A DNA stretch of 63,276 nucleotides, the filler included, from Basidiobolus ranarum (taxonomy: Eukaryota), in assembly GCA_040143965.1 (NCBI GenBank). It is 54 parts of 54 records of this genome, joined end to end, with 100 filler letters (N's around TTAATTAATTAA, not from the genome) between each part and the next. Parts side by side here need not be neighbours in the genome. Positions count along the whole stretch, not along the records: positions 32,937 to 34,009 come from JASJQH010006556.1; 53 more parts are not named here. One strand, 5' to 3'. Within the stretch, counting starts at the first letter, position 1, and every line of letters begins with the position of its first letter. The translations under genes and the position numbers were made by a program. Of this stretch, positions 1 to 63,276 are shown one piece after another. The notes under the pieces were generated by a model that did not search any database, was not told the DNA's origin, and saw only the letters and a program-made list of their open reading frames with translations.

Positions 1-430
1 CCCCAATTGAGATCACAGGCAAGAAGGCAAAATTCTGCAGCATAATTTGATGTGGCTTTGGCCCTTGTTTAAGTGCATGGAGCTTGCTAGCTGAAGTTAT
101 ATCCTTTCCTGAATTTCCAAAAGTAACTTCCAGGTCAGTAAGGAAGGTGAGGAAGTGGGAAGGTGGAGTTTGACTTTTCATCAAAAGAGTAAACCAAGAT
201 GGAGCTGTTCCTGACAATAATATTCCCACTAGGTCTAATTTTGTATGGTCAGAGGGGTAGCAATGAGGATGTAACTGGATGAAGAGTTTTAATTGGTTGA
301 TAAAACCACAATAGTTTTGGCAAGTGCCATCAATCTTATTTGGCTAAATTGGGCAAAGTTCTTGATTTTCTTGCTGAACCTGAGTAAGAGCTTGCATGAT
401 ATCTTCCATTGTGAGGGCTGGGGTAGACAT
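1..430 (-). mobile_element. Ty3/gypsy gag N-terminus (Retrotrans_gag/PEG10-like capsid), decayed
   Basis: Minus-strand translation MSTPALTMEDIMQ...GFINQLKLFIQLHPH.YPSD.TK...LLSGTAPSWF, with an in-frame stop. Homologous to 35283-35837. Confidence 0.85.
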
Positions 431-795
431 AATACTTACTATGTTGGGAATGTGAAGTTTTAAAACCACAAGTTTAGCTAGCACTGATGATCACAATGTA
501 ATGTCTAACTTTCTGTTGAAGAAATGATTGCTGCCTTGACCAAAGAATATACTGATATCAATCATCTTGATCAAGTACTAAAGCTTCTTTGATCAACAGC
601 AACTATAAACTCAACCAGTAGTGTCTCAACAAGGATACACTTAAAGCAATGATCAAAAGGTGGAAGGTACCTTTGCCTTAGCAGGGAAGCTTGGGAAAGA
701 TGGGTAAAAAGAGGGAAGCCAACCTTGGGGGTTTCAAGGTTGGAGAATAGGGATGGAGAGAGGTCTACAGGCAAGTGGAAGTTGTCTGATCAAAC

Positions 796-1081
796 TGTCA
801 CAATAAGAAACTGGAAAAGGATTGAAAACAACAACAAGAGGCTAGAAGGCAGGAGAGTACTTGGGTGAAAACCACAAGGCAAGACAAGACAAGACTGGAC
901 AGGTAAGATATTTTAGCAAGAATCTTAATTGAAAACTGCCATTGATCAAACTGAGCTCTTATCATGCAAAATAGGGAGCTTATTAAGATATTGCAGGGTG
1001 AAACAACAATACTGAATAGGGAATATATTGTGCCAAGTTCAGGTATTGGGATGTAGGGGACTACAAGGACCAGTACAAAGA
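796..1081 (-). mobile_element. Gypsy 5' LTR (3' portion), upstream of the gag at 1-430
   Basis: Ends ...TTATTGTGACA on the minus strand. A second copy at 2115-2261 starts at the same boundary in an unrelated flank. Confidence 0.75.
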
Positions 1082-1181
1082 NNNNNNNNNNNNNNNNNNN
1101 NNNNNNNNNNNNNNNNNNNNNNNNNTTAATTAATTAANNNNNNNNNNNNNNNNNNNNNNNNNNNNNNNNNNNNNNNNNNNN
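1082..1181. other. Artificial contig spacer (first of 53 identical ones): 44 N + TTAATTAATTAA + 44 N
   Basis: The same 100-bp block recurs about every 1.17-1.18 kb. The 12-mer gives stops in all six frames. Contig lengths decrease from 1081 to 1069 bp. Confidence 0.99.
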
Positions 1182-1294
1182 TTAAAATCAAATCTAACTT
1201 GACGTTTTTATGACAGTAAGTAAACGGTCAACCCCAAATGGATTAAAATTGTGACGGTTTTCCTACGATAACAATCCTCAAATTTCTGTTAGAG
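1182..1294 (-). mobile_element. CACTA/CMC-like transposon end A (TIR variant CTCTAACAGAAAT), inserted in ORF2 of another copy
   Basis: Matches 18081-18193 and the reverse complement of the end starting at 39366. All three stop at the same base. Confidence 0.85.
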
Positions 1295-2114
1295 CTTTAA
1301 CTTTGGGGCTAATTTCCACACTTTGAGAAGTACCAATTGAGGCTGGAGAGCCCTAAGTTCCATCTGCTGGTGTTTAAGCTGGTTGAGAGGTGCCAGGTGT
1401 TGAATAAACTTCCCAATTTAGCACTCATCCAACTGGTGTACCTGGTTCTATGGTGAAATTAAGCTTTTTTGTCAGTATATCTAACTCTAGAAATGCAGAT
1501 CTTTGTAATGATGTGATGAATTTGGTAAGTGCAACAGTAGAGTCTAAGCTCACTGACTCCTTTGCTTTTGCCTTGGGTGTACTATCTTCCTGCTCCTTAA
1601 ATATTTCTTTAGCTGCTTTTCTTTTTTTTCCAAGTTCATAATTGCATACATTTTGGAGATGTTTCATGAACAGGCCTATACTAGCCCAATTCTCATTTAC
1701 TTGCAAAAACCCAGGATAAGCCACATGAAATTAGTCAAGAACCTGCAGAGTAACACCCAATTTTTAGTTTTCCAGAATTGGCTCAGATCCAGGAGATTTT
1801 AGGTCAAGATTCTGCACAGTTTCCAAAATGTTGATCCACTCATCATCAGAGCAAGTGACAGCAGCTCTTACATTCAGAGTCTTTTGGTTTTCCAGTTTTC
1901 CTGCAAGTTTCTACTTTCATGTGCCCAAGCAATTTTATGTTATTGTGTAGGTGTAAAGGTCTGACACATATTCTGCTCTGCTAGCTTGTCAAAGTGTATT
2001 CATATATATGGTGTGGAATTAATTGAAATCCCATGTGAGAATGCATGGAGGGAGCAGCATGTTGCTGTAGCTCAAGTACAGCATTCTGAAGGTCTTGTAT
2101 CATTGTTGAGTAAC
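1295..2114 (-). mobile_element. CACTA-like transposon ORF2, middle part, decayed
   Basis: ORF 1425-1724 (YPGFLQVNENWASIGLF...FTIEPGTPVG). Overlaps copies at 2979-3315, 44495-44559, 47002-47236 and 52118-52752. Confidence 0.7.
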
Positions 2115-2261
2115 TGTCACAATAAGGAACTGGACAAGAACTGAAAACAATGACAAGAGGCTAGAAGGCAGGAGAGTACTTGGGTGTAGACCACAAGACA
2201 AGACAAGGCAGGACAAGGAAGATACTTTGGCCAGATTCTTTATTGATAACTGGCATTGATT
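2115..2261 (-). mobile_element. Gypsy LTR end inserted into CACTA ORF2
   Basis: TGTCACAATAAG boundary as at 796. The empty site is visible at 47223-47250 (cattgttgaggaactctctaac). Confidence 0.8.
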
Positions 2262-2361
2262 NNNNNNNNNNNNNNNNNNNNNNNNNNNNNNNNNNNNNNN
2301 NNNNNTTAATTAATTAANNNNNNNNNNNNNNNNNNNNNNNNNNNNNNNNNNNNNNNNNNNN

Positions 2362-2771
2362 ACTGTTCTCCATGGTAATTGAGTTAGTACTTGGAATACT
2401 ATAAAGCAACCAACTATATCACTATCCATTACAGAAGCAAAATATATTGCTGCCTCTGCTACCACAACAACAAAGAGGAAGTTATTTACAGACTTAGGAC
2501 ACATGCAAGCACATGCTATTATTGTATTTGAAGATATTCAAAGTGGTTTTTTGCAGGCTAAAAACCTTACATTTAAAGCTGGAACAAAACATGTAGACAT
2601 TTGGCTTCATTTTGCTACAAAAGCAATAGAGAATGAAATAATGGAACTTATCTATGGTCCTACTTAAGAAATGATTGCTGACATCTTACCAAACCTTTAG
2701 TTAAACACAATTTGAACTATTCAGATATAAGTTTGATTTAAGAGAAATACAAAGAATTAGTTGAGTGGGAA
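2362..2771 (+). mobile_element. Ty1/copia RNase H C-terminus plus polypurine tract (a family distinct from copia-1 and copia-2), decayed
   Basis: KQPTISLSITEAKYIA, TKHVDIWLHF and EMIADILPKPL motifs, then PPT AGTTGAGTGGGAA immediately before TG. Confidence 0.85.
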
Positions 2772-2978
2772 TGTTAAACTTAGGTAAATAGTATATAATT
2801 ATTTTGTAGAAAGTCTATTAGTATTCTGATTATTCTGTGCTCAATTTTGTCTTTAAGTATGTTTATTTATTCAAGTTTCACCCATGCTTCATGAGTTTGT
2901 GTGTTATGATATAAGCATGTCAAATAGTCCTAATTCATAGAAAACTATATATATAACCTATTCAATTCAAGAAAACAG
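2772..2978 (+). mobile_element. Copia 3' LTR (LTR-C), truncated
   Basis: Starts TGTTAA directly after the PPT, contains a TATA-like run, and is fused to CACTA ORF2 sequence at about 2979. Confidence 0.65.
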
Positions 2979-3315
2979 ATAGGCCTATTCATAAAATATC
3001 TCAAATATACACAATGAATGACTTGATAAAGAAAGAAAAGCAGCTAAAGAAGTACTCCAGGAGCAGGAAGTTAGTAAACCCAAGGCAAAGGCAAAGGAGC
3101 TAGCAAGTTTAGGCTTTACCTTCCAACTTACAAGTTTCCTGACACCATTACAAAGATCAGTATTTCCAGACTCAGATACACCAGCAGATACACCAGCAGA
3201 TACATTTGCAAAAAGAATCTCACCAAGTTCACCAGTTGGAAAAGTGCAAAGTCAAAAGTTCATACAATACCTGGCACCTCTCAACAAGCTAAAACATTGG
3301 CAAATAAACTCACAA
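2979..3315 (+). mobile_element. CACTA-like ORF2 fragment
   Basis: Reverse-complement homologue of about 1370-1680 (KAKAKE...GTSQQAK). Confidence 0.65.
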
Positions 3316-3540
3316 TCAAAAGAGATGAAGCTTCTACCGTGGTTGAAGAGGCAGGAACTGCCAAACGTGAACCTCAAGGTATACAACTGGCGCCAACTCG
3401 TAGAGGGAGTCGACCGCGGCAACGGCGAGTACAAAGAGTTNNNNNNNNNNNNNNNNNNNNNNNNNNNNNNNNNNNNNNNNNNNNTTAATTAATTAANNNN
3501 NNNNNNNNNNNNNNNNNNNNNNNNNNNNNNNNNNNNNNNN

Positions 3541-3920
3541 AGAATAATAACAAATTACTTCTGAGATCAAAAGTGAAAACTTATAAAAGATTCATATCAA
3601 AAAGTTGCATTCCAAGCTTGCAAACCTAGCCAAAACTGACCCAAATGCTCCAAAATCATCATGTTTCAGTCCTAGAATTTGAAAATATCTACAAATTGGA
3701 TCTGTTTGAAGGTTGAATATATGGAAAACCTGGCAGATAGCCATTTTCAAGCTCTGGGGAGATCAAATCCACTCAGAATTTTTCCCTGGTTCTTTCTGCA
3801 ATATGCAGACCCAAGAAAAATACCTTGCCAGGCAGCAAAAGGTACTTTATGACCTTTATTGATAACTAAACAAGATATAATTGGGTAATCTCTCTCAGTT
3901 CAAAATCTAGAGCCTGAACT
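3541..3920 (+). mobile_element. Copia GAG-pre-integrase/integrase start, heavily decayed
   Basis: Remnants YGKPGR.PF and SKRYFMTFIDN.TRYNWV. Confidence 0.7.
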
Positions 3921-4170
3921 TGTTGGGAAAATATGGGCTGTTTGGAGCAACTTTAGAAAAGCGGAGTTGTGAATGGCTTTGTGAGATAATTACGTATTGT
4001 CTAGCAATAAAGCAATTATACATTTTGGAAAAAATACAGAAAGCTAACACTTGGGTTGTGCTTAGGACATCTGTGGGAGTGAAATGAGCTATTTTTGGGG
4101 CAATTTGGATAAGTTTGAAATTTTCAATATGGAATTGCTAATTCTCACATTATTCATATATTTATATAAT
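3921..4170 (-). mobile_element. LTR-A (copia-1) 3' part
   Basis: TGTTGGGAAAATATGGGC boundary. Homologous to the solo LTR at 6415-6791. Confidence 0.85.
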
Positions 4171-4344
4171 TAATTTGTTCCCTGTGATAGTGCCAGAGTG
4201 TGCAGTATTTATCACATTGGATAAAGTAATCTAAAAATTATGCAGCACAATTTGGCACTATCCAGCACCCTCTGGCTTGATTAATTACAATGACATTAAC
4301 TCTAATATAGTGATCCAAGGGCCAATTAAGTCTGGCACAATGGA

Positions 4345-4619
4345 GCAATTCCAATATGGACTCCAAGAAAATATTAAGGATCTTTTACTCACTATGGCTG
4401 ACCCAGTGCCCTTGACTGATGCTATCCACCAGGTAGTCAAATGTGACAACCGGTTGTTTGAAAGACAACAACAAAGAAATATGGTTCCTTTCTTCTCTCC
4501 TTCTTTGTCTACTTTCAGACCTCCCTTCCATCAAACACAAAATACAGCTCAAGCTGATGACCCAATGCAAATTGATGGAACTTGCTTTAGAAAGCTTAGC
4601 CCTGAGGAGAAATATCAAC
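4345..4619 (+). mobile_element. Gypsy gag C-terminal half
   Basis: QFQYGLQENIKDLL...DDPMQIDG (PM[EDQ][IL]D motif). Matches 35595-35850. Confidence 0.85.
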
Positions 4620-4719
4620 NNNNNNNNNNNNNNNNNNNNNNNNNNNNNNNNNNNNNNNNNNNNTTAATTAATTAANNNNNNNNNNNNNNNNNNNNNNNNN
4701 NNNNNNNNNNNNNNNNNNN

Positions 4720-5650
4720 AATATGTTGCTTGATTTCAGTATCTTCAGAGGTCTTTGGTTCCATATTCTTAGGGAGTTTCAGCATACATAGTGGATTTTA
4801 AGCTGTTTTACATTCTGCCATTGTGAATCTGTTTAAAACAACTCCAATATATTTTTCTTGTATAATACAGAGTGTTCCAATAGTGGAATTTTGATGTATC
4901 TGCATTGCAAGACAATATGCTAGTGATCCAAGATCTTGCATTTCAAACTTGGTAGATAGTCAGGTCTTAGTTTGTTTTATCAGATTTGAGCAATTACTAA
5001 CTATTGTGATATTATCAACATAGAGAGCAATTATCTCTTTGGTGGCTTTGATAGTCTTGAAGTATATGCAGTGATCAGCTTTGCTACAATGGAAAAGATG
5101 TTTCATGAAGATCTGTTTGATTTTGGTATTCCATGCATGAGGAGCCTGTTTCAGACCATATAGACTTCTCCATAGTTTGCATACTTGAAGTTCTTTTCCT
5201 TTTGCAATATATCCCTCTGGTTGATCCATGTATACATCTTCATCAATTTCTCCATTAAGAAATGCTGTCTTAACATCCATTTGTTAAATCAGCATTCCTT
5301 GGTGGGTAGCAATGGCTAGGATTACTCTGATTGAGATAAATATAGCAATGGAAGAAAATGTTTCATCATAGTCAATGCCATGTTTCTGAGCATAGCCTTT
5401 TACTACTAATCTTGCTTTGTACTGATTGATAGATCCATCTGAGTTAAGTTTCAGTTTCAGCACCCATCTATTACCAATACTTTTTCTTCCAGTAGGTAAG
5501 TCCACAAGGATCCATGTGTTAATCTTGATTAGGGAGTGAATTTCATCATCAGGGGCTTTTCTCCATTCTATAGCTTCATCAGATTTCAGAGCCTGCATCA
5601 AATTTTCTGGTTCAGAAAATGCTACATGTGCAGATATATTCCACCATTTT
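4720..5650 (-). mobile_element. Copia reverse transcriptase (RVT_2), decayed
   Basis: YKARLVVKGYAQKHGIDYDETF, QMDVKTAFLNG, SLYGLKQA and ALYVDN(D). In-frame stop just upstream of QMDV. Confidence 0.93.
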
Positions 5651-5898
5651 CTGAATTGAAACTGTTGATTTCATGCTCTGATTTGAGACATCCAAAGTCC
5701 TTGGTAGAATGGTCAGATGTTTCACTTGCAGGATGTTTCTGATTTCCACTTGGTAGGATTTCTGAGACCTGATTGCCTGAATCTTGTGATTGATTGAANN
5801 NNNNNNNNNNNNNNNNNNNNNNNNNNNNNNNNNNNNNNNNNNTTAATTAATTAANNNNNNNNNNNNNNNNNNNNNNNNNNNNNNNNNNNNNNNNNNNN

Positions 5899-6977
5899 AA
5901 AAACAATACTGTCAAAAATTGGTACCCCTTGCTGTAAATCAACTCACTCTTGGATCAGCTTGCTTCAGCCAAGGTGTTTACAAAGATTGATTTAAGAGGT
6001 GCTTACAACCTTGTAAGAATCAAATCAGGAGACCAATGGAAAACGGCCTTTCAAACTTGCCATGGACACTATGAATGCAATGTCATGCCATTTGGACTTA
6101 TCAATGCCCCCGCAATCTTTCAACACATGATGAATGATATCTTCAGAGAGTATCTTGACCGATTTGTGGTAATCGACCTTGACAATATCTGGGTCTTTTC
6201 AAGCTCTCAAGAAGAACATAATATTCATGTTTCCCAAGTCCTAGAAAAGTTGAAATCTCTTGTTTCATGCTAAACTTGAGAAATGTGAATTTGATCAAGC
6301 ACAAGTTGAATTCCTTAGATATAACATCAGCCCATCAGGCATCTCCATGGACCCTATGAAGGTTGAATCTGTTCTGTCTTGTGATATTCCCAAGAATGTG
6401 AAGGATGTCAAATCTGTTGAAGTTCATTGTGTTTATCATACTTGTTGTTTATATCTTTATACACCTAACTATTTAATATATCACATATAAGTTACTTAAC
6501 ATTACTTAGTCAAATACCACTTAGCTGAAAATCGGAACATATATTATATATATATGTGATTAATGTGAGAAGTAGCATTTCCTTATTGGAAATTTCAAAC
6601 TTGTCCAAATTGCCCCAAATATAGCTCATTTTACTCCCACAGATGTTCTGAATACAACCCCAGTGTTAGTTTTCTGTATTTCCATCAAATGTATAAATGT
6701 TTTATTTCTGGACAATATACAATTATCTAGCAAAGCTATTAACAACTCCACTTTTCTAAAGTTTCTCCAAACAGCCCATATTTTCCCAATACAATCTTTC
6801 CTTGGATTTGCAAACTTTTACCAATGGTGTGTCAAGAACTACTTGTTGGCCCACTTTGTGCCCTGCAACAAGTCAATTGATGCAAAACAAACAGCAGAAT
6901 TGGTAACTCAAAACATCTTCTGCCTATATCAACTGCCTGAAACTATCAGCTCTGACCAAGGACCTCAGTTGGCTTCC
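5899..6977 (+). mobile_element. Ty3/gypsy (Tf2-like) pol: RT interrupted by a solo LTR, then deleted into integrase
   Basis: [29 protein letters not shown], decayed YLDD (DLDN), KDV|QSFLGFANFY, then AHFVPC...LPETISSDQGPQ. Confidence 0.92.
6415..6791 (+). mobile_element. Complete solo LTR-A (377 bp) with 5-bp TSD AAATC/CAATC
   Basis: TGTTG...CCCAATA. Removing the LTR and one TSD copy restores the gypsy KDVQSFLGF frame. Confidence 0.9.
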
Positions 6978-7077
6978 NNNNNNNNNNNNNNNNNNNNNNN
7001 NNNNNNNNNNNNNNNNNNNNNTTAATTAATTAANNNNNNNNNNNNNNNNNNNNNNNNNNNNNNNNNNNNNNNNNNNN

Positions 7078-7730
7078 GAATGTGTGGCAATGATCTTGGA
7101 GAGCTAGTCGAGTTGGTTCAGTTCCTAATAGAGGAGATATATCATGTAAATAGTAAACTGCAATTTGAAGGATTCTACGATATGTTGAAAAAGACTGTTG
7201 AGGCTGCTTGCCGTGGTTGTGTGAATATAGATGGTGCTGATTATGTGTTACATTCATTTAATTTACAATTCAACGCCGAAGCTAAGAAGAAGATACAACA
7301 ATGGATTGTAGTAGAGCGTTCCGTAGAACTATTCAACTATATTCAAGGGCTTGATCTGAATGCCTCTGAAATACTTTGATATCTTCTCACAGAAGAAGAC
7401 CCTATGTGGTATTTTTCACCCTGTAGAACTCCAGAATATAGCAAGCCATTGTACTTGAGACTCGAGCAGTCAGGAGCAAATGTGGCCAAGATATTTGAAG
7501 ATTTTGATATCGGAAATACTCTGGTTGCTTATCCTTGGTTTTTACTTCCTGCACTTATCTATTCCTTTTTATAGAGCGAAACAACATATCAATATCAGCT
7601 GCAGATGTGTCCATCTTGCTTGAAAACCTCTAGGGAAGAATTCTCAGAGCCCAAAATAAGTTTTACAACCCTCGTCCTTGAATATATGCAATATGGCAAT
7701 GTATTCCATCCGATAGCCTTTTTTGCTTAG
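7078..7730 (+). pseudogene. 3' part of an unidentified protein-coding frame with two internal stops
   Basis: ORF 7080-7379 continues in frame past TGA and TAG for about 115 more codons (…QMCPSCLKTSREEF…). CpG is retained. Confidence 0.4.
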
Positions 7731-8255
7731 ATAGTTATTTGAAGTGCATGGTTCACCTGTCTTTCAGCGTACTTGTATCTAAAGGATTTTGATGTAAATT
7801 TATGTAACTACCCTAACTGAATAGTTATAATTAAGTAAAATTACCGCAATCAAAATGCTAATAAATTGATGATCTGGTTGTTTAATGATAGCCTGGTTGT
7901 TTGATGATAGCATGGTTATTTTACTGTACAATAGACCTCGGTGAAAGCTCAAGATTGATTATAATTCAAGCTTACTAAATGTTCCAGAACATATAAATAT
8001 AAAAGCTAGGGTTAGTCTACATCAAGAAACACCATCAAAAATGTTCCAATAATTTATCATCGTCAGCACTCTCCTAGCATTCTCCTCATGGTAACATTGG
8101 CCATGGAAAATCAATTACAGTCTACTCTATATCAAGTCACTGGTAGTGATATTGGNNNNNNNNNNNNNNNNNNNNNNNNNNNNNNNNNNNNNNNNNNNNT
8201 TAATTAATTAANNNNNNNNNNNNNNNNNNNNNNNNNNNNNNNNNNNNNNNNNNNN

Positions 8256-9333
8256 CCCCATCATAAGGTTTTGATGAAATCACCCAAATATAGATCATTT
8301 ATCCAATACCAAAGTACTCACCATAAAGCTGAAGGTATTACTGATATACTTGATGGATATCACTACCAGAATCAGAAAATTCAAGATTTCATTGAGAACA
8401 TGCATGATCATGCATATGCATTGGCTCTGGATGGTTTCTCACAAAAAAAATGTACCATTGGAAAGGCTTGCTGGCCAATAATTGTAATCAACTTAAATCT
8501 TCCTCCTTCTGAACAGTATAAGAGTCATAATATTTTGATACTATCCATAATATCTGGACCTAAATCACCAGTGCTTATAGATAGCTTCTTGGAGCCTTTG
8601 ATCATGCAATTTGAATGGTTATATAAGGGGGTTCTGATGGGTGAATATTTTATTACAGCTAATATCATTGTATGTATTGGTGACACTCCTACCATCATTA
8701 AACTTGGAGGTTTTTGCAGGCACAATACACTATCTTGTTGTAGATTTTGTCAAATCAATGGAGTTCACTCTAACAGGCATATGTGTTACTACTATCCAAA
8801 TACAACACTAAACTTCATGATTTTACCATCAAGAGCCCAGTTATATTTCAATATGATCACTGATATCTGTTCACCAAATAGTCAGTCTAACATCAAACTT
8901 GGTATTAGCCATAAGCCTAAGATTATATTGCCAAGGGGGATCAGCTCAAGCCAGAGCTTCCCATTAGGCACTATGCACTTACTAATCAACAACATTCTGA
9001 TACTACTTACTCAGCTATATAGTGGAAAATTTAATATGAATGAGCCATTTGAGATAGGATCAAAGTTTGAATCAATTGGGAAAATGCTTGAAAATGTCAA
9101 GATACCATCATATTTTACCAGGACTCCCATCAATATCCACTCATCTAGGTGTTTATTCAAATGCAAAGACTGGAAGTATTGGATTTGTATATATTCAAGT
9201 GGAATTTTGAAAAGATTTCTGCCTGATAAGTATTGGCAACATTGGGAGTTGTTTGTGGATATTGTTAATATATTCTTACGGCATCAACTCACATTGGCAG
9301 ATCTCAGGCAGATACAGCGACTGTGTGAAGATT
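8256..9333 (+). mobile_element. CACTA/EnSpm Tnp2 (Transposase_21-like) transposase core, longest open copy
   Basis: LALDGF, CWPII.INLNLPP, SGPKSP, DSFLEPL, GDTP, CCRFC, FPLGTMHL and FKCKDWK..LPDKYWQHW motifs typical of fungal tnp2. Confidence 0.88.
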
Positions 9334-9433
9334 NNNNNNNNNNNNNNNNNNNNNNNNNNNNNNNNNNNNNNNNNNNNTTAATTAATTAANNNNNNNNNNN
9401 NNNNNNNNNNNNNNNNNNNNNNNNNNNNNNNNN

Positions 9434-9627
9434 TAATGCATGCCAAATTTAAGGATCAATATTTTAACATATATGAATACCATTAAGATACCATCAAGAA
9501 ACCACCATCACACCATGAAGATCCCTGGCAGATTACAAGCCAACAATATTGTGATGGTTCTCTGATGGTTTTGCTACTTTGGACGGTGGATCCAATCCGG
9601 ATCAAATTGATTTTATTTTTGTTAGGG
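9434..9627 (+). mobile_element. CACTA-like transposon end B (…ATTTTTGTTAGGG)
   Basis: Homologous to 42317-42500 and ends at the same base. Reverse complement CCCTAACAAAAAT matches end A CCCTAACAGAAAT. Confidence 0.85.
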
Positions 9628-10510
9628 TACATGTTCTCAAAGAAACCTTGACTTTTGAGATTCAGGTAGTGATATCCATCAAGTATATTGGTGGTACCAT
9701 CAGCTTTACAGTGAGTACTTTGGTATTGGATCAATGATCTATATTTGGGTGATTTCATCAAAACTTTAAGACAAGGAATCAATGGTATGTAAGCCAAATA
9801 TGAACAATATTTACCTGATTCTGTGATTGCCAATTGTGTGCTAACAGTACATGTCTTCAGATCTTTCAGATCACCAGTGAAAGCCAAACAACCATTTGGA
9901 CAGGAAGGTAGTTTAGTTACTGAAGGATTATAAGTGATACAATTGACAAGTGTTTTCCACTGCACCAGGTCTGTGGCAAGCAACAGTTGCCTATCAACTG
10001 CAGGAAAAGTGTAAAAAAATCAACAAACACCTGGTTGCTAAGATTGGATTGAACTCTCCACTTCTCAATAATCAAAGCTGCTTCCTTTACAGTAAGTGTT
10101 ATGAGTGGACTAATGTTTGCCAACAACAACAAGTTCATAACATAAATGTTGTCTTCTTCTTTAACTTCTGATATACTACCATTGGTAATGGAATATCCAA
10201 GGTCATCATCTAGCAGCAAATCCTCAAAGTTGTCTGGACTTACTGGTTCAACCAAAGTTGCATTTTGACCTACATCATTCTGGTCATATAACTGTGGTAA
10301 CTCCATGGTATCTTGACTTTTGGCAGTGTTTCCAAAACTTTGAGGAAAACTACAGTCAGTGGACTCAATGGCCAAAACAAAAGTCAATTCAGTGCACTAT
10401 TACTGTTGTTATACACCCGGCTTTGTGCAGCTGGTGGCTTCATACAGTGACCATGCTTGTGGTTACTATTCTATGAAGCCTCTGGATTTCATAGCACAAG
10501 AATTTGTGAC
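9628..10510 (-). mobile_element. CACTA transposase N-terminal region, decayed
   Basis: SCPNGCLAFTG...CTV..YIPLIP motif. Homologous to 25896-26539 and 42665-43388. Confidence 0.85.
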
Positions 10511-11111
10511 NNNNNNNNNNNNNNNNNNNNNNNNNNNNNNNNNNNNNNNNNNNNTTAATTAATTAANNNNNNNNNNNNNNNNNNNNNNNNNNNNNNNNNN
10601 NNNNNNNNNNTTATTTAGAGATTATTGAGTATGACGCTTTATCAAAAGGTGAAAACTTAACGCGAGAAGGATAACTTCCAAAAGAGCAACTAAACCACTA
10701 CTTAAATGGTGGACGCCGAGCCACAGGACCTCGTCTCTTGGACCATTCGGAAGAAGTTATAGCAAATATTCAGTAATTGAAGAAATAACTGGTACAAAAA
10801 AACAGTACCATCAACCCAAGGAATTAATATCTATAGAATGGATGAAATACATGGAGAAAAATCCAAAATTGGAGATCATTTTCAACTACTTGTTCAAACT
10901 TTGTACATATATATTTTCCTGTCAAAACATCGGTAACTTCACGTAAGCAGTATACCCACGAACAGTATGGCTGTTATATTTATTAGTAATTGCATTGTAA
11001 CTTGGTATTTACTTCGAATGAATTTTGAGCCATATACTTAAAACTGTATCATAAATCATGGTTTGAAAATTTCTGTTTATTGAGTTATCCAGAAAGTCAT
11101 CTACATATTGT

Positions 11112-11294
11112 TTACTTTCGTCCTTTAGATTCCTTTTCAATGGTCTCATTGAGTGGCTCTCCAGTACGCTCTTCGTGGATTTCTGACGCTTTATCCAACG
11201 ACTCCTGTTGCTTTTCGGCTGACACATTTGGATTATGAGCTGCTGCCTTGAGGCCTCCTTCAACATTTCCAGGGTTTTTTCCTTCGTATTCCAT
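11112..11294 (-). CDS. con-6: Conidiation-specific protein 6 (Con-6) family protein, 60 aa
   Basis: KNPGNVEGGLKAAAHNPNVS matches the Con-6 repeat KNPGNVxGGLKAxxxNPxVS. Complete ATG-TAA frame with TATATAAG about 50 bp upstream. Confidence 0.85.
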   Translation of the reverse strand: MEYEGKNPGNVEGGLKAAAHNPNVSAEKQQESLDKASEIHEERTGEPLNETIEKESKGRK

Positions 11295-11787
11295 TGTTAG
11301 TTAGCTGTGAGTGATGATTATGTGATGTTGCCTACCTTTGACTTATATAGCTGATTATAGGATGACTTCAACTAAGCATCAGTGATGGTGAATTAAGTGA
11401 ATTACGTAACAGTTGAATGATGTGTACACGGCAGCAACTACTAACCGATTGAACTGCAATTTACTCAATGTATCAGTATATCGTCGATTCGTTTGCTCTA
11501 TTGATCTCTTTAGCCGATTGCAACATGAATCATGTTTCAGGTAGTGCAATACGTTACTAACATATCTTCATCCTGTTCATTACCAGAGAAATGCAGTAGC
11601 ATTCATGACATATGCCATATTAATTAGTTAATTCTTTTTATTATAAGGTAAGGGTTAGGTAAAAGTTAGGTTGCAATCGAAATAGTCNNNNNNNNNNNNN
11701 NNNNNNNNNNNNNNNNNNNNNNNNNNNNNNNTTAATTAATTAANNNNNNNNNNNNNNNNNNNNNNNNNNNNNNNNNNNNNNNNNNNN

Positions 11788-11892
11788 TGATATTTGACTA
11801 AATAATGTTGACTAACTAATATGTGATATATGAAATAGTTAGGTGTATAAAGATAGGGATAACATATATGATAAAGACAATAAACTTCAACA
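11788..11892 (-). mobile_element. LTR-A 5' end, inserted in LTR-E
   Basis: …ATAAACTTCAACA boundary shared with all LTR-A copies. Confidence 0.85.
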
Positions 11893-12245
11893 ATCACATG
11901 ATTAACTATCTCTTCTCTTACCTCTTCTATCAGATCATAAGACCAATCACCTGATCATTATCCAATCAGTATTAACCCCTGAGTCATCTGCCTAGACACA
12001 AGTCAATATGAGTCACAAGATGCATAACCAATGATCTTTCACTGCCAAGAATTCAGCTGATGCATGACTCACTGATCTATCTATCTATCTATCCAACCAC
12101 ATTTTCTTTTATCAGAATTAGTCATCTAATATCTTGGCACTGACTAAATCACTTTGCAATCAAAAAGTATAAATAAAGCCAACTGAACCTTTTGGTTTAG
12201 TATATGTCTCAACAAATATAAGATCTTAACAATTCTTGGTGAGCC
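11893..12245 (+). mobile_element. Putative LTR-E 3' part with tRNA-type PBS TGGTGAGCC
   Basis: TATAAATAAA, terminal …TTAACA at 12231, then TGGTGAGCC at 12237-12245. Contains a (TCTA)4 microsatellite. Single copy in this window. Confidence 0.5.
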
Positions 12246-12753
12246 TTCACAAATTCAATATACCTCTCTTGATTCTATCCAAGCCTAGTATCCACTAGCA
12301 TCTATGGAACACCAAGTCTAGCTGCCTGGCAAACCTACTCTCTGCCATAACATAGCAACCCACTGCTATTCCTAAGACATATACTAGTTAGATCTACTCT
12401 GCCAATATATCTTGCTTAAATAGTTCTAAGATTTTGCACTGAACTTTTTCTTTGGTTCAGTAATGTTCCAGCCTTTTTATCCACTTTTCACTTGGACACA
12501 ACAGTATATTTACTAAAGAGAGTACAACAAATACTTGGGAGGCACAATATTCAAGCTCTTCACTAGTAGCAACACTCTCCTCTAATATGAGAAGTCATGG
12601 AGCACAAGTAAAAGTGATTAGAAACAGTATGCTCTTATTAACAGTTGACAATGAAGAGCATTACTGATGACTGCAGTGTAGTTATTTTAGGGTGCAAGCA
12701 GCAACTATAACTGCAATGCCTTAAGTGTTTTGTGAGATATCCAAAGGGTGCAA

Positions 12754-12864
12754 TGTTGAAGTTTATTGTCTTTATCATATATGTTATCCCTATCTTTATA
12801 CACCTAACTATTTCATATATCACATATTAGTTAGTTAACATTATTTAGTCAAATATCACTTAGC
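12754..12864 (+). mobile_element. LTR-A 5' end inserted in family-F internal sequence
   Basis: TGTTGAAGTTTATTG start. Flank 12680-12753 matches 27775-27848. Confidence 0.85.
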
Positions 12865-12964
12865 NNNNNNNNNNNNNNNNNNNNNNNNNNNNNNNNNNNN
12901 NNNNNNNNTTAATTAATTAANNNNNNNNNNNNNNNNNNNNNNNNNNNNNNNNNNNNNNNNNNNN

Positions 12965-13650
12965 GCCTTCTTCTTAATCATTGCATAGAGTTCACGTTTA
13001 AATCCAATTGGCGACGTTGCATTAGAACCATTTGCCTTTAACTCAATATTGGCTAATAAGAGAAATGCGTTATAAAGCCTGTATTGCTTTATATTAATCC
13101 CCACCATTGGCTTCTCTTTTCTCTTTTCAAGTGTACTAAGCTCCTGAAGATGGCTGATAATTGATTCCAAAGGTGATTTTCCAAGTTCTATTCCCGGATT
13201 TGGTTTGTCCAAATCAATTAGCAAGTCCAATGAAATATCTCCAATGCCTGGGTGGTTACTTTGGTAGAGTTCACTTAGACTTGTACACTTTTGTAGAAAA
13301 ACTTCTACAACCTTCCTCTGATGCTTCCTACTTAGACACTTTGATGGGGTCTTTTTTCTGGGAGATTCACATAACTGTCGTCAAAGACTAATCACTTGTT
13401 CGCTCAGCCATTGATTTTGCTGTGATAACTCCTGCATAGCTTGATCTACCACAACTACCTTATTGCTCAGTTTTACTACTTTCAGATTCTGCTCCGCTGA
13501 TTTGAGCAGCAACTCTTTGAGCTGCATACTGAAAGCCTCTTTTATGCTTACTACTTCCATATAATGTGTTGTTTTGATTTCTTTCAGTATCTCTTCATAG
13601 GGTTGACAGAAAGCTTCTTTTGATTGCGGAGTATTATTGGGATTTGCCAT
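12965..13650 (-). pseudogene. Unidentified coiled-coil protein, 3'-truncated, with a single in-frame TGA at 13381-13383
   Basis: ORFs 13381-13725 and 12913-13230 share one frame and are separated only by TGA (…VISL*RQLCESPRKK…). Confidence 0.5.
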
Positions 13651-14276
13651 GGTTGTAGAGAGATATTGAGATATATACTTCCATTTATAAGCCAAAACAA
13701 TAGTAGTCAAATATATAATAGTCATTCAACTAGTATTGACAACTTTGATGTGCAATCAAATCACAACTATTCATCTGGTCCTTGATCTTTAGGGTTAGTT
13801 GTTTCAACTAGCTGTGTCAACTAAATAGGGTCATTCATTCAAAGTTTTCACTGTGTCACTGGAGAAGTAAATGCTGGTACAAGTTTGGTTGTTAAGTTAA
13901 TGATGTATTTGGCCCTTGGTTACAATGTAAAATAATATCCATTGGCAAACTGTACTTAAAAAGGGTTACTAATAGCTCATGACCAATATATGTTGTATTA
14001 GTATTAACTATGTACAAAAGCTGGTGTTCAAAAGATATTATNNNNNNNNNNNNNNNNNNNNNNNNNNNNNNNNNNNNNNNNNNNNTTAATTAATTAANNN
14101 NNNNNNNNNNNNNNNNNNNNNNNNNNNNNNNNNNNNNNNNNTTCCCTGACTCTAACGCCCTTATTTATTGATATCTCAGAATTTTGGCCTTGGGATGAAG
14201 AATACTCTTGATGACGTTGAAATTAGCATTATCTAAACACCTATATACATCCTCAGACCCAATTCTGCCTAGTCCC

Positions 14277-14624
14277 TGTTGAAATTAGCATTGTCTAAAC
14301 ATCTATGTAGTCATATAAAGATTAGTACTCAATTTTCTTGTAATTCACTAAGATATTTTCCATTCTTCTTGATCAGAATTTACTTAGAATATTTTTACCT
14401 ACTAAGAAGTTCTCAGATATATAGATTTTTCACACTTGTGCTAGAAGCCTCAAACTTTGCACCCTTGGCTCTGGAATCTTACTTAAGAAATTATAAACTT
14501 TAGTCTGTTTATATCTGGACCAAACTATAAATATCAACTTTCTACTCAATAGATCAATTAGTGCAAACCACCAATTCTTCTAATTATGCAAACCACTTCC
14601 AATGGGCTTCCAAATTCTTTGACA
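14277..14624 (+). mobile_element. LTR-B (copia-2), full length and diverged; a short extra 5' fragment lies at 14215-14247
   Basis: TGTTGAAATTAGC…TTTGACA. Homologous to 51772-52117. No TSD. Confidence 0.85.
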
Positions 14625-14649
14625 GAAATATCATCACATTACCACATAA

Positions 14650-14985
14650 ACAAATAATCCAAATTATAGAGGTACATACTCTTTGTCCATCAATTGAGTT
14701 TTCTTGCTGTAGTTGTGCTTAAGCAATTCAAACACCCATGAGCACATTGAAAAGAGCCTCTTTGTTGGAAGACTAATATACTGTGGAGTCTCCTTAACCT
14801 ATCACATTACTTCCATCACTGATTTTGCTGATACATTGTTAATCCAACAAACACATGGTAATACTGACATTTTCACAAAAAGTATCATTTCACCTCTGGT
14901 GCACTCCATTAGGAACTCCCTGAATGTACAGCAAGGGCTTAAAATCTCTAAACATTGTGAATGAAGTAGCAGAGAATGTATTGAA
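14650..14985 (-). mobile_element. CACTA transposase C-terminal fragment
   Basis: Homologous to about 62650-62990. Confidence 0.7.
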
Positions 14986-15217
14986 TATTGGGAAAATATG
15001 GGCTGTTTGGAGGAACTTGAGAAAAGTGGAGCTGTGAATACCTTTGTGAGATAATTGTTTATTGTCCAGAAATAAAGTATTTATACTTTTTGGTGGAAAT
15101 ACAGAAACCTAACACTGGGATTGTGTTGAGAACATATATGTGATTATATTGACCTATGTTTGGGCCAATTGGGATGACTGAGATATTACCAATATGGATT
15201 TGCTAAGTCTCATATTA
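14986..15217 (-). mobile_element. LTR-A 3' part inserted in CACTA transposase
   Basis: TATTGGGAAAATATGGGC boundary. Confidence 0.85.
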
Positions 15218-15317
15218 NNNNNNNNNNNNNNNNNNNNNNNNNNNNNNNNNNNNNNNNNNNNTTAATTAATTAANNNNNNNNNNNNNNNNNNNNNNNNNNN
15301 NNNNNNNNNNNNNNNNN

Positions 15318-16289
15318 CTTTAACTTAAAGATGAAGCCAGGAGAAGACATTAAATCACTAATTAATAGAGTCACTATTTTAGTGGATGAAATGGAATGCA
15401 TTGGAGTATCTACCACTGATCAAGATATGATAATTATAGTCCTGAATAGCCTGCCATACAAGTTTCAGAGTCTAGTAGTGGTTTTCAAGTCAAGAACTGA
15501 AAATTTGACCTTAAATTATGTATTTGGCAGACTTCTGGATGAAGATTTATGCCAATTGGGATCAAATCAAAAAAATGAGCAAAATGTTTTAATAAGCTGT
15601 GAGGAACTTTCCAGTAATGGTCAAAAGTACTTTAAGCAGAAAAGTAACACATTGACTCTAGAGCCTCCCAACTTTTCACAAATGAAAAGCATTGGTTTGT
15701 GGATTATGAAGAAATCCCAATTACAATGGTTTTCTTTGGAGATGACCACACATTAGATGCCCTTTGAATGGGAACCATTCAAGTTAATTTCACTGGAGCT
15801 TCTGAATAAAAGTGTATACTTTTAAGGATGCACTACATGTTCCAGATATTGCCAAATATTTATTATATGTATTTAAGGCCACCTCCCAAGGGATAAATTC
15901 ACTTTGGATAAGTCAGGATGCACCATCATTGATCAAAATGGGAATTATTTAGCTTCTGGAGAAAAGGATCAGAACTAGTACAATCTTACATATAATCAAA
16001 GAGGTTTATGTGTACATGGGAGTTATTCCAAACAAGAAACTATTCAATTATGGCAAAAAAGATATGGCCATACTGGATCTGATTATTTGGGCAAAATAAT
16101 CAAAAGTTGCCAAATGTCTGGAACACATACCAACCTCCTAGCCAAGCTGGAAGTATGAGAGGGTTGTATATACAGAAAACATGCCAGGCAACCATTCAAG
16201 AGCCCTGGTTTAATCAAATCTATCAATAATTGGATCTAATTCATTTAGATTTGTGTGGACCTATGCAAAATTTATCTTCAGGTGGAAAA
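15318..16289 (+). mobile_element. Copia-2 gag/protease/pre-integrase, decayed; LTR-A inserted at 16290-16393
   Basis: MKPGEDIKSLINRV…LNSLP…LTLNYVFGRLL and IHLDLCGPM remnants. Confidence 0.88.
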
Positions 16290-16493
16290 TATTGGGAAAA
16301 TATGGGCTGTTTGGAGGAACTTTAGAAAAGTGGAGTTGTGAATAGCTTTGTGAGATAATTATTTATTGACCAGAAATTAAGCATTTATACATTNNNNNNN
16401 NNNNNNNNNNNNNNNNNNNNNNNNNNNNNNNNNNNNNTTAATTAATTAANNNNNNNNNNNNNNNNNNNNNNNNNNNNNNNNNNNNNNNNNNNN

Positions 16494-16561
16494 GCAGATT
16501 TGGTGGTGATGGATGTGGATGGAATGATGATTGTGGTGGTGTTGACTGTGGAAGCTGTTAG
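16494..16561 (+). CDS. C-terminus of a Gly/Cys/Asp-rich protein (partial)
   Basis: RFGGDGCGWNDDCGGVDCGSC* at the contig start. Confidence 0.4.
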
Positions 16562-17461
16562 TCGATTTGAACCACAAATCTGATGATCTTAACTAATCCT
16601 TCCAAATATCCTAATAACAGACATTCACATCTTTGGTTTGCTATTTCTTTTGGCTAATTGAATAAAACAATTCTATATCTGACTCCACATTTATACCACT
16701 GGAATTTTTTTGCTTGAAGTGATTTTTTCTGTTACTAGCAGAGCTCAAATTGGGCATGACTAATGAACCGCATCTTAATTACACAACATAGAACATCAAG
16801 TACTACGGATTTAACCGAAATGGTAAAATCAACCATTGCTAAGAATTGTATGATGTGAGATGCCAAAGAGGATTTGAACATACTGTTGAAAACGAGATGC
16901 CCAAGTTATTTTGCGTGAGAAACGTATCTGTGGATACACTTCTCATTAAATACCAAAGTAAACACTCAAACATGCTAATACTGGCCTCTTCCTAACTGGC
17001 GATTTGACTTTTAGACGCCATAAACAATTTTCTCATCTAAACTCGGACATTCAACAGAGATTGGTACTATTAGTCCGTCTTGACAACAATTAAATTAACC
17101 ATGTGGTGATTTGCAAATCAAAGTAAAATCTCTGCATTTTTCTAAATAAAGACATCGACCATGTCGCCATCTATTTGCCTTTACTGAACCGCTCACTATA
17201 ACATGGTCTTACGGCTTAGGTACAGTAACCCCACAGTGTGCTAAAATGAAGTGATATTTCTATCCAAACAGTCCCCCTCAATACTTTAAGCTCAGAATCA
17301 TCTAAAAAAGAGTAAATCTCTAATCCTGATATAGGCTATCTCAATCAGACTGCGCACTTGCCATAACTAAACTTAGTTACGAATATATAAAAGGGCCAGT
17401 TAGTAATATATTTTCCCACAACTTCAGTTTCTTCTTCAACAAGCATTTACTCACACCAAAA

Positions 17462-17569
17462 ATGTATTTCAAAGCCACTCTCGTCAGCACCATATTGTTA
17501 GCCTCTCTAGCCAATGCAGCCGACATTAAACTCAGCACACCTTCTGGCCATAATGTAGAATCTTCCATG
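17462..17569 (+). CDS. N-terminus of a secreted protein (partial)
   Basis: AAAATG context. MYFKATLVSTILLASLANA|ADIKL is signal-peptide-like. TATATAAAA about 75 bp upstream. Confidence 0.65.
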
Positions 17570-17810
17570 NNNNNNNNNNNNNNNNNNNNNNNNNNNNNNN
17601 NNNNNNNNNNNNNTTAATTAATTAANNNNNNNNNNNNNNNNNNNNNNNNNNNNNNNNNNNNNNNNNNNNAAACCACTCATCAACTGCTTCACCTCACACC
17701 CCCAAGCAATTGATTCATAATGTTTTCGCCTTGACTCACGGCCTGCTTCACCCTCTAGCTTCACTTCCAACTCTCTCTACTGCCAATGCTTTTTTTCTCG
17801 CACGCAGAAT

Positions 17811-18193
17811 AGGTGGGCTTTGATGGAGATATTGATACAAACTTGTGTTGGATATGAACTAAACCTTGGGTATGAAGAACTCTATAAAAATATTCATGAG
17901 AATATATCAAAGAAACTAGGAATTTTGAAGGTGACAAATTAGTGCTCAAGTGGTAAATGTGTAAAATTTGAGTTATGTTTTTTGCACATGCATTGATCCA
18001 TAGTTTGCTGAGATTGTAGCCAATCATATGCAACTATTTTGCAAGATCTTGTAATTTCACTCCTGAAACTGAAAAATTGATTAAAATCAAATCTAACATG
18101 ACAATTTTATGATGATAAGTAAATGGTCAATCCCAAATGGATTAAAATTGTGATGGTTCTCCTACAATAACAATCCTCAAATTTCTGTTAGGG
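17811..18193 (-). mobile_element. CACTA-like end A with ORF2 C-terminus, inserted just before a copia-2 PPT
   Basis: Ends …AAATTTCTGTTAGGG. Reverse complement of 39366-39748. Confidence 0.85.
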
Positions 18194-18220
18194 TTATATG
18201 CCTATTTAGTTGAGGGAGAG

Positions 18221-18745
18221 TGTTGAAAGTAGCATTGACTAAACACCTATATAGACATATATAGCTTAGTACTTAGTTATCTTATAATTCACTAAGATAT
18301 TATCCATTATTCTCAATCGGAATTTACTTTGAAAAATCTATATATCTAAGAACTTCTAAGTTGGTAAAAATATTCAAACTTGTGCTAGAAGCCCCAAACT
18401 TTGCACACATATGCCTGGGATCTTTCTTATGATACTCTACATGTTATTTTGCTTACATCTTGACAAACTAACATGTAGAATATGTTAAGGAAGGTCCCAG
18501 GATCATGTGTGCAAAGTTTGGGGCTTCTAGTACAAGTTTGAACAATCCATATATCTGAGAACTTCTAAGTTGGTATAAAATATTTTAAGTAAATTCCGAT
18601 TGTGAATAATTGATAATATCTTAGTGACTTATAAGATAACTAAGTACTAAGCTATATATGACTATATAGGTGTTTAGGCAATGCTAATTTCAACATTGTC
18701 AAGATAGAAGCAAAATTACATTTAGAATGTGTTGCAAAAGGTCCC
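18221..18745. mobile_element. Cluster of three LTR-B pieces: plus copy after PPT (18221-~18466), inverted copy (~18464-18695), third fragment (18696-18745)
   Basis: PPT AGTTGAGGGAGAG then TGTTGAAAG…; the minus copy ends …AATTTCAACA at 18695. Confidence 0.85.
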
Positions 18746-18845
18746 NNNNNNNNNNNNNNNNNNNNNNNNNNNNNNNNNNNNNNNNNNNNTTAATTAATTA
18801 ANNNNNNNNNNNNNNNNNNNNNNNNNNNNNNNNNNNNNNNNNNNN

Positions 18846-19921
18846 TTGGGCTTTGCCACTTGGTGTAAGCTCTCATAACTTGAAGCTCTGCGACGCAATT
18901 TAGGTTTGGTTGAGTTTTGGCGAGAGGGTCCGGTCGTAACTAAAGGAGATATATTCTCCGCATCAGAGTACGACTGCTCTTCATAAGATCCTTGGCGTAG
19001 TTGTTCATAGTCCAATTGTTGAGCTTCAGTGTCTCTAGGAATCTCTTGAGGATCTTCATAAACACCTCTACTCAAATAGATCGGCTCCGTTTGATGTGTT
19101 TGAAACAAATATCTAGCATCATTTGAGTGATGCTGGACATTATAATGATCCGGGACTACAGCATCGCTATGACAAACGACCAATTCGATGGGATCGGTAG
19201 CTTCCGCCTCTTGACACAGCTCAAATAACTCCTGTTCATCGATAGGCTTTCCCACTATGAATAATGTGAAAACCGTTCAAGTCAAATACTCTAAATTTGG
19301 TTTTGAAGTTTCATGGAGTAAACATACCTGAGCTTCCCTGTCGACATGCATAAATCAAGTAATTATGCCAATCATCAGCAATATTAAGGCGTTGAAATAT
19401 CCGTCCATAAAGAAGTTGCGGCGTATCCAAATTCAATAAACTCATCGTCAGGACGACTGGACTATTTTCTTGTCTTACACGCAAGATTTTCTGAGCAAAT
19501 AAAAGAAGTTAAATGATTGTTTCGCTTTTCTCTAGAAAAGAAAAGGTACTTACCTGAGGCGGTATAAGGTCATCCTGATATAAAATCTGGTTAGATGTTG
19601 ATTTTCAAGCATGTCGTTATATGAAGTACATACCGGACAACTCTTGGCTTTTTTATGAGTCTTGGACGTCCATCCTAGGAAGTAGGTTGTGCTAGGTGAG
19701 GTTTCTTTGGCTGGAGATGATGTGCCGGTGGTGGACGAGATGGCTGACACCATTGGCATTGGAGGGCCCATGGTAGATGCCGAGGCTAAGGAAACGTTGA
19801 TCGGAGAGGTTTTGCTTCTCCAGCGACCTAACGATTCTCCTCGTGGAGGAAATGATGGATACTCACTTACTGTACTGAATGTGTCAGTAATGCTTAAAGG
19901 TGATTGATTGAGAGAGTCAAA
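18846..19921 (-). CDS. Internal part of an intron-containing signalling gene with a Ras-association/ubiquitin-like domain (Ste11/Bck1 MAPKKK-like)
   Basis: GT-AG introns at 19587-19633, 19491-19553 and 19255-19327 splice into one open frame: …KILRVRQENSPVVLTMSL…IFQRLNIADDWHNYLIY…PIDEQELFELC…IELVV. The family is inferred from motif pattern only. Confidence 0.6.
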
Positions 19922-20021
19922 NNNNNNNNNNNNNNNNNNNNNNNNNNNNNNNNNNNNNNNNNNNNTTAATTAATTAANNNNNNNNNNNNNNNNNNNNNNN
20001 NNNNNNNNNNNNNNNNNNNNN

Positions 20022-20185
20022 ACACATGTTCCTGGGACCTTCCTTAACATATTCTACATGTTAGTTTGCTTACATCTTGACAAAACTATAAATGTCAACT
20101 TTCTACTCAATAAATCAATAAGTGAAAACCACTAATTCCTCTAATTCTCGAAACCACTTCCAACAGGCTCCCAAATACTTTAACA
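20022..20185 (+). mobile_element. LTR-B 3' half, inserted antisense in copia-2 pol
   Basis: Ends CCCAAATACTTTAACA. Confidence 0.85.
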
Positions 20186-21096
20186 TCTTCAGTAGGCAAC
20201 ATTTTGGTTGAAGGGTCCACAGGAATGCTATTTACTTCACTGTTCTGGTTTGAATCAATTTGAATGATTGGATCAGTAGAAAGTTGATTTTTGTCATCAT
20301 CTGAGATCATATTGGGTAAATATTTTTAATTTTCATTAAACAAAACATCCTTGGACTTAATTAACTTGGAAATTTTGGTATCATAGAGTCTGTAGCTCTT
20401 AGTGTGAGTATAATAACCCCAAAATATGCATTTCTTACTTTTTTGGTCAAATTTAGAGTGATTTTTGATCATAACTTTGACATAAGCAATGCATCCAAAG
20501 ATCCTCAAATGTTTTACATCAGGTTTGACTACAAACCAAGCTTGATATGGTGTAGAGTTAGACACACTTCTAGTAAAACTCCTATTCTTCAGATATACAG
20601 CTGCAGCAACAGATTCCACCCAAAAGTTATGAGATAAATTTTTTGCATTTATCATAGATCTTGCCATTTCTGTTACAGTCCTGTTAGCTCTTTCAGCAAC
20701 TCCATTTTGTTGAGGTGAATAGAGAGCAGTGGTTTCTTGCTTAGTTCCATCAACTTTGCCAAAGTGCTTAAATAGGGTTGAAGCATATTCTCTGCCATTA
20801 TCAATATGCATTTTCTTGATTTTAGTTCCAGTTTCAGTCTCCACAAGTGTTTTAAAATCTCTAAAGATAGAGAGAGCTTCTTCTTACTTTCCATAAAGTA
20901 GACCCAAGTGTATCTTGTATAATCATCAACAAATGTAATTGAATATCTTTTTCTGCCAAAAGATAAATGTTGCATAGGTCTACACAAATGTAAGTGAATT
21001 AGACCCAATTTTTTGACAGATTTGATTAAACCAGAGCTATTGAATGGTTGCCTGGCTTGTTTTCCATATATACAGCCCTCACAAATTTCCATTTTG
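20186..21096 (-). mobile_element. Copia-2 integrase core and SH3-like domain
   Basis: CEGCIYGKQ, FVDDYTRYTWV, DNGREY, YSPQQNGVAERANRT and HLRIFGC. Confidence 0.93.
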
Positions 21097-21196
21097 NNNN
21101 NNNNNNNNNNNNNNNNNNNNNNNNNNNNNNNNNNNNNNNNTTAATTAATTAANNNNNNNNNNNNNNNNNNNNNNNNNNNNNNNNNNNNNNNNNNNN

Positions 21197-22157
21197 CAGT
21201 TAAATTGACTTGAATTGTACCCATTTCAATAGCATCCAATGTGCAGTCATCTCCCAAGAAAACCTTGCTAATTGGGATTTCTTCATAATCCAAAAACCAA
21301 TGTTTTTCATTTGTGAAGTGTTGCAAAGCTCCAGAATCAATACATCACATCTGGAAAACATTTTAGTAGTCATAGATAGAGCAGATATGAACAAGTGATC
21401 TTCTGTTGTAAACACATTTCCAGATTTGGTACATTTTTCTTCTTTGGCAATTCTTTTAAAGCAGTCTTTGATTAAATGGCCAGTTCTTTTACAGTAATCA
21501 CAGAATGTGTTACTTTTCTTCTTAAAGTGCTTTGGACCTTTATAGGAAGGTTTCCCATAGCCTATTGAAGCATTTTCTTCATTCTGTGGGTTGGATCCTG
21601 ATTTGCATAAATCTTCATTCAGAAGTCTGCCAAATACATAACTTAAGGTCAAATTTTCAGTTCTTCATTCTAGAGCCATTACTAGGCTCCAGAACCCATG
21701 TGACAGGCTATTCAGGACTGTAACTTTGATATTTTGGTCAGTAGTAGGTACATCAATGCATTCCATTTCATCCACTAAAATAGTGACTCTGTTAATTAGT
21801 GAATTAATGTCTTCTCCTGACTTCATCTTTGAGTTAAAGAATTTTCTTCTTAGAAACATCTTGTTGTAAGCAGAACTTGTTTGGTAGGAGTCTTCTAAGG
21901 CTTTCCATACCTTCTTGGCAGTTTTATCTCTTGAGCATTGAATTAAAAATTTGTCTTCAACATTAAGACAAACTGTGTTATAGGCACTTTGTTCTTTTTT
22001 AACTTGGAGTAAGATTTTGGTTTCAGATAGTTTTGCATTGTTTTCTTCTCCTACAATAGTGTTGCAAAGTCCTTTTTCTTGCAGCAGCATTTTATTTTAA
22101 TTTTCCAAACTTGATAATTGGTTCCATCCAATTTTTCAGAAGTGGGAAAAGTTCCAT
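21197..22157 (-). mobile_element. Copia-2 gag (start to zinc knuckle) and protease start
   Basis: EKLDGTNYQVWKIK, zinc knuckle CDYCKRTGHLIKDC, and DSGA protease remnant. Confidence 0.92.
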
Positions 22158-22193
22158 AAATTTCAGAAGTAGATATTACAGAGAGTGCAAGCT

Positions 22194-22207
22194 CTGGGTT
22201 CATAACC
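22194..22207 (-). promoter_or_regulatory. Primer-binding site GGTTATGAACCCAG (half-tRNAiMet, hemivirus type) abutting the 5' LTR-B (22208-22271)
   Basis: Directly follows …TTTAACA. Near-identical to the Drosophila copia/Ty5-type PBS GGTTATG(A/G)GCCC. Confidence 0.8.
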
Positions 22208-23424
22208 TGTTAAAGTATTTGGGAGCCTGTTGGAAGTGGTTTGGAGAATTAGAGGAATTGGTGGTTTTCACNNNNNNNNNNNNNNNNNNNNNNNNNNNNN
22301 NNNNNNNNNNNNNNNTTAATTAATTAANNNNNNNNNNNNNNNNNNNNNNNNNNNNNNNNNNNNNNNNNNNNTGTCATTGTATAAACGGCTCACCTAAGTG
22401 TAATTATCTTGTAATCTGATTGGCATATTTAACTATCGCTTGCTTTATCTTAACGTAAATGTTTGTAACAAAGTCTTTATCTCTAATTGAAATAAACCAA
22501 CGAAAGTTGAAATACTTGGGCCACCACATTCTTTCCGATAGACTAGAATTACATGACTTCATATCCGCCTACTAATATGGTTCTTGCAGCAGTAAGTCAG
22601 GGTATTTTTCCTCTTTCATTAGTGATATGCGATGATTGGGGCTCTCTCTCAGGCAGTTAAACACAATATCTACAAGTACACAAATATCTCCCGATCCATT
22701 TAAGTGTTGATTAATGAATTTGTAGCGAGTCAATTCTCAATAACCAAAATTGTAACAGTGCTTCGGTGTAACATCGCTAGTGAACTCATTCCACCACTAA
22801 CTAATCACCATCTAGAGTGACCAGTTTCTGTTTGGATCATCAGCCACATTGTTTCCTAACATGTGATAGACTTGTGTCATCCATTTCACATGCTCAGATC
22901 ATTTGAGAGACTTTTCTGCCCGCTTCGTTGAACCATTCTCATGATTGTAAATACCAACTCCAGATCTATGTGATATATTTTTTCACCATTGTGTCATCAA
23001 TGCAGTCAAATGCGGAATGATTAGAATTTAAGTGCAAAAATCTCAACATTTTATCTAATTGAAGAGTGTCTCCTATTGTTGCTTGAACAAATAGATTGAA
23101 TATTTACGATTAATAATGATTCTAATGCTAATAGAACCATGGAGTTTGGAGAGACGAGGGTATGAACTCACCCCTTGGGCTTTTTATGGTATCTATACAT
23201 GATCAGTGCGTTGTCCCTATGGACAAAGGTAAATGATTTAATTTCTTGCTTCTGAAAGGGGCATATTAATTCTAGATACGAGAGTATCATTGCTGCTCCC
23301 TATAATGATTCTCCAGGGCCTAGTGTATAAATACTCTTCACTTGGAGTCTTTTCACTTTGCCAGCGAAAGCAGCATCAACAGTACAACTTCTCTACTACC
23401 TCATTTAATCTCTAAACAAACATC

Positions 23425-23446
23425 ATGGAGTTCTCAATGGTTTTCT
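23425..23446 (+). CDS. Possible gene start (MEFSMVF…) at the contig end
   Basis: TATAAATA at about 23326, an AC-rich leader, and an ATCATGG context. The rest of the contig looks like CpG-normal upstream DNA. Confidence 0.35.
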
Positions 23447-23546
23447 NNNNNNNNNNNNNNNNNNNNNNNNNNNNNNNNNNNNNNNNNNNNTTAATTAATT
23501 AANNNNNNNNNNNNNNNNNNNNNNNNNNNNNNNNNNNNNNNNNNNN

Positions 23547-24621
23547 GAGGGCCATTCAGGGCCTCTTTTACAGTCTGGGGTTCATGTATTTGAGCTGGGC
23601 AGGCATAGGCCCAATTTTGGGACTCATTGATATAGTAATCAGGGCTATTTCTGATCCAATTTAAGCTCCTGGTTTGGGCTAAAGATACTACAACTTCTGG
23701 CATTGCATTGGGCACTTCAGTAGGCAAAATTTGATCGAAGGGTCCACAGGAATGCTGTGTTCTTCATTGTTCTGGTTTGAATCAATTTGAATGATTGAAT
23801 CAGGAGAAAATTGATTTTTGTCATCATATGAGGTCATTTTGGGTGAAAATTTTTCATTTTCATTAAACAAAACATCCCTAGACTTGATTAACTTGGAAGT
23901 TTTGGCATCATAAAATCTGTAGGCCTTAGTTTGAGTATAATCATCCAGAAATATGCATTTCTTACTTTTTGGATCAAATTTAGACCAATTTTTGGTCATA
24001 ATTTTGACATAAGCAATGCATCCAATGATCCTGAAATGTTTGACATCAGGTTTAACAACTAACCAAGCTTGATATGGTGTAGAGTTAGACAGACTTCTAG
24101 TAAAACTCCTATTCTTCAGATATACATCTGTAGCAACAGATTCCACCCTAAAGTTATGAGATAAATTTTGTGCATTTATCATAGATCTTGCCATTTCTAT
24201 TAAAGTCCTGTTAGCTCTTTCAGCAACTCCATTTTGTTGAGGTGAATAGGTGCAGTAGTTTCTTGCTTAATTCCACAAACTTTACAAAAGTGCTTAAATA
24301 GTGTTGAGGTATATTCTCCACTGTTATCAGTATGTATTTTCTTGACTTTAGTTCCAGGTTCAGTCTTCACAAGTGTATTAAAATCTTTAAAGATAGTGAG
24401 AGCTTCTTCTTTTCTTTCCATCAAGTAGACCCAAGTGTATCTTGTATAAGTGTCAACAAATGTGATTCAATATATTTTTCTGCCTAAAGATAAATGTTGC
24501 ATTGGTCCACACAAATCTGAATGAATTAGATCCAATTTTTTGACAGATTTAATTACACCAGAGCTCTTGAACAGTTGCCTGGCTTGTTTTCCATATATAC
24601 AACCCTCACAAATTTCCATTT
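23547..24621 (-). mobile_element. Copia-2 integrase to RT linker
   Basis: IHSDLCGPM, TDNSGEY, QQNGVAERANR and EPQTVKEALNGP. Confidence 0.92.
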
Positions 24622-25212
24622 NNNNNNNNNNNNNNNNNNNNNNNNNNNNNNNNNNNNNNNNNNNNTTAATTAATTAANNNNNNNNNNNNNNNNNNNNNNN
24701 NNNNNNNNNNNNNNNNNNNNNAGAGTTATTAACCTTCAATATATTTCTTGAACTCTATTAGAAGTTATATTTGACAAGATTATTGCTAATCTTTCCATAG
24801 AAGAGGTCAAAGAACATCTTGAATGGGGCTCTTTGATCATACTTTCAGACAGCATATTGACAGCCCTCTTTTTGCACCTTTCTCTTTGGAAAAGGAACTC
24901 TTAGCAAGATTCACCAGTCTGCTAAAAAACTCACCCTCTCTTCAAGTCACCAATTTTCTAAGAAATTACTACAGTGAACAAGCAGTTGAACTTCATTCCC
25001 CACTCAACTTTGACATTCAACATCTGTGGGAAATAGCAAACTCTAAGGTTTTCAACTAACCTTAGGATTTCCATACTTTGTTACTTTCTTTATATTTTAA
25101 CTTCAACTTTTATTGTTAGCATATTATACTACATTGGCTTATTTGTTTAATAGTAGTTTATCTAGTTATTAAATAAATATTACACCTTGTGGTGTTTATC
25201 ATCCCCCTAAGA

Positions 25213-25396
25213 GTTTGAAATTTCCAATATGGAATTGCTAATTCTCACAATATTCACATATATATAATGTATGTTCCAATTTTTAGCTAAGGGATATTTG
25301 ACTAAGTAATGTTAACTAACTTATATGTGATATATTAAATAGTTAGGTGTATAAAGATAGAGATAACAAATATGATAAAGACAATAAACTTAAACA
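25213..25396 (-). mobile_element. LTR-A 5' half
   Basis: Homologous to 29700-29876. Confidence 0.85.
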
Positions 25397-25795
25397 ATTA
25401 GAGTTGCTTTACTCAGGGCAAGAGTTCTACTCCAACTAAATGACTGCAGAAATCCACTGATCAAGAAGTGGCTAGCCACAGCTTCTTCAAATGCACTATC
25501 ATGCTGGAAGTTGATACAAGATGGTCCTCTTGTTTCTGAGTTAGCTTTACAGCTGCATGAAACAAAACAGCCTGAAATTGTTGCTATAGACTTCCAGCTA
25601 GACCTTTGGAAGCAATACCTTGCCTCAAAGACACCCTTCTTGATTCCCATTATTCCAGGTTTTTGTCCTATTGTGCTTCTAGTTTGTACTGAGTACCTTC
25701 CTTTCTGCTTACCACCTTTGCCTCTTAACACTATATTTACATCCTCTGAACTTGAATATATTGGTCATCAGGTTAAGTATGGATATGATCCAGTA
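25397..25795 (+). other. Unclassified CpG-depleted open frame (133 codons), probably TE-borne
   Basis: Open from the LTR junction to the contig end (IRVALLRARVLL…YGYDPV). No recognisable motif. Confidence 0.35.
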
Positions 25796-25895
25796 NNNNN
25801 NNNNNNNNNNNNNNNNNNNNNNNNNNNNNNNNNNNNNNNTTAATTAATTAANNNNNNNNNNNNNNNNNNNNNNNNNNNNNNNNNNNNNNNNNNNN

Positions 25896-26539
25896 AGTTT
25901 AATTACTGAAGGATTATAAGTCATACAATTAACAAGTGTTTTCCACTAGTACCAGGTCTGTGGTAAGCAACAGTTGCTAATCAACTGTAGTAAAAGTGTA
26001 AGAAAACCAATAAACACCTGGTTTCTAAGATTGGATTGAACTCTCCACTCCTCAATAATCAAAGCTGCTTCCTTTACAGTAAGTGTTATGAGTGGACTAA
26101 TGTTTGCCAACAACAAAGAGTCCATGACAAAACCATTGACTTCTTCTTCAACTTCTGATATACTACCATTGCTATGGGAATAACCAAGGTCAACATCTAG
26201 CAGCAAGTCCTCAAAGTTTTCTGGACTTACTGGTTTGACCAAAGTTGCATTTTGACCTACAACATTCTGGTCATATAACTGTGGTAACTCCACAGTATCT
26301 TGACTTTTGGCAGTATTACCAAAACTTTGAGGCAAACTACAGTCAGTCAACTCAATAGGCAAAACTAAAGTCAATTTAGTGCACTTATTACTGTTGTTAT
26401 ACTCCAGGCTTTGTGCAGCTGGTGGCTTTGTACAGTGACCGTGCTTGTGATTATGTTTTCTATGAAGCCTCCAGCTTTCATAGCACAAGAGTTTGCAACA
26501 ATAATAGCAGGGCTTCTTTAAATGTTTGTTTTGCAGCAT
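25896..26539 (-). mobile_element. CACTA transposase N-terminus (Cys/His-rich start)
   Basis: MLQNKHLKKPCYYCCK…CCLPQTWY. Joins the tnp2 core through overlap with 42665-43388. Confidence 0.8.
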
Positions 26540-26751
26540 AAGAAGGATATTGTAGAAAAAAGAATACCTCCCACTTAAGGGTGGTATTTTAGGTATAGCC
26601 CATCAATATCATCAGCTGATAACAAGACAGTGTCACAGATGAGTCATCAAGGGATTTACAAGATATTTCCAGTAATAGATGGCAATTTTGGTTTATTATA
26701 AGCTGTTTATAAGCAATTTCATTACACCAAGTTTGCCCTCTGACAGATTCC

Positions 26752-26969
26752 ATGCCATTCAAAAAGCATTCAAAATCTAAGTCAAAATTGGCTTCCAAAC
26801 CAAAGCCTGCTGACACAAAAGGAAAAAAACCAGCAAGAACAGAGGACTTAATCAATGAGCAGTCTAGTGATCCACTATCCACTTTGGAAGGCATTAACAT
26901 GCTGGAAACTAATTCCAGTAATGATGAAGCATTAATCAATTTACCTGATGTGTTCCTTTCCAGTAATAG
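26752..26969 (+). mobile_element. CACTA ORF2 N-terminus (basic, NLS-like), divergent from the transposase
   Basis: MPFKKHSKSKSKLASKPKP. The ATG is conserved at 49719(-) and 59623(+). Confidence 0.7.
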
Positions 26970-27069
26970 NNNNNNNNNNNNNNNNNNNNNNNNNNNNNNN
27001 NNNNNNNNNNNNNTTAATTAATTAANNNNNNNNNNNNNNNNNNNNNNNNNNNNNNNNNNNNNNNNNNNN

Positions 27070-27770
27070 GATAGTTTCAGGGAGTCCATGTAGGTGGAAG
27101 ATGCTTTGAGTTACCAATTCTGCTCTTTGTTTTGCATCAATTGAATTGTTGCAGAGCACAAAGTGGGCCATATTTGTTAGATGGTCAACAATTACAAGAA
27201 TTGAATCATATTTGGCAGACATGGGTAGCTCAGTTATGAAATCCAGAGATATGGATTTTCACTGCTGATCAGGAATTGAAATTTGCTGCAGGAGGCCATA
27301 GGGCTGATGACTTGGAGTCTTCACTCAAGCACAAGTATCACAGGTGGAAACATAAGTCTTGACAAATGCAAACATTTTGGGCCACCAATAATCCCTGGAT
27401 GCCAACATATATGATTTGGCAACACCAAAGTGTCCTGCCAGTAGTGAGTCATGTCTTTCCTGCATGATTTTGAGTCTAGAAGTGTGGTCTGGATTGTAAA
27501 GGTGCTTCTTATAAAACAAGAGATCATTGATGCTAGAGAAATAGTGGTACAGGTTCAAGCATGAGAGGTCTTTGGGTGTGTCCTGGGCTTTCTTGATTGA
27601 TATTACCAATGCGTCTTCAGATTGGAGTTAACAGATGTCTTCATGGAATGTGTTTGTACTAGGAGGAGAAAGGGCAGTTGCACTAATTTGAAGTTGGTGG
27701 GTCTTCAGTAAGGAAGTATTTTGTTGGCAAAAGGCTTCATCCCCTTCTTTAGGCTGATATTCTGCTCTAC
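27070..27770 (-). mobile_element. Gypsy integrase (HHCC zinc finger and core start)
   Basis: HDSLLAGHFG…YWWPKM…CDTC, ISLDFITELP and ILVIVDHLTNMAHF. Confidence 0.9.
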
Positions 27771-28143
27771 ATTGTTGTTGTTTTAGGGTGTAAGCAGCAA
27801 CTATAACTGCAATATCTAAGGATTTTGTGAGGTGTCCAAAGGGTGCAATAACCACGGTTGAATAACTCTGGGATGTACTGTAATATGGGTCTTTCTCTTG
27901 CCTCCAGGGTCTTTGTGAAAGGGAATCAAGCCTCTAGCAATGTCAAAGGACAGATAAACCACAATGCAATGTCCAGCTTTCTGTTGAATAATATGCTGGC
28001 ACCTGACAAAAGAATATGCTGGCTTCAGCATCCTTTGAGAATGATCAGACAAATAGGATATATCCAATCAAAAACAACTGTAAGCTCAGCCAGCAGGGTC
28101 TTGACCAAGGATGCACTAGTAGTGATTTATCCAAAGATATGAA
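27771..28143 (-). mobile_element. Family-F LTR end plus 5' internal region
   Basis: The 27888-28143 part is a reverse-complement homologue of 31405-31663. Confidence 0.7.
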
Positions 28144-28243
28144 NNNNNNNNNNNNNNNNNNNNNNNNNNNNNNNNNNNNNNNNNNNNTTAATTAATTAAN
28201 NNNNNNNNNNNNNNNNNNNNNNNNNNNNNNNNNNNNNNNNNNN

Positions 28244-28432
28244 GGCAGGACGCATTCTACCACGCATATATGGGTCAACTGACATATACAAGTTGCGAAG
28301 GAGAACATCATTCTCATTGAGAGTGACAGAGTTGGCATCGAATTCTTTGGTGACTAACTCGATGTCTTTGCCAACGACAGGCATACCCTCAGGGACTTGT
28401 TTGAAGATTACTTGAGTGTTGTTGGAAGTCAT
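28244..28432 (-). CDS. NADP-dependent alkenal/enone reductase (PTGR1/LTB4DH-like MDR), N-terminus
   Basis: VLLRNLYMSVDPYMRGRM signature. TATATAAA about 55 bp upstream. Confidence 0.9.
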
Positions 28433-29211
28433 GTTATTGAGTTTTTGATTTATAGTGATATGAGTTTAGTACAGGAAAATCTCTACTTTATATAGATAAC
28501 TTTCTTTCCAAACCTTCTTTGAATCCTTCCATTCAATTAGTAAGCACTCTTTGGAACAAGGTAGTTTGTGAAAATTCAGTTGCATTTTTTTCAACATTGA
28601 TCGCTAAGCATCTAAGCTCAAATATCCATCTGATCAACTATATAGATGACGAGTTCTTTACTAGTTAGTAACTTCACTCGCTTCGTGGTTAATGGATACC
28701 TCGGTAACTCGGAACATTATCCCGATAGCTTAAAAACGTATTTGTGACCTCAACAATAGGATAGGTGATATTTGAGTTTTCAAGAATTATTATGAGAACC
28801 AATACCATTTATTTACATTACAACAAAATTGATTCTCACCTTTGGCCATATACAAAACCATCAAATTTCATTAACTCCACTATGGGTAGAACAGAGAGGA
28901 CATTACATTCGTTTCTCTTTGCGAATAAAAAGATACTCTAAACTTTTGATTTACTTGAATTTAAAACGATGCTTACGAATGACCACATGTTGCTAACGTT
29001 AGTTAAGAGACGACCCTTAATATTTATCTCGGAAGTTTGGTTATATTAGGTCAATTAATCGCTAAATGACCAAAATTAAGGCTCAAAGCAGCCCGATATT
29101 AATTCCAGAATGTATGAACTCGAATTTGTTGAGAATTGTTCATCGTTTATTATAACATTGATTGTCTATGCTGGAGTGTGATTGATTTACATTTTGATTT
29201 CATTGCTTGAT

Positions 29212-29317
29212 TTAAAGATCAGCAAGCTTCACAACTTGCTTACCAAAGTTTTCACCTCGAAGAATACGGAGGAATGCTTCAGGTGCGTTCTCGATACCTT
29301 CCATTTTGTCTTCCTTG
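29212..29317 (-). CDS. PTGR1/LTB4DH-like reductase C-terminus (upstream tandem paralogue)
   Basis: KEDKMEGIENAPEAFLRILRGENFGKQVVKLADL* is the family's C-terminal signature. Confidence 0.88.
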
Positions 29318-29507
29318 NNNNNNNNNNNNNNNNNNNNNNNNNNNNNNNNNNNNNNNNNNNNTTAATTAATTAANNNNNNNNNNNNNNNNNNNNNNNNNNN
29401 NNNNNNNNNNNNNNNNNCTTGGATTTTGGAAAATTTCTGTAAAGAATTCAGCCAATATATCCCTGATTTGCAGTCAACATATGTCCTGCCAGAAGTAGAT
29501 GTGTCAT

Positions 29508-29876
29508 TATTGGGAAAATATGGGCTGTTTGGAGGAGCTTTAGAAAAGTGGAGTTGTGAATAGCTTTGTGAGAAAATTATTTATTGTCCAGAAATAAAGC
29601 ATTTATACATTTTGGTAGAAATACAGAAAACTAACACTGAGGTTGTGTTCAGAACATCTGTGGGAGTAAAATGAGCTGTCTATGGGGCAATTTGGATGGG
29701 TTTGAAATTTCCAATATGGAATTGCTACATTATTTACATATATAGAATATATGTTCTGATTTTCAGCTAAGTAATATTTGACTAAGTATTGTTAACTAAC
29801 TGATATGTGATATATGAAATAGTTAGGTGTATAAGGATAGAGATAACAAATATGATAAAGACAACAAACTTCAACA
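29508..29876 (-). mobile_element. Complete 3' LTR-A with PPT (29877-29890), inserted in the CACTA transposase C-terminus (29418-29507)
   Basis: TAGTTGAGTGGGAG|TGTTGAAG…CCCAATA. The flank matches 62458-62546. Confidence 0.9.
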
Positions 29877-29887
29877 CTCCCACTCAA

Positions 29888-30490
29888 CTAAATATTCATA
29901 TATCTTAATCCTAACTTAAACCTTAATTCTTCATATTTTGGCTTGGGTAATGGTTTTATAAGGATGTCAGCAATCATGTCCTCAGTTGGACAGTACTCCA
30001 GTAGGACATGCTTATTCTCAAGAGCTTCCCTAACAAAGTGATGTTGAACATTAATGTGCTTACTTCTGGCTTGAAATTTGGGATTTTTAGCTAAAGAACT
30101 ACAACTTTGATCATCCTTAAAATTTATGCAGGGTGTACTTTGAAAAATGCCCAAGTCTTTGAACAATTTCGTTGACCACATAGCCTCCTTTGTTGTATGT
30201 GATGCTGCCATGTATTCTGCTTCAGTTGTTGAAAGTGCTATGGTGGGTTGTTTCTTGCTATTCCAAGAGATTACTGCTTTGCTGTGGAGAAAGGTATATC
30301 CAGTGATAGATCTCTGTCCTCAATATCACATCCCCAATCTGCATCACTAAGCCCAATTAGAACCTTATTCTCATAAGAATATGTGTATCTTAATCCCAGA
30401 TCAATTGTCCCCTTCAAATATCTGAAAATCCACTTAACTGCTGCATCATGCTCAGATCCTGGGTTTTGCACATGTTGGCTAACTACTCCC
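29888..30490 (-). mobile_element. Copia-1 RT end and RNase H
   Basis: IFRYLKGT, SDADWG, ALSTTEAEYMA, ARSKHINVQHHFVRE and ADILIKPL. Confidence 0.93.
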
Positions 30491-30590
30491 NNNNNNNNNN
30501 NNNNNNNNNNNNNNNNNNNNNNNNNNNNNNNNNNTTAATTAATTAANNNNNNNNNNNNNNNNNNNNNNNNNNNNNNNNNNNNNNNNNNNN

Positions 30591-30700
30591 TTTCTGTTTG
30601 GCCATCAGATTGGGGATGGAAGGCAGTGGAGAGATTGGCAGAGATACCCAAGGTATGGAGGAGGCTTTTCCAGAATTTGGAAGCAAACTGAGGTCCTTGG
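30591..30700 (-). mobile_element. Gypsy integrase core fragment
   Basis: [13 protein letters not shown]…[13 protein letters not shown]. Confidence 0.9.
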
Positions 30701-31430
30701 TGTAGTGGGTTAGCATTGCTACCCACTGGCAGGTTGACTTATTTCCACTCCAAGCTCATATCATTACTATTACACAATTTCTATTTTATTATCCTTATTT
30801 GACTTACCCATATTTTCTGGCCAATCATATCACACTATTAGTATTATCCCCTATTACTTCAGATTTATCAGTATTGACCCACCTTAGCCCTATTATTTTC
30901 TGGAAAATTCTACAATCTTCTGGAACATTACACAGGATTCTTGGAATATTTGATGATTGATTGAGTTTTGATCAATCAAAACTTGATTTTGCCGGAACAT
31001 TCCATGACTTTCTGGATTATTCTACAACCTTCTGCAACATTCCATGAATTACTAATCTTATGATTTATGGAGATATCATAACCCCAGATCCCCACCAATT
31101 GAATTCTCTGGAATATTCCAGAAATTCTCATTAGTAATCATTTCTACCATCCAAAAAGTCTAAATAGGAGCCATATCTTTTCAAATATAAATCATCCTGA
31201 TTTTCAAATAACAATTACTATTTGTGATCACTGCTTACAAGACCTTTGAAGAAGAAGCTCAAGAGAGACCACTAGAGGCAGTTACAGGCTACTGTGTGAC
31301 TAGAAAGGACTTGACCAGCTCAAAGGAAGTACTGACAGGGAGGTGTTATATTTCTGATACTTTATATTTTTTTCCCTAGCTTTGTCTGCATAGGCATGGA
31401 ACTTTTCATATCCTTGGATAAATCACTACA
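30701..31430 (+). mobile_element. LTR-F (730 bp) 5' LTR inserted in gypsy integrase; internal region follows to 31663
   Basis: Perfect 7-bp terminal inverted repeat TGTAGTG…CACTACA and TATAAA at 31186. The 3' boundary is mirrored at about 28118. Confidence 0.75.
30897..31124. promoter_or_regulatory. Heat-shock-element-like nGAAn/nTTCn arrays in LTR-F
   Basis: tTTCt gGAAa aTTCt aCAAt cTTCt gGAAc (30897-30926) and a perfect gGAAt aTTCc aGAAa (31110-31124). Confidence 0.6.
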
Positions 31431-32315
31431 GGTGCATCCTTGTTGAAGACCCTGCTGGCTGAGTTTACAGTGGCTTTTGATTGCCTATACCCTTTCTATC
31501 TGAGCATTCTCAAAGGACATTGAAACCAGTATATCTTTTGTCAGATTCCAGCATATTATTCAACAGAAAGCTGGACATTGCATTGTGGTTTATCAGTCCT
31601 TAGACATTCCTAGGGGCTTAATTCCCTTTCACAAAGACCCAAGAGGCAAGAGACAGACCCATANNNNNNNNNNNNNNNNNNNNNNNNNNNNNNNNNNNNN
31701 NNNNNNNTTAATTAATTAANNNNNNNNNNNNNNNNNNNNNNNNNNNNNNNNNNNNNNNNNNNNTTGGTACTTTAAAGTAAACCGATCACCAGTAACTATG
31801 AAACGTGGTGTTTTGCATTGATCGAAGTGTGTGTGTAACACTACTGGAAGTAATATAGCCCCTATGCACATGACAAACTCGATTGATAAATAAATGAGTT
31901 TTTCCTACAGAATCAGTACTGAATTAGATCTAGATAATTTTAGATAGAGAGGGCTCATCTACTCTTCAGTTTGGTAGCTCCTATCAGTAATTGTGTTTGA
32001 TTCAGGAGTAGAATATACGACACGCTTAGCGACAATTGATGCTAAATATATGCTCAAAGACAGAGGTCCAAAGAGAGAAAACATCCTTAAGATTATGCAG
32101 CTATTTGAAGTAAATATAACATATGAATAAAAGTTTACTGACGCTGACCATATATAATGGAGTACACATGTTTAAAACTCTAAGAATGACACATGGAAAT
32201 CGACAATAAGGTACAATGATTAGCAAAGTGGAGTTTATTCATCGAGTTGATTCAGGGTATTATCATTTCTATGGAATGGAACTATATCAAAATCTATAGT
32301 CTAAGAATCAGTTGC

Positions 32316-32836
32316 TTAATATTTGTTATAGTCATCATTTCCACCATGACCACCGCCATATTTTTTCCCATTGCCATCGTAATTATCATCATCATAATCG
32401 TCGCCACCGCCACCTCCGCCATATTTCTTTCCTTTTCCGCCTCCGCGATGATAGTCATCACCGTCATATTCATCATCATAATCACCACCACCACCACCAT
32501 ATTTCTTGCTTCCTCCCCTTCCATGCTTGTAGTTACCTCCGTCACCATGGCCATCGTATTCATCATCGTCATAGTCACTACTACCACCACCACCGTATTT
32601 CTTTCCTTTTCCATGACCGTCACCATGACCATCATATTCATCATCATCGTAGTCGCCATCACCACCATACTTTTTTCCATTGCCATTGCCATGACCGTCA
32701 CTGTCGTATTCATCATAATCATCGTGACCGCCACCACCTCCGTATTTCTTGGTTCTTCCACCACCGTCACCACCATAGCCTACCCCCTTATAGCTTGGAT
32801 CATATGAGCGTTCGAGTACATTAGCACTAATGGCTA
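32316..32836 (-). CDS. Secreted Gly/Asp/Tyr/Lys-rich repeat protein with six KKYGG units (5'-truncated; absent from the ORF track)
   Basis: 172 open codons from the contig end: …AISANVLERSYDPSYKGVGYGGDGGGRTKKYGGGGGHDDYDEY…GKKYGGGHGGNDDYNKY*. Synonymous third-position variation between repeats supports this frame. Confidence 0.85.
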
Positions 32837-33146
32837 NNNNNNNNNNNNNNNNNNNNNNNNNNNNNNNNNNNNNNNNNNNNTTAATTAATTAANNNNNNNN
32901 NNNNNNNNNNNNNNNNNNNNNNNNNNNNNNNNNNNNATCAAGAAATTACAAAAAAGTGAGAAGTCAGAACAAGCAAATCAGGTTTCAACCAAAGTGGAAG
33001 TTTTATTCATTTCTGCCCTGTCAGTGACCTCTGAACAAGATTGTAGGTTGTGGTATATTGATTTGGAGCCTCTCAACATTTCTCTAATCAAAAAAGCTGG
33101 TTTAAGACACTCAAATCTGACATAAACAAGAAAGTTATATGGGAGG

Positions 33147-33428
33147 TGTTGAAATTATTTAGGGAGAAATATTAGTCTGGCCAGGATTTGAACCTGGGAC
33201 CTCCTTCACTCTAACAAGGTGCTCTAGCCACTGAGCTACCAGTCCTTGTATGCTCTGCCTATATTGCTAGGGAACCTTAACCTAGTCTGTCAATGTATGG
33301 TACTTTAGCATTTCAGCTATAAAAGCAACTGATTGGCCTTAGACTTTGCGTTCAGATGCAGTCACCATCCTCCATGTTTTCCTCTTTGGGAATTACTGCT
33401 TGTACAACAAGTCGCCAGACTTTCAACA
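33147..33428. mobile_element. 282-bp solo LTR containing a tRNA-like sequence
   Basis: Perfect 8-bp TIR TGTTGAAA…TTTCAACA and TSD GGAGG/GGAGA. Absent from the homologous copy at about 50910. Confidence 0.85.
33174..33245 (-). tRNA. tRNA-like cloverleaf (probably pseudo-tRNA, Pro-like 3' half) inside the LTR
   Basis: GGACTGG-TA-GCTC-AGTGGCTA-GAGC-A-CCTTG-TTAGAGT-GAAGG-AGGTC-CCAGG-TTCAAAT-CCTGG-CCAGACT (72 nt). D and T stems are perfect, and A and B boxes are present. Confidence 0.75.
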
Positions 33429-34109
33429 GGAGATGGCCAGCCACTAGAAGCTCTGGGAGTGGGAGAAATGGAAGTGGATCTGTGGGGCATCTCTGGAGAC
33501 ATGTATTTGACACTGAAAAATGTGCTATATGTGCTTGGGATAGCAAAAAATTTGTTATCAGTGAGTAAAGCAACATCCAAGGGATATTTCTTTAATTTTG
33601 ATCAAAATGGCTTTACAATCAGGGATCAAAAAGGAAATTACGTAGCTTCTGGAGATAAGCAAAATAACTTGTATAAACTTCATTATATTAGGCCAATACA
33701 TGAACAAGTTAATACTGCCACAGCTGGAGAGACAGACTGGAAAATCTGGCATTGGAGATTGGATCATCTAGGAGCTGAAAATATGAGATATTTAATCAAA
33801 AACAAGTTGGTTTTGGGACTATATTTTGTAATTCTGCCAGATCTGGAGCTGTGTGAAGGTTACCTATATGGTAGGCAACACAGACAGCCATTTGTGGGCT
33901 CTGGAATGAGCAAAATAGATCAAAAATTGGGCCTGATACACTCAGATCTGTGTGGGCCAATGCAGACAAAATCCTTAGGTGAAAAAAGGTATTTTATGAC
34001 CTTTATTGANNNNNNNNNNNNNNNNNNNNNNNNNNNNNNNNNNNNNNNNNNNNTTAATTAATTAANNNNNNNNNNNNNNNNNNNNNNNNNNNNNNNNNNN
34101 NNNNNNNNN

Positions 34110-35182
34110 CAAGATGTTTCTAAGAAGACAATTCTTTAACTTAAAGATGAAGCCAGAAGAAGACATTAAATCACTAATTCAAAGAGTCACTATTTTAGTG
34201 GATGAAATGGAATGCATTGGAGTATCTACTACTGATCATGATATCATAGTTACAGTCCTGAATAGCCGGCCACAAGAGTTTCAGAGCCTAGTAATGGCTC
34301 CAAAATTGAGAACTGAAAATTTGACCTTAAATTATGTATGTGGCAGACTTCTGGATGAAGATTTATGCAAATCAGGACTCAACCAAAAGAATAAGGAAAA
34401 TGCTTTAATAGGTGGTGGGAAACCTTCCTATAAAGATCACAAACACATTGAGAAGAAACGTAACACATTCTGTGATTACTGTAAAAGATCTGGCCATTTA
34501 AGCAAAGATTACTCTACAAGAATTGCAAAAAGAAGAAAAATGTACTAAATCTGGAAATGTGGTTACAGCAGAAGATCACTTGTTCATATCTGCTCTATCT
34601 ATGACTACCAACAATGATTCTCAGATGTGGTACATTGCTTTTGGAGCTTCCCAACACTTCACAAATGAAAACATTGGTTTGAGGAATATGAAGAAATCCT
34701 GATTAGAAAGGTTTTCATTGGAGATGACCACACATTGGATGCTATTGGAATGGGAACAACTCAAGACAATTTAACTGGAGCTTCTGAAGAGAAAATATAT
34801 ACTTTGAAGGATGTACTACATGCTCCAGATATTACCAGCAATTTAATATCTGCATGCAAGGCCACCTCAGAAGGGCTTCAATTCAATATTGATAAGTCAG
34901 GATGTACCATCATTGATCAAAATGAGAACTATTTAGATTTGGGAGAAAAGGATCAAAACTTATACAAACTTATATATAATCCAAAAGATTTATATGTAAA
35001 TGTAAGTTATTCTGATCAAGAAATTATTCAATTATGGCATAGGAAATTTGGCCATTTTGGATTTGATTATTTGAGCAAAATGTTCAAATATTGCCTAATT
35101 TGTTGAATTCAAATTAACCCCCCACCCAAAATGGAAATTTGTGAGGGTTGTATATATGGAAAACAAGCTAGGCAACTGTTCA
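34110..35182 (+). mobile_element. Copia-2 gag-protease-pre-integrase, decayed
   Basis: CDYCKRSGH, LKDVLHAP..NLIS, LWHRKFGH and CEGCIYGKQ. Confidence 0.92.
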
Positions 35183-35282
35183 NNNNNNNNNNNNNNNNNN
35201 NNNNNNNNNNNNNNNNNNNNNNNNNNTTAATTAATTAANNNNNNNNNNNNNNNNNNNNNNNNNNNNNNNNNNNNNNNNNNNN

Positions 35283-36011
35283 ATTAAGCTCATAATCCAT
35301 TTATAACCTCATCACTACCCCTCTGACCAAACAAAAGTAGGCTTAGTGGGAACACTATTATCAGGAACAGCTCTATCTTGGCTTGCTCCTTTGATGGAAA
35401 GTCAATCTCCACTTCTTTCAACCTTCCTAGCCTTTCTTGCTGAACTGACAGCCACATTTGGAAATACAGGTAAGGAAAGAACTTCGGCCACCAAGCTCCA
35501 TGCACTTAGACAAGGGTCAATGCCTGCATCAACATATGGTGCAGAATTCTGCCTTCTTGCCTGTGATCTCAATTGGGGAGAATCTGCCCTGATCAACCAA
35601 TTCCAATTTGGACTCCAAGAAAATATTAAGTATCTTTTATGCACCATGGCTGACCAGGTGATCTTAACTGATGCTATCAATCAGGCAGTTAAATGTGACA
35701 ACTGGTTGTTTGAAAGACAACAACAAAGAAATATGGCTCCTTTCTTCTCTCCTTTCCCATCTACTTTCAGACCTCTCTTCCATCAAACACAAAATACAGC
35801 TCAAGCAGATTACCCAATGCAAATTGATGGAACTTGATTCAAAAAGCTTAGCTGTGAGGGGATATATTGATGCCAACAAGAGAATCTATGCCTCTGCTGT
35901 GGAGCTCCTGGACATGTAGCAAGAACCTGTCCTACAAAGAATCCTGGATTCAAGATCAACAATATGCAAGTAGAAGAGAACTCTTGCCAACCCTTGGAAA
36001 ACTTCAATGCC
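35283..36011 (+). mobile_element. Gypsy gag with CCHC zinc knuckle
   Basis: LLSGTALSW, KLHALRQG, QFQFGL, PMQIDG and NLCLCCGAPGHVARTC. Confidence 0.9.
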
Positions 36012-36350
36012 TGTTGAAATTAGCATTGCCTAAACACCTATATAGTCATATATAGCTTAGTACTTAGTTATCTTATAATCCACTAAGATATTATCAATTA
36101 TTATCAATTGGAATTTACTTGGAATATTTTTACCAACTTTGAAGTTCTCAGATATTTAGATTTTTCATACTTGTGCTAGAAGCCCCAAACTTTGCACACA
36201 TGTTCCTGGGACCTTCCTTAACACATTCTACACATTGATTTGCTTACATCTTGACAAAACTATAAATGTCAACTTTCTACATAATAAATCAATATGTGAA
36301 AATCACCAATTCCTCTCAATCTCCAAACCACTTCCAACAGGCTCCCAAAT
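36012..36350 (+). mobile_element. LTR-B inserted at the gypsy gag-pol junction
   Basis: TGTTGAAATTAGC start; near full length. Confidence 0.9.
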
Positions 36351-36455
36351 AATATNNNNNNNNNNNNNNNNNNNNNNNNNNNNNNNNNNNNNNNNNNNNT
36401 TAATTAATTAANNNNNNNNNNNNNNNNNNNNNNNNNNNNNNNNNNNNNNNNNNNN

Positions 36456-37528
36456 TCAATATCTCTTCCCCAATTTGCATCTGAATATACCATCAGATCA
36501 AAGTTTGATCCAGAATATGTGTATTTTAAGCATAGATCCACAGTACCTTTCAAATATCTGAAAATCCACTTAACTGCAATGATTTGATCAGGTCCATAAT
36601 TTTGAAGGTATTGGCACATAACTACCACAGAATATGCAATATCTAGCCATGTTACAACCATGATATACATCAAACTACCAACCATAGATTTATAAGGAAA
36701 TTTCTAGCTTTCATTTGAATCCAAAAACATCTGATTTGAACTATTTTTGGTCAAGTTAAGATTTGTCTCCATTAGGGTAGAGACTGCATTACATTCTTCC
36801 ATTTTAAACTTCTTCAGTATATCTAGGATATACTTAGACTGGTTTAAAGTTACTGTTTTGGTAGTTCTATCTATCTTAATTTGGAATCCAAGATAGTACA
36901 TTGGTTCACCAAGATCAGTTATTTTGAATTTGGCAGATAGGCTGGATTTGGTTTTCTCCAAAGTCTTCAAGTCATTGGTTGCTAAAATAAGGTCATCTAC
37001 ATATAAGGCTAATAAGACTGGGTTTGTCTTATCTGGCCTGAAGTAGACACAATAGTCAGCATTACCCTTTTGGAATTTGAGTGTTTCTAAAAAAGTGTCT
37101 ATCTTGCTATTCCAAGCTATTGGAGATTGTTTTGAGCCATAGAGTGTTTTCTGGAGTCTGCAAACTTTTTTAGGGTTTTCTGGGTCCACAAATCCATCTG
37201 GCTGGTCCCTATAGATCTCCTCAGAAAGCTCACCATTCAAAAAAGCAGTTTCAACATCCATTTAATGTATAATAAACTGATACTTAGCTGAAATTGCTAA
37301 AATCAATCTAATTGAATTAGCCTTTGCTACAGGAGCAAAAGTTTCTATATAATCTGTTACAGGTGTTTGCAAATAGCCTTTGGCTACTAGTCTAGCCTTG
37401 TGCCTTTCTATATTGCCATCAGAGTTGTATTTAACTTTAAACACCCATTGGCAGCTTATTGATTTTCTATCATCAGGTAAGTTGGTTAAAATCCAAGTTT
37501 GATTATCAATCAAAGCCTGGTACTCATC
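36456..37528 (-). mobile_element. Copia reverse transcriptase (RVT_2)
   Basis: [31 protein letters not shown] and IFRYLKGT. Confidence 0.94.
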
Positions 37529-37628
37529 NNNNNNNNNNNNNNNNNNNNNNNNNNNNNNNNNNNNNNNNNNNNTTAATTAATTAANNNNNNNNNNNNNNNN
37601 NNNNNNNNNNNNNNNNNNNNNNNNNNNN

Positions 37629-38700
37629 GTTTTGATGAAATCACCCAAATATAGATCATTGATCCAATACCAAAGTACTCACTGTAAAGCTGATGGTATT
37701 ACTAATATACTTCATGGATTTCACAACCAGAATCTGACAAGTCAAGGTTTCTTTGAGGACATGCACGATCATGCATTTGCATTGGCTGTGGATGGTTTCT
37801 CACTAAACAAATTTACTACTGCAAAGGCTTCCTGGCCAATGATTTTGATTAACTTAAATCTTCCTCCTTCTGAACAATATAAGAGTCATAACAATTTGAT
37901 ACTATCCATCATATATGTACCTAAAACACCAGTGCTTATAGATAGCTTCTTGGAGCCTTTGATTGCAGAATTTCAACAGTTATCAAACGGGTTTAGATGG
38001 GTGATTATTTTTTTAAAGCCAATAGCATTGTATGTATTGGTGACACTTGTGCCATCAGTAACCTTGGAGGTTTTTGTGGGCACAATGCATTATCTTGCTG
38101 TAGATTTTGTCAAATCAATGAAGTTTACTCTAACGGGAATAAATTTTACTACTATCCAAATACAACACTAAACTTCATGAATTTGCCATCAAGAGCCTGG
38201 TCTGATTTCAACATAATCACTGACATCAATTTACAAATAGTAGTTTAATATCAAGCTTGGTATTAGACATAAGCCTAACATTATATTACTAAAGGGGATC
38301 AGCTGGAGCCAGAGCTTCCCATCAGGCACTATGCACTTACTATTCAACAGCATTGCAATACTACTTACTTAGCTATATGGTGGAAAATTCAATGTGAATG
38401 AGCCAGTTGAGATAGTATCAGAAGTTTGAATCAATTGGGAAAATGCTTGAAAATGTCAGGATACCATCATATTTTACCAGGACTCCCATCAATATCCACT
38501 CATCAAGGTGTTTGTTCAAATGGAAAGACTGGGTGTATTTGATTTTATATATTCAAGTGGAATTTTGAAAAGATTTCTGCCTGATAAGTATTGGCAACAT
38601 TGGGAGTTATTTGTCAATATTGTCAATATATTCTTATGCATCAACTCACGTTGGCAGATCTCAGGCAGATATAGCAATTGTGCCAAGCTTTTGTGCTTGA
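37629..38700 (+). mobile_element. CACTA transposase core, frameshifted
   Basis: Colinear homologue of 8256-9333. Confidence 0.88.
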
Positions 38701-38800
38701 NNNNNNNNNNNNNNNNNNNNNNNNNNNNNNNNNNNNNNNNNNNNTTAATTAATTAANNNNNNNNNNNNNNNNNNNNNNNNNNNNNNNNNNNNNNNNNNNN

Positions 38801-39365
38801 CTATAGAGAAACTACCTTCATGTCCAAATGGATGCTAATCAGATTAACAATACATTGGCAAAATCAGTGATGGATGTAATGCAATGGGTTAAGGAGACTT
38901 CAGAGTATGGTAGCCATCCAGCAAAGGGCTCTTTTCAATGTGCTCATGGGTTTTTGCTCTATTTGAGCAAAATAATAGCAACAAAGCCCAGTGCATGGAC
39001 AAGGAGTAAGTTTCTCTATAGATTGGACTAATTTGTTTGCGCGATAATCTGACAATATTTCTAGGAAAGCTGCAAGACAGACTTCCTGGGGAGATAGATC
39101 AAGACACACAGTATTATTGTTTTAGCCTTGGGGCAATCTGTTTAAGCAATGATACATCTACTTGTGGCAGGACACCTGTTGACTGTAAGTTGGGGATATT
39201 TTGGCTGAATTCTTGATGTAAATATGCCAAAATCCAAGAGCTTATTCTCATTGTGAGTGGTAACAAGAGTAGGCTAATGGCTAAGTGTCAGTGCTATTCA
39301 AAATTTCAGGTGTTTAGCAATTTTTCCACCATTAATTTGCTGGTAATGCATATTGATGTTGTTGA
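38801..39365 (+). mobile_element. CACTA transposase C-terminal region
   Basis: Reverse-complement homologue of 62330-62860, which is contiguous with the tnp2 core. Confidence 0.75.
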
Positions 39366-39872
39366 CCCTAACAGAAATTTGAGGATTGTTATTGTAGGAA
39401 AACTGTCACAATTTTAATCCATTTGGGATTGACTGTTTACTTACCATCATAAAATTGTCAAATTAGATTTGATTTTAATCAATTTTTTCAGTTTCAGGAG
39501 TGAAATTTCAAGATCTTGCAAAATAGTTGCACATGATTGGTTAAAATCTCAGAGAACTATTGATCAACACATGTGCAAAAAACATAACTCAAATTTTACA
39601 CAATTACTGCTTAAACTCTAATTTGTCATCTTTGAAATCTCTAGTCTCTTTGATATATTCTCTTGAATATTTTTATAGAGTTCTTCATACCCAAGGTTTA
39701 GTTCATACCCAACACTAGTTTGTGTCAATATCTCCATCAAAGCCCACCATTGTATTAACCTTGCTGAATCAACATTCTTCCAGCTATCTGGTGGATACCC
39801 TGCAATATTGTGCCACTCTGTATTAAGTTCTTCCCAGATATCTGCATGGTCAACACTAGACTGAATGTCAAG
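39366..39872 (+). mobile_element. CACTA-like end A (CCCTAACAGAAATTTGAGG…) with ORF2 C-terminus, inserted in another copy's transposase
   Basis: Sharp boundary at CCC. Homologous to 17811-18193 and 43914-44335. Confidence 0.88.
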
Positions 39873-39972
39873 NNNNNNNNNNNNNNNNNNNNNNNNNNNN
39901 NNNNNNNNNNNNNNNNTTAATTAATTAANNNNNNNNNNNNNNNNNNNNNNNNNNNNNNNNNNNNNNNNNNNN

Positions 39973-40925
39973 TGGTGATAACAAACGACTGGTATAAGCA
40001 ACACTTTAAGAAAAGTCTACAAAGCACTAAATACTATCGACAAATGACGAAGGGTATGGTGATAACAAATGTCGAGTATGGGATTCACTAACGTTGGCTT
40101 TGGGAGAGAGTTTACTAAGTGCGAAAGACTATTGAAAAATGACAAAGGGTACGGTAACAAGAATTGATATATATGGGAAACACTTAAAGTGCGACAGACT
40201 AGTGGCAAATATCGAAGGGTATGGTGCCAAGAAACGACGGGTATGGAAAACACTCAAAGGAGAGTCGATAAAGTGCAGAAAAGAGACAAACGATACGGTG
40301 GGAAGAAACGTCAGGTATGGTAAACACTTCAAGTAAAGTCTAGGAAGTGCGTAACACTACTGAAAAATGTCAAAAGGTATGGTGTCAAGAAACAATGGAT
40401 AGAGGAAAAATGGCAGTTCTAAATATTACTGACAAGCGATGGAGGGTATGGTGCCAAGAAATGACCGGTATGGAAAACACTTAAAGCACATTTTATCAAG
40501 GGCTAAATACAACTGACAAGTGATAAAGTGTATGGTGTCAAGAAACAGCGGTGAGGAAACAATTAAAGTAGATTTGTGCCAAAGACTATTAACTGAACAA
40601 TTGACAAGTGGCAAAAGGTACGGTGTCATGAAACAGCTGGTATAGGAAACAATTAAAGTAGAGTTTATTAAGTGCTAAGGTATACGGATAAATGACGAAG
40701 AATATGGTGAAGGGAATCACTAAAGGGATAGTCTAAAAAGCCCTCAAGACTACTGAGAGAAAGGGTACGGCTCCAGGAAACAATGGGTATGGAAAATGTT
40801 TAAGGTTGAGTTTACGAAGTGCTAAAGACTACTGAAAAACGGCAAATGATATGGTGCCATGAAACGACGGTTATGGGAAACATTAAAGAGACAATCTGCA
40901 AAGTGCCAAAGGCTACTGACTAATG
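39973..40925. repeat. Degenerate tandem repeat, modal period about 84 bp, about 12 units
   Basis: GGTA(T/C)GGTG motif at about 39973, 40053, 40147, 40217, 40294, 40376, 40444, 40529, 40617, 40700, 40763 and 40848. Confidence 0.9.
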
Positions 40926-42316
40926 AACATAACAATTCCTCTTTTGCCCTATTGATTCTGGTTCATTTTTGTTCAATACAAAGTTATTTGCGCTTCATCT
41001 TAATTGATTATCATAGCTATTTTAAGTTATACTAACATCAATAGNNNNNNNNNNNNNNNNNNNNNNNNNNNNNNNNNNNNNNNNNNNNTTAATTAATTAA
41101 NNNNNNNNNNNNNNNNNNNNNNNNNNNNNNNNNNNNNNNNNNNNAGTGATATATTTACTCGCTGCTCCGTTTTATAACCAGAAGTGGCTTAGAAGACTGG
41201 CACGTGAAGGCTAAGCCACCATATTGAAGGATTACTCCTAAGTCAATACGCAATATATTCTAAATATTATTCGTATATTCTAGCATGAATGATCCAATTT
41301 CTAATATCTTTCCATTAGTATATAGTCATATTGCCAGTATCACATCATATCATATAAATGATTCATGATTACCGATTTTTCGTTAATGATTAATTATATG
41401 TACAGCTATATAAGATTTAACACTGAATATGAACGATTAAATCAAGACTCATATATTTAGAGATCTCAAATGGTGTATATCCGTCAACTCCTAGATATTT
41501 GATTCAACATGAAGGGTCAAGTGAAGTCTGCACCCAGAAGAGTCAATTTCAAGTTAACATATGGATTCCTTTAAAAAATAAAAGCATTACAGGTTTGCAT
41601 TAGAAGGCTTTATATCATATTCTAGGCTGGTTCCTCCTACTGCATTGCCAACCCCACAAGTGAAGTTAATGAGGAATTCTTTAAGAGGTAACAAGAGTAA
41701 CTTTTCAAAGAAAATTATTCTAGTATTAACGGTGAGTTTGTTTATCTGCTGTACTGGTACTATTTAAATTCATGAGCTTGGTAGAAACTGTCCAGAGTAG
41801 GTGAATTGCAGATATTAAAAGATACTTTCAAAAATGGAATTTATTAAGAGGTGTGGTTTAGCAAGCTTGATTTATATTTACTTCTTGAAGATTGCATGTG
41901 GCCCTCCAGCAAATGATGCTACTCGAGATATATCAGCCAGAGGAGCAGTGGTAGTCGAGCTCTACTTTCTAGAGCTAAGGAAACTAATACATTAAATATA
42001 TAGTATACCTTGATAATGTAAAGAAATAGTATGATCCAAAGGCGATGTCAATGCAGTAAAAGCAGACAATAGATCAGTTTCCACTGAATATTATGTGCAC
42101 AAATTCTTTGGATGAAAGTAAAGGTAACGTGCATGCAATTGATTCATTTAGTGCGCATGATCAATGCTAGTGACTTTGTTGGACAATCTAAATCTCGTTA
42201 CATCGGAATATTCGTTNNNNNNNNNNNNNNNNNNNNNNNNNNNNNNNNNNNNNNNNNNNNTTAATTAATTAANNNNNNNNNNNNNNNNNNNNNNNNNNNN
42301 NNNNNNNNNNNNNNNN

Positions 42317-42500
42317 CAAATTTGAGGATCAATATTTTAACATGTATGAATACCTTTAAGATACCGTCAAGAAACCGCCATCACACCATCAAAATCCCTG
42401 GCAGAATGCAAGCCAGCAATATTGTGATGGTTCTCTGACGGTTTTGCTATTTTAGAGGGTGGATCCAATCCGGATCAAATCAATTTTATTTTTGTTAGGG
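42317..42500 (+). mobile_element. CACTA-like end B, less decayed copy
   Basis: Ends …TTTTGTTAGGG. Retains ACCGTCA/TGACGGT subterminal motifs. Confidence 0.88.
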
Positions 42501-43388
42501 GCTTTAGCAATGTAATCTTAGGTTTACAGCTAATACCAAGTTTGATGTTAGACTGACTATTTGGTGAATTGTTATCAGTGATCATGTTGATATCTGACCG
42601 GGCTCTTGATGGTAAAATCATGAAGTTTAGTGTTGTATTTGGATAGTAGTAATATGTATGCCTGTTAAAGTCCCTTGATTTGACAAAATCTACAGCAAGA
42701 TAGTGCATTGTGCCCGCAAAAACCCCCAAGTTTACTGATGGCAGGAGTGTCATCAATACATACAATGATATTAGCTTTAATGAAATATTCACCCATCTGA
42801 ACCCCATGATATAACCATTCAAATTCCGCAATCAAAGGCTCCAAGAAGCTATCTATAAGCACTGGCAATTTAGGTTTAGATATGATTGATTGTATCAAAA
42901 TATTATGACTTTTATACCATTTAGAAGAAGGAAGATTTAAGTTAATTAAAATTATTGGCCAGCAAGCCTTTCCAACGGTATATTTGTTTAGTGAGAAACC
43001 ATCCAGAGCCAATGCAAATGCATGATCATATGTGTTCTCAAAGAAACCTTGACTTTTCAGATTCTGGTAGTGATATCCATCAAGTATATTGGTAATACCA
43101 TCAGCTTTATGGTGAGTACTTTGGTATTGGATCAATGATCTATATTTGGGTGATTTCATCAAAACTTTAAGATGGGGAATCAATGGTATGTAAGCCAAAT
43201 ATGAACAATATTTACCTGATTCAGTGATTGCCAATTGTGTGCAAACAGTACATGACTTCAGGTTTTTCAGATCACCGGTGAAAGCCAAACAACCATTTGG
43301 ACATGAAGGCAGTTTAATTACTGAAGGATTATAAGTCATACAATTGACAAGTGTTTTCCACTTGTACCAGGTTTGTGGCAAGCAACAG
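42501..43388 (-). mobile_element. CACTA transposase (host of the end-B insertion)
   Basis: 238-aa ORF with CPNGC, LALDGF and GHNALSCCRFC. Confidence 0.9.
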
Positions 43389-43488
43389 NNNNNNNNNNNN
43401 NNNNNNNNNNNNNNNNNNNNNNNNNNNNNNNNTTAATTAATTAANNNNNNNNNNNNNNNNNNNNNNNNNNNNNNNNNNNNNNNNNNNN

Positions 43489-43913
43489 TTTAACCAACTT
43501 ACCTGATGATAGAAAATAAATTGGCTGCCAATAGGTATTTAATGTTAAATATAAGTCTGATGGCAATATAGAAAGATACAAGCCAATGCTAGTAGCCAAA
43601 GAATATTCTCAAACACTGGGGATGGATTACGCAGAAAGTTTTGCTCCTGTAGCAAAATTTAATTTAATTAGACTGATTTTAGCAACTTCAGCTAAACATC
43701 AGTTTATTATACATCAAATGGATGTTGAAGCTGCTTTTTTGAATGGTGAGCTTGCTGAGAAGATCTATATAGACCAGCTAGATGGATTTGTGGACCCAGA
43801 AAACCCTAAAAAAGCATACAGGCTCCTGAAAACACTCTATAGGTTAAAACAACTCCAAGAGCTAGGAAGAGCAAGATAGACACTTTTTGGAAACACTCAA
43901 ATTCCAAAAGGGT
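43489..43913 (+). mobile_element. Copia RT N-terminal fragment
   Basis: HQMDVEAAFLNG; homologous to 37070-37490. Confidence 0.9.
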
Positions 43914-44559
43914 ATAAAATTGTCAAGTTAGATTTGAATTGAATCAATTTTTAAGTTTCAGGAGTGAGGTTTCAAGATCTTGCAAAATAGTTGCACCTGA
44001 TTGGCTACAATCTCAGAAAGCTGTGGATCAACACATGTGCAAAAAACATAACTTAAATTTTATACTATTACCACTTGAATGCTAATTGTCACCTTTGAAG
44101 TCTCTAGTCTCTTTCATATATTCTCCTGAATATTTTTATAGAGTTCTTCATACCCAAAGTTTAGCCAATACCCCATACAAGTTTGTATCAATATCTCCAT
44201 CAAAGCCCACCATTGTATTAACATTGCTGAGTCAACATTCTTTCAGCTATCTGGCAGACACCCTGCAATATTATGCCACTCTGTATTAACTTCTTCCAAG
44301 ATATCTGTATGATCAACACCAGACTGAATGTCAAGTTGAATGTTTTTCTTCTGTAATCACTTTCTGCATACTTGCACTGCGTTTTTTACTTCATACTTTT
44401 GAAAATACTTCTTAAGCACTGTGACTATTTTTGTATATCTTTGTAATGTGACACTACTCAGGGTGCTTTGTGGTGTTTGTGTGGCTTTTTGCTTGCCTTT
44501 AACTTTGGGGCTTATTTCAACATTTCAAAAAGTACTAGTTGAGGTTGGAGAGCCATAAG
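43914..44559 (-). mobile_element. CACTA ORF2 C-terminal region and truncated end A
   Basis: Bridges 39450-39872 to 1295-1345 and 52495-52752. Confidence 0.75.
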
Positions 44560-44979
44560 NNNNNNNNNNNNNNNNNNNNNNNNNNNNNNNNNNNNNNNNN
44601 NNNTTAATTAATTAANNNNNNNNNNNNNNNNNNNNNNNNNNNNNNNNNNNNNNNNNNNNACTAATTTCGTGAGCATCCTGAGATCCTGAATTCCTGTGTT
44701 CTGAATATATGCTAGTGTTGATTTTTGTGTTGGCAATTTTGAAATGATTGTAGCTCCACCAATATTTGATCAAATCTTATGATTCTTGCATGGTTGCAAA
44801 GCTCTAATTCCGGAGTTTTGATTGCAGCTTGAATTGTTGTAATCAGTTAAGTATTGATGTGACTATGAGCGATCGAATATTCTTGTTCTTTTTCTTGATC
44901 TGTAAAATATTTTAAGATAGCAATAGATAATATTCTTCCTGCTTATTATGTGCAAGATATGATTGGAATATTTCCTACA

Positions 44980-45730
44980 CTACAACGTGACCATTTACAA
45001 GACAATGACCAGATTTTGACCAAAATTGAGAAAGCTGGACTCACTATAAGTGGTGAGAAAAGTGACTTTGGAATGCCAGAAATATCCATAGTTGGGCAGA
45101 AATGTGACATTCATGGAAGAACACCAGGACCATCTAAGATTGAGAAACTTCTCACATGGCCAACACCAAGCAACTTAACCCAAGCTAGAGGATTTGTGGC
45201 TGCTTGTGGATTTTTCAGAATATGGATTCCCAATTTCTCTGAAATTGCAGAACCCATATACCAACTACAGAGAAAGAATGTGAAGTTTGAATGGGGACCT
45301 GATCAAGATGCTGCTATGGAGAAACTGAAGCAAGCACTGACATCACATCCAATTCTTAAGCCACTAGACTATGCAGATGCCACAAGACCACCAATACTCA
45401 CAGTTGACTCCAGTCCTATTGGAGCAGGTGCTCTTTTAGGCCAGAATGATGAAGCAGGCAACCAACATGCCTGCAGATATGAAAGCTGCTTATTCAACCC
45501 TAGGGAGCAGAGATATTCCCAGATCAAAAGAGAACTACTTGGAGCTGTAAAGATGATCAAGAAACTAAAGGCCCAACTCTATATGACTCACTTCATACTT
45601 GAAACAGATGCAAGACCACTTATTGGGATGATCAACAAACCAGACCTACCAGATGATGCTACCAACCGGTGGATGGCTTGGCTCAAGATGTTTGACTTTG
45701 AAGTAGTACACATACCAGGAAAAACAAATG
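44980..45730 (+). mobile_element. Second gypsy family: RT thumb and RNase H, frame intact
   Basis: GLTISGEKS, RGFVAACGFFRIWIPNFSEIAEPIY, LTVDSS, YSQIKRELLG, LETDARPL and HIPGKTN. Confidence 0.92.
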
Positions 45731-45830
45731 NNNNNNNNNNNNNNNNNNNNNNNNNNNNNNNNNNNNNNNNNNNNTTAATTAATTAANNNNNNNNNNNNNN
45801 NNNNNNNNNNNNNNNNNNNNNNNNNNNNNN

Positions 45831-46210
45831 TTGTGAATAGCTTTGTGAGATAATTATTTATTGACCAGAAATTAAGCATTTATACATTTTGGTGGAAATA
45901 CAGAAAACTAACACTGGGGTTGTGTTCAGAACATCTGTGGGAGTAAAATGAGCTATCTTTGGGGCAATTTGGACAAGTTTGAAATTTCCAATATGTAATT
46001 GCTAATTCTCACATAATTCACATATATATAAAATATATGTTCCAATTTTCAGCTAAGTGATATTTGACTAAATAATGTTGACTAACTAATATGTGATATA
46101 TGAAATAGTTAGGTGTATAAAGATAGGGATAACATATATGATAAAGACAATAAACTTCAACAGTATAAAGGTAGGGATAATAAATATGATAAAGACAATA
46201 AACTTCAACA
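45831..46210 (-). mobile_element. LTR-A with duplicated terminal 48 bp
   Basis: …AAACTTCAACA ends at both 46162 and 46210. Confidence 0.88.
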
Positions 46211-46901
46211 CTTTTGTTGCTTCACAGGCAGCCATGTATTCAGCTTCTGGTGTTGAAAGTGCTATGGTAGGTTGTTCCTTTAAATCCAAGAAATAGCTCC
46301 ATTATAGCAAAGAAATAAGTATCCTGTTGTAGATCTGCTGTCTTCAATATCTCTTCCCCAACTTGCATCCAAATATCCCACGAGATCAAAGTTTGATCCA
46401 GAATATCTGTTTTTTAAGGATAGATTCACAGTACATTTCAAATATCTGAAATTCCACTTGACTGCTATTATTTGACAACAGACATAATTTTGAAGATATT
46501 GGCATATAACTCCCACAGAATATGCAAAATCTGGCCATGTTTCAACCATGATATACATCAAACTACTTACCATAGAATGATAAGGAAGTTTCTGGCTTTC
46601 ATATGAATCCTAGAATGTCTGATTTGAGCCATTTTTGATCAAGTTAAGATTTGCCTCCATTGTGGTAGATAATTGATTACATTCTTCCATTTTAAACTTG
46701 TTTAGTATATCTAGGATATACTTTGACTGGTTTAAAGTTATTGCTTTGTAGTTCTATCTATCTTAATATGGATTCCCGGATAGTATGTCAATTCACCAAA
46801 ATCAGTGATTTCAAATTCAGCAGATAAGCTGGATTTATTTTTCTCCAAAGTCTTCAAGTCATTGGTTGCTATAATAAGGTCATCTATATATAAGGCTAAT
46901 A
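46211..46901 (-). mobile_element. Copia RT end and RNase H start
   Basis: YLDASWG..RSTTGY, GAISW and ALSTPEAEYMAA. Confidence 0.9.
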
Positions 46902-47001
46902 NNNNNNNNNNNNNNNNNNNNNNNNNNNNNNNNNNNNNNNNNNNNTTAATTAATTAANNNNNNNNNNNNNNNNNNNNNNNNNNNNNNNNNNNNNNNNNNN
47001 N

Positions 47002-48004
47002 TGTGGGTTTGCCAGTTTTTCAATGAGTTTTCTACTTTCATGTGCCCAATTAATTTTAAGTTGTTGTACAGGCTTAATGGTCCAGCACATATTCTGCTCT
47101 GCTAGATTGTCATGGTGATGTTTGTATGTATGTTGTGGGATTGATTGAAATCCTGTATGAGAATGGACAGAGGAAGCAGCATGTTGCTATAGCTCAAGTT
47201 CAGCATTCTGAAGGTCATGTATCATTGTTGAGGAACTCTCTAACTATTGACTAGCTGCTTCCAAATGCTGCATTAATTGCAATATTGCAGCATTACTACT
47301 TGTCATGGCCTGTATACAACCTTGTAATTTTTAGTTATGATTGCATACAAATCATTATGGTGTTCTGCATGCAATTCCTTGTTGTAATAATTCTATCCAA
47401 ATTTTCTGAGGATGGTTGCTCAATGGTGGGCAAAGTAGCCATTTTGTAAGTTGATAGTCTTGATTGTGTCTTAGTTGAACTTTGCTCAACTATTGTTGTA
47501 GTATGTAATTGAGGGATTATATTCTCTCCCTTGCACCATTGCTTGATAAGAACACATCTGGTAAATTGATTATTGCTTCATCATTACTTGAGTTAGTTTC
47601 TGGCATGCTAATGCCTTCCAAAGTGGATAGTGGGATCACTAGAATGCTCATCAATTAAGTTCTCTGTTCTTATTGGTTTTTTTCCAGTTGTGCCAGCAGG
47701 CTTTGGCTTGCAAGCCAGTTTTGATTTATATTTGGAATGTGTTTTGAATGGCTTTGAAATTTTCAGATGGTAAACTTGATGTATAAAAATTGCTTAGAAA
47801 CAGCTTATAATGAACCAAAATTGCCATCCATTACTGGAAATATCTTAAAAGTCTTATTTTGAATTAACTTAATTCTTCCTCCTTCTGAATGATATAAGAG
47901 TCAAAATATTTTGATACTATCTATCATATCCAGACCTAAATCACCAATCTTATACACAGCTTCTTGGAGCCTTTGACTCTGGAATTTGAATGGTTAACTA
48001 ATGG
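47002..48004. mobile_element. Internally deleted CACTA copy: ORF2 5' half (minus), intergenic region, transposase fragment (plus)
   Basis: Links 1880-2114 to 49343-49810, then jumps to the NLPP region at about 47860. Confidence 0.75.
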
Positions 48005-48172
48005 GTAGAAAGAAGTTCATTTGATATGCAGTACGCAATACGCATGGATTGGTTTAGAAAGCAAGCGCGGATNNNNNNNNNNNNNNNNNNNNNNNNNNNN
48101 NNNNNNNNNNNNNNNNTTAATTAATTAANNNNNNNNNNNNNNNNNNNNNNNNNNNNNNNNNNNNNNNNNNNN

Positions 48173-49242
48173 GATTGGTAACTGTTGCTTGCCACAGACC
48201 TGGTACAAGTTGAAAACATTTGACAAATGTATGACTTGTATTCTTTCAGTAATTAAACTGCCGTGATATACAAATGGTTGCTTGGCTTTTGCTGGTGATC
48301 TGAAAAACCTGAAGTCATGTACTGTTTGCACACAATTGGCAATCACTGAATCAGGAAAATATTGTTCATAATTGGCTTACATACCATTGATTCCCTATAT
48401 TAAGGTTTTGATGAATTCACCAAAATATTAATCATTAATCTAATACTATAGTACTCACCATAAAGCTGATGATATTACCAATATCCTTGATGGATATCAC
48501 TACCAGAATCTGAAAAGTCAAGGTTTCTGTATGAACATATCTGATCATGCATTTGCTTTGGTTCTGGATGGTTTCTTGCCAAACAAATATACCATTGAAA
48601 AGGCTTGCTGGCCAATAATTTTAATGAACTTAAATTTTCCTTCTCCTGAATGGTATAAGAGTCATAATATTTTGATACTATCCATTGTAGAGACAGTGAT
48701 ATCAAGTATGACAAAGACAATAAACTTCAACATTCCCCATCTTAAAGCTTGTATTAAATTACCCAAATATGGATGATTGATGCAATAGTAAACTACTCAC
48801 CATAGAGCTGATGGTTTTACCAATATACTTGATGTATATCACTACCAGAATCTGAAAAGTCAAGGTTTCTGTATGAACACATCTGATCATGCATTTGCAT
48901 TGGCTATGGATGGTTTCTTGCTAAGCAAATATACCATTGGAAAGGCCTGCTGGCCAATAATTTTAATTACTTAAATCTTCCTCCTTCTGCATGGTATAAG
49001 AGTCATAATAATTCGCTACTATGATTCATATGAAGACTTGAATCACCAGTGCTTATATATAGCTTTTTGGGGCCTTTGACTGTGGAATTTGAATGGTTAT
49101 CAAATGGGGTTTGGATGGGTGAATATTTACTCAGCTATATAGTGCAAAAAATTCAATATGAATGAGCAATTCAAGATAGGATGAGCAATTTGAGATAGGA
49201 TCAAAGTTTGAATCAATTGGGAAAATGCTTGAAAACATCAAG
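48173..49242 (+). mobile_element. Two overlapping CACTA transposase fragments joined through an LTR-A terminal remnant (~48686-48732)
   Basis: The IP.LK…ILSI segment occurs twice (from about 48390 and from 48733). Confidence 0.8.
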
Positions 49243-49342
49243 NNNNNNNNNNNNNNNNNNNNNNNNNNNNNNNNNNNNNNNNNNNNTTAATTAATTAANN
49301 NNNNNNNNNNNNNNNNNNNNNNNNNNNNNNNNNNNNNNNNNN

Positions 49343-50412
49343 CTTGTTGTAATAATTCTATCCAAATATTCTATGGAGGGCTGTTCAATATTGGGCAAAG
49401 TAGCCATTTTGGAATTTGATGGTCTTGATGGTGTTTTGGTTGAACAATGCTCAACTATTGATTTACTATGTAATTGGGGGATTACAATCTCTTCACTTGC
49501 ACTATAGCTCAAAAAGAACATATCTGGTAAATTGATTAATGCTTCATCATTACTTTAGTTAGTTTTTGGCATGTTAATGCCTTCCAAAGTGGATAGTTGA
49601 CTGCTAGACTGCTCATCAATTAAGTCCTCTGTTCTTGTTGGCTTTTTTCCGTTTGTGCCAGCAGGCTGTGGCTTGGAGGCCAATTTTGACTTAGATTTTG
49701 AAAGCTTTTTGAATGGCATTGAAATTTTCAGATGGTAAACTTGGTGTAATGAAATTGCTTAGAAACAGCTCATAATAAACCAAAATTGCCATCCATTACC
49801 AGAAATATCTTGTAAATCCCCTGATTACTCATCTGTGACACCATCTCAGAATCAGCTGCTGATATTGATGGGCTGCGACTAAAATTCCACCCTTATGTGG
49901 GAGGAGTTCTTTTCTACGATATCCTCCTCATGCCACAACACAAATTTTAAAGAAGCCCTGCAATTTTGTCACAAATTCCAGTGCTATGAAAGCCAGAGAC
50001 TTCATAGAAAAAATAATCACAAGCATGATCACTGTACAAAGCCACCAGCTGCACAAAGCCTGTGGTATAACCACAGTAATAAGTACACTTAGATGACTTT
50101 AGTTTTGCCCATTGTGTCCACTGACTTTAGTTTACCTCAAAGTTTTGGTAACACTGCCAAAAGTCCAGATTCTGTGGAGTTATCACAGTTATATGACCAG
50201 AATGATGTAGGTCAAAATGCAACTTTGGGCAAACCAGTAAGTCTGGACAACTTTGAGAACTTGCTGCTAGATGTTGACCTTGGTTATTACAGTATCAATG
50301 GTTGTATATCAGAAGATGAAAAAGAAGACAATGGTTTGGTTATGGACTCTTTGTTATAGGCAAACATTAGTCCACTCATAACACTTACTGTAAAGGAAAC
50401 AGTTTGATTATT
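49343..50412. mobile_element. CACTA central region: ORF2 start (ATG 49719, minus) and transposase start (ATG 49930, plus)
   Basis: Second independent copy of the head-to-head arrangement seen at 25896-26969. Confidence 0.8.
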
Positions 50413-50512
50413 NNNNNNNNNNNNNNNNNNNNNNNNNNNNNNNNNNNNNNNNNNNNTTAATTAATTAANNNNNNNNNNNNNNNNNNNNNNNNNNNNNNNN
50501 NNNNNNNNNNNN

Positions 50513-51582
50513 CTTTGGAGTTTGTGGTAGCAAGGCTAATGGATCAACATCTCAGAAGTAAGAATTTGGAAAAAGAATCTGAGGAAGTGGCTCTTTTTGG
50601 AGCTGGAAAACATAGCTTTGGCAAGTACAAAGGTTACAAAAGAAGGAAACCAGGTTTATGCTATGGTTGTAACAAACCAGGACACCAGATAAAAGATTGC
50701 AAATTGAGAAATTGCAACAAAAATGAGAAGTCAGAACAAGCAAATCAGGTTTCAACCAAAGAGGAAGTTTTATTCATTTCTGCCCTATCAGTGACCTCTG
50801 AACAAGACTGTAGGTTGTGGTATATTGATTCTGGAGCCTCTCAACATTTCTCTAATCAAAAAAACTGGTTTAAGACAATCAAAACTGATATAAACAAGAA
50901 GGTTTATATCAGATGACCGGCCACTAGAAGGTCTGGGAGTGGTAGAAATTGAAGTGGATCTTGGGGGCATCTCTGCGGACATGTATTTGACACTGAAAAA
51001 TGTGCTATATGTGCCTGGTATAGCAAAACATTTGTTATCAGTGAGTAAAGCTACATCTGAGAGATATAGCTTTAATTTTGATTGAAATGGCTGTACAATA
51101 AGGGATCAAAAAGAGAATTATGTAGCTTCTGGAGCTAAGCAAAATAACTTGTATAAGCTTCATTATGTTAGGCCTATATATGCAAAAGTCAGTACTGCCA
51201 CAGCTGAAGAGATAGACTGGAAAATCTGGCATAAGAGATTGGGTCATCTAGGAGCTGAAAATATGAGAATTTAATCAAAAACAAGATGGTTTTGGGACCA
51301 AATTTGATAATTCCACTGGATTTGGAGCTATGTGAAGGCTGCCTATATGGTAGGCAACACAGACAGCCATTTATGGGCTCTGGAATGAGCAAAATGGATT
51401 ACAAATTGGGCCTGATTCACTCAGATCTGTGTGGCTCAATGCAGACAAAATCCTTAGGCAGAAAAAGGTAATTTATGACCTTTATTGATGATAAGACAAA
51501 GTATACTTGGGTGTACTTTCTGGCTAGTAAGGATGAAGCCTTTGATACCTTCAAGAAATTCAAAGCAATGGTGGAGACTGAA
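50513..51582 (+). mobile_element. Copia (probably copia-1) gag end, protease and integrase start
   Basis: CYGCNKPGHQIKDC, WYIDSGASQHF, IHSDLCG and FIDDKTKYTWV. Confidence 0.93.
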
Positions 51583-51682
51583 NNNNNNNNNNNNNNNNNN
51601 NNNNNNNNNNNNNNNNNNNNNNNNNNTTAATTAATTAANNNNNNNNNNNNNNNNNNNNNNNNNNNNNNNNNNNNNNNNNNNN

Positions 51683-52117
51683 ATATTAATCAAGCCATTA
51701 GCTAGACAGAAATTTGAGAAATTTAGACCTTTATCAGAATTGGTTTCTATGACTATTTAGTTAAGGGAGAGTGTTGAAATTAGCATTGCCTAAACACCTA
51801 TATAGTCATATATAGCTTAGTACTCAGTTATCTTATAATTCACAAAGATATTAACAATTATTCTAAATTGAAATTTACTTAAAATATTTTATCAACTTAG
51901 AAGTTCTCAGATATATATATTTTTCAAACTTGTGCTAGAAGCCCCAAACTTTGCACACATGTTCCTGGGACCTTCCTTAACATATTCCGCATGTTAGTTT
52001 GTTTACATCTTGACAAAACTATAAATGTCAACTTTCTACTCAGTAAATCAATAAGTGAAAACCATCAATTCCTCTATTTATGCAAGCACTTCCAACAGGC
52101 TCCCAAGTACTTTAACA
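51683..52117 (+). mobile_element. Copia-2 3' end: RNase H tail, PPT and complete 3' LTR-B (51772-52117), inserted in CACTA ORF2
   Basis: ILIKPLARQKFEKFR…*, then AGTTAAGGGAGAG|TGTTGAAAT…TTTAACA. Confidence 0.9.
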
Positions 52118-52752
52118 AGAACTGCTGTCACTTGCTCTGATGATTAGTGATTTAATATTTTGGAGACCATGCAGAATCTTGCCCAAAATCACCTGGATTT
52201 GAGCTAATCCTGGAAAAACCAAAAATCAGGCATTACTCTGAAGGTTCTTGACTTATTTCATGTGACTATTCCTGGGTTTTTGCAAGCAAATGGCAATTGA
52301 GTTTAGGCTCTATTGTCCCACTTACCAAATTCTTCTCCCCTCTATCAAGCTCTGTACTTATAGGGTCAGATATGCTGGCAAAAAAGGTTAATTTTACCAT
52401 GGAACCAGGTACACCAGTTGGAACAGTGCTATGTTTCAAAGTCTATCCATCACCTGGCACCTCTCAACAAGCTAAAACATCTGCAAATAAAACTCATGGC
52501 TCTCCAACCTCAACTGGCACTTTTCAAAGTATTAAAATTAGCTCCAAACTTAAAGCCAAGCAAATAGCTACACAAACACCACAAAGCATCCTCAGCAGTG
52601 TCACACTACAAGGATGTATAGACATAGTAAAACTGCTTGAGGAGTATTTTCAAAAGTATGAAGAGAAACAAACAGTGCAAGCATGCAGACAGTGGCTACA
52701 GAAGAAGAACATTAAGCTTGACATTCAGTTTAATGTTGACTGTTCATATATC
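52118..52752 (+). mobile_element. CACTA ORF2 middle/C-terminal fragment
   Basis: FTMEPGTPVG…LEEYFQKYEEKQ. Homologous to 1295-1870 and 44320-44559. Confidence 0.7.
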
Positions 52753-52852
52753 NNNNNNNNNNNNNNNNNNNNNNNNNNNNNNNNNNNNNNNNNNNNTTAA
52801 TTAATTAANNNNNNNNNNNNNNNNNNNNNNNNNNNNNNNNNNNNNNNNNNNN

Positions 52853-53922
52853 ACTATATAAGTCACCATATACTCTTAAGAATAAACTAACTAAAACACA
52901 CTATCATAAGTTGCTTCTAATACTCAAAGTCTACCCCATTATGTCAAGATCCTCCAACAAATAGAAGAAAGCAACTCAAAATCTCTGAGACTGAAGTTTT
53001 ACACCAGGTTAAAAAAGTATAAATGCTTTTAACACAATCTGTCTGAATATTACAGATAAATGTTAAATCAATGTTCAAGAGCCAAAATAGCTCAGTGATT
53101 ACTATAAATGAACTGGCCATTCAAGCAAAGATTGCTTTAGAAAAATTGCAAAAGAAGAAAATCATACTGAATCTGGAAATGTGATTATAACAGAAGATTG
53201 CTTATTCATATCTGCTCTATCTATGACTACCAACAAGGATTCTCAGATGTTGTATATTGGTTTATATAGCTTTGGGAGAAAAGAATCACAATTTATGCAA
53301 ACATATATATCATCCTAGAGGTTTTTGTGTAAATAAAAGTTATTCCAATTAAGAAACTATTTCATTATTTGCATAACAGATTTGGCCATATTGATTTTGA
53401 CTATTTGAGCATAATGATTACAACTTGCTTAATTTCTGGAATTCAAATTAACCTCGCAAAAGAATTGGGAATTAGTGAGGGCTGTATACAGAGGAAACAA
53501 GCCAGGCAACCATTCAAGAGCTCTGGTCTAATCAAATCTGTTAAAAAATTGGATCTAATTCATTCAGATTTGTGTGGACCTATGCAAAAATTTATCATTA
53601 GGTGGAAAAGGATATTTAATCACATTTATTGATGATTATACAAGATACACTTGGGTGTACTTTATGGAATGAAAAGAAGAAGCCCTCTCTATCTATAGAG
53701 ATTCTAAAACACTTGTGGAGACTGAAACTGGAACTAAAATCAAATAGGAATATCTCTATATCTATATACCAAGTATGTCTTATTACCCCCACTTATCTAT
53801 TATATCTTATAACACAAACTCCTGAATATCTCAAACAATTGATTTACTTTTCTACTATATAAGTCACCATATACTCTTAAGAATAAACTAACTAAAACAC
53901 ACTATCATAAGTTGCTTCTAAT
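52853..53922 (+). repeat. Contig with identical 69-bp ends (LTR-D-like sequence) enclosing a multiply deleted copia-2 fragment (52959-53741)
   Basis: 52853-52921 is identical to 53854-53922. The first copy extends to …TCCAACA at about 52958. Confidence 0.85.
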
Positions 53923-54022
53923 NNNNNNNNNNNNNNNNNNNNNNNNNNNNNNNNNNNNNNNNNNNNTTAATTAATTAANNNNNNNNNNNNNNNNNNNNNN
54001 NNNNNNNNNNNNNNNNNNNNNN

Positions 54023-54690
54023 ACATGATCACTAATATCAATTCACCAAATAGTTAGTGTGACATCAAACTTGATACTAGCCATAAGCCTAAGATTATAT
54101 TGCTAAAGGGGATCAGCTGGAGCCAGAGCTTCCCATTAGGCAACATGCACATGCAATTCAACAACATTCGAATAATACTTACATGGCTATATAGTGGAAA
54201 ATTTAATATGCATGAGGCATTCAAGATAGGATGAAAGTTTAAATCAACTGGTAAAATAGTTGAAACCAGCAAGATACCATCATATTTTACCCGGACTCCC
54301 ATAAATATCCACCCCTGTTGGCATTTATTCAAATACAAAGACTGGAAGTATTTGATTTGTAAATATTCAAGTGGAATCTTGAAAGATTTCTGCCTGATAT
54401 CTATTACCAACATTGGAAGTTGATTGTCAATATTGTTAAAATATTCTTAAGGCATCAATTCATGTTGGCAGACATCAGGCAGATATAGCAACTGCACAAA
54501 GAATTTGTAAATGGATAGGAAAAACTGTAGTACAGGTTCAACAAAGATAGATTTAACATATGCCGATGTTTGATACATTCCCTGCTGCATCTTTTGCAAT
54601 GCCTAGAGATTATAGGCCCTTACTATACATTCTGAAAGTTCCCAATGGAGCACACCTGTGGTGAAATGATGCTCCATGTGAAATCATCAG
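54023..54690 (+). mobile_element. CACTA transposase, region carrying the third catalytic residue
   Basis: FPLGNMH, IHSLLHL…GPYYTF.KFPME(R/H)TCG, matching the H..LH…W.FP.ER motif. Confidence 0.85.
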
Positions 54691-55092
54691 CAGACTTGTT
54701 CCATTGGACCCAGTCAGATTGTGCCACTTGATCTAGCCTGCTAGTACACCATGTGGCACAATCTGTCAATTATCATGGCTGGGTCCTATAATACTCCATT
54801 GAACACTATAAGGAACAATATGGCACTATCCCACCACAATTGGACATGATGATTTTATTGGAGATATCATGCCAGCCCATACCAGGTTACTTGGTTTAGT
54901 ATTGCTGATTTATGACTTTGGGCAACTGACAAAGCAAGTTCATCCCCTAGTTTGTAACCTACAAATTACTGAATGTGTAATAACAAACATTTTTTACTGT
55001 AACTTACCCAATCAAATGTATAACCAAGATATTCACATGTTTTTAGGCCAATCATTTGTCCCTCATTAACACAGTATCCTGATTTTCAATTG
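54691..55092 (+). mobile_element. Probable hAT-like DNA transposon end (CAGACTTGT…)
   Basis: Same boundary as 61617 in a different host. Repeated GTGCCA/TGGCAC subterminal motifs. Confidence 0.6.
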
Positions 55093-55192
55093 NNNNNNNN
55101 NNNNNNNNNNNNNNNNNNNNNNNNNNNNNNNNNNNNTTAATTAATTAANNNNNNNNNNNNNNNNNNNNNNNNNNNNNNNNNNNNNNNNNNNN

Positions 55193-55996
55193 TAATCAGC
55201 CAACATGTGCAAAACCCAGGATCTGAACATTCTGCAGCAGTTAAGCAGATTTTCAGATATTTGAAGAGGACAATTAATATGGGATTAAGATACACATATT
55301 CTTATGAGAATAAGGATCCAATTGGGTTTAGTGAGGCAGATATGGATGTGATATTGAGGACAGAAGATCTATCACTGGATATATCTTTCTCTATAGTGAA
55401 GCAGTCATATCCTTGAATAGCAAGAAACAACCCACCATAGCACTTTAAACAACTGAAGCAGAGTACATGGCAGCATCACATACAACAAAGGAGGCTATGT
55501 GTTTAAGGAAACTGTTCAAAGATTTGGGCATATTTCAAAGTTCACCCACCATACTTTTTAAGGATAATTAAAGTTGTATTTCTTTGGCTAAAAATCCCAA
55601 ATTTCATGCCAGAAGCAAGCATATTGATATTCAACATGACTTTGTTAGGGAAGCTGTTGAGAATAAGCATGTCCAACTGGAGTACTGCCCAACTGAGGAC
55701 ATGATTACTAATATCCTCACCAAACCATTGCCAAAGCCAAAATTTGAAGAATCAAGATTGAAGATAAGAATAAGATATATGAATATTTAGTTGGGTGGGA
55801 GTGTTGAGGTTTATTGTCTTTATTATATTTGTTATCTCTATCATTATACACCTAACTATTTCATATATCACATATAGGTCACTTAACATTACTTAGTCAA
55901 ATATCACTTAGCTCAAAATTGGAACATATTATATATATATGTTAATAATGTGAGAATTAGCATTCCATATGGAAATTTCAAACTCATCCAGATTGC
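55193..55996 (+). mobile_element. Copia-1 RNase H, PPT and truncated 3' LTR-A (from 55802)
   Basis: HARSKHIDIQH…RYMNI*, then TAGTTGGGTGGGAG|TGTTGAGG. Confidence 0.92.
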
Positions 55997-56262
55997 AAAA
56001 AAGGCTGTCTTTGGAGTTTGTGGTAGCAAGGCTAATGGGTCAGCACCTCAGAAGTAAGAATTTGGAGAAACAATCTGAGGAAGTAGCTCTTTTTGGAGCT
56101 GGAAAATATAGCTTTGGCAAGTACAAAGGTTACAAAGGAAGGAAACCAGGTTTATGCTATGGTTGTAACAAACCAGGACATCAGATAAAAGATTGCAAAT
56201 GAAGAAATTACAATAAAAATGAGAAGTTGGAACAAGCAAATCAGGTTTCAACTAAAGAGGAA
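55997..56262 (+). mobile_element. Copia gag C-terminal fragment fused to the truncated LTR
   Basis: LSLEFVVARL…CYGCNKPGHQIKDC; matches 50513-50765. Confidence 0.9.
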
Positions 56263-56362
56263 NNNNNNNNNNNNNNNNNNNNNNNNNNNNNNNNNNNNNN
56301 NNNNNNTTAATTAATTAANNNNNNNNNNNNNNNNNNNNNNNNNNNNNNNNNNNNNNNNNNNN

Positions 56363-57431
56363 TCAGTTCACCAACATCTAATTAGATCCAATTTTTTGAC
56401 AGATTTGATTATACCAGAGCTCTTGAACAGTTGCCTGGCTTGTTTTCCATATATACAACCCTCACAAATTTCCATTTTGATTGGGGGGTTAATTTGAATT
56501 CCAGAAATTAGGTGATTTTTGATCATTTTGCTCAAATAATCAAATCCAATATGGCCAAATCTCTTATGCTATAATTGAGTAGTTTCTTGATTGGAGTAAC
56601 TTATATTAACACATAAATCTCCTGGATTATATGTAAGTTTGTATAAGTTTTGATCCTTTTCTCCCAAAGCTATATAATTCCCAATTTGATCTGTGATAGT
56701 GCATCCTGACTTATCAAAATTGAATTTTAGCCCTTCTGAGGTGGCCTTCCATACAGATATTAAACTCTTGGCAATATCTGGAACATGTAGTACATCCTTA
56801 AAAGTATATACTCTCTCTTCAGAAACTCCAGTTAAATTAACTTGAATTGTTCCCATTCCAATAGCATCCAATGTGTGGTCATCTCTGATGAAAACCTTTC
56901 TAATTGGGATTTCTTCATATTCCACAAACCAATGTTTTTCATTTGTGAAATGTTGGGAAGCTCCAGAATCAATATCCCACATCTGAGAATCCTTGTTGGT
57001 AGTCATAGATAGAGCAGTATGAACAAGTGATCCTCTGTTGTAACCACATTTCCAGATTCAGTATGTTTTTCTTCTTTTGCAATTCTTTTAAAGCAATCTT
57101 TGCTTAAATGGCCAGTTCTTTTACAGTAATCACCAAATGTGTTACTTTTCTTCTTAAAGTGCTTTTGACCTTTATAGGAAGGTTTTCCATAGCCAATTAA
57201 AGCATTTTCCTCATTCTTTTGGTTGAGTCCTGATTTGTGTAAATCTTCATCCAGAAGTCTGCCAAATACATAATTTAAGGTCAAATTATCAGTACTTGAT
57301 TCTAGAGCCATTACTAGGCTCAGAAACTCATGTGGCAGGCTATTCAGGACTGTAACTATGATATCTTGATCAGTGGTAGGAACTCCAATGCATTCCATGT
57401 CATACACTAAAATAGTGACTCTATTAATTAG
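56363..57431 (-). mobile_element. Copia-2 gag-protease-pre-integrase
   Basis: WDIDSGASQHF, FKDVLHVP and CEGCIYGKQ. Confidence 0.92.
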
Positions 57432-57531
57432 NNNNNNNNNNNNNNNNNNNNNNNNNNNNNNNNNNNNNNNNNNNNTTAATTAATTAANNNNNNNNNNNNN
57501 NNNNNNNNNNNNNNNNNNNNNNNNNNNNNNN

Positions 57532-58600
57532 AGTAAGTAGTATTGTAATGTTGTTGGATAGTAAGTGCATAGTGCCTAATGGCAAGCTCTGGCTCCAGCT
57601 TATCCCCTTAACCAATATAATCTTAGGCTTATGGCTAATACCAAGTTTGATGTTAGACTGACTATTTGGTGAATTGACATCAGTGAGCATGTTGAATTCT
57701 GACCAGGCTCTTGAAGGTACAATGATGGAGTTTAGTTATGCGCTTGGATAGTAGTAATGTTTATGCTTGATAGAGTAAACTCCATTGATTTGACAGAATC
57801 TACAGCAAGATAGTGCATTGTGCCTGCAAAAACCTCCAAGTTTACTGAAGGCAGCAGTATCACCAATATATACAATGATACTACCTTTAACAAAATATTC
57901 ACCCATCTGAACCCCATTAGATGACCATTCAAATTCCACTATCAAAGGCTCCAAGAAGCTATCTATAAGCACTGGTGATTTAGGTCCAGATATGATGGAT
58001 ACTATCAAAGTATTATGATTCTTATACTGTTCAGAAGAAGTAAGATTTAGGTTAATTAAAATCATTAGCCAGCAAGCCTTTCCAATGGTATTTTTGTTTA
58101 GTAAGAAACCATCCAGAGCCAATGCAAATGCATGATCATATGTATTCACAAAGAAACCTTAACTTTTCACATTCAGGTAGTGATATCCATCAAGTATATT
58201 GGTAATACCATCAACTATATGGTGAGTACTTTATTATTGGATCAATGATCTATATTTGGGTGATTTCATCAAAACTTTAAGACAGGGAATCAATGGGGTG
58301 TAAGCCAAATATGAACAATATTTACCTGATTCAGTGATTGCCAATTGTGTGCAAACAGTACATGACATCAGGTTTTTCATATCACTGGCGAGAGCCAACA
58401 AACCATTTGGACATGAAGGTAGTTTAGTCACTTAAGGATTATAAGTCATAAAATTGACAAGTATTTTCCACTTATACCAGGTCTGTGGTAAGCAACAGTT
58501 GCCAATCAACTGTGGTAAAAGTGTAAGAAAACCAATAAACACCTGGTTGCTAAGATTCAATTGAACTCTCCCCTCCTTAATAATCAAAGCTGCTTCCTTT
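57532..58600 (-). mobile_element. CACTA transposase, decayed
   Basis: Homologous to 42501-43388 and 8256-9010. Confidence 0.88.
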
Positions 58601-58700
58601 NNNNNNNNNNNNNNNNNNNNNNNNNNNNNNNNNNNNNNNNNNNNTTAATTAATTAANNNNNNNNNNNNNNNNNNNNNNNNNNNNNNNNNNNNNNNNNNNN

Positions 58701-59769
58701 TTACTGATGGCAGGAGTGTCACCAATACATACAATGATATTAGCTTTAATAAAATATTCACCCATCTGAACCCCATTAGATAACCATTCAAATTCCACAA
58801 TCAAAGGCTCCCAGAAGCTATCTATAAGCATTGGTGATTTAGGTCTAGATATGATGGATAGTATCAAAATATTATGACTCTTATATCATTCAGAATGAGG
58901 AAGATTTAAGTTGATTAAAATTATTGGCCAGCAAGCCTTTCTAGCAGTATATTTGTTTAGTGAGAAACCATCCAGAGCCAATGCAAATGCATGATCATAT
59001 GTGTTCTCAAAGAAACCTTGACTTTTCAGAATCTGGTAATGCTATCCATCAAGTATATTGGTAATACCATCAGCTTTATGGTAGGTACTTTGGTATTGGA
59101 TCAATGATATATATTTGGGTGATTTCATCGTAACTTTAAGTCGGGGAATCAACGGTATGTAAGACAAATATGAATGATATTTACATGATTCAGTGATTGC
59201 CAAATTTGTGCAAACAGTACATGACTACAGGTTTTTCAGATCACCGGTGAAAGCCAAACAACCATTTGGACATGAAGGCAGTTTAATTACTGAAGGATTA
59301 TAAGTCATACAATTGACAATTGTTTTCCACTTGTATCAGGTCTGTGGCAAGCAACAGTTGCCAATCAACTGTGGTAAAAGTGTAAGAAAACCAATAAACA
59401 CCTGGTTGCTAAGATCGGATTGAACTCTCCACTCCTCAATAATCAAAGCTGCTTCCTTTACTATAAGTATTATGAGTGGACATCAGCTGATTCTGAGATG
59501 GTGTCACAGATGAGTCATCAGGGGATTTACAAGATATTTCCAGTAATGGATGGCAATTTTGGTTTATTATAAGCTGTTTCTAAGCAACTTCATTACACCA
59601 AGTTTACCATCTGAAAATTTCCATGCCATTCAAAAAGCGTTCAAAATCTAAGTCAAAATTGGCTTCCAAGCTAAGGCCTGCTTGCACAAAACGCCACAAC
59701 CCCGCAACACCAGTGGACTTAATTAATGAGCAGTCTAGCAATCCACTCTCCACTTTGGAAGGCATTATT
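58701..59769. mobile_element. CACTA copy: transposase (minus, to 59480) with its N-terminus deleted, intergenic region, ORF2 start (59623, plus)
   Basis: Third view of the divergent layout. Junction gagtgga|catcagctg. Confidence 0.82.
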
Positions 59770-59869
59770 NNNNNNNNNNNNNNNNNNNNNNNNNNNNNNN
59801 NNNNNNNNNNNNNTTAATTAATTAANNNNNNNNNNNNNNNNNNNNNNNNNNNNNNNNNNNNNNNNNNNN

Positions 59870-60005
59870 TGAGGATGGCACTTACCGCAAGACTGGTGAT
59901 GTTTTCCCCCGTATTCACGAACAAAGAGCCCGTTTAGTCGACCGTGGTATTGGAGCTAGACCATTGCAACCTTTGTGGTGCGCTCGTAATCCTCGTAACT
60001 GTTAA
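59870..60005 (+). CDS. GH20 beta-N-acetylhexosaminidase C-terminus (partial)
   Basis: PRIHEQRARLVDRGIGARPLQPLWCARNPRNC* matches the conserved R.V.RG..A.P.QP.WC..NP..C end. Confidence 0.88.
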
Positions 60006-60800
60006 GTGGTATAACAGGTTGTGCCGCCAGATCTCAACTTTGATAACTTTGCCATAAATCCACTAAATTTTCTATTTCTTAATACACATTTCATGGGTTT
60101 ACAAAAAACACCGAATTGGTTATAATTCAAACAATATATCCATACTTGCATTACTGAACTAATAAAGCCCTGTTATCTGAATAATAATAATTATATTTTC
60201 TCTGGTAATTTAATAACCATTTAAAAGTTGTGTGAAGTCTATGTCAAATCTAGATATATGTAGTTTTGGACTTCAGCAATATTTCTCTCCACTTCGAGAA
60301 CGCCGTCTTTCTATTTGCAAATCGCTTATACTAAAATATTCAAGAGCTGAGTAGGCATTGACTCAATATCAACGCCTATTGTTGTATTCAGCAGTAAAGG
60401 ATCTCCTGGATCTTGGATTATTTTGGTATTTGATTTTCCTGGATTCGTAGATTTATTTTACACGCAGTTGTATTGTCTAGTTTCGAATCAAACGTAAATT
60501 ACATTTCGTTTACCTTAAAATTAATTTAACTATATTGATATTCCGAAAAAAGTTGTACGAATATAGAAAGTGTGCTTAATGAAGTCAATATGCAGTGAAA
60601 TGAAAGCCTCAGATATAGTTAAGTTCATCGGTTTGGAAATGATTAATCGGCCTTCATAGGTAAAGCTTAAAGCCATATGAGGTAATTCGGCCTCCCTAGA
60701 TTTTACCTCATTTTTTCAAACGATATAAATAGTGTTGTCCCAGCCATATCAGAGTTCAGACAATCCTCTCTCAGAACCCAAATAAACACTTCTCCATTCA

Positions 60801-60938
60801 ATGGTCGCTATCAAGCTTCTCGCTACTGTATCACTTCTTGCCGCTTCATCTATGGCTTGGGTTTGGCCCTTGCCCGAGAAGATGGAAATTGGTGAGAGTG
60901 TCTTGACCGTCAGGAACGGTTTCGACATCGATATCAAG
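60801..60938 (+). CDS. Secreted GH20 beta-N-acetylhexosaminidase N-terminus (partial, tandem paralogue)
   Basis: Signal peptide followed by VWPLP....G...L.V...F.I. TATAAATA at about 60724. Confidence 0.78.
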
Positions 60939-61038
60939 NNNNNNNNNNNNNNNNNNNNNNNNNNNNNNNNNNNNNNNNNNNNTTAATTAATTAANNNNNN
61001 NNNNNNNNNNNNNNNNNNNNNNNNNNNNNNNNNNNNNN

Positions 61039-61617
61039 ACATTCTCACCCAATTAGAAGCGTACATGATTGAATGAATAATTTGCTGATCTAAAAATGAT
61101 GAATCAAGTGATCCTGATCACCACTATCATACTGCAGATTGATCCATCATTGAGTGCTGTGATTTGCTACTGGTGTGCCAAAACTATTGGTGTTTTGTAA
61201 TGCAGGAGCCATTGGGCCCAATTGAAAATCAGGATATTGTATTAGTGAAGGGCAAATGATTGGCCTAAAAACATAGGAATGTCTTGGTTATACATTTAAT
61301 TGGGTCAGTTAGAGTATAAATAGTCTAATGTTACAGATTCAGTAATTTGTGATTTACAAACTAGGGGATGAACTTGCTTTGTCAGGTACCCAAATCTTAA
61401 TTTGGCAATACTAAATTGGTAACTTGGTATGGGCCAGTACAATATCTCCAAAAAAATCATTGTGTCAAATTGTGGCAGGATAGTGCCATATTGCACCTTA
61501 TAGTGTCCAATTGAGTGTTATAGGACCCATCAATGGTAATTGACAGATTGTGCCAGATGGTGTACTAGTGGCTGAATTGAGTGGCACAATCTGGCCTGGT
61601 CCAATGGTACAAGTCTA
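61039..61617 (-). mobile_element. Probable hAT-like transposon end (TAGACTTGTACC…), inserted in copia-2 gag (61618-61840)
   Basis: Reverse-complement homologue of 54691-55092. Confidence 0.6.
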
Positions 61618-62207
61618 GTAATTACAGAATGTGTTACTTTTCATCATATAGTGTTTTGACCTTTATTGAAAGGTTGCCCATAATGTATTAAAACATTTTT
61701 ATCATTCTTTTGGTTAGATCCCAGTTTTTGTAAATCTTCATCTAGAGGTCTGCCAAATACATAATTTAAGATCAAATTTTCAGTTCTTGATTTTAGAGCT
61801 GTTACTAGGCTCTGGAACATGTGTATCAGCCTATTCATTTCATTATTCTGATCTTGGCATACTCATCCATTGCATATAGAACTCTTCTTTTATTAGATTA
61901 TGACATCAGAACTGCTGTGCCATCCCTTCTTGGCAATCTTGTGTTAGTTCATCCAGGTTACTGCATATGGACATCATATTCTTTGGAATATTCCATGAAT
62001 CCTAACCAATGATGTCATCCCACACGTACTGTATTTCCACCAAGACCTTCCATGGAAGTTCACCTGATCATCCTTACATCATCCCTCTTTCTATTGGTCC
62101 TTGTAGTNNNNNNNNNNNNNNNNNNNNNNNNNNNNNNNNNNNNNNNNNNNNTTAATTAATTAANNNNNNNNNNNNNNNNNNNNNNNNNNNNNNNNNNNNN
62201 NNNNNNN

Positions 62208-63276
62208 TGCATGCCTTTATTTAGATATTTTAGGCTTTGTATTCCAGCCATAATGAGAATCAAAAAATACAACAATCTCATTGTGTTTAGGCTCTACATA
62301 TACACATACTTGACTGATTAGACAAAACTCAACAACATCAATATGCTTTACCAGCAAACTAATGGTGGACAAATTGCTAAACATCTGAAATTTTGAATAG
62401 CACTGACACTTGGCAAATAGGTGACTCTTGTTACCTTTCACAATGAGAATAAGCTCTTGGATTTTAGCAAATTTCCATGAAGAATTCAGCCAATATATCC
62501 CCAACTTGCAGTCAACAAATGTCCAGCCACAAGTAGATGTGTCATTGCTTGAATAGATTACCCCTTGGCTAAAACAATAATACTGCATATCTTGATCTAT
62601 CTCACCAAGAAGTTTGTCTTGCAGCTTCTCTAAAACAGCATTGGATTATCACACAAGCAAATTGGTCCAATTATAGAGGTACTTGCTCTGTGTCCATGGA
62701 TTGGGCTTTGTTGCTGTTAATGTGCTCAAACAATGCAAAACCCATGAGCACATTGAAAGAAGCCCTTTGTTGACAGGTTAATATGCTCTGGAGTCTCCTT
62801 AACCCATTGCATGACATCCATCACTTATTTTGCTGATACATTGTTATTCAGATTAGCATGTGGTAATAATGACAATTGCACATAGAGCATCATTTCACTG
62901 CAGGTGCATTCCATTGGGAACTCCCAGAAAGTATAGCAAGGGCTTATAATCTCTAAGCATTGTGAAAGATGCAGCAGGGAATGTACTGATTACCAGAATA
63001 GATTAAGTTAATCTTCTTTAAATCTGTAATAAAGTTTTTCATGCCCAATTACAAAATCTTTGCACAATTGCTGTATCTGCCTGGGATATGTCAATGTGAG
63101 TTGATGCCTTGCAAATATATTAACAATATTGACAAACAACTCCAAATGTTGCCAATACTTTTCAAGCAGAAATCTTTTCAAAATTCCACTTGAATATATA
63201 CAAATCCAATACTTCCAGTCTTTGCATTTGAATAAACGCCTAGATGAGTGGATATTGATGGGAGTCCTGGTGAAAT
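62208..63276 (-). mobile_element. CACTA transposase C-terminal third up to its stop (62217)
   Basis: FTRTPINIHSSRRLFKCKDWK through FWEFPME to …TKPKISK*. Confidence 0.85.

Follow-up and report, generated by a model that had tools for sequence, protein, structure and literature searches.

A candidate solo LTR of copia type with a tRNA-derived module interrupts an older copia element in Basidiobolus ranarum

The miniature LTR elements named Helenus (TRIMp3), whose LTRs contain tRNA-derived sequence (Kojima 2024, PMC10886601), are the closest described relatives in design of the locus analysed here. The parts of that account on which we draw count 113 Helenus families in rust fungi, 51 in bivalves and 40 in wasps (PMC10886601), so that the earlier note on this DNA, which had called such elements rare, overstated the case. 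In the same parts, solo LTRs are described as common, and the target-site duplications measure 5 bp in fungi and plants, with the fungal elements linked to copia, and 4 bp in animals, with a link to gypsy (PMC10886601). In rust fungi, tRNAscan-SE assigns many of the Helenus tRNA-like parts to Ser-AGA or Thr-AGT, the primer-binding site (PBS) was found not to be complementary to the tRNA-like part, and the action of the tRNA part as an internal Pol III promoter is proposed there rather than shown (PMC10886601). The same portion states that many non-miniature LTRs also contain tRNA-like pieces (PMC10886601). A literature search on tRNA-like solo LTRs, Pol III and TRIMp3 returned no on-topic work besides Kojima 2024, which a 2026 sugar-beet paper, in its accessible part, merely cites. 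Comparable designs are those of Cassandra, a plant miniature LTR element with a captured 5S rRNA-derived gene, and of the tRNA-derived SINEs (SINE2).

We analysed a window of 63,276 nucleotides, that is, the whole stretch of Basidiobolus ranarum DNA at hand with its filler, in which a copia element is interrupted by an insertion; the features of this locus are the following.

33147-33428, minus strand (that of the tRNA-like part): insertion of 282 bp, read as the solo LTR of a copia-type element
33147-33154, plus strand: terminal inverted repeat arm TGTTGAAA
33421-33428, plus strand: terminal inverted repeat arm TTTCAACA
33142-33146: left copy of the target-site duplication, GGAGG, present once in the paralogue
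33429-33433: right copy of the target-site duplication, GGAGA, present once in the paralogue
32937-33146, plus strand: host copia fragment left of the insertion, with the end of gag and the first half of the protease/Pol_BBD, decayed
33429-34009, plus strand: host copia fragment right of the insertion, with Pol_BBD profile positions 32-81 and then a gag_pre-integrs domain (Pfam)
50707-51488, plus strand: paralogous copia copy, with the empty site near 50905-50915 (blast, Pfam)

The two arms occupy the very ends of the insertion and form a perfect 8-nt inverted repeat with TG..CA ends, and the flanking GGAGG and GGAGA are identical at four of five positions, which could alternatively be read as a 4-bp duplication (GGAG) plus one additional base. 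When the 282 bp were excised and the flanks joined, blast within the window returned a single block (query 5-791) against the paralogue at 89.2% identity, and the paralogue sequence ...tttatatcagatgacc... runs through the insertion site without the insert. Because the paralogous site is empty, the limits of the insertion are exact to the base, and 33147-33428 is a genuine insertion. It breaks the Pol_BBD (protease) domain of copia, for which Pfam finds profile positions 1-31 in the paralogue piece and the remainder, 32-81, right of the insert, and the reading frame over the site gives Y-M-G and then G-D-G. The earlier note had described a 282-bp insertion with perfect 8-bp inverted ends and a 4-of-5 duplication, a split copia protease and a homologue at about 50910 lacking the insertion, and our alignments bore it out on each point. 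The copia at the empty site, taken over its whole extent (50461-52117), carries gag, protease and the start of integrase and then, within about 300 bp (partly masked), a polypurine tract (PPT) and a 3' LTR; it is an internally deleted, non-autonomous copia derivative.

The insertion holds a tRNA-like module, which together with the other motifs of the 282 bp is laid out as follows.

33173-33245, minus strand: tRNA-like module of 73 nt, with AGA at the anticodon position, a 5-nt variable region and two mismatched stem pairs
33238-33228, minus strand: A box TAGCTCAGTGG, tRNA positions 8-18
33194-33184, minus strand: B box GGTTCAAATCC, tRNA positions 52-62
33147-33172, minus strand: 26-nt tail after the module, ATATTTCTCCCTAAATAATTTCAACA, resembling the 3' end CTCCCAAATACTTTAACA of a resident LTR family, family A
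33318-33325, plus strand: TATAAAAG, a perfect TATA-type motif facing opposite to the module
33332-33336, minus strand (that of the tRNA-like part): CCAAT motif (GGCCAATCAG)

The single tRNA that ARAGORN predicts in the window occupies 33173-33245 (minus strand; anticodon aga), and Rfam RF00005 scored the module at 53.5 bits (gathering score 29; E=1.1e-8 for the whole window), which remained the sole tRNA match in the 63 kb even at E<=1. In the Rfam alignment the D stem (4 bp) and the T stem (5 bp) are perfect and the loop reads TTAGAGT, the pairs A3.A70 and G31.G39 are non-canonical, and the variable region is 5 nt long, with no long variable arm. The usual consensus is TRGCNNAGTGG for the A box and GGTTCGANTCC for the B box, and both boxes of the module match it. 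The isolated 73 nt fold as a cloverleaf with an ordinary folding energy (z = -0.21). On its own strand the module covers bases 184-256 of the 282, after which comes a non-repetitive end of 26 nt. No T4 was found from the module to the edge of the insertion, and the first T-run of at least four downstream is TTTTTT near 33095, in the flank and 78 nt away; the sole T4 of the tRNA strand is the complement of TATAAAAG at 33324-33321 (LTR positions 105-108), upstream of the module. We considered a genuine tRNA gene and rejected it. The 5-nt variable region makes the module body unfit for a serine tRNA despite its AGA anticodon, and this discrepancy, the mismatched A3.A70 and G31.G39 pairs and the lack of a close T-run together identify a promoter-like tRNA-derived module, not a credible tRNA gene. 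The earlier note had already drawn attention to the A and B boxes, the perfect D and T stems, the TTAGAGT loop, the missing T4 before the LTR edge, the TATA motif facing the other way and the unlikelihood of an AGA/Ser reading, all of which the alignment and scans uphold; the module that it placed at 33174-33245 stands as well, with its length corrected from 72 to 73 nt (33173-33245) by the discriminator base.

The termini of the insertion link it to LTRs that reside in the same window.

51772-52117, plus strand: 3' LTR copy of family A, preceded by the PPT TATTTAGTTAAGGGAGAG
14277-14624, 36012-36355, 18221-18467, 18695-18463 (minus strand), 20022-20185 and 22271-22208 (minus strand): other copies of family A
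22271-22194, minus strand: end of a family A 5' LTR, then the PBS-like site GGTTATGAACCCAG, followed by a copia gag ORF at 22096-21665
6415-6791, plus strand: solo LTR of copia family B, TGTTGAAGTT...CCCAATA, flanked by AAATC and CAATC

The first 11 nt of the insertion, TGTTGAAATTA, recur exactly at four other sites of the window, each of which starts a repeat of about 346 bp belonging to family A, so that the insertion and the family A LTR start are identical at 11 of 11 nt. Family A is a copia LTR, as seen from both of its borders. At one, its last 64 nt (22271-22208, minus strand) are followed by GGTTATGAACCCAG and then by a Retrotran_gag_2 ORF (22271-21665 overall); at the other, a PPT precedes the LTR, and the copies at 51754 and 18203 are preceded by the purine-rich TATTTAGTT[A/G]AGGGAGAG. 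The PBS-like site (22209-22194, minus strand) is of the GGTTATGA... type and contains ATG; it may be where the anticodon-loop region of initiator tRNA-Met primes, in the half-tRNA manner known for some copia lineages. Family B, with an LTR of about 369 bp and 12 further blast matches in the window besides the query copy, starts with TGTTGAAG and follows a PPT like that of family A and the end of a copia pol ORF. The 5-bp flanks of its solo LTR at 6415-6791 match at four of five positions; that copy is nested in a gypsy pol reading frame and has no tRNA-like part.

Families A and B both start with TGTTGAA, and ends of the form TGTTG...CAACA are typical of Ty1/copia LTRs. The insertion likewise has TG..CA ends, which form a short TGTTG...CAACA-type inverted repeat, together with a 5-bp duplication, and it has in common with both families a TGTTGAA... 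start, an ...AACA end and the duplication length; with family A the far end is similar in addition to the 11 identical terminal bases. The insertion thus carries the terminal signature and the duplication length of the copia elements in the same DNA. In contrast, the LTR bodies are not homologous and neither family has a tRNA-like part: beyond the termini, nhmmer run with its filters off gave no match to family A, and the 13 blast rows obtained with family B all lie outside the insertion. Shared termini with unrelated bodies are what would be expected if a related integrase had acted on a different LTR. This terminal comparison strengthens the solo-LTR reading on sequence grounds. The earlier note had proposed that reading, which in part stands and is now better founded, by termini of a copia family, a duplication length that fits copia, and the absence of an internal repeat and of SINE features. 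No direct repeat longer than 11 nt was found inside the 282 bp, which are therefore not a whole miniature element.

The orientation of the module within its LTR was assessed against the family A ends. When its last 8 nt were kept constant, the tail that follows the module resembled the family A 3' end (CTCCC-AAATA-TTT-AACA) at p=0.0055 in 2000 shuffles, and the corresponding test of a 3' end in the opposite orientation, with the outer 8 nt fixed, gave p=0.064; the tests of the 5' end with 8 nt fixed were not significant (p 0.33-0.76). The 11-of-11 match sits at the 5' end of family A, which would make the module antisense, and the TATA-type motif facing opposite to the module likewise counts against a sense reading. 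The termini are mildly informative, and on these comparisons the tRNA-like part probably lies in sense orientation, a placement that we favour mildly.

Searches for relatives of the insertion gave nothing further within the window. No second copy of the 282 bp was found in the 63 kb (blastn; Rfam tRNA at E<=1), nor a paired LTR, PBS or PPT belonging to this LTR, and the only PBS-like or PPT junctions in the window that could mark an internal region were those of the resident copia elements. Among the 11 pairs of TGTTGAAA...TTTCAACA ends checked, the insertion alone had matching flanks. Exact patterns taken from the module and its tail had 0 matches in viral, metagenome and prokaryote genome contigs; such scans miss any copy that differs at a specified base, and the null is weak because these collections are unlikely to include the host. 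A second perfect inverted 8-mer pair lies inside the insertion (AGTCTGGC at 33174-33181 and GCCAGACT at 33414-33421), where one arm forms the module's 3' acceptor strand and the other follows directly on the far terminal repeat; this pair could be chance.

The surroundings of the insertion are repeat-rich. The window has a CpG observed/expected ratio of 0.20, with TpG at 1.29, CpA at 1.31 and a G+C content of 35.7%, and the CpG depletion suggests heavy cytosine methylation of a region that is almost wholly transposon debris. Many decayed DNA transposon copies resembling KDZ/Transposase_21 are present (8208-9389, 37581-38171, 42665-43432, 57736-58158 and others), and the only database relative found for the KDZ-like ORF was a 698-aa protein with 62% identity, carrying PF02992 and PF06869. 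Adjoining the truncated host copia, the segment 32220-32888 has four frames without stop codons and a 78-bp tandem unit at 32539-32701, one minus frame encoding repeats rich in Gly, Tyr, Asp and His (KKYGGGG...DYDDDEYDGHG); the segment represents a minisatellite or else a gene of low complexity. Paired runs of 44 N's recur about every 1,170 bases across the window. As for the retroelements, the copia reverse transcriptase has best named relatives at most 53% identical, from plants, oomycetes and yeasts, with one further match at 76%, and the best named match of the gypsy proteins is Smittium culicis at 46-49%; overall, the best named relatives of the retroelement proteins, from fungi, oomycetes and plants, are 46-53% identical, and an Atlas look-up of these proteins gave generic RVT_2 clusters only.

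Compared with Helenus as described in the parts of PMC10886601 used here, the insertion agrees in having tRNA-derived sequence with A and B boxes inside an LTR, where it is unlikely to be a working tRNA. It also agrees in being a solo LTR with a short duplication, the GGAGG/GGAGA match at four of five positions falling within the 4-6 bp of Helenus, and its 282 bp lie within the LTR lengths of 120 to 323 bp reported in those parts (PMC10886601). The AGA anticodon recurs as well, Ser-AGA being given there for several rust-fungus families (PMC10886601). Every Helenus feature examined (module, ends and duplication) is present in the insertion and none is missing, in a comparison made with the published description. 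The difference is that we have a solo LTR only, whereas Helenus is defined, in the portion consulted, by two LTRs, a PBS and a PPT within a total of less than about 1 kb (PMC10886601). On this analysis a Helenus-type reading is plausible. Cassandra is similar in that the LTR of a non-autonomous element houses a small-RNA gene and with it an internal Pol III promoter, but its captured gene derives from 5S rRNA whereas that of the insertion is tRNA-like. Rfam returned no 5S match, either for 33000-33600 at E<=10 or for the window at E<=1, and the Cassandra/Ajax feature is accordingly absent. Moreover, the Cassandra LTR has a conserved Pol III terminator, by the part of PMC10886601 used here, whereas no T-run follows the module in the insertion. 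Like SINE2 elements, the insertion is a short mobile element without coding sequence whose Pol III promoter module derives from a tRNA; it differs from them in that the module is not 5', no tail follows and the ends are of LTR type.

We lean towards the explanation that the 282 bp are a solo copia-type LTR with a tRNA-derived module, most likely of the Helenus (TRIMp3) kind. An LTR element of Ty1/copia type, dependent on copia, would have integrated into the protease region of an older copia and made a 5-bp duplication, one base of which would have changed since; recombination between its LTRs would then have collapsed it to a solo LTR that went on decaying, as we infer from the changed duplication base, from the two tRNA pairs that no longer match and from the CpG depletion (observed/expected 0.16 against 0.20 in the window). 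The parent may have been a short non-autonomous element moved in trans by the integrase and reverse transcriptase of resident copia. In the active family the tRNA-derived module may have served as an internal Pol III promoter, by analogy with the proposal for Helenus. In sense orientation the module would stand 26 nt from the U5 end and the Pol III transcript would run, as is needed of a genomic RNA, without hindrance into the PBS and the internal region, a read-through that requires the absence of a T-run between module and LTR edge. Should T4 terminate transcription here, the upstream T4 would halt the Pol III transcript in the 3' LTR before the terminal repeat. A self-encoded primer, which the earlier note had offered as one use of the module, is not borne out: sites complementary to the module 3' end number 11 against 7.8 expected, none outside the insertion comes closer than 3 mismatches in the window, and a search of the window for a primer site complementary to the anticodon arm gave nothing beyond chance. 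The earlier note had further suggested that the module may act as a TFIIIC insulator and may derive from tRNA-Pro. Counted against the explanation as a whole are the single copy in 63 kb, the two broken stem pairs, the opposing TATAAAAG and the lack of body homology.

The same termini would also suit the solo LTR of an ordinary copia, autonomous or large and non-autonomous, in which the tRNA fragment is a passenger lying antisense in U3 with no role in mobility, and Pol II transcription starts from TATAAAAG on the plus strand. In that orientation the 11-of-11 identity to the family A 5' end falls into place, the TATA-type motif at 33318-33325 stands 103 nt before the LTR end, and 282 bp is near the size of the resident LTRs (346 and 369 bp); in addition, 'not a few' Repbase LTRs hold tRNA-like pieces, only the miniature ones being named Helenus, according to the portion of PMC10886601 used here. 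However, the module is no fragment but a complete cloverleaf in which neither promoter box is broken, the subterminal likeness to the 3' end of family A speaks for a module in sense orientation (p=0.0055 versus 0.064), and the window holds no coding element with this LTR, and we regard an ordinary copia LTR as rather unlikely while giving it real weight. It is a good deal less probable that the module is a feature of this copy and not of a family, having arrived as a one-off secondary insertion of a retroposed tRNA or pre-tRNA or of the head of a tRNA-derived SINE. A direct repeat, AATAT, does flank a 92-nt block made of 16 nt and the tRNA-like part, and an origin of Helenus by SINE insertion into an LTR has been proposed in the part of PMC10886601 drawn on, but a repeat of 5 nt carries little weight where the DNA is AT-rich, neither a SINE body or tail nor an A-rich or simple-repeat tail follows the module, and the remaining 26 nt resemble a copia LTR end.

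The perfect 8-nt inverted repeats, the second inverted 8-mer pair just inside them (AGTCTGGC, 33174-33181; GCCAGACT, 33414-33421) and the small size without coding capacity would also fit a miniature DNA transposon of MITE type, with a 4-5 bp duplication and a tRNA-derived segment, moved by a DDE transposase. Yet the inverted repeat extends over just 8 nt, its ends are those of resident copia LTRs that adjoin a PPT or a PBS-like site and gag, the TGTTG...CAACA form is one typical of Ty1/copia LTRs, and neither a second copy nor a related transposase end occurs in the window; copia-type termini on an unrelated body argue against a MITE, which we hold to be slightly more improbable still than a secondary insertion. 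A tRNA-derived SINE is contradicted by the anatomy and was rejected: tRNA-like sequence with A and B boxes is indeed present, but the module, read along its own strand, does not lie at the 5' end and begins only at base 184 of 282, the tail is absent, and a short duplication of fixed size surrounds ends that form a TG..CA inverted repeat. With no tail and such a module start the insertion is not a SINE, and we give that reading hardly any credence. Of the Helenus-type solo LTR that we prefer, a more specific form is possible, if doubtful: an undescribed Helenus-like lineage mobilised by copia in a poorly sampled eukaryote, with a whole tRNA-derived Pol III unit abutting the U5 attachment end, a transcription start about 100 nt before the PBS and no terminator in the LTR.

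The class, its solo LTRs and its copia link were described in 2024, by the parts of PMC10886601 used here, and the copy at this locus is single and decayed, so the finding opens no new question. If the undescribed-lineage reading is true, it would extend the design of an LTR with a small-RNA promoter to a new host group, in a layout that can be compared with that of Cassandra. If the family reading is true, the locus would add a further case of an LTR element using a borrowed Pol III promoter of tRNA origin, here with termini that link it to identifiable resident copia partners; tRNA predictors would over-count tRNA genes in such genomes, and LTRs of this kind would scatter possible TFIIIC/Pol III sites through repeat-rich DNA.
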